Shown: in pieces, positions 1-31,280 of the stretch
How the letters are laid out: every line of letters begins with the position of its first letter
How positions within the stretch are numbered: the first letter of the stretch is position 1
Source: a virus
Taxonomy: Duplodnaviria; Caudoviricetes
IMG/VR virus record: IMGVR_UViG_3300030376_004920
Location: 1 to 31,280 of that record
Strand: one strand, 5' to 3'
DNA length: 31,280 bases
The notes under the pieces: model-generated
Databases searched by the model: none
Told to the model about the DNA's origin: nothing
The model's input: the letters and a program-made list of their open reading frames with translations, nothing else
Made by a program: the position numbers and the translations under genes

Positions 1-29
1 TTACTAAAGTTAATTACCGAAGTAAGTAA
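1..29 (+). CDS. 3' end of an upstream gene (partial, ...TKVNYRSK*)
   Basis: Frame open from the window edge to TAA at 27-29, just before the RBS (AAGGTGA) of the next + gene. Too short to verify. Confidence 0.3.
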
Positions 30-58
30 ATTTAAACACGAAAAAAGAAAGGTGAACA

Positions 59-745
59 ATGAGCGAAACAGCTATATCACTAGTTTCTAGCAACGTGCCA
101 GCGCACGTCAAAGAAGCGTCAGGGCTTGGTAATGAAAATGTCACTGCCGAGCATTTACAAACCCCAAGAGTAAAGTTACTCCAACAAATGAACAGCGAAG
201 TGGATCCTAACCATGACGCGTACATTGACGGTGCTAAACCGGGAGACTTTATAAATAGTGTTACTAACGAAAACTATGGCACGGAGCTATACGTTATTAA
301 CGTACATTTTAAAGAAGACTTTGTTCTTTGGAGAAAACGTGAGAGCGGTGGTGGGTTGATTGGTACTTATACAAGTCAATCAGCAGCCCTCGACCATCTT
401 GCAAAAGAAGGATTGAAAGCTGAAGATCATGAGATCATTCAAACTCAATCACATCTATTACTTCGTAAAGATCCAGAGACAGGTGAGTTACTTAAAACTC
501 CTTTTCTTATGGACTTTGCTTCATCCAAACTAAGAGTTTCACGAGAGTGGAACACTCAAATTGGACAGCTAGGAGGCGATAGATTCAGTGCTTTGTGGAA
601 ACTAAGTTCTCTACAAACACAAAACAGGGCTGCACAAAAGTTCTATAACTTGAATGCAGAAAACCAAGGTTGGGTAACTGAAGAAGACTATGAGTATGCT
701 AAAGAAGTATACTCAAAGCTTAACTTAGGTCCAACCGACTCCTAA
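59..745 (+). CDS. Phage ssDNA-binding/annealing-like protein (228 aa)
   Basis: Motif GNENV..HL.TPRVKLLQ..S.EVD....YIDGAKPGDF.N.VT resembles a widespread phage replication-module family often annotated as SSB. RBS AAGGTGA; adjacent to a nuclease gene. Confidence 0.6.
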   Translation: MSETAISLVSSNVPAHVKEASGLGNENVTAEHLQTPRVKLLQQMNSEVDPNHDAYIDGAKPGDFINSVTNENYGTELYVINVHFKEDFVLWRKRESGGGLIGTYTSQSAALDHLAKEGLKAEDHEIIQTQSHLLLRKDPETGELLKTPFLMDFASSKLRVSREWNTQIGQLGGDRFSALWKLSSLQTQNRAAQKFYNLNAENQGWVTEEDYEYAKEVYSKLNLGPTDS

Positions 746-752
746 AAGTGAT

Positions 753-823
753 GTACATACGGCGACAAGATGCGTCGTCGTATGTGCTACAATATATTAC
801 ATACGGCCACGATCCGGTGTAAT
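753..823 (+). promoter_or_regulatory. Intergenic double hairpin containing a direct repeat
   Basis: Stem GTACATACGGCGAC/GTCGTCGTATGTGC (753-787, 14 pairs including 2 G-U). Second stem at 796-823. TACATACGGC repeated at 754-763 and 798-807. Confidence 0.6.
785..793 (+). promoter_or_regulatory. Candidate extended -10 promoter (TGcTACAAT)
   Basis: Matches the sigma70 TGnTAnnnT pattern, 32 nt upstream of ATG 826. No good -35 element. Confidence 0.45.
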
Positions 824-825
824 GT

Positions 826-1218
826 ATGCAAGAACGTCACTTTATAAATAAAGTACACAAAAAACTTCCTTCCACTATCTACAAATGGAAAATTAACGAC
901 GCTTACCACGGCGGCGTACCAGATTGTTTCTATTCAGGCAATGCCGGGCTTTGTTTTGTAGAGTATAAATATAAAAAAGAATTACCCAAAAAAGACGGAA
1001 CATCTATTTGTTTTAATTTAACACCGCAACAGTGTGCCTGGCTTAAAGCACGTAAAGAAGAAGGTGTGCCGTGTTTCGCTGCTCTCGGTATAGGTAATTC
1101 GGTCTTTATGACTCAAGATTTTGATAATGTAAACAATATTACTAAATCGCAGTTCATGACAGAAGCTATGAGTATCTCAGAATTTGTAGCCAAATTAGAG
1201 AATTTATGTGTAAAATAG
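826..1218 (+). CDS. VRR-NUC / PD-(D/E)XK nuclease (Holliday junction resolvase-like)
   Basis: N-terminal E, then GVPD...FVEYK...LTPQQ..W, the characteristic VRR-NUC motif order. Confidence 0.8.
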   Translation: MQERHFINKVHKKLPSTIYKWKINDAYHGGVPDCFYSGNAGLCFVEYKYKKELPKKDGTSICFNLTPQQCAWLKARKEEGVPCFAALGIGNSVFMTQDFDNVNNITKSQFMTEAMSISEFVAKLENLCVK

Positions 1219-1223
1219 CACTT

Positions 1224-1523
1224 ATGAGTGGTAAAAACCTCTCTAGTTTAACAGGAGAGTGTAATAGCTTAGCTGACTCACCTTGTATTGGGTGGTGTAC
1301 AGTACGCCAGTTTGGTGATAAAAGGTGTAAAGGTTGTGGACGATATGACTTTGAAGCCGATTCAACCTTCTGGTTTAATGCGGATGAATTAGTAAGAAAA
1401 CTTATTAATTTACGTAATGCTGCTGCGGGTTATCAAATAAAACAACTTCGCGGTAATGCCCGACCTGTGCCTAAAGCTGTTGCAAATAGACCTGCAAAAG
1501 AAGACCCTTCAACTCAATATTAA
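1224..1523 (+). CDS. DUF1289-like four-cysteine protein
   Basis: SPCIGWC...GDKRCKGCGR...W (C-x3-C-x9-C-x2-C). ATG 1224 preferred over 1206, which overlaps the upstream gene. Confidence 0.7.
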   Translation: MSGKNLSSLTGECNSLADSPCIGWCTVRQFGDKRCKGCGRYDFEADSTFWFNADELVRKLINLRNAAAGYQIKQLRGNARPVPKAVANRPAKEDPSTQY

Positions 1524-1768
1524 TGTCTAGAAATTACAAACAAGAATACGCTCGTTATCAAGGAACGCCTGAACAAAAGAAAAGGCGTGCTATGCGTAAT
1601 AAAGTACGTAGACAAGCTCTAAGAGATGGGCGTGTTACAAAAGGTAGTGGTTTTGATATACACCATAAAGATGGCAATCCAATGAATAGTGATCCGTCAA
1701 ACTTAACGGTTCAACATAAAAGTCAAAATAGATCTTTTAAAAGAAATAAAAAAGCAGGAAAAGCTTAA
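1523..1768 (+). CDS. Small HNH endonuclease-like protein
   Basis: RNYKQEY N-terminus and DIHHKDGNPMN..PSNL......NRS HNH motif. TAATG overlap with the upstream gene. Confidence 0.8.
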   Translation: MSRNYKQEYARYQGTPEQKKRRAMRNKVRRQALRDGRVTKGSGFDIHHKDGNPMNSDPSNLTVQHKSQNRSFKRNKKAGKA

Positions 1769-1854
1769 TAACCGCCTTTCTTTCTTTTCATTCTCATAGG
1801 CTTGGCTTTCTTAGTCATGCCTTTTTTCTTCATAGGTTTCTTTTTACCGTACAT
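1765..1854 (-). CDS. 29-aa Lys/Met-rich peptide MYGKKKPMKKKGMTKKAKPMRMKRKKGGY (not in ORF track)
   Basis: ATG at 1854 overlaps the upstream stop (TAATG). GGAG lies just upstream. TAA at 1767-1765. Confidence 0.7.
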   Translation of the reverse strand: MYGKKKPMKKKGMTKKAKPMRMKRKKGGY

Positions 1855-2024
1855 TAATACTCCGCTTTAGTGTTTTTAAATTTACGATGTGATTTGGTGT
1901 CAACAAATATAGATTGTTTTTCACCGGGTACAGAACCATCGTGATTCGGAACTGTAGAATACTTCTTAGTGCACAAGTCTTTGTATGTGTGTGGTTCTTT
2001 GTGGTTTACAGGTCTATTTATCAT
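1854..2024 (-). CDS. 56-aa hypothetical protein MINRPVNHKEPHTY...KNTKAEY (not in ORF track)
   Basis: ATGA overlap with the upstream gene and TAATG overlap with the downstream gene. Fills the gap exactly. Confidence 0.7.
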   Translation of the reverse strand: MINRPVNHKEPHTYKDLCTKKYSTVPNHDGSVPGEKQSIFVDTKSHRKFKNTKAEY

Positions 2025-2359
2025 TTTCCTAATTTATACCTATATTCAATTTTAGTTTCATCTCCTTTTAACTTACCACCATATGGAGACTTTCCTATAC
2101 TAACTGAATGTCTTCCTTTATCAACAGAAATTCTTGCATCCCTTTTTGTTTTTTCAAATGAAATACTTTTATCCCCTTGTCCTACACGCCCTGAAACTTT
2201 ATAGTCATGTAGACCTTCATTATCAGCATGTACTTTAGCACCACCAGACAAATACGTGTTTTGCATTCTTGAGTTGTTAACTCTAGTCTTCTCACCCGTA
2301 ACAGTATTTTTAATGTTAAGTGTGCCTTTTTTAATTTTTTCTCTAGTTCCGTTTGTCAT
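2021..2359 (-). CDS. Basic hypothetical protein (112 aa) with a predicted beta-rich C-terminal half
   Basis: ATGA-coupled at both ends. Shares a 17-aa motif with 2583..2795. Confidence 0.75.
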   Translation of the reverse strand: MTNGTREKIKKGTLNIKNTVTGEKTRVNNSRMQNTYLSGGAKVHADNEGLHDYKVSGRVGQGDKSISFEKTKRDARISVDKGRHSVSIGKSPYGGKLKGDETKIEYRYKLGK

Positions 2360-2577
2360 TTGTTGGGGCGCTTCATTCCGTAAGGAATAGGTTTATTCTG
2401 TTTTATTGGGCCCTTATACATTCCGTAAGGTTTAGGTTTAGGTTTAGGTTTAGGTTTTCTATATAATGTTATAGATGGCCCCATTTTTTGAGTCGGGTAT
2501 GGTATAAGTTGAGTATCTTGTACTTTCATACCATTTATATTAGAAATGCCTTTTGTTTTCTTTACTCTGTTACCCAT
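2356..2577 (-). CDS. Basic Lys/Pro-rich hypothetical protein (73 aa)
   Basis: In-operon ORF with (KP)5 and two PYGM motifs. Confidence 0.7.
   Translation of the reverse strand: MGNRVKKTKGISNINGMKVQDTQLIPYPTQKMGPSITLYRKPKPKPKPKPYGMYKGPIKQNKPIPYGMKRPNK
2429..2457. repeat. Perfect hexamer tandem repeat (GGTTTA) x ~4.8
   Basis: ggttta ggttta ggttta ggttta ggttt, encoding the KP repeat on the - strand. Confidence 0.9.
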
Positions 2578-2582
2578 AGTAT

Positions 2583-2795
2583 TTACCTTTTTTTCCTTTT
2601 CTTCATGGCGTCGCCATACGCTTTGTCAGCAGCACCTCTACCATAAACTTGATCTATTTCAGAGTCAGTAGCAGGACCACGCCCATGTTTCTTTTTAAAA
2701 GCTTCAAGTCTTGTATTTTGAACCTTTGTTACTTCGCCAGTAACTTGGTTTTTAATATTAGACCTTCTAAGTCTTCTCTGTCTTCTAGTTGCCAT
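2583..2795 (-). CDS. Arg/Lys-rich small protein (70 aa)
   Basis: MATRRQRRLRR N-terminus and KKRKKR C-terminus. Shares a motif with 2021..2359. Confidence 0.75.
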   Translation of the reverse strand: MATRRQRRLRRSNIKNQVTGEVTKVQNTRLEAFKKKHGRGPATDSEIDQVYGRGAADKAYGDAMKKRKKR

Positions 2796-2811
2796 AATAA
2801 TCTCATTTTAC

Positions 2812-2842
2812 ACAAATACAGGATCTAGATCCATGTGTTTGT
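2812..2842. promoter_or_regulatory. Intergenic inverted repeat with a 12-bp palindromic core
   Basis: ACAAATACA-GGATCTAGATCC-A-TGTGTTTGT in the only sizeable gap of the small-gene array. Confidence 0.5.
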
Positions 2843-2848
2843 AATACA

Positions 2849-3136
2849 TTAACATTTCCAACGTCTACGTGCTTGTCTTAACCTAGAGTTAGGATTCTTC
2901 GCAGCTTTTGGAAACTTCTTCATTTGTCCTGCAGAACGTGCGCAAAATGATTTACGCCTTTTCGCAGCTTTACTACCTTTCTTTACTTTACCAGTAACAG
3001 CAGTTTTTAACTTAGAGCCAGGATTCATACGTCTGTAGGCTTTCACACCTGCACGAGTCATACCCGCACCAGACTTCGTAGAACGGAAGTTCTTCTTGTT
3101 CCTAGCAGGCATTTTACTTCTTTTTCTTTGTGCCAC
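2849..3136 (-). CDS. Basic phage protein, DUF6321-like
   Basis: G.....G..AYRR.NPGSKLK.AVT...RRKSFCAR..G...NSR..ARRRWKC pattern recognised from aquatic phage proteins. GTG start; ATG a few codons downstream is an alternative. Confidence 0.7.
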   Translation of the reverse strand: MAQRKRSKMPARNKKNFRSTKSGAGMTRAGVKAYRRMNPGSKLKTAVTGKVKKGSKAAKRRKSFCARSAGQMKKFPKAAKNPNSRLRQARRRWKC

Positions 3137-3419
3137 GTCTTTTCCTTTTTACTATAGTTTTTACATTTGTGGGTTTACCGCCCGGGTTGCCTGCTTTACG
3201 TTTACGTGCTACCGCACTACGTCTTTGAGCAGCTGTCATACTACGGGCCTTAGACCGTGGTACGCATTTCGGGTATGCACGTTTGCTTTTTTTAGCCGAT
3301 TTACGACCGCAAGCTTGATACCTACCCTTTTTCTTAGGTGCACCAATGTCCACCCAGTCACCTTTTTTACCTTTACCAAACCAAGCTGTTAAGCCTCCTT
3401 TGGGTTTCGTGTTAGCCAT
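3114..3419 (-). CDS. Basic protein, DUF5872-like C-terminal module
   Basis: GGL..WF...WVDI...CGR...YPKCVP motif. Start reassigned to ATG 3419 because of the TAATG overlap with the upstream ORF. Confidence 0.7.
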   Translation of the reverse strand: MANTKPKGGLTAWFGKGKKGDWVDIGAPKKKGRYQACGRKSAKKSKRAYPKCVPRSKARSMTAAQRRSAVARKRKAGNPGGKPTNVKTIVKRKRRGTKKKK

Positions 3420-3595
3420 TACCTGTAACCGCCACCACGTTTCTTGTACGTACGAACTAACCAACCGTTAGCATAGGCACTAGGATATACTTTAAATTTA
3501 CGTTTAGCTTCAGCTTTTACTCTAGCATATAAAGCTGGATTAGTTGGCTTAGCACCACTTTTTTTCTTAGTTGTTTTTCTTTTTTTTGCTGGCAT
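3419..3595 (-). CDS. 58-aa basic protein, DUF5872-like N-terminal module (not in ORF track)
   Basis: MPAKKRKTTKKKSGAKPTNPALYARVKAEAKRKFKVYPSAYANGWLVRTYKKRGGGYR. TGATG and TAATG overlaps at its two ends. Confidence 0.8.
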   Translation of the reverse strand: MPAKKRKTTKKKSGAKPTNPALYARVKAEAKRKFKVYPSAYANGWLVRTYKKRGGGYR

Positions 3596-3786
3596 CAATC
3601 ACCTACCTGTTTCTTTGCCTTTTTATGAGCTTGTGTAAAAGTATCACCCATAAGCATTCTACGTTTCATATACTTCATATGTTTATTTGTATGATGTTTA
3701 CTGTGACGTTTCATAGTAGCTTCTTGACGTTTAGTCAAAGCTTTCTTTTTAACCTTCATAGAGGTTTTCTTTCTAGTTCTAGGCAA
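3595..3786 (-). CDS. Lys/His/Met-rich small protein (63 aa)
   Basis: TTG start with GAGGAG RBS. LT.RQ..TM..HSKHH..KHM..M...M..G.TF..AH..A motif. Confidence 0.75.
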   Translation of the reverse strand: MPRTRKKTSMKVKKKALTKRQEATMKRHSKHHTNKHMKYMKRRMLMGDTFTQAHKKAKKQVGD

Positions 3787-3961
3787 TGTCTACTCCTCTA
3801 CCTTTTAAAATATCAGCCATAGTAACTTTATTGTCACCAGTTAAATCTGGAAAGTCGTTAGCACTATTACCACTACCTCTAGGTTCAAGTCTTTTCTCTT
3901 GGGTTTTCATGTCCCCAATATTACCTTTACCTTTGTCTTTCATCATTCTAGTTGCACTCAT
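3779..3961 (-). CDS. Small protein with an EF-hand/dockerin-like loop
   Basis: FPDLTGDNKVTMADILKGRGV. GAGGT RBS. Confidence 0.7.
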   Translation of the reverse strand: MSATRMMKDKGKGNIGDMKTQEKRLEPRGSGNSANDFPDLTGDNKVTMADILKGRGVDIA

Positions 3962-3980
3962 ATTTACCTCACTTAAAAGT

Positions 3981-4373
3981 TTATTTTACCTCATTATCGT
4001 CGTCTTTCAAAAAAGACCTAAGTTTTTGTGCTTTCTCCTCAGCTGTATCAGCATGTAGTTCAGAGTCTACAATCTTCTCTAGCTTTAATGCATCAATCTT
4101 TTGATTTGATATGTAACGCCACGTGTAACCGTCATCGTTGTACACCCCAAATACTGTTTGTGAAAACCCTACTTTTATAATAAGTGCGGTATCACCGTCT
4201 AAAATTACTTTATCACCTTCTTTAAATGAAGATGTTAGACGGAAGGTAGCGCCTTTTACAAAGCCCACCGCCCAGTCTTTAACAGCTAAACCTACTAACA
4301 GGGTTAGTACAAACCCTATAAATTCAACATAAAAATCGTTTAACGTAATCTCAAACATAGTCATATCATACAT
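3981..4373 (-). CDS. Membrane protein resembling the pore helix plus middle beta domain of the mechanosensitive channel MscS
   Basis: Hydrophobic segment FIGFVLTLLVGLAVKD..GFV.G followed by FKEGDKVILDG...I.KVG..QT....DG....ISN..I, paralleling the MscS beta-domain consensus. Confidence 0.6.
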   Translation of the reverse strand: MYDMTMFEITLNDFYVEFIGFVLTLLVGLAVKDWAVGFVKGATFRLTSSFKEGDKVILDGDTALIIKVGFSQTVFGVYNDDGYTWRYISNQKIDALKLEKIVDSELHADTAEEKAQKLRSFLKDDDNEVK

Positions 4374-4515
4374 ATTCTAATGTAGTACTCTCCATAAGGA
4401 ATTCAAATAATACTCTAAAGTCTTCTTTTTTAAGAAACGGCACATTGTTTCTCATATGCAGTTTTCGATACTCAGTATACGCTATTTCTAATTGTTCTTC
4501 GGTGTATAAAATCAT
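4366..4515 (-). CDS. 49-aa hypothetical protein MILYTEEQLEIAYTEYRKLH...LEYV (not in ORF track)
   Basis: ATGA overlap with the upstream gene. Overlaps the next start, and contains GGAG upstream of it. Confidence 0.7.
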   Translation of the reverse strand: MILYTEEQLEIAYTEYRKLHMRNNVPFLKKEDFRVLFEFLMESTTLEYV

Positions 4516-4901
4516 GATGGTTTTGTAGGCCAAGTAACATCAGTGATGTCATCATCATTAGTATAATTACTTGGTAAGTTTCTTAACTGTGTTCTATAAG
4601 TTGCCCATTCTGTTTTTTTAGAATTTGATAAAGGTGCATCAGGCATTTGTGTCCAATCAGTAGTCAGTAATATATAATTTCTTTCCCTTCTTATTACATC
4701 TTTTGTTGAGATAGCTTTTTCTATAGTGCTTGTATCTTCTATAACTTTTTTATTCACAATATCAATTTTTTTATTTATAAAATTTTCTTCACTTTCTATA
4801 TAATCACATCCATCAGGTATATCTACTTGGGGGTCATTTGCTGTTTGTAAAGCAGTAAGTATTTTTCCAGATTCTTTATCATAAACCAGATATCTTTTCA
4901 T
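4512..4901 (-). CDS. Tail fibre assembly chaperone
   Basis: R.ERN..L..TDWTQMPDAPL...EWATYRTQLRNLP...VTWPTKP motif. Directly follows a fibre gene. Confidence 0.85.
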   Translation of the reverse strand: MKRYLVYDKESGKILTALQTANDPQVDIPDGCDYIESEENFINKKIDIVNKKVIEDTSTIEKAISTKDVIRRERNYILLTTDWTQMPDAPLSNSKKTEWATYRTQLRNLPSNYTNDDDITDVTWPTKPS

Positions 4902-6097
4902 CGTTTTGCACCCCCAATACTAAATGTTGTTGTGCCTAGATGTATTTTTATAGTATTACCTGATGTTGGCGTACCCGGAGTTGATGCATCTTTAGCTTCT
5001 AACGTGTAAGTAGTTGTGCCATCGTTAGCTGTATCTACTAAAAATACAGGAAAAATATTAAAAGGCGCTATACCTTGAAAAAATACCCCGCCAAAAATAT
5101 TACTTTCATATTCTGCTAAAACTGTTGAACCTCTTCTAATTCTAACTCTAAGTATGCGAAATTTATTACAAATTTCTTCTGCTTCTAATAATCCATTAAT
5201 AATTATTGATGAATTTGATGTCGTATTAGAAAGAGTTATAGATTTAGTTAATATCGTTGTATAACTACCACTTGGTCCAACTTCTTGTAAATTGATGTCA
5301 CTAGCTAAAACTGCAACTTCTTCAACAAAAACAGCTTGGTCAGCTATTTTAAGTGTCTCTACTGCTGCAGAACCAAGTTTTGCCGAAGTAATAGCGGCAT
5401 TATCTATTTTTGCATTAGTTATTGCTGCATTATCTATTTTTGCCGTAGTTATAGCAGAATTAGCTATTTCAGCCGTGCCTATTGTTGCGTCAGCAATGAC
5501 ACCAGAAGCTGCAGTTATAGAGTCAGCAGTAAAAAAATCAGTAACGTTTGAGCTAGAAACTTTAGAAGTAGTTACGTTAATACCGCTAGTAAACTGACCA
5601 ACAATATTAGAGGTAGATACATGTCTAACCCAATAATAAAAGTTTGCACCTGCATCTACAGTATCCGCATATACCTGAGCTCGAGTAGTATCTATTCGTG
5701 TTGCATCTCCAATAGAATTACTCGTATGACGCCATATCTCAGTAAAAGCAAAGTTAGGAAATTGAGCTAAATCCCAAGAAAGAATAATTTTTTGGAATGC
5801 GCCGGCACCTGAAAACCCAGTAACATCTGGCGGTACTGTAAGTTCTATAGTGTTAGTGGGTACAAAAGTATTATCTGGTGTGCCCGCATTTGGGTTAAAA
5901 GGGTTTTCTAAAAAGTTTTCAGCTAGACCAGCATCAATAAGTTCTCGTACAGTTACCGCTCTATCTTTTGGGTCACCTGTTCTACCAAGACGTACTTTTA
6001 GTGCCTCATCAACTGCAGCCAAATATGTTTTTAGTTGTGGATCAGCATTAGAGGGTATTGGTGGTATTGCAGGTAATTTAGTTTTATCAGTAGCCAT
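4898..6097 (-). CDS. Tail fibre/spike protein with a fibronectin-like domain and I-x-x-A-K-I repeats
   Basis: IILSW...TEIWR...Y.D...YYWVRHV (lambda J-like FnIII segment) and IDNAAITNAK-type decapeptide repeats. Confidence 0.75.
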   Translation of the reverse strand: MATDKTKLPAIPPIPSNADPQLKTYLAAVDEALKVRLGRTGDPKDRAVTVRELIDAGLAENFLENPFNPNAGTPDNTFVPTNTIELTVPPDVTGFSGAGAFQKIILSWDLAQFPNFAFTEIWRHTSNSIGDATRIDTTRAQVYADTVDAGANFYYWVRHVSTSNIVGQFTSGINVTTSKVSSSNVTDFFTADSITAASGVIADATIGTAEIANSAITTAKIDNAAITNAKIDNAAITSAKLGSAAVETLKIADQAVFVEEVAVLASDINLQEVGPSGSYTTILTKSITLSNTTSNSSIIINGLLEAEEICNKFRILRVRIRRGSTVLAEYESNIFGGVFFQGIAPFNIFPVFLVDTANDGTTTYTLEAKDASTPGTPTSGNTIKIHLGTTTFSIGGAKR

Positions 6098-7851
6098 TAG
6101 ATAGCCCTCAATTCATCTATAGACTCTCCAATACAGACTTCATTTATAGTATGCGCACCTGATACTTCTACTTCATATACTTTGTGTACTCCAGTAGGTA
6201 GCCTTAGAATTGGTTCCATAATTGTTGTTGCACTAAAAGAGGTAGGTGCAGAACCTGTTGCACTAAACACGGACCCAGAGGCTGTAATTGTAGCGTCAAA
6301 TATTTCTGTACCATCACCAAATACTTTTACTGTAATACCAGAACCAGAATATGCTTCGGCTTCTACTTTTACAAAGTTCATACTAGTAGGTCTAGGTAAA
6401 ACAAATTCGGCTGTTTTAAATGTTTGCGTAGTATTTGTAGCGCTACCTTGAAAAAGTTCTACTTGAGCATTACCACCACCGGAATCATAGTCAATAAGGT
6501 ACAGTTCATTGTCATCAGGGTCAGTAAAACCACCTTGTGCATGACCTGTAGCTATTGAACTAATTGTGGTAAAAGCGTTTTTACCACCACGGGGGTCAAA
6601 CAGAAAAGCGCCATAGGCAGAGCCAGTGTAATATTGTCCTATATATTTACCTTGCCACAGAAAACCCTTAATTGTAGAGGGATAGAACTGTGCCTGCCAT
6701 TGTTTAGGTGTAACTATCCCTTGGGTTAATACTGCAATATCACTACCCGAAGCACCCACTAAACCATCAGGTGAAGCATAAATAGCTAAGTCCCCCATAT
6801 CTACAAGTGACTCTTTATTCAAACATGCTTGTGCTGCTTCCATACGTACCACACTCATAGATTGTGGGTCTGTACCAGCGGCTATATAAGGGGTACCTTT
6901 AGTAGCAATAAATAACACTTGTCCTGCCATAACCATACTAACAATCTCTTCTTCAAGTGTTATACGGTATGCTACCGGCCAAGCATGTGGTAAAAAAGGT
7001 TCTGAAAAACAAATTCTTTTACCACTAAACCCAGCAAAGATACCATTTGCCATAGCAGTCAAACCTAACATCTGTCCGTTAGGGTAAGTACTAGTGTCAT
7101 CGTCTGGTGGGGCAATCCAATAGGTAGAAGGTATTATCTCAGCCAAAGCATCATTGTTTAGATTATCAGTTGTACTTGCCGTAGCCAAAGTAACTTCTTT
7201 TACAAACTGAAAATTCGTGGTGTTAGAACCAGTGTTAGAACGGTAGATACGTTTATTAGCTAAGTTAGTATTACTTTTAGAAGTAGCAGTGTCCATGCCA
7301 GAGATAGTTACAGTCTGCCCATCTACTTTTGTTAATACCGTAGACGCCGGCGATGGTGGGCCCTCTTCACCAAATGCAGATACAAAAGTATATACATAAG
7401 ATGTACTGTATTGCGTTTGCGTACCATCATCACTACCAGAAGTTATACTTGTACTTGCAGCACTAGTTGGTGCAGGTATGCCTAGTCTGAAAAAACTTCT
7501 TGGGTAAGCACCGGAACCAGAAGCAAGTAGTTGTGTAGAACTACCCATTTGTGGAAACCCAGCTCCAGTCCAATACAAACGGTCAAAAGCATCATCTGCG
7601 ATTGGTCCCGGTTGTACATCTACAGCGTTAGTAAATTCTAAATTATAAGTTTGACCACCAAAATCATACCTATATAAACCAGCCCTAGCTGCTGCATTTA
7701 ATGTAGCTACTGTGCTATTGCTAGTGATTGGTGTCAATACACCACGATCTAGGTCTGTGTTGTTTGCAGTTTGCCCTAAACCTTCGCCTAATAATCTAGG
7801 AGAGACTTGCGGTGCAATACCATTAAAATTTCTTAGCTTAAAGTAAGCCAT
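6097..7851 (-). CDS. Podovirus tail nozzle / tail tubular protein B-like (584 aa)
   Basis: F.GIAP.VSPRLL N-terminus, YVYTFVS.FGEEGPPSP, FSEPF.PHAWP and YASPDGLV motifs. Beta-rich with appropriate size. Confidence 0.7.
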   Translation of the reverse strand: MAYFKLRNFNGIAPQVSPRLLGEGLGQTANNTDLDRGVLTPITSNSTVATLNAAARAGLYRYDFGGQTYNLEFTNAVDVQPGPIADDAFDRLYWTGAGFPQMGSSTQLLASGSGAYPRSFFRLGIPAPTSAASTSITSGSDDGTQTQYSTSYVYTFVSAFGEEGPPSPASTVLTKVDGQTVTISGMDTATSKSNTNLANKRIYRSNTGSNTTNFQFVKEVTLATASTTDNLNNDALAEIIPSTYWIAPPDDDTSTYPNGQMLGLTAMANGIFAGFSGKRICFSEPFLPHAWPVAYRITLEEEIVSMVMAGQVLFIATKGTPYIAAGTDPQSMSVVRMEAAQACLNKESLVDMGDLAIYASPDGLVGASGSDIAVLTQGIVTPKQWQAQFYPSTIKGFLWQGKYIGQYYTGSAYGAFLFDPRGGKNAFTTISSIATGHAQGGFTDPDDNELYLIDYDSGGGNAQVELFQGSATNTTQTFKTAEFVLPRPTSMNFVKVEAEAYSGSGITVKVFGDGTEIFDATITASGSVFSATGSAPTSFSATTIMEPILRLPTGVHKVYEVEVSGAHTINEVCIGESIDELRAI

Positions 7852-7854
7852 ATA

Positions 7855-8256
7855 TTAGTCATCCCCTCTAGCTACTTTCTTTTGTTTTTCAAAAGTCCTG
7901 AGTCCTGCCATTCCAAGCATCGCCATAAGTATGGTAGATAACTGAGTAAAATCAAACTCCGGCATATCTACTTTTACACCAGCTAGCGCAGCAATCCACT
8001 CACCTACAGGTAAGATAATAAAATGCACCATCATTGCAACTGAACAACCCCAACCTACAGATGGACGCCAACCAGCAACAAACCAGTTTTTACTGGCTGC
8101 TTCGATTTTATTTACTTCAATCTGTGAAAGATTAGCTGTTTGTAATTGTGTCTTGAGTTCATGCTCAAGTTTCATTTTTAGGTTTTTGTCTGCAACAAAC
8201 TTACCTAAGACTTTGTCAGCTATACCTATTACTGAACTTGTTATTGGATCCGCCAT
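7855..8256 (-). CDS. Holin (GTA-type 3TM holin family)
   Basis: EAAS..WFVAGWRP.VGW and MLGMAGLRTFEK signatures, hydrophobic helices, close to the endolysin gene. Confidence 0.8.
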   Translation of the reverse strand: MADPITSSVIGIADKVLGKFVADKNLKMKLEHELKTQLQTANLSQIEVNKIEAASKNWFVAGWRPSVGWGCSVAMMVHFIILPVGEWIAALAGVKVDMPEFDFTQLSTILMAMLGMAGLRTFEKQKKVARGDD

Positions 8257-8265
8257 AAATACCTC

Positions 8266-8544
8266 CTATGTGCGTAAAAAATATACTAATAATCCTATTC
8301 CTGCGGCTACAACAATCCACATAAATCTCTCTATGAATCGTCCTGTATTAGAATTGACATTGGATTGTGACTCTACATCATCTAGACGTTGTTCTATCTT
8401 ATCCATTCTAATAAAGAACCTATCGTTTTGCCTTAATACGGTAGCTACTCGTTCTTCAATACGAGCAATAGACACGACTGCATCTGCTAGTCGGTCTAGT
8501 TTTTCTTCTATTTTTTCTAGTCTTTGTTCGTGTTTCTCACTCAT
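8266..8544 (-). CDS. Coiled-coil protein with a C-terminal transmembrane helix (lysis-associated)
   Basis: Heptad-like RLEKIEEKLDRL...ARIEER and C-terminal FMWIVVAAGIGLLVYFL. Lies between endolysin and holin. Confidence 0.7.
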   Translation of the reverse strand: MSEKHEQRLEKIEEKLDRLADAVVSIARIEERVATVLRQNDRFFIRMDKIEQRLDDVESQSNVNSNTGRFIERFMWIVVAAGIGLLVYFLRT

Positions 8545-8908
8545 AACTCCAAACCCAAGGTCTTGGTCTGGTGTTAGTAGCTTCTAAAGTATCTAAATGT
8601 ATGAATCTAGAGTCGCCATGTTGTTTCACACCAAGCCCGGTTACACCGTGTTTTAACGCTACTTCTATACACTTTAAGGCGTCCGCGCCTCGTATAAGTA
8701 TATCTACAGCCTTGCCACTTGCGTGGGCTCCTGGTTGTGATTTTTTTGCTTCTATAGGATGCGTTGGATCCCTATAGGCACTTGTTATTATAAACGGAAT
8801 TCCTACTTCTTCACGTATTTTTTCAAGAGTTTCCATGAACTCTGGGTCCATTTTACAAATACCCGTGTGTTTGCATTTAAGTTCATCTTCACTAAAATAC
8901 TTCCACAT
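8537..8908 (-). CDS. Endolysin, peptidase M15 family
   Basis: YFS..EL.C, ITSAYR, H..G.A.DI and FIHLD zinc-ligand motifs. Confidence 0.9.
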   Translation of the reverse strand: MWKYFSEDELKCKHTGICKMDPEFMETLEKIREEVGIPFIITSAYRDPTHPIEAKKSQPGAHASGKAVDILIRGADALKCIEVALKHGVTGLGVKQHGDSRFIHLDTLEATNTRPRPWVWSYE

Positions 8909-9123
8909 TACGCTATTTCTTTAGTTTCTACCTTTTCTTCTTCTAAAGAACCTTTGAGTTGTTCTACTAATACTTGATTAGCAGCAGTTGCTACGTCTAT
9001 ATCTTTTTTAGCTTGAGAAATTTTTATTTGTTGCTCTTGAACTAAAGATATTAAGTATTTTTGTTCATCAGACATCTCGTCTATGTAGTAATCCTTACCA
9101 TCTAAACTAATTTTATCTGCCAT
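8908..9123 (-). CDS. Small coiled-coil protein associated with the tail fibre genes
   Basis: I.LDGK.Y....MSDEQK followed by a coiled coil. ATG 9123 with AGGT RBS preferred to GTG 9132. Confidence 0.7.
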   Translation of the reverse strand: MADKISLDGKDYYIDEMSDEQKYLISLVQEQQIKISQAKKDIDVATAANQVLVEQLKGSLEEEKVETKEIA

Positions 9124-9124
9124 A

Positions 9125-9481
9125 TTAGCCACCTATAGTTTTTGTTTGAACTACTGGATTTACTAACTCAGCTATAGTTGCATCAAGACTATCTTTTTTA
9201 GCTTGAACTTCTTCTTCGCCCATAGCTGCTTCAACCCAACCTTCTACATCACTTGCCGTTAAATCTGAAAAAGCTGTAAAGTCTGATAAGTCAGAAGTAT
9301 CTAAAGATTGCACACTGTATACTGTAGCAGTAGCAGTAACATCATTACCTTGCCAATCTTTAACAGTATTAGTATCATCAGTTCCAGTAAGTCTCCAGTG
9401 GACATTAAAGACAGTATCAGCTTTGCCGTCTATTTCTTTAACGTCTACAGTTTTGACATCCCATGTATAGTTAATTGCCAT
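9125..9481 (-). CDS. Tail-fibre-associated protein (MAINYTW... family)
   Basis: Strong RBS AAGGAGGTG before ATG 9481. YTW...VHWRL.G...F..F.DLT...V.GWV motif typical of genes following S74 fibres. Confidence 0.75.
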   Translation of the reverse strand: MAINYTWDVKTVDVKEIDGKADTVFNVHWRLTGTDDTNTVKDWQGNDVTATATVYSVQSLDTSDLSDFTAFSDLTASDVEGWVEAAMGEEEVQAKKDSLDATIAELVNPVVQTKTIGG

Positions 9482-9482
9482 T

Positions 9483-10376
9483 TTATTCACCTCCTTTAAG
9501 AGTGTTAATTTCAGATTGTAAGGCTTCAATCTGTTCTTGTTGTTCTTGGATTGCTTTTGTTAATACAGCAGTCAAAGCTGAATAGTTTAAAGTCATTCCA
9601 TTTTCTAAACCTTCTGGAGATTGAAGGGGTTCAGTAATAATTTCACTTATAACAGGTTTTACTTCTTGTGCAATAAAACCAATCGTACTCTCGTCATTTT
9701 CTTTCCATTTAAACTTTCTAGGTTGTAGTGCTTTAACAGTATCTAAGCCGTAAGATATATCTTCTATATCTTTTTTAAATTTTTGGTCAGAAACTGTCTG
9801 ACCCCCATTAGTTGTATTTATTTGAAATTTAAGAGTTCCCCCACAATAAAACTCCCATTGAGTTCCATTAACACCTATAAAACTTGTTGCACTTGTATTC
9901 GTCATGGCAGTATATAAATTAGGCCCGTTTCCTTGAAATTGAAATGAAGTTCCCCCTGATGCAGAGTCATTAACATGAAGAAGATAACCAGGACTTGTAG
10001 TACCAATTCCAACTCTACCAGAAGAATCAATTCTCATTCTTTCTGAATTACTTGTGCTAAAAACCATAAAACCATTAGTTTGACTTCCTGAGTCAGGGTC
10101 TACATATATTTCTCCGACTGCATTAGTACCATTAACAAAAGTTAGTTTTCCACCGTCAGCACCAGCAGAAGCTGTTGAACCAAGATTTAATACTCCTCTG
10201 TTAGCATTACCAATAATACTTACATAGGTTCTATTAGCATTTCCATCACTTCTAACATCTCCTGAAGTCGTTCCAATTCCAACATTCTCGCTACTGTCAA
10301 TAGTTATAGCTGTAGCATCAGAACTGTCAGAAACTCCTGTGTCTAATAAACCTCTTGATACTTTTGTGATTGCCAT
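9483..10376 (-). CDS. Short tail fibre 3 with a C-terminal peptidase S74 intramolecular chaperone
   Basis: VGIGTT repeats, ERMRIDSSG, and SDQKFKKDI...GFIAQEV...KAIQEQ. Confidence 0.85.
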   Translation of the reverse strand: MAITKVSRGLLDTGVSDSSDATAITIDSSENVGIGTTSGDVRSDGNANRTYVSIIGNANRGVLNLGSTASAGADGGKLTFVNGTNAVGEIYVDPDSGSQTNGFMVFSTSNSERMRIDSSGRVGIGTTSPGYLLHVNDSASGGTSFQFQGNGPNLYTAMTNTSATSFIGVNGTQWEFYCGGTLKFQINTTNGGQTVSDQKFKKDIEDISYGLDTVKALQPRKFKWKENDESTIGFIAQEVKPVISEIITEPLQSPEGLENGMTLNYSALTAVLTKAIQEQQEQIEALQSEINTLKGGE

Positions 10377-11407
10377 TATTCTATTTTACCTTCTAATTCT
10401 TCTATTTTTGCTGATAATTCTTGGATTGCTTTTACTGCCATCCACATAATTTGTTGCTCTTTAACTCCTAACCTTGCTTCATCTCCTTCTCCTTGCTCAG
10501 TCACAAGGGCTGGAAAATCTGTTTGAATATCTTGTGCAACTACACCTAAATTTGTAGGCTCATTAGCTTCTTGTTCTTTGTAGCGAAAAGTTTTTAATTG
10601 TAATTTTTTTAGATTGTCTAATTGTGCTGTTGCATTACTTATGTCTTTCTTCATTCTTTCATCAGAATAATTAAAGTCATTAGTAGTGTAATTACCAATA
10701 CCACCATTTGACATTATTACAGCTCGATTAACAGCCGAACTATTTAAACTATCTCTGCATTTTAAAAATTCTGAAGTTCCGTTATTTGGAGTGTGTCCAA
10801 AATCTATTCGCACACCTTGTGGTGGACTGCTATTAGGATTAGAACCATGAAAAAATCGGCCTGCAAATACAGTTCCTGTGGTTTCTTGAGCTTCTAATCT
10901 TGCAGAAGGACTTGAAGTATTTATACCAACATAACCAGTTAGGAACTCATAAGTCGAAGCTGCAAACTCCATTTTTACATTTGCATTTCTTGCATCATTA
11001 ATAGCTAGTAACCTTAAATCTCCGCTTGTTTCTTCTATTTCTAAATTATTATCAGTACCAACTTTAATATGAAGTTTTGAAGCTGGACTTGTAGTTCCAA
11101 TACCAACATTTCCATTAGCCAACATATTTACAGTGGCATTACCATTATTAGTGAAAAGTTGTAAAAATCCAGATGTTGAAGAATTACCAATGTAAGAATT
11201 TTGTCCTGCTTGTTCTAAATGCAAATCTGCATCTGAGTTTTTTATATTTAATACAGGAGAACTTGATTTAAAAACTGTTAATCTTCTATTTGGACTAGAA
11301 GTTCCAATTCCAACATTTTCACTACTATCTATAGTAATAGCAGTAGCATCGCCATTATCAACAATACTTGGCGTACTTGACAGTTCTATAGGTATTTTAG
11401 TTGTCAT
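10376..11407 (-). CDS. Short tail fibre 2 with a C-terminal peptidase S74 chaperone
   Basis: Three VGI(G/N)T.SP repeats and SDERMKKDI...GVVAQDI...KAIQEL. Confidence 0.85.
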   Translation of the reverse strand: MTTKIPIELSSTPSIVDNGDATAITIDSSENVGIGTSSPNRRLTVFKSSSPVLNIKNSDADLHLEQAGQNSYIGNSSTSGFLQLFTNNGNATVNMLANGNVGIGTTSPASKLHIKVGTDNNLEIEETSGDLRLLAINDARNANVKMEFAASTYEFLTGYVGINTSSPSARLEAQETTGTVFAGRFFHGSNPNSSPPQGVRIDFGHTPNNGTSEFLKCRDSLNSSAVNRAVIMSNGGIGNYTTNDFNYSDERMKKDISNATAQLDNLKKLQLKTFRYKEQEANEPTNLGVVAQDIQTDFPALVTEQGEGDEARLGVKEQQIMWMAVKAIQELSAKIEELEGKIE

Positions 11408-13242
11408 TCTTCTAAGACCTCTATTCTAGTTTTTAGATCATCTATTATAGTTTGTTGTTCTTGGATTGCTTTCATAAGAGCATACATCATATCTGTTGTA
11501 TAAACTGTTTTTAAAGGTACGCCATCTTCAGGAGTCTCACCAAACCCTTCATTATTAACTAATTCTGGTGCAATAGCTTCCACATCTTGAGCTATAACTC
11601 CTAAACTTCTTTCTTTATCTTCTGGTTCATCTTTATAGTTAAAATATTTAACAGGTATATCGCAAATTTTTTGAAGATAGTTGCCTGAAACTTCTATGTT
11701 ACTTTTTACTCTTTCATCTGAAAGATTAGAATTGTTTGCTGAATAATTAGCAATACCACCATTATTAAAAACATAAAATCTGTAACCATTAAAAGTTGAG
11801 TTAAGATTGTAATGAAAATAATTACCATGTGCTGAACTAGACGTGTTTAAGACAAATCCCATATATGGTGCGGTGCTACTGTCTGATCTTATTTTTACAC
11901 CAACATCAGCAGTTATTGAATTGTTGGTAGTTCCTATTAATAATGCACCAGAAGAATCGATTCTCATTCTTTCTGAAGAACCTGTAGCAAACCTTATATC
12001 ATCTGCTCTTATACCGAATGCACCTAATGCACTTCCAGCACTATTGATAGATTGAAAACCTGCAACATCTCCAATTTCACCAATATTACCTGCAAAGGTA
12101 ATTCTTTTATCTGTTTCAATTTCTAAATCTAAAGCAGATGTTGGCGTTACGTTAATACCAACTTTACCTGTAGCATCTATAACAATAGCTTTACTTGCAC
12201 CTACTGATGTACCTCTACCAAGCGTAAGGCTGTCAGCAGAATCATCTAAACCTATATAAAAATCTTGTGTGTTGCCATCAAAAATAATCTTAATATCTTC
12301 TGCATCGCCATCTCCTATTGTAAAAACTGGTCCAGAACCTTTTAGTGTCATAGCACTATTAGTTAATGTTAGTACCTCAGTACCAGCAATATCCATTCTA
12401 ATAGTATCTTCATCAGAACTTTCTTCTACTTGTACCTTAGTATCACCGTCTGCATCTTTAAGGATGGCTGCAGTATCTATGTTAGTTTGAGTAAGTAAAA
12501 TAGCTTCAACTTCTACCCCAGTCGGTGGTGCCGTGCTAAAAGTTAAAGTAGTACCTGAAACACTAAAAGTAGATTTATTCTGATAGACACCATCAAAAAA
12601 TACCTGCACGCTGTTTTCATTAACAGGTTCGATAGGTAAAGTTAAAGTAGTGTCACTGTTATCTCCAGTCATAGTAGCAATCGCTACATTAGTAGCACTA
12701 CGTAAACCTTTAATAGAATAAGCAGTAACAACCCTACCAGAAGCAGGAGCTGTTGCTAAAGTTAAAGTAGTACCAGATACTGTGTAAGTATTGTGAGCTT
12801 GAAAAACACCATCAATAAAAACTACTAAATCATTTTCATCAGTAACCGCTTGATTTAGAGTAAATGCGGTGGTTGAAGCATTAGCGGTAGTAAAGATATT
12901 AGTATAAACGGTGTTGTCACTTCGGATGTGATCGATCGTACCAGAAGTAAATCTTAACTCTGCTTTATCTCCCGAATCAAAAGCTGTTGCAGAAGTGCCT
13001 TCTTGAGCTCGAACTACAGTTAAATTTATATTGCCCGAAGCTCCCGAACAGGTGGTAACTTTTACTATTTCGATAGCAGGTGAATTACCATCCTCTTCTA
13101 GGGTTAATAGAAAAAAAGTTCCTGCTCCTGCTAAATCTGCTACGGGAAATACACTACCATCCGTAACCGGAATCGTAGTAGTAGAGTTGTTAACTGCACT
13201 TGATAGTGTAGTCTTGGCATTGTTCTTAAAAACAATTCCCAC
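11404..13242 (-). CDS. Tail fibre 1 (612 aa): anchor domain, two ~70-aa repeats, S74 chaperone
   Basis: GTG start with GGAGG RBS. F.NNA.TTL...EIVKVT...LTVVRAQEGT anchor, twice VF.DGV.Q...VSGTTLT..TAP, and SDERVKSNI...GVIAQDV. Confidence 0.85.
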   Translation of the reverse strand: MGIVFKNNAKTTLSSAVNNSTTTIPVTDGSVFPVADLAGAGTFFLLTLEEDGNSPAIEIVKVTTCSGASGNINLTVVRAQEGTSATAFDSGDKAELRFTSGTIDHIRSDNTVYTNIFTTANASTTAFTLNQAVTDENDLVVFIDGVFQAHNTYTVSGTTLTLATAPASGRVVTAYSIKGLRSATNVAIATMTGDNSDTTLTLPIEPVNENSVQVFFDGVYQNKSTFSVSGTTLTFSTAPPTGVEVEAILLTQTNIDTAAILKDADGDTKVQVEESSDEDTIRMDIAGTEVLTLTNSAMTLKGSGPVFTIGDGDAEDIKIIFDGNTQDFYIGLDDSADSLTLGRGTSVGASKAIVIDATGKVGINVTPTSALDLEIETDKRITFAGNIGEIGDVAGFQSINSAGSALGAFGIRADDIRFATGSSERMRIDSSGALLIGTTNNSITADVGVKIRSDSSTAPYMGFVLNTSSSAHGNYFHYNLNSTFNGYRFYVFNNGGIANYSANNSNLSDERVKSNIEVSGNYLQKICDIPVKYFNYKDEPEDKERSLGVIAQDVEAIAPELVNNEGFGETPEDGVPLKTVYTTDMMYALMKAIQEQQTIIDDLKTRIEVLEE

Positions 13243-13259
13243 AGCGAAACCTCCTTAGC

Positions 13260-13685
13260 TTAACTAACTGTCACTGTCCAAGTGACTGTCATACTGTCTG
13301 ATGCGCCTTTGTTTACAACTGAAAAAACTGTTCTACATAGTAAAGTACCACCAGAACTAGCATTTAAAATACCAGCTTCGGTCACAGCACCAGTACCAGT
13401 TCCTGCTGGAAAACTAGCTACGTAAGTAACTACAGCGTTAGAAACGGTTGTACTTGTAAGAGCTACTCTACCTAACTGTGAACCTAGAGCAGTATCACTC
13501 GCAGCAGCGGCAGTACTTCCAGATCCAATAGCCATGTGTGACATAGCAGTTGCACTAGCGTCTTTTATACGAGAAGCGACATAACCCTTACCAGCAGTCA
13601 CAACTAAGTTATCAACTTCTTGTACGATTTTACCATTAAGAGAAATAGCTAATTTACCCTTAAGTTTTAAACCATCATTTATCAT
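13260..13685 (-). CDS. Tail structural protein (tail collar-like)
   Basis: NLVVT.G...A.R....MA.G.G.TAA..DTAL...TEAG..NA..GG.L..R.VF..VNK...D...VTW pattern. Confidence 0.7.
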   Translation of the reverse strand: MINDGLKLKGKLAISLNGKIVQEVDNLVVTAGKGYVASRIKDASATAMSHMAIGSGSTAAAASDTALGSQLGRVALTSTTVSNAVVTYVASFPAGTGTGAVTEAGILNASSGGTLLCRTVFSVVNKGASDSMTVTWTVTVS

Positions 13686-13704
13686 GAATATTCCTCAATT
13701 AAAT

Positions 13705-14595
13705 TTAACTGTTCAATACATAAGTGTTTAATGGGCCAGTGTTAAGAACACTAGAAACACCTAAAATTAATGCCACCTGTATAGACTCGGATATTGTAGC
13801 ACTATCACTAGCCGTTGTGTCAAAACTTATCGCTAATGCTTCTGCTACAGTGAATGAGTCAGTTGGCCCTAAGTTAAGAATAAAATTTAAAGTCTCAGAA
13901 ACGTTCACAAGGTTGTTTTTATTCACTCCAGACTCTGTAGCTAGGTCATCACTTGCACTTGCAGTATCATCTAAAGCATAACCATCAGCAAACGCACGAA
14001 CAAAAGTTACTACATCTGAGTAACTCTCACTCATTGTTACAGTATCAGAAGGATTTGTACCAAAATCACTAACGTAATTTTCACCGATATTGGCCGAATC
14101 TGACAGGGGTTTACCGAAGTTTGTAGCATGAGTTTCACTAATTGTTGGAGTTTCAGCGAGTGCTTTACCTAAAAGATACCCTAAGGACTCTGTTATAGTG
14201 GGTGTTTCAGTAAAATCTCTAGAATAAGCAACTACTCTAGAAAAAACTTCACTTAATGTAGGAGAATCAGCTAAAGCTTTACTTGTATTTAGTATTGCTT
14301 CTTCGCTCATAGTCGTTGTATCAGCTACTGCTTTTCCTAAAGTATAAACCTTACTTTCACTTATAACTACAGTTAAAGCTTTATCCTCTTGGTATCCCGG
14401 AGCAAAGTATAAGTTTTTAGAGTCAGCGTCTAATAGGATATTAGCTGCCGATAAGTTAACAAAATCTAGACCATAGTTTAACTTAATGAAATTAGTCAGA
14501 GCTTTGATGTTAGCAAATACTGTAACCTGCTCTAACGAGTCAGTATCTACAACAGCGCGTAGCTCAGAATGAGATAATATTCCTCGTAATGCCAT
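13705..14595 (-). CDS. Virion protein with 18-20-aa tandem repeats
   Basis: Units GKAVADTTTMSE, SKALADSPTLSE, SRDFTETPTITE, GKALAETPTISE, GKPLSDSANIGE, GTNPSDTVTMSE. Confidence 0.7.
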   Translation of the reverse strand: MALRGILSHSELRAVVDTDSLEQVTVFANIKALTNFIKLNYGLDFVNLSAANILLDADSKNLYFAPGYQEDKALTVVISESKVYTLGKAVADTTTMSEEAILNTSKALADSPTLSEVFSRVVAYSRDFTETPTITESLGYLLGKALAETPTISETHATNFGKPLSDSANIGENYVSDFGTNPSDTVTMSESYSDVVTFVRAFADGYALDDTASASDDLATESGVNKNNLVNVSETLNFILNLGPTDSFTVAEALAISFDTTASDSATISESIQVALILGVSSVLNTGPLNTYVLNS

Positions 14596-14969
14596 TAATC
14601 AAAGTCATCACGCACTTGGAATTTTATTAAATCTTGTACTGTTTGCACACCGCCACCACTGGTTGTGTGTTCTATCTCACCTTCAAACGTACCAGCAGTT
14701 GTCCATGTAGAGTTAGGAAAAGCTACTGTAACCTGCCCGTTTGCAGCACTCGTAATCGTAGCTGTAATTGTACTTGCTACAGAAGTGGATCCTACTTCAC
14801 GTATTCTAAAACGTACGGTGCTACCAGTTAAGTTTACTGCTGCCCATGTTGTACTATCATCGGCATCTAGCGTTTTACCAGCAGCTGCGGTATTACTGTC
14901 TTTTAAAGTAAAGTTCAACTCAGGTAGAGTATCACCTACTACTAATTTTACTGTTGATGAATAAGCCAT
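14595..14969 (-). CDS. BppU-N-like Ig-fold tail adaptor
   Basis: GDTLP.L.F.L.D...NLTG.TV.F...G.V......G.F.GE.E.T...G..QT pattern. Confidence 0.65.
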   Translation of the reverse strand: MAYSSTVKLVVGDTLPELNFTLKDSNTAAAGKTLDADDSTTWAAVNLTGSTVRFRIREVGSTSVASTITATITSAANGQVTVAFPNSTWTTAGTFEGEIEHTTSGGGVQTVQDLIKFQVRDDFD

Positions 14970-14982
14970 AATTTACCTCATA

Positions 14983-17900
14983 TTATAAAGAAGAAAGCAC
15001 CGGAGTTAAATCTTTTAACTTAAAATCGCCTTGTATTAAATCTTCGAATCTTTCTGCTGTTGGGCCTAATGGAGATATCCAAAACTCATCTCCATATTTT
15101 TCCGCTTCTATCGCAGGTATCATTAAACCAAATGGACCTAAAGCTCCAGACCTGTCTAGTATTTCAAAGGAGTATTCAGGCCAGTCCATATCATTAGTTC
15201 TTAATTTTGAAGCGTCTCCACCACCAGCTAAATACTTTATCAACTCTCTAAGTTCTAATCCTATCATAGTCAAAGGTAATAAAGTCACTGCCCCTAAAAT
15301 TAAAGGAGCCGACATAGCAGTTAAGCCAGCCTCTTTACCACGTAATCTAGCTGTTCTGTATAAACCCATCATAATATTTTTACCATAAGCATAAAAGAAA
15401 GATTTAAGTTGCCAGATTAAAGCAAAATAAGGACTAGAAGCCCAAGCTGGTCTTTCTGCTGAATTAGGTCGTACAATAGATTCGTCTACAAACTGAGCAT
15501 GCGCTTTTTTAATTTCTGGGTGTAAATTAAAATCACCTCCGTCTTTCTGCCAAGCTTCTACTTGATCGGGAGTTACTCCTAAAGAACGTAATTGTTCCGC
15601 TAGGATGCTATCCCCTTCTCTTGCTCCTTCTGCGGCACGTATTAAAAATGATTGAGCCATACCAGCAGCATAATATCTAGTAAGACGGGTAAAAGCTTCT
15701 AGCCCAGTATACTTAAAGAATACATCTTGAATTTTTCTAGCAGTCGGCCCAACATAATTTTGTTCTGCAGCATTTATATAGAACTGATGAAGAGCACTTG
15801 CACTATTCACTCCAATATCTAAAGATAATTTTTCTAATCTTTTCCTGCCTTCTTTTGTAGAAAGGTCTCCTAAAACTTTAGGGAGGTCTTGTGTTAGGGC
15901 TCTATAATCACCAGAAAATAATATTGGTCCTGCTAAATCAGGGAAAGAAGCCAATGGTGCAAAAGTTAAATAAGTAACAACATTTAAGGTTAAGAAGAAA
16001 CTGTTTAAGCTTCTTGCAAAAGGACTCATAGTAGTGTCTGATTTACCCAACATGGACTTTAAGACATTCCTAGCTTCTCTTCTAATTTTAGGGTCTTTTA
16101 TTTCAGCTAACTGCGCTTCAATAGCTTTCCAACCAACTAGAGTGCCATTAGGTGTACCTTCTAGAGTGGCTTTCTCACTAAAACCAATTTCTCTTTCTAA
16201 AAGTACAGCTTTAGCTTCTGGACTAATATCACTAAGTTTGTATTTATAATTTTTATTGAACTCCACCCTCTTAACACTAGCGTCTATATATTCAAACATA
16301 CTAGTAACACTAGGAAGTAAAACTCCTATCTCTCTTAACTCAGCATTAGAAAGATTTTTAAAATACTGAGAACGTTCTCTATTGCTACCTACAGCAATAT
16401 CAGAAATCGCTTCATCGGTTCCTACCTCAAAATTATCTAAAGTAGCGTCGCTTTCCCCTGTTATCAGCTGCGCAACTACTTTATTAAAATCAAAAGTTGG
16501 TTCAGCCGCTTGTTCTGGGTTCGCTTTAGCTAAAAGGTCAGCTAGTGCTTTTTGTTTATTGGGGTCAGCCATTAACGCAGCTAAATCTAAAGCCCTAGGA
16601 AAATAATTTTCTCTAAATGGAATATTGTTTTCTCTTAAAACATCATTCCAAAATTTATTTAAAAAGTTTTCTACAGCTGTGACTGCTGTGGCTAATTCAC
16701 CAGCCTCACGATCTCTTGGATTTTTTTCTACCTCTAAAAATATAGTTTCCAAACGTTCCATTTCTGTAGCAGTAGGACGTAAAGGATCCTCTATACCTAA
16801 CTCAGGTAAACTTAACAATTCATTTATTTTTTCAGCACGTTCATTCGGGTGGCTGTTTACATAACCCCTACCTTGTTTTTTAGAGGCGATATAAGTTTGA
16901 TCTGCTAAATCCTGTATTACTTTTTTAGAAGTAGCATCAGAAGTTCTTTTCTGTTGTTGCACTAAATAATTGTGTGCAGGTAAGAAAATGTACTTAAGCC
17001 CCCACCAAGCTTTTTCTGCGATACTAGTGTTATCAAGAGTAGACATTGCTTGATCGACAGCTTTATTGAGTTTATTAATAGTTTTCTTACCACCTAACCA
17101 TTTACCTGCTTTTTCTGTTACTTCAAATATAGCATTTCTAACTTGTATCTCTGCCTTGGTGCCGGGACCATTATTTGGATTGGTTGCGTTATCTAAATAT
17201 TTTGTCCTGACTTGTTGCATAAAGTCATTAAACTCTGTAGTTACTCCTCGGCCATAACGTTTTTCTAAAGCTCCAGTCAAAGATTTGAAAAAGGTTTCCA
17301 TTCTTTTTACAACTCTATGGAAGAAACTAGATACAGCATCAGTAGCTTTTAAATTATTTAAACGCTGTACGGAAGCTAACCCAAACTGATCCGCAAAAAA
17401 CTCTTCAAAGCCATATTTACCTAAATAAGCAGCTGGTGCATCTCCAGCTTCTATAATTTTATTAAAGGCAGCTTCTAGCTTTTTAAATATAGGGGTATCT
17501 TTAATCCTTTCTATTTCTTGGAATAGAAAAGAGTGCCCAAACTCATGCCCTAAAGCAATGACTCTTCTTTCTACAGCTTGAGCAGTTGGGTTACCCCCAC
17601 TTAACTCATCTGCTTGGTAACTCTTTAAAATAATTACATCTTTATCCCCAAACTGTATGATACGAGCAAAGTTATTAGGATTAGTATCATTTTCTACTTC
17701 TTCTTGCTGCCTACGAATAAAAGCATTAATACCACCAATACCAGATATTTGGTTTGGTGATTTACCGTCGGTAGCGTTTGGTGTTGTGTAAGTGCCCTCT
17801 AAACCAATAGTTAAATCTGTTTCATTAGAAGCAATTACCACTGTATCCCTATTTAAACCAAGATTTTTTATTACGGCTTTCAGCCCTCTTATCAAGGTTG

Positions 17901-20900
17901 GCTCTTTTATAAATTCTCCTTCTCTCACGCGATCTTCAAAATTACCTTCAGCTTCTTCGTCAAACATTTGAGCTATGACGTTTGAAACTCTTACACCCCC
18001 TTCTACATCAACTCTCCTAGTTTCTTGATTTGCTAATTTTTGTTTTTCAACTTTATCTAAAGGTGCTTCTGCACGGCCCGGTCTACGTAATTCCATATCA
18101 GTAACCTTCCTTTGGAACGCTATCTCGTTGTCAGTAAGTTCAAAAGTAGTTCTGTTTAAAGGTAGTCCCTGCCTTAAAAACCCTTGTATTTGACCAATAG
18201 CAAACTCATTAGATCCTCCTACCCCGGGCATATTATTAAGAGCCTCTGCAGTATCTCTAGGGTTATCTGTATATACTCCAATTTCAGTAGCAAAGTCTTC
18301 TAGGTTAAAAAACGCTTCCTCAGGTTCAATAGCAAATCCCTCCATAACTGCAGCTTGCGGTGTTTCTCTTCCTAAAAAGTTTTCTAAATAGGTTTCAAAT
18401 TCTGCTTTTTTTAAAGTGTAGCCCTCGTTTGGACTAAACTTTCCTATAAATTCTTTTGCTGCTTCGGGGCCAATCATGGCTCTTAAAATATCACTGTAGC
18501 TATATTCAAACCTAGTAAAACCTTGCTTAACTCTTACTTGAGTATTTAAACCTTCTTCACTACTTAATCTTTCAGTCAAAACCGGGTCTTCTTGACCAGC
18601 TACATAATTAGTTTCACGTAAAGCTACTCTAAGTGGGTCATCTATAATATCGCCATTTTTTATGGTCACTTTTTTAGCCCCTTCCTCCGTTCCTAAAGTA
18701 ACAGTAACATCTGTTTTTAGATTTTTTACTCTATATAAAGGAGTTTCTACTGGATTAACATCAATTAGAGTTTTAGCTTTAGTACCGATACCCTGCGCTT
18801 TTAACTTAGGATCATCAAATGTAGGTCTGCCTTGTACTCCTTCTTGAAAAGAAGTTACAGCAAGAATCCTTCCCGCTAAAGTTAAAATACTTTCTCTAAT
18901 AGTTTTATCTGGGTCACTTGTTTGTTTAGATAACTCAGTAAGGCTGAGATATTTTTTATCAACAAAATCAAAATATATAGGTACTCGACTTAAAGCATTT
19001 CTATCGGAGCTAGCCATACCTGTTAAATTAAAAACTTCCCCTGTATTTTTATCTAAGTAATTAAGAGTTATATTGTTCCCTTCGTTATCTGTTAACTTAG
19101 AAAGGGTGTCATATATTTGCCCAAAACCTAAAGCTAATTGTTGCCTGTAAGTAAAATTATCTTTTGTTCCAGCGTCTACATCGGCAGACCATATTTTTAC
19201 TGCTTCTTGTAGCAGTTTATTCATATTTATAGGTTTTTGGTTTGTATTGTTATTTGTCTTATCCTCATTTTTAGCATTTGGAATGTCTAAAAACCATTTA
19301 AAATCTTTAGTGTCAGAACTAAAACCTGTGGTTTTATTATCATCTATAAAAGCTGATACCCTAGCTGCTCTTACAGCTTTTTTTACTGCTTCTTCTTCGG
19401 TAGCTACTACTCCACTGCCAACTCCTGGTTGTGCTTGAATTCTAAGACGAACTTTATTATCTGCACCTAACTCAAACTGAATATCTACATTAGGATTTCT
19501 TTCTATAAATTTAAGGTATTTATCTAAAGGCCCGTCCCCTAACTGATTAATAAAGGCTAAGTCAGGTCTTAACTCAGCACCTTCATCTATGGTTGAACCT
19601 GTCGGTAATTCTTGTCCAAAGACTGTACGAGTACCTTCAAAATCCTTACCTTCTATATCTGCAATGACTTTATTTCTTTTTTCTCTTAACTTTGCACGTT
19701 GTTCAGGACCATAGTTAGCTTCAGTTTCAGGGTCAATAAGATTAAAAGTATCGGGGTCTCCAATAACCTTACCATACCTGTTTTTTTGTCCTTTTTGTTT
19801 ACCTTTCTCTGGCCCCACTAATATATAACTAGTGCCACCCTCCGCAGTAGATAAATCAAAAGCTTCTTCTATACCAAGCTCTTGACCAAACTCATCTATC
19901 CTACCCTCAGCTGTAAACTGAGCTCTTTCAACATCATCTAAATCTTCATCTATAGTTCCGCCTTCTTGTCTTACGTTTATACCGGACGTTTTGGCATTTC
20001 TTCTTTTTTGGTATGTAATTGCATTTAAATCTCTTTGAATCAGTTGTAGTAAACCCTCTTTATTCATAGTTGTCGGATCGTTTCTAATCTCTATTTGCTT
20101 TTCCTTTAAACGTGCTTCAAGCTCGTCCAATAGAGCGGGACTCATCTGGCCTACCGCATCTCCTCTGTTAATAAGATATTGAAGGGTATACTCTGGGCTA
20201 TTTACGTTTTCAAGCATAGCGCTAGGCCCCATCCCCATAATAACTTCTTTACCACTCTCATCTATTACTTTCACATTTCCACTCTCTGGTGACACAGCAG
20301 TAACGGTAGTTTTGTAAGGTTTACCAGTTGCATCAAATACATCTATTTGATCTCCAACTTTTACGTTAGGGGGTATTTCAAATTTAGCAGGTTGTTGATC
20401 TGGACTAGGCGCAGCTTCTTCTGTAGGTTGTTGCTCTGGTCTAGGCGCAGTTTCTTCTGATACGTCTTCTATAGCATTTTTACTTTTTTTATTCTTTACA
20501 GCATCATCTAGTATTTCTGTTTCGATAATTACATCTTCGCCATATCTTTCCCTAAAGTTACGAATTGCAAGTTCTTGCCCCTCTGTATCAGTAGTTTGTT
20601 GTTCAATAACCTCTCCAGTACTAGGGTCTATTACAATAACTACAAGATCATCTGTAGCTGTACCGACATTTGAATAACCTAAAAAGTCTGCTAAAAACGC
20701 ATTATTAAGGAGGTTATTTTCTGCTTGAGCAATTAATAGTTTAGAAAACTTATCTGGATTGTTAGTAATAAATGTACCAATACCCGGAACTGTTATAGAG
20801 TCAGCGTCTGTTATACCCGCTTCTTTTAACATATCTTTAGAAAACTCCATACCCTCTGATACGTAGATAGCGTCTTTCTTACCCTCTTTAAATTGTTGTA

Positions 20901-22194
20901 TTTGTGCCTCTAATTGTTTTTTAGTTTCTGGTATAGGCATACCTGATACCGGCCCATATTGTTCTTCTCTTAACTTTGCATACTCACGATTATCGCGATT
21001 CTCTTGTAGTTGTTTCCTTGCAGTATTGAAGATACTAGAAACAGGAGCAGATACTGCTGCTCTTGCACCACCAGCAAAGAAACCAGCAAAAGCCGATTCG
21101 GCTCTACGTAGATTAGCTTCTTCATTAGAATAATTAGGGTCTATAGATTTTCTTTGTTGGATTAAAATTTCTTCTTGGCCTAGTTCTGTAATACCTTCGG
21201 CCGTAGCAGAAGCGGCTGTAGCATTCGCTACATCTTTCATTAAATTACCAAAATAGCTTCCCGGATTTATAGCTGCCCTATATAAATCATCTTCGGCTTT
21301 AGTTAAAAACTGGCCCCTAGCCCTCTTATCAGCTATGTCTAGCAATTTTTGTTCTTGAGAATCTAATTTTTTACCCAACTTTTGTTTTTGTTGAGCCATA
21401 CCTAAAGGTGATTTTCGATAAGCTAATCTAAATAACGAAGTTGCAAATACTGCTTCTGATAAAGTACCTAACACTGCTTGAGGTACTCCTAACAAAGTAG
21501 CCGAAGCTGCTTCATCTACAGTTATCTCTCTACCTGAGTCTTGAAACTCTGCAAGAGCCTGCGAAGAACCTATTAATTGTTCTTGTGAAAAAGCACCAAC
21601 TAAAGCACCACCTTTTGCAAATTTACCTACATTATAGGCACCATTTAAAATTATGTTTTCTTCTGGGGTTAGAGTTTGCTGTAAACTTTTCTTTTTTAAT
21701 GCTCCTGTAAAAAGCTCTCTCGTAGCAGCTCTTGAGGCACTAGTAAGGGCACCTCTACCAACTATACCTGCAGCAGCTCCAGTAAAACCAGAGGCAACAG
21801 AGGTGATTGCTAAAGGAGCAAACTGTCCAATACTTTTAAAAACTTGTTGAGTAAAACCTTCTAAAGTAGGTTCTTCTAGAAATGATTCAAAATCTCTAAA
21901 ACCTTCTAAAACTCTCCCTGCCTCTTGGTCATCAAACTCAGCTCTTTGCAGATTTCTTTTAGCCGCTTCTTCATTGCCAATAAATAAATTACCTATTGCC
22001 TTTACTCTATTAAGGTCTCCTTCTAATTGGTCTACTCCTACGTCAAAACCAGCAGAAAAAACTTCTCCAATGGTAGTTGGAGCCATTTGTGGATTACGGA
22101 CAGTAGGGGCTATTTTTTCCTTTAGAATTGGACTTGCAGAGGCGGTAGTTTCTCGGTTTTTTGCTTCCGAAATAAAGAAATCGGTTATGGACAT
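14983..22194 (-). CDS. Giant internal virion/DNA-ejection protein (2403 aa) with a zincin-like motif
   Basis: Last of a block of internal-protein genes. N-terminal Gly/Ala-rich hydrophobic helices and EG.TE..QE motif, HEFGH...EEFFAD, and a C-terminal QLKSF.Y region with a hydrophobic tail. Confidence 0.75.
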   Translation of the reverse strand: MSITDFFISEAKNRETTASASPILKEKIAPTVRNPQMAPTTIGEVFSAGFDVGVDQLEGDLNRVKAIGNLFIGNEEAAKRNLQRAEFDDQEAGRVLEGFRDFESFLEEPTLEGFTQQVFKSIGQFAPLAITSVASGFTGAAAGIVGRGALTSASRAATRELFTGALKKKSLQQTLTPEENIILNGAYNVGKFAKGGALVGAFSQEQLIGSSQALAEFQDSGREITVDEAASATLLGVPQAVLGTLSEAVFATSLFRLAYRKSPLGMAQQKQKLGKKLDSQEQKLLDIADKRARGQFLTKAEDDLYRAAINPGSYFGNLMKDVANATAASATAEGITELGQEEILIQQRKSIDPNYSNEEANLRRAESAFAGFFAGGARAAVSAPVSSIFNTARKQLQENRDNREYAKLREEQYGPVSGMPIPETKKQLEAQIQQFKEGKKDAIYVSEGMEFSKDMLKEAGITDADSITVPGIGTFITNNPDKFSKLLIAQAENNLLNNAFLADFLGYSNVGTATDDLVVIVIDPSTGEVIEQQTTDTEGQELAIRNFRERYGEDVIIETEILDDAVKNKKSKNAIEDVSEETAPRPEQQPTEEAAPSPDQQPAKFEIPPNVKVGDQIDVFDATGKPYKTTVTAVSPESGNVKVIDESGKEVIMGMGPSAMLENVNSPEYTLQYLINRGDAVGQMSPALLDELEARLKEKQIEIRNDPTTMNKEGLLQLIQRDLNAITYQKRRNAKTSGINVRQEGGTIDEDLDDVERAQFTAEGRIDEFGQELGIEEAFDLSTAEGGTSYILVGPEKGKQKGQKNRYGKVIGDPDTFNLIDPETEANYGPEQRAKLREKRNKVIADIEGKDFEGTRTVFGQELPTGSTIDEGAELRPDLAFINQLGDGPLDKYLKFIERNPNVDIQFELGADNKVRLRIQAQPGVGSGVVATEEEAVKKAVRAARVSAFIDDNKTTGFSSDTKDFKWFLDIPNAKNEDKTNNNTNQKPINMNKLLQEAVKIWSADVDAGTKDNFTYRQQLALGFGQIYDTLSKLTDNEGNNITLNYLDKNTGEVFNLTGMASSDRNALSRVPIYFDFVDKKYLSLTELSKQTSDPDKTIRESILTLAGRILAVTSFQEGVQGRPTFDDPKLKAQGIGTKAKTLIDVNPVETPLYRVKNLKTDVTVTLGTEEGAKKVTIKNGDIIDDPLRVALRETNYVAGQEDPVLTERLSSEEGLNTQVRVKQGFTRFEYSYSDILRAMIGPEAAKEFIGKFSPNEGYTLKKAEFETYLENFLGRETPQAAVMEGFAIEPEEAFFNLEDFATEIGVYTDNPRDTAEALNNMPGVGGSNEFAIGQIQGFLRQGLPLNRTTFELTDNEIAFQRKVTDMELRRPGRAEAPLDKVEKQKLANQETRRVDVEGGVRVSNVIAQMFDEEAEGNFEDRVREGEFIKEPTLIRGLKAVIKNLGLNRDTVVIASNETDLTIGLEGTYTTPNATDGKSPNQISGIGGINAFIRRQQEEVENDTNPNNFARIIQFGDKDVIILKSYQADELSGGNPTAQAVERRVIALGHEFGHSFLFQEIERIKDTPIFKKLEAAFNKIIEAGDAPAAYLGKYGFEEFFADQFGLASVQRLNNLKATDAVSSFFHRVVKRMETFFKSLTGALEKRYGRGVTTEFNDFMQQVRTKYLDNATNPNNGPGTKAEIQVRNAIFEVTEKAGKWLGGKKTINKLNKAVDQAMSTLDNTSIAEKAWWGLKYIFLPAHNYLVQQQKRTSDATSKKVIQDLADQTYIASKKQGRGYVNSHPNERAEKINELLSLPELGIEDPLRPTATEMERLETIFLEVEKNPRDREAGELATAVTAVENFLNKFWNDVLRENNIPFRENYFPRALDLAALMADPNKQKALADLLAKANPEQAAEPTFDFNKVVAQLITGESDATLDNFEVGTDEAISDIAVGSNRERSQYFKNLSNAELREIGVLLPSVTSMFEYIDASVKRVEFNKNYKYKLSDISPEAKAVLLEREIGFSEKATLEGTPNGTLVGWKAIEAQLAEIKDPKIRREARNVLKSMLGKSDTTMSPFARSLNSFFLTLNVVTYLTFAPLASFPDLAGPILFSGDYRALTQDLPKVLGDLSTKEGRKRLEKLSLDIGVNSASALHQFYINAAEQNYVGPTARKIQDVFFKYTGLEAFTRLTRYYAAGMAQSFLIRAAEGAREGDSILAEQLRSLGVTPDQVEAWQKDGGDFNLHPEIKKAHAQFVDESIVRPNSAERPAWASSPYFALIWQLKSFFYAYGKNIMMGLYRTARLRGKEAGLTAMSAPLILGAVTLLPLTMIGLELRELIKYLAGGGDASKLRTNDMDWPEYSFEILDRSGALGPFGLMIPAIEAEKYGDEFWISPLGPTAERFEDLIQGDFKLKDLTPVLSSL

Positions 22195-22196
22195 TA

Positions 22197-24299
22197 TTAA
22201 TTACCTAATCGGCTTCCGGTGACCATAGCAGAAGGTATTAAACTAAGAAGCGCCATTTCACCGAGCTGGGAAATATCAACTTGAGTTATAGTTGCACCTT
22301 TTTGAGAGCCACGAGCATTTACTAACTCTATACCCTCTACGCTAGCTTCACCTGATAATATTTGTCTTTTTAAGGCTAAACCCGTTTGGTCATTTTTTAT
22401 AATTACTACATCGCCGTTTTTATCTCTAACTTTCATTAAAATTCTTGCAGTTTTAGGATCTAAAGGCCCTGTAGTAGGAGAGCCTCTCCATATTTGAGCT
22501 AACGTACCTCCAATACCATCGACGGCTTTCCCTTTAAGAAATGTAGTATAAGCATCTTGAAGTACATCATCTGCTGCTTCTATTTTATCTATAGTGTTAG
22601 CGTCTGTACCAAGATAGGAAACATATAAATTAAATTTTTGATAAAACTCTGGATCTTGAATTAAATTTTCAGAAGCATTTGCACTAAGCAGTGCTGAATT
22701 AGAAAAATACTTTTGGGAGTCCCTAAAAATAGAATTATCTAAAAATTGTTGAACAGTACCGAACTGGTCTTTCTCGCTTGCCTTTTTATTTAATTGAGCT
22801 TTATAGAGGTCTAACTCAGTAGGCATCATACCAGTTGATAATAAAGAATTCATAGAAGCCCAAAAGTTAGGATTATCTAACATATCTGGAGCCACTCTAT
22901 TTATTGTAGCAAAATATATATTAGCTCTAGCCTGTTTATCAAAACCAGAAAAATCAGCTACTCCTTCTACTCGACTTCTTTCCTGAGCATTTCTAATTAT
23001 AGTAGTTAAATCTGTTTCAGGTATTTCTTTATTCTTAGATTTAGCCACATCCTCGCTTGTTGTGGAAAGCAATTGTTTATCTTTTGCTATCTTATCTTCT
23101 ATCTCTTGTCGTTGTGTATCTGATAACCTTTTATCTCTTAAAAGTAGTTCTCCTTTTTTTATCCCGGCTTTAACATCTTTAATAGTATTTAATTTTTCAC
23201 CTTTTGCATAATTAGTTGCAGCTACCATATCCCCTTCTAACTGCTCTATTTGATATCTTATGACTCTATTACCCCTTTTTATACCCTCTTTTGTCCCATC
23301 ATCACTAAATTGTGCTAAAAGATTTTTAACTTGGTCTCTAGAAGATTTGTATCTACTACCAATAACACCTGGCAACAGATCTTCAACTTCAGTATCATCT
23401 AAATACCTAATATCTCCAGATTTTATATCTTCTTCTGACATGGGTTTTGTATCAATACCTATGCCTACTAATTGGTCTGCTTGCTCTTGTAAAGTCCCCC
23501 TTAACGTGCCTTCAATGACTCTCCTGTTCTTACCACTAGCTTGACCTTCAGGGTTAAAAGTTCCCGGCCCTCCTAATTGAGAACCGTCGCCCAACTCTTG
23601 ATCCTCAAAAAGTTTTAGTACATATGGGTCTTTTTTCAGTTCTTCTAACTCTACTTCCGTAGGTTCGTAGTTAATATTTGAAAGAATTTTATTTACTAGT
23701 GGAGACCTTTGGTTTCTTCGGCCTGCCCCAGTATTGGCAAAAGTAAAAGAAGAATCTCCAACGCCCCCCACTAAATTAGTCTGGTAGGTTCTTAAAGCAC
23801 TATCAAATTGTGGGGTACCAATTTCTTGTATAGTGCCCCCTAAAGCGTATGGTTTGCCACCTTCGGTAACTGGTACCTGTTTTACCCCATCAGAAGTTCT
23901 AGACATCAAATCTAGACCGACTGTTTTCTTAAGGTTGTCATAGCCAAAGCCTGCTAAAGCAACTTGGTTATTACCACTAGCCCCTGCAGGAAACAGAGTA
24001 TCGTTTAAACCTGCTACTACATCAAAACTATTATCTAAAGTTTGTAATTCTGAGAGAATCTCTGTATCAAGAAACTCATTTTTTCCTAAAACATAGTCTT
24101 TTAATTTATTTGAAGCTGTACCATTTTCTATAAACTGTTGCCCCCTACTTCTGACATCAAATTGAAAATTCTTCATTCTATCTGCAGCGGCATTTCTAGT
24201 TTCTTCATCTACTTGACGATTAAACTCTGCCCCAACTATAGCGTCTGATGCGTTTCTATAACGCCCTTCTTTTAATGCTTCAATTAATGTTTTTGCCAT
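22197..24299 (-). CDS. Internal virion/ejection protein (700 aa)
   Basis: Position between the small ejection-like genes and the giant protein. No Cys, largely helical. No recognised family. Confidence 0.6.
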   Translation of the reverse strand: MAKTLIEALKEGRYRNASDAIVGAEFNRQVDEETRNAAADRMKNFQFDVRSRGQQFIENGTASNKLKDYVLGKNEFLDTEILSELQTLDNSFDVVAGLNDTLFPAGASGNNQVALAGFGYDNLKKTVGLDLMSRTSDGVKQVPVTEGGKPYALGGTIQEIGTPQFDSALRTYQTNLVGGVGDSSFTFANTGAGRRNQRSPLVNKILSNINYEPTEVELEELKKDPYVLKLFEDQELGDGSQLGGPGTFNPEGQASGKNRRVIEGTLRGTLQEQADQLVGIGIDTKPMSEEDIKSGDIRYLDDTEVEDLLPGVIGSRYKSSRDQVKNLLAQFSDDGTKEGIKRGNRVIRYQIEQLEGDMVAATNYAKGEKLNTIKDVKAGIKKGELLLRDKRLSDTQRQEIEDKIAKDKQLLSTTSEDVAKSKNKEIPETDLTTIIRNAQERSRVEGVADFSGFDKQARANIYFATINRVAPDMLDNPNFWASMNSLLSTGMMPTELDLYKAQLNKKASEKDQFGTVQQFLDNSIFRDSQKYFSNSALLSANASENLIQDPEFYQKFNLYVSYLGTDANTIDKIEAADDVLQDAYTTFLKGKAVDGIGGTLAQIWRGSPTTGPLDPKTARILMKVRDKNGDVVIIKNDQTGLALKRQILSGEASVEGIELVNARGSQKGATITQVDISQLGEMALLSLIPSAMVTGSRLGN

Positions 24300-24300
24300 C

Positions 24301-25008
24301 TTAAATCATTCCAAATAATGAGCCGATAAATCCATAACGCTGCGCTTTCGATTGTGCTCTTGCAGCTGTATAGGCATTATCTCTCTGAGTTTTTAAATTA
24401 GCAGCATTACCTAAACTAGAAAGATTAGATCTATTTATGCCGCCTGCAAAATCTACTAACTGGTTTAGTTGTTGACGATTTATCGCATCCTGTTCCAGTC
24501 TTGCATTATTTAAACCCCCAGCTAAATTTAAAGCACCCCCTCTCTGTACTGCTCTTGCTTGTTCATTTGCTAAAGCTTGAGACCGCTCAAACCCAAATCT
24601 TTCTCTATCTCTTCTAGCAACGCCTGCGGCAATCTCTTGTTGTTGTTCTACATCTTGGGGAATTTGATCTACTAGTTCTGTGCTATCTAATCTATTTAAG
24701 AGTTCTCTTTCAAAAGGTCGTACAGCCCCAATGACAAACTCTTTTTGTCTTTTTGAAACATCTGCAAATGTTTTATCTGGGTCGGTGACTTGAGGTAAGT
24801 TATCAGCATTATAAGTTCCGGGCCTGTAATTAAAAGTACCTATATTAGTGCTATTTCTATTATTTGCAGTAGGTACTGCAGTAGTAGGCATAGTAAAACC
24901 GCCCCCATAGTTAGGAGTAGGCAAAGAAGCTAAATTAACTCCACTAAGCCCACTAATCCCAGCAATACTCTGTGAAATTGCTTTACCAATATTAGGAAAA
25001 AACATCAT
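24301..25008 (-). CDS. Internal virion protein (235 aa)
   Basis: Gln/Ala/Asn-rich helical sequence with a short hydrophobic C-terminus (GFIGSLFGMI). Confidence 0.6.
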   Translation of the reverse strand: MMFFPNIGKAISQSIAGISGLSGVNLASLPTPNYGGGFTMPTTAVPTANNRNSTNIGTFNYRPGTYNADNLPQVTDPDKTFADVSKRQKEFVIGAVRPFERELLNRLDSTELVDQIPQDVEQQQEIAAGVARRDRERFGFERSQALANEQARAVQRGGALNLAGGLNNARLEQDAINRQQLNQLVDFAGGINRSNLSSLGNAANLKTQRDNAYTAARAQSKAQRYGFIGSLFGMI

Positions 25009-25010
25009 AA

Positions 25011-25652
25011 TTAATACTCGAAAGGTTTAAAGTTAGTCATATCAGGTTTTATACCAAAAAATCCAGTAGGTGCTGTACCTAACTTACCTGTCTCTGGATT
25101 TATAGCAGTAGTTTGCCCTTTAAAGAAACTACCCCCAGACGCTATATTACCTAAACCCATACTCAAACCTGCTTTTGCTGCTTGGAACATAGCATTGTTT
25201 CTTGCCATTCTTACTTGTTGTTGAGCTTGAGCTTCAGCTAATCCTCTAGAAGCAGCTTGTCTACTTGCGGTGGCTAAACCACTTGAAGCAGCAGAACCAA
25301 GACCTAAACTTTGTGATAAAGCATTCATTTGGTCGCCTTGAGAAGCTTTTGCTGCTTGAGTAGTACTACGAGCAATATTACTCACAGCCCCCATAGCTCT
25401 ATCTGCAGCATCCGATACTCCACTTACTACACCAAGCTTTGGTCCTAAACCGGTAAGAGCTTGCATGGTATCAGCTTGCGCTCTACCACGAAAAGTAGGT
25501 GCGAGTTTTTGTTCAGCAGCCCTTTGCATTTGTTTTATAAACAAAGGTTGATAAGTGTTTTCAAAATACCTTTGTTCCTCTGCAGCTATAGCCGCTTGAG
25601 TTTTTTCAGTTTCGCTCGGTGCGTACTCTTGCGCTTTTGGTTTACTACCCAT
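25011..25652 (-). CDS. Internal virion protein (213 aa)
   Basis: MGSKPK N-terminus and Ala/Gln/Gly-rich sequence typical of the first podovirus ejection protein. Confidence 0.6.
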   Translation of the reverse strand: MGSKPKAQEYAPSETEKTQAAIAAEEQRYFENTYQPLFIKQMQRAAEQKLAPTFRGRAQADTMQALTGLGPKLGVVSGVSDAADRAMGAVSNIARSTTQAAKASQGDQMNALSQSLGLGSAASSGLATASRQAASRGLAEAQAQQQVRMARNNAMFQAAKAGLSMGLGNIASGGSFFKGQTTAINPETGKLGTAPTGFFGIKPDMTNFKPFEY

Positions 25653-26095
25653 TAAACTTCCTTTCTATAAACTGTTGTTACTGCTTTAAATCCGTGCTTT
25701 TTAGCCGCTCTACTCCATCCAGAACGGTCGGAATGGAACTCCATTCCTGTTATGCTGGTGTTTTGTATTAGACCTTCTAAAAACTCTACACCTGCGCCTA
25801 TTATATTATATCCAGGCCTACTATAAGCAACCCAAATATGTAGTGTTTTTTCTCCTCCAGCATCATCTAAAATCGATACTATAACAAAGCCCGCATAATA
25901 TTTATCCTCATATACCATGTATAACTCAGAACTGCCCTTTCGCAATGCTGCATATACATCAGCTGGTATCCAATCGGCGTATGACTTTTGAGCTACTTTT
26001 CTAAGATCCGGTTCTATTGTATTGTAAGCAACTTTAACATCCTCTAATGGAATGTATTCAAAGACCTTACCATTAATAGTCCAACTCTTTGCCAT
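25652..26095 (-). CDS. Virion morphogenesis protein, possibly GNAT-like fold
   Basis: GFVIV....LHIWVAY...F.S.R.GW.R...GF pattern between adaptor and ejection genes. Start placed at ATG 26095 (GAGGT 9 nt upstream), uncertain. Confidence 0.55.
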   Translation of the reverse strand: MAKSWTINGKVFEYIPLEDVKVAYNTIEPDLRKVAQKSYADWIPADVYAALRKGSSELYMVYEDKYYAGFVIVSILDDAGGEKTLHIWVAYSRPGYNIIGAGVEFLEGLIQNTSITGMEFHSDRSGWSRAAKKHGFKAVTTVYRKEV

Positions 26096-26756
26096 ATCGT
26101 CCATACCTCTTCCTTGGGGATAAACCTGCACTTTTGTATTTAACTGTTCTTTTCACACCAATATTACCTCCTCTACCACGTAATTCTGCATCAGATATCT
26201 CAGCCTGAAACAAATTAAAGTAGTCAGAAGCAGCTATGGAATCAGTCCATGCTTTCTGTGGGATTCTAAGTAATCTAAATATGGTGCCATAAATAATCCC
26301 GTCCCTATAATCATTACTAAAATTAGTATCTATACTATTGCTAGTTCTGGTTGGCTTTAAGGCTACACTCAATAATAAACCATTTACATTTTTTGCATTA
26401 GGCACTGGTACTAACCAAAAAGTATCCGGTGTTTTTTGTAAATACACAGTTGGTATTCCTGATTTGTTTCTCCAATCAGGGTAATTTAGCTCTAAACTTC
26501 TTGGACTTATAGGGTCTAAATCATTACCATCATAAGTAGCCCATAATATTTGATGTACATCAGTTCCGGCTGGTTGGTCAAACTCATACTCATAAACTCC
26601 TGATATTGTAGTTATCGGGTCTAGGTCATGAGTAAAAGCTTTACTTTTTTCACAAAGCTCTATAGTAGCAGCCCTTAAATGTGTTTTTATAAGGCTATCT
26701 GGACAACCGGGTACGTAAGGTAATATCTCTTTTACTAAAGAATCAAAACTAGCCAC
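26073..26756 (-). CDS. Head-tail adaptor-like protein
   Basis: ILPYVPGCP......LR.A.IE.CE.S N-terminus, L.V.LKPT...I..G.I.RL..IP...W. Synteny after the capsid gene. Confidence 0.65.
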   Translation of the reverse strand: MASFDSLVKEILPYVPGCPDSLIKTHLRAATIELCEKSKAFTHDLDPITTISGVYEYEFDQPAGTDVHQILWATYDGNDLDPISPRSLELNYPDWRNKSGIPTVYLQKTPDTFWLVPVPNAKNVNGLLLSVALKPTRTSNSIDTNFSNDYRDGIIYGTIFRLLRIPQKAWTDSIAASDYFNLFQAEISDAELRGRGGNIGVKRTVKYKSAGLSPRKRYGRYGKELDY

Positions 26757-27435
26757 TTATTGCCTCCTGTTGTGGAGTATTAATATCAGTTGATTGTAAC
26801 CCAGCAGCAATACTTTGTGAAAATAACTGAAAATGAGTTCCAGCGCGTTGTTGATTACCTGCAAACTCAGAATCTTTTAAATATGCCCTGTAAAGAACAA
26901 AATTTATAAGTGCGTTTGCAAAAATATCATCTACTTGTATTAAATCAGTGTTAGCTCCAATACTAGTAGGGTTTTTAGAATACACTATTTCTACATAAGC
27001 ATTACCAGCAACTCCGGGGTATACATAAAACTTACGTGGATCTCTAAGTTCAAACATGTAATGTTCTACTTGAGTGCCATGGGCCGCATCTCCAGAGACT
27101 GTAGGGTCATGCCAATTTGGGTCACTAATATTGAGTGTTTCAATATCTACATACCTAATCGCTCTAGCGCCTGTTGCGTCTGTAGCAGTACCAGACATAT
27201 TTCTTACTACTTTTATCAGTCTTAATCCATCTGTGGGTATGCTTTGTTCAGTACCCGTGGCTAGCTGCACATTACTGTGTACAGCAGTAGCATCCGGTCG
27301 TAAGTTTGCAATTTCTCTTTGTGCATCGCTTAAATAATCAAACATCTCGCCATCAGTCCAACGCACACCAGTATTATCCTGAAGTATATTACGTACCCTG
27401 GATAAAATATGCTGTGCTTGTAACGTACCGGCCAT
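26749..27435 (-). CDS. Head-tail adaptor (DUF6682-like)
   Basis: LQD...VRWT..E...YL.DAQREI...RPDA, P..FYVYP, and AL..FVLYRAY.KD.E motifs. Confidence 0.75.
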   Translation of the reverse strand: MAGTLQAQHILSRVRNILQDNTGVRWTDGEMFDYLSDAQREIANLRPDATAVHSNVQLATGTEQSIPTDGLRLIKVVRNMSGTATDATGARAIRYVDIETLNISDPNWHDPTVSGDAAHGTQVEHYMFELRDPRKFYVYPGVAGNAYVEIVYSKNPTSIGANTDLIQVDDIFANALINFVLYRAYLKDSEFAGNQQRAGTHFQLFSQSIAAGLQSTDINTPQQEAISG

Positions 27436-27678
27436 CTACTTTTTCTTAGTTGTTTTAGCTTTTGCCTTTGGTTTTTCTATAGTTTCTTCTATAACATCTT
27501 CCATTGTTTTAGCTTTGGGCTCTTCTCTTACTTCTTTAGCCCCAGCTTGTAAACAAGCATATCCAATATACTCTGGGAATTCTCTTGCTTCTCCTGCATA
27601 TAAACGAACAGCATCACCAGTTGTTAGTGATACATATAAGTCGGTTTCTGATATAACTTTCATAGTCTTTTTTTCCAT
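27436..27678 (-). CDS. Small capsid-associated hypothetical protein (80 aa)
   Basis: AGGAG RBS, directly after the capsid terminator, with a basic C-terminal tail. Confidence 0.7.
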   Translation of the reverse strand: MEKKTMKVISETDLYVSLTTGDAVRLYAGEAREFPEYIGYACLQAGAKEVREEPKAKTMEDVIEETIEKPKAKAKTTKKK

Positions 27679-27695
27679 TTAAAACTCCTGTTTAG

Positions 27696-27723
27696 TAGAA
27701 AGAGGTGGTCCGAAGACCACCCC
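27696..27723 (-). terminator. Intrinsic terminator after the major capsid gene
   Basis: Minus strand GGGGTGGTC-TTCG-GACCACCTC-TTTCTA: 9-pair stem, C(UUCG)G tetraloop and a short U tract. Confidence 0.85.
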
Positions 27724-27731
27724 AATCTTAA

Positions 27732-28868
27732 TTAAAATGCGCAATCTACTCTGATTACACCAAAGTCTTCATTCTGACCAGAAATGTCAGAGTTGTAGAC
27801 TGGTTTTTTAAGACCCATGATCTTACCGATAGAAATACCGTTTTGGTTTCCATAGTCGAAAGTGTCTTCAACTATTTCAGGTAAACCGATATCTGCCATA
27901 GCAAGAGCTTGAGCTCCACAGAATAGGTTAGCAGCGAAGTCAACATCACTACCAGATCCACCTTTCTGAGTACCTGAGGTACCTTGAGAAGTGTTTGGTA
28001 CGTGTCTGAATTCGTGAACCATAACGCCGTCAACCATTAAGCTAGAAGATCCAGCAAATAGTTCGTTGTTTGGTCCTCTGATACCAGCGCTTCTTACGTT
28101 TGATAAGAAGTCAGAATCTAGTTTCAGATCAGCCATTACTTGTGGAGTAACAAAAAGATGATACATCTCTTCATTACCATTTCCTCTCATACCTCTAATG
28201 TATTGGTCTTTAGCAAAAGCTTTTAACTCAACAATAGTACTGTAAGTCATCTTGTCAGTAGCAGCTAAAGCAGAAGTATCACCAGCAACTAAACCACTAG
28301 TTGCGTCGACTCTTCTGTGTCTGTTAGAAGTAGGAGCAGTTACATCACCACCAAAGGCAAGATCAGACAAGTTAGAACCTGAACCTAATACTGGTCTAGT
28401 CGCAGCAGAACCACCGATGTTGTTGTTCTTTCTGTTGTAGTTAATACCAGCCAAGGTTAAGAATGCAACTTGGTCCATTCTATCTGCCATTGCGTATGCA
28501 AGTGCGTCTCTTGAGTGCTCACGGAAGTTGACAACAGATTTTTGATCCGCTAAACGACCAGAAAGTCTGTTCGCAAATCTTAATTGATCTAATTGTACAA
28601 CTATGTCGAATGCTCTTAATGCTTCTTCATTACCTTCAAGAGTATTGTCACCAACGACACCATCACCAGTCATGTCAGCTAAGAGTGTTAATACAGCTCT
28701 AGCTCCTTTTTCTGATTGAGTAAGTTCATTTATTCTCTGAACCATGGCGTTGGGGCCACTACCCGCAAATTGGTTAATGAAGGACATGTTTCGAGCTACT
28801 CGCCAAAAATCACGAGACCAGATAGTAAGCTGTTCACTGGTCAACGCGCTGAAATTTGTATTAGCCAT
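27732..28868 (-). CDS. Major capsid protein, N4-gp56/DUF4043 family
   Basis: L...G..GD..LEGNEE.L....I..DQLR.A...Q....NFRE.....L...A...DQ and L.CGAQAL...DY.N..G motifs. GGAGG RBS and a downstream terminator. Confidence 0.9.
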   Translation of the reverse strand: MANTNFSALTSEQLTIWSRDFWRVARNMSFINQFAGSGPNAMVQRINELTQSEKGARAVLTLLADMTGDGVVGDNTLEGNEEALRAFDIVVQLDQLRFANRLSGRLADQKSVVNFREHSRDALAYAMADRMDQVAFLTLAGINYNRKNNNIGGSAATRPVLGSGSNLSDLAFGGDVTAPTSNRHRRVDATSGLVAGDTSALAATDKMTYSTIVELKAFAKDQYIRGMRGNGNEEMYHLFVTPQVMADLKLDSDFLSNVRSAGIRGPNNELFAGSSSLMVDGVMVHEFRHVPNTSQGTSGTQKGGSGSDVDFAANLFCGAQALAMADIGLPEIVEDTFDYGNQNGISIGKIMGLKKPVYNSDISGQNEDFGVIRVDCAF

Positions 28869-28902
28869 TAGGCCTCCAAATAAAAAATTAATAAAATAAC
28901 CA

Positions 28903-29058
28903 ATCGCTATTTGGGGCGATATCCCGTATACCCTTTATCGTTGGGATACGATATCGTTAATTTAACGAGCACGACCTCGAACAGTTAACGTCGTTGTAGA
29001 CGAAAAAACGGTTTTTATACTGAACGACCAGTTGTTGGATATCGTTCCAACCAACGAA
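28903..29058 (-). ncRNA. Candidate structured RNA (multi-hairpin, likely pseudoknotted) in the capsid 5' leader
   Basis: Six stem-loops in the 212-nt scaffold-capsid gap, with complementary ACGA/UCGU loops and linkers. No family recognised. Confidence 0.6.
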
Positions 29059-29080
29059 TTCTTTAATACTATACTACTAT

Positions 29081-30163
29081 TTAGTCAAAGTCACCACGCA
29101 TTCTGCGTAAAGTTTCTTCTGGTAGTGCACCAAATTCATCATCAGACAACACATTTATATCTACTATTTTCTTATTTTTACTAGAATCACCTTTCATTTC
29201 AGGTGGCTGTGCTTGTGAAGCTTCTACTTTTTTCTGCACAGTAGCCTTTTGTTTCTTTTCTTGCACTGCTTTTGTTAGTGTAGGTGCAGGATCTGTTTTT
29301 GGTTCATCAGAAGTCTGTAAAAGTTCTGGTTTTTTAGTTAGTAAAGTAACTTCAGTGGCTTTTGCTAACGAGTCTGCAGCACCATATCCTTGATATATAA
29401 AAGCATCACGCAGTTCCATGACCTCTTGAGTCAGTTTTTCATCATATGCCTTACTTTTTTCATCAAAAACAGGAAAAACTTCCATTATTTCTGAAGCTTT
29501 TTTAGCTAACTCATGTTGTTCTCTGTCTTGTTGGACAGTTTGACCCATTTGACTCTGCATTTCGCTCATTAACTGAGTTCTTTCTGCTTTTCTTATCTCA
29601 TTTCTAAGAACAGCGGCTTTTTCAGTCTCACCATCTAGTACAAGTTCTTGGTATTCTTTTTCTTTACCTACAAAATCGTACTCTGGAACCTCTGGTGCGT
29701 CTGTTTTTTCACCCTCTATGTCTTGTAGTCTTTTTTGCATCTCTTTGTTCTTTGCAAGAACTTCATCAAGACGTGATTTAGGCACCATAGGAGCTTTTGG
29801 CTCTTCTGCTTCTGCAACTTCTGCAACTTCTTCTACCTCAGGTTCCTCTGATCCCTCCTCCACTGCTTCCACAGGTTGCTCATCATTTCCCGGAACGCTC
29901 TCTTGTTCTGTTTCTTCTGACTCACTTTCTGTTTCTTCTGCAACAGGTTCTTCGACTTGTTCCTCTGCAACTTCTTCTGTTGTTTCTTCTGCAACAGGCT
30001 CTTCTTCTGTTGTTTCTTCTTCTGTTTCTGTTTCTTCAACCTCTTCCTCCGTGGTTTCAAAGTTCATATCTACTTGAAAAGGTTTTACATCCTCTTCAGT
30101 TTTTGCATCAGCACCCGGCATGCCGTCGAATACTAATTCATCTGTACTTTTATCTTTAGCCAT
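29081..30163 (-). CDS. Capsid scaffolding protein
   Basis: Between portal and capsid genes. Glu-rich N-terminal region, PMVPKSRLDEV, coiled coil, and C-terminal ...LSDDEFGALPEETLRRMRGD. AGGAGGT RBS. Confidence 0.8.
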   Translation of the reverse strand: MAKDKSTDELVFDGMPGADAKTEEDVKPFQVDMNFETTEEEVEETETEEETTEEEPVAEETTEEVAEEQVEEPVAEETESESEETEQESVPGNDEQPVEAVEEGSEEPEVEEVAEVAEAEEPKAPMVPKSRLDEVLAKNKEMQKRLQDIEGEKTDAPEVPEYDFVGKEKEYQELVLDGETEKAAVLRNEIRKAERTQLMSEMQSQMGQTVQQDREQHELAKKASEIMEVFPVFDEKSKAYDEKLTQEVMELRDAFIYQGYGAADSLAKATEVTLLTKKPELLQTSDEPKTDPAPTLTKAVQEKKQKATVQKKVEASQAQPPEMKGDSSKNKKIVDINVLSDDEFGALPEETLRRMRGDFD

Positions 30164-31280
30164 TAGTTACCTCCTGATGGTTTCATAGCTGCGGTGGCAA
30201 TTTTTGCTGCCGCTTGGGTTTCACTTTGTCCTTTCCTCATGTCATTTGTTAGGGCGGATAGCTCTTGACGTAAGGTAAGTTCTTGTTGCTTCATCTGCAT
30301 TTTACTTTGCAACTCAGCAATTTTTATCTGTGGATCAGCCGCTGACTCTTGCGCTTTCGCAGCATTTAGTTGAGCTTGTGACTGTAAATTCTGTACTTCG
30401 GCTTCCATCTTAGCTAGTTCTAATTGTATTTTCTGTACTTGTGCTTGTGCTTGGAACGAAGCTAGTTCTGCTTCTTCCTCAGATGGTGGTTCCATACCCT
30501 GCATTATACGTATGCGTTGTGCAATCTCTGCTTTTTTAGCCATGTGTGAATAATCAACAATTAAGTCATCTGGAATCGGTACACCAACCTGTCTTAATTG
30601 TATTGCTTCAGCAAACTGAACTTCATCGAAGTTATCTCTAGTTGGCATAGTACCTACAACAACATCATACTCACCTAAAGTTAAATCATTTATTATCTCT
30701 CCCTCAGGAGTTACTTGGTTTACAACCATAGGTTGGCTCTGTTTGAAAGGGTCACTCTCATCGGTGATTTGTACAATCCTTTCTTCTGTATAGTATTGTT
30801 GAACTACTTTTAATATGTGCTCTGCTAAATATTGTCTAGTTTTTTGTAAATTATCTAGTGGCACTTGAATCATAAGTGCCCCTCTGTTTTGTTTTGCTTG
30901 TATTGCAATACCAGAAACTTCGGGTGAATCTGTACCTAACATCGCGTCACTGATACCGCTAATCTGTTTAATATTAGCGGCAGCTTTTTGACTTATTCTG
31001 TCTAGGCCGGTGGGAATCTGATTCGGTGGTATCTTCGCAGGGGGGGAGGATCCGCGATTGTACTCTAATACTAAACCAGTTTCCGCACCGTGTTCTTCTA
31101 AATCGTCAGCAGTCATACCATTTAATGACCCTGTTTCTACAACCCAACCACTGTTAGCTGTAGTATTTACGATATGTAATTCTTGTGAACTTATTTTGTT
31201 AAGTTGTTCTTGTGGAGATATTAAGTTTCTTACCATACCAAATGGTCTGCCTCTTCTCCAATAAGGAAAGTAAGGCACTA
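30163..31280 (-). CDS. Portal protein, P22-like (5' truncated by the window edge)
   Basis: VPYF......PFG.VR.L.SPQ...NK..S, ISG....LG....SG.AI...Q, Y.EERI..I, G.YDV.V and a long Gln-rich C-terminal coil. Confidence 0.85.
   Translation of the reverse strand, partial: VPYFPYWRRGRPFGMVRNLISPQEQLNKISSQELHIVNTTANSGWVVETGSLNGMTADDLEEHGAETGLVLEYNRGSSPPAKIPPNQIPTGLDRISQKAAANIKQISGISDAMLGTDSPEVSGIAIQAKQNRGALMIQVPLDNLQKTRQYLAEHILKVVQQYYTEERIVQITDESDPFKQSQPMVVNQVTPEGEIINDLTLGEYDVVVGTMPTRDNFDEVQFAEAIQLRQVGVPIPDDLIVDYSHMAKKAEIAQRIRIMQGMEPPSEEEAELASFQAQAQVQKIQLELAKMEAEVQNLQSQAQLNAAKAQESAADPQIKIAELQSKMQMKQQELTLRQELSALTNDMRKGQSETQAAAKIATAAMKPSGGN

Follow-up and report, generated by a model that had tools for sequence, protein, structure and literature searches.

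Covariation among related capsid gene leaders points to six back-to-back pseudoknots in a marine phage, a possible stabiliser of the capsid mRNA

The window analysed here is a stretch of 31,280 nt of phage DNA (Caudoviricetes) with a G+C content of 37% and a podovirus-like late region that includes a P22-like portal. Wherever a source was recorded for the sequencing runs containing this stretch, it was a seawater sample. On the minus strand, a gap of 212 nt (28869-29080) precedes the gene for the major capsid protein and, as the original prediction had stated, is the largest non-coding gap of the late region, the runner-up measuring 53 nt. The gene on its upstream side encodes an acidic protein of 360 residues; a family search returned no match for it, and its position suggests that it is probably the scaffold. 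The features that frame the gap are as follows.

29081..30163, minus strand: gene for the acidic 360-residue protein, between the portal (PF16510) and capsid (PF13252) genes
29066..29094, minus strand: predicted sigma-70-type promoter, proposed by eye (-35-like box 29094-29089, 17-nt spacer, -10-like box 29071-29066)
28873..28902, minus strand: unpaired U/A-rich tract and Shine-Dalgarno sequence GGAGG (28877-28873)
27732..28868, minus strand: major capsid protein gene (PF13252; TIGR04387, N4-gp56 family; phrog_334)
27702..27723, minus strand: strong terminator-like hairpin, directly 3' of the capsid gene

The last codons of the 360-residue protein gene overlap the predicted -35 box, and transcription is predicted to start near 29060; a consensus promoter scan of the window did not detect the proposed promoter. 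At the other end of the capsid gene, a hairpin of -17 kcal/mol or stronger lies 3' of the stop codon in 42 of 43 related loci. The closest cultured relatives by capsid sequence are the Pseudomonas phages KPP25 and phiR18 (54% identity), the Aeromonas phage phiA008 (46%) and the Acidovorax phage AP1 (44%). Related prophages (51-55% identity) sit in gammaproteobacterial isolate genomes, which is a weak hint that the host of this phage possesses RNase E and ribosomal protein S1; the labels of the metagenome-assembled genomes that contain relatives conflict with one another, so that no host can be assigned. Elsewhere in the window, three tail fibre genes follow one another at 9483-13242, each with a C-terminal Peptidase_S74 chaperone domain, and contigs of relatives extend over the gene at 13238-13625 (phrog_5417) in four of four runs, but not over most of the 15-25 kb region.

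The original prediction described six hairpins (H1-H6) in this gap and proposed that they form a chain of pseudoknots or loop-loop contacts outside the named RNA families. The coordinates and sequences of all six hairpins are exactly as claimed, and so is the count of ten ACGA or TCGT motifs in 28938-29057: dinucleotide shuffles contain 4.1 on average, none of 2000 reaches ten, and 257 of 260 fixed 120-nt tiles hold two or fewer. H5 stands in part, since its CCC/GGG core is conserved as a continuous helix, but its middle pairs are present in 33/75 and 31/75 relatives in the two registers examined. Nested folding gains only modestly over shuffled sequences (z of -2.2), because a nested model leaves out crossing pairs.

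Homologous leaders were collected from 80 capsid-linked IMG/VR loci and from 120 loci found by DNA pattern alone. All 117 pattern loci that could be read stand 5' of a capsid start, the remaining three being too short to tell. Together the two sets gave 184 complete gaps, 113 of them distinct and 75 at below 97% identity, along with 51 representatives at below 93% (mean identity 70%). The 75 leaders were aligned by sequence only, assuming no structure, and covariation was scored with a G-test against a tree-based null. A second count used 24 diverse leaders picked by hand; the crossing helix of the second unit was omitted from it, as the linker aligns poorly.

Of the 13 highest-scoring column pairs, 12 are base pairs of a model in which 29057-28903 (minus strand) is a run of six back-to-back H-type pseudoknots, each hairpin loop being paired with a neighbouring linker. 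Eight pairs outscore all nulls, namely 29054-29045, which is a crossing pair, and seven pairs within the stems of H1-H3. In the 24-leader count, 96.8% of the cells are paired and 23 of 43 pairs have changed on both sides, while the crossing helices alone contain 37 compensatory cells, compared with 11.7 in shuffles. The structured RNA claimed by the original prediction is thus borne out by pairs kept across the 75 leaders, and its hairpins are best described as halves of the six pseudoknots. Furthermore, at 38 core pairs G-U occurs in 63 cells and A-C in 8, a bias that points to the sense strand as the structured one. The array is compact, with 140 of its 155 nt inside pseudoknots, spacers of 1-6 nt and 7-10 pairs in each unit; many of its bases hardly vary, namely the CG/CG stem ends, the ACG motifs and the loop adenines. 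The six units are listed below.

PK1, 29034..29057, minus strand: 5' linker 29057-29054 with loop 29045-29042; the stem of H1 crosses this helix
PK2, 29009..29032, minus strand: H2 stem; loop CG with a CG 3' of the A-rich linker; of the six crossing helices, the weakest
PK3, 28981..29002, minus strand: H3 stem; loop with the linker immediately 5' of H4
PK4, 28954..28979, minus strand: H4 stem; loop 28974-28971 with 28957-28954
PK5, 28931..28951, minus strand: CGU 28950-28948 with loop ACG 28941-28939, crossed by CCC/GGG, the same plan as PK1
PK6, 28903..28925, minus strand: 28925-28923 with 28915-28913, crossed by H6

The crossing pairs differ in how they are documented. In PK1, the pair 29054-29045 is formed in all 72 gap-free rows by four pair types. 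The weaker covarying pairs lie in PK3, PK4 and PK6: 28997-28980 (E 0.15-0.23) is paired in 75/75 leaders, with the crossing register shifted by one base in the window's own subclade; 28972-28956 (E 1.3-2.1) is GC in 66 and AU in 9 of 75; 28923-28915 (E 2.1-3.2) is GC in 36, AU in 35 and GU in 4; and the PK6 stem pair 28920-28903 (E 0.1-0.15) is GC in 52 and AU in 22 of 75. Compensatory crossing pairs are therefore found by counts in PK1, PK3, PK4 and PK6. The crossing CGU/ACG of PK5 is invariant in the 75 close leaders, and its case comes from the distant relatives L372-L375 (capsid identity 68-73%), in which the stem has changed on both sides. As for PK2, its stem pairs rank among the top covariation scores; its crossing helix, whose CG core has changed on both strands in 2 of 75 leaders, was identified by eye from lists of loops and linkers and carries no statistical score.

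Near the gene, the arrangement may not be a single one. At 28927-28925 there is another invariant sequence with which the PK5 CGU could pair; that pairing would give the long form of H5 and cut the first stem of PK6 to two pairs. A two-state fold, in which one CGU is shared between two ACG partners, is thus possible from the alignment, and by eye the same arrangement could also form in L372-L374. Of the 75 leaders, 61 have A-A and 11 have U-U at positions 28942 and 28934, beside the PK5 stem, a non-canonical covariation that is perhaps a symmetric non-standard pair. The third loop of PK6 accepts insertions (in L372, where the insert is hairpin-like, and in L055) while the flanking pairs are kept. 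By eye, PK1-PK2 and PK5-PK6 share a common plan, which suggests that the array grew by duplication.

The same alignment bears on the contacts originally proposed between the loops of H1 or H5 and those of H2 or H4. In 96% of cells the loop cores are indeed complementary, and contacts that are transient or between molecules would be compatible with the alignment. However, neither possible scheme (H1-H2 with H4-H5, or H1-H4 with H2-H5) contains a single compensatory cell or any excess over shuffles, against the 37 cells of the local crossing pairs in the same 24 sequences. The loops covary with the adjacent linker and never with another loop: where G28972 has become A, in 9 of 75 leaders, the linker base 28956 always changes with it, and no matching change is seen in the loops of H1 and H5. 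With no covarying loop-loop pairs, a kissing-loop RNA or a multimer of the phi29 pRNA kind is very improbable. Likewise, the suggestion that the motifs are protein sites on double-stranded DNA, or simple palindromes, finds no support, because the crossing pairs persist and covary as the sequence changes. Recoding between the scaffold and capsid genes was also rejected: the gap length modulo 3 is 0, 1 and 2 in 20, 21 and 34 of 75 leaders, the upstream frame is open in 2 of 75, and there is no conserved joining frame.

The distance from the end of PK6 to the AUG is 29-41 nt in the 51 representative leaders, in which the tract is 85% U+A, and in the window the ribosome site lies 24 nt past the last unit. 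No other tile of the window contains two or more pseudoknot units. Contigs that join the leader to the coding region were found in seven of eight runs, six of them RNA by their records and the seventh of uncertain type; since contigs carry neither strand nor true ends, they signal presence in RNA libraries only. Among those listed, upstream ends lie at 29033, 29044, 29045, 29093 (X10), 29135 (X2) and 29407 (X1), the last three beyond the predicted transcription start. The contig pieces listed for four runs include none over 29220-29700, but neither this gap nor the sparse cover of 15-25 kb counts as evidence, as the leader was present in none of the DNA controls. In the distant relatives L238, L241 and L385, a 22-codon Lys/Pro-rich reading frame separates the scaffold gene from the leader, ahead of the capsid promoter, and the ends of basic reading frames are also seen in L234 and L381.

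Shorter arrays lie 5' of the capsid gene in more distant phages, including the cultured Acidovorax phage AP1, and the number of units, the stem sequences and the kind of the last unit differ between clades. An initial pseudoknot detector lacked stringency, in that it reported five units not only in the window but also on its reverse strand and in 3 of 200 shuffles. With later detectors, which were tuned after the sequences had been seen so that enrichments are descriptive, at least two units were found in 21/21 marine, 26/52 KPP25-like and 20/42 AP1-like leaders and in 1% or less of shuffles; L220 and L240 were dropped from this set for misplaced or interrupted starts. In 28 AP1-like leaders selected by motif, a crossing pair again has the highest covariation score (E 0.00). 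Units are present in Paracoccus phage KLEP18-1 and Rhizobium phage RHph_Y1_10, and were seen by eye in Pseudomonas phage KPP25 and in phiA008. The strict detector gave no units in the latter two, the single KPP25 match of a detector proved to be a terminator hairpin, and a relaxed rule gives one KPP25 unit, 9 nt after the -10 box (L205). No such unit was found in Bcep22, LASTA or Eline, which have proteobacterial hosts, and relatives at 28-33% identity from bins labelled Negativicutes are mostly almost gapless. Of 96 distant leaders, 18 carry a canonical promoter at the position of the one proposed here, and none was found in the other 78; in 12 of the 18, the first unit begins 7-14 nt after the -10 box, compared with 11% of random anchors. 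In the AP1 group, the array lies close behind the upstream stop codon.

Several of these loci carry other genes near the capsid gene. In Bcep22 (L366:363-557) and LASTA (L370:342-551), both without units, a CsrA-like gene lies directly 5' of it. HNH endonuclease genes lie at or just upstream of it in KLEP18-1 and RHph_Y1_10 (L365, L367), and by eye the end of an HNH-like reading frame precedes the capsid match in L220. In MW202615.1 (L084:1552-3388), the capsid match is split in two with a PacI-like endonuclease gene between the parts, which suggests an intron in the capsid gene.

In line with the original proposal, the element matches no Rfam family: Rfam 15 gave no matches in the window at the gathering threshold and, at E up to 10, one chance snoRNA match outside the element. 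Tandem small H-type pseudoknots in variable number occur in the 3' upstream pseudoknot domain of tobamoviruses, the FMDV 5' UTR and tmRNA. Those arrays belong to eukaryotic virus genomes or to a stable RNA, whereas the present one lies in the mRNA leader of a DNA phage, and the Rfam search found no sequence likeness between them. The preQ1-I riboswitch, whose expression platform lies over a ribosome site or terminator, was likewise rejected: no Rfam match appears up to E 10, the loops are 6 nt long, and the ribosome site lies well beyond the last unit. One published candidate is DNAVirus_3698 (Fremin et al. 2023, PMC10690425), which is listed as an automated 85-nt candidate with 180 marine and freshwater sequences and only two covarying bases, and which in 37 cases has a capsid_maj_N4 gene no more than 25 nt away. 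It thus adjoins capsid genes of the family seen here and, compared by description rather than by model, may overlap the array; the excerpted text contains no description of a capsid pseudoknot array, and that of the Minerva preprint does not mention the capsid. In the literature searched, which broad searches covered in part, no published description of such an array was found. Single leader pseudoknots, and tandem pseudoknots elsewhere, are already known, and what appears to be new is the six-unit array in a capsid leader.

Of the roles first suggested, stabilisation or translational control of the capsid mRNA is favoured as likely, and kissing loops and pRNA-like multimers are not. Comparison of the aligned leaders shows the pairings, the strand, the constant position of the array 5' of the capsid gene and an unobstructed ribosome site; from position and precedent, we give a probability of about one half to the reading that the six-pseudoknot leader stabilises a long-lived capsid mRNA while leaving its ribosome site open. 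The predicted promoter would start the message 2-7 nt ahead of PK1, so that the path from the 5' end would be nearly all coaxial helix, offering little single strand to cut and impeding 5'-end-dependent scanning by the host RNase E. The pseudoknots and the hairpin 3' of the stop codon would cap the capsid cistron at both ends, and the cistron would outlive its neighbours and give the excess of capsid protein that the head requires, while S1 and the 30S subunit would bind at the U/A-rich tract. The precedent comes from engineered obstacles in E. coli: in the excerpted text of PMC9943677, H-type pseudoknots in a 5' UTR upstream of the protected region impede RNase E scanning, longer ones more so, stem-loops and kissing loops do not, and the composition of the obstacle matters little. 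Those were single transplanted viral or telomerase pseudoknots, whereas the array described here is natural, conserved and six units long. Stabilisation would explain why pseudoknots rather than hairpins have been kept, as pseudoknots, unlike hairpins, block scanning, and why the units abut while their number and stem sequences vary, as would be expected of an additive obstacle.

Nevertheless, several observations weigh against stabilisation. Units of 7-10 pairs fall in the least protective range of the same study, in which the shortest and least protective pseudoknots, according to the excerpted text, had 8 and 11 pairs (PMC9943677). The AP1-group array lies near the upstream stop codon, the X1, X2 and X10 contigs run past the predicted start, most distant leaders (78/96) lack a canonical promoter, and Bcep22, LASTA and Eline lack units. 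Moreover, stabilisation alone leaves the near-invariant bases unexplained, and these may mark a binding partner, although minor-groove contacts of the loop adenines could also explain them.

Such a partner is central to two less likely readings. The array might be a translational enhancer, its pseudoknots offering multiple S1 sites and a 30S standby beside the U-rich tract, with stabilisation secondary. S1 binds H-type pseudoknots, and the standby site of tisB consists of a 5' pseudoknot with a single-stranded stretch, both of which are present here (PMC7708055, excerpted text); a conserved host partner could also suit a CG/CG-plus-adenine unit that recurs among alpha-, beta- and gammaproteobacterial phages. 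The single tisB pseudoknot, however, opens a sequestered ribosome site (PMC7708055), whereas the site here is free and long-range standby would be unneeded, and the array keeps to the predicted 5' end while its distance to the AUG varies widely (14-100 nt in distant clades, by a loose detector). We therefore regard this role as unlikely. Slightly less likely still is an operator or switch, in which a scaffold, capsid or other phage protein binds the unit and tunes capsid synthesis, with PK5/PK6 toggling with the long H5. PK5-PK6 is both closest to the gene and most invariant, its CGU having two invariant possible partners, and the plan of a pseudoknot followed by an A+U-rich tract is that of the gene 32 leader of T4, T2 and RB69, in which the tract runs to the ribosome site of T4's most stable message and gp32 binds the pseudoknot (PMC3014915, excerpted text). 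In that leader a single pseudoknot is bound by the gene's own ssDNA-binding protein, whereas here six, which are not known to have a binder, precede a gene that encodes a major capsid protein rather than an ssDNA-binding repressor. The top covarying pairs include none with the Shine-Dalgarno sequence, clades differ in the kind of unit that comes last, and a search of the neighbouring genes found no RNA-binding family.

The remaining readings are improbable. In HK022, putL, a structured RNA that acts on the nascent transcript, likewise immediately follows a phage promoter (PMC9378689, excerpted text), and an antiterminator of this kind would let the polymerase pass the terminator-like hairpin behind the capsid gene into 25 kb of downstream virion genes. 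Yet put is one V shape of two stems and ~70 nt that binds RNA polymerase (PMC9378689), and no such fold is found here. Instead, there is a chain of 2-6 interchangeable units, of variable overall fold and with no Rfam match. Still less probable are released units acting in trans as decoys, for example by mimicking the type III antitoxin ToxI, a tandem-pseudoknot RNA of near-identical repeats with a toxin gene behind it. The size of the units and the tandem H-type plan are alike, and the capsid transcript would be an abundant carrier; however, the units are not repeats in sequence, the downstream gene encodes the capsid protein and no toxin gene is nearby, Rfam has no match, and the RNA contigs run on from the leader into the gene.

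If the capsid mRNA is indeed stabilised in this way, the leader would be a natural case of RNase E protection by stacked pseudoknots rather than hairpins, so far shown with engineered reporters, and a large group of podoviruses would boost its most-needed protein without an extra gene, the array being a compact and tunable mRNA stabiliser. More speculatively, and with the odds against it, such leaders might constitute a modular, family-wide class of phage RNA, made of 2-6 mini-pseudoknots that repeat one unit (CG/CG stem ends and an adenine-bearing third loop) and recognised by one conserved partner (S1, RNase E, the scaffold or the capsid protein, for instance); the number of units would then be a dial for capsid output, and the PK5/PK6 switch would couple it to head assembly. 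The cultured relatives AP1, KPP25/phiR18 and phiA008 make the stabiliser reading testable in the laboratory.
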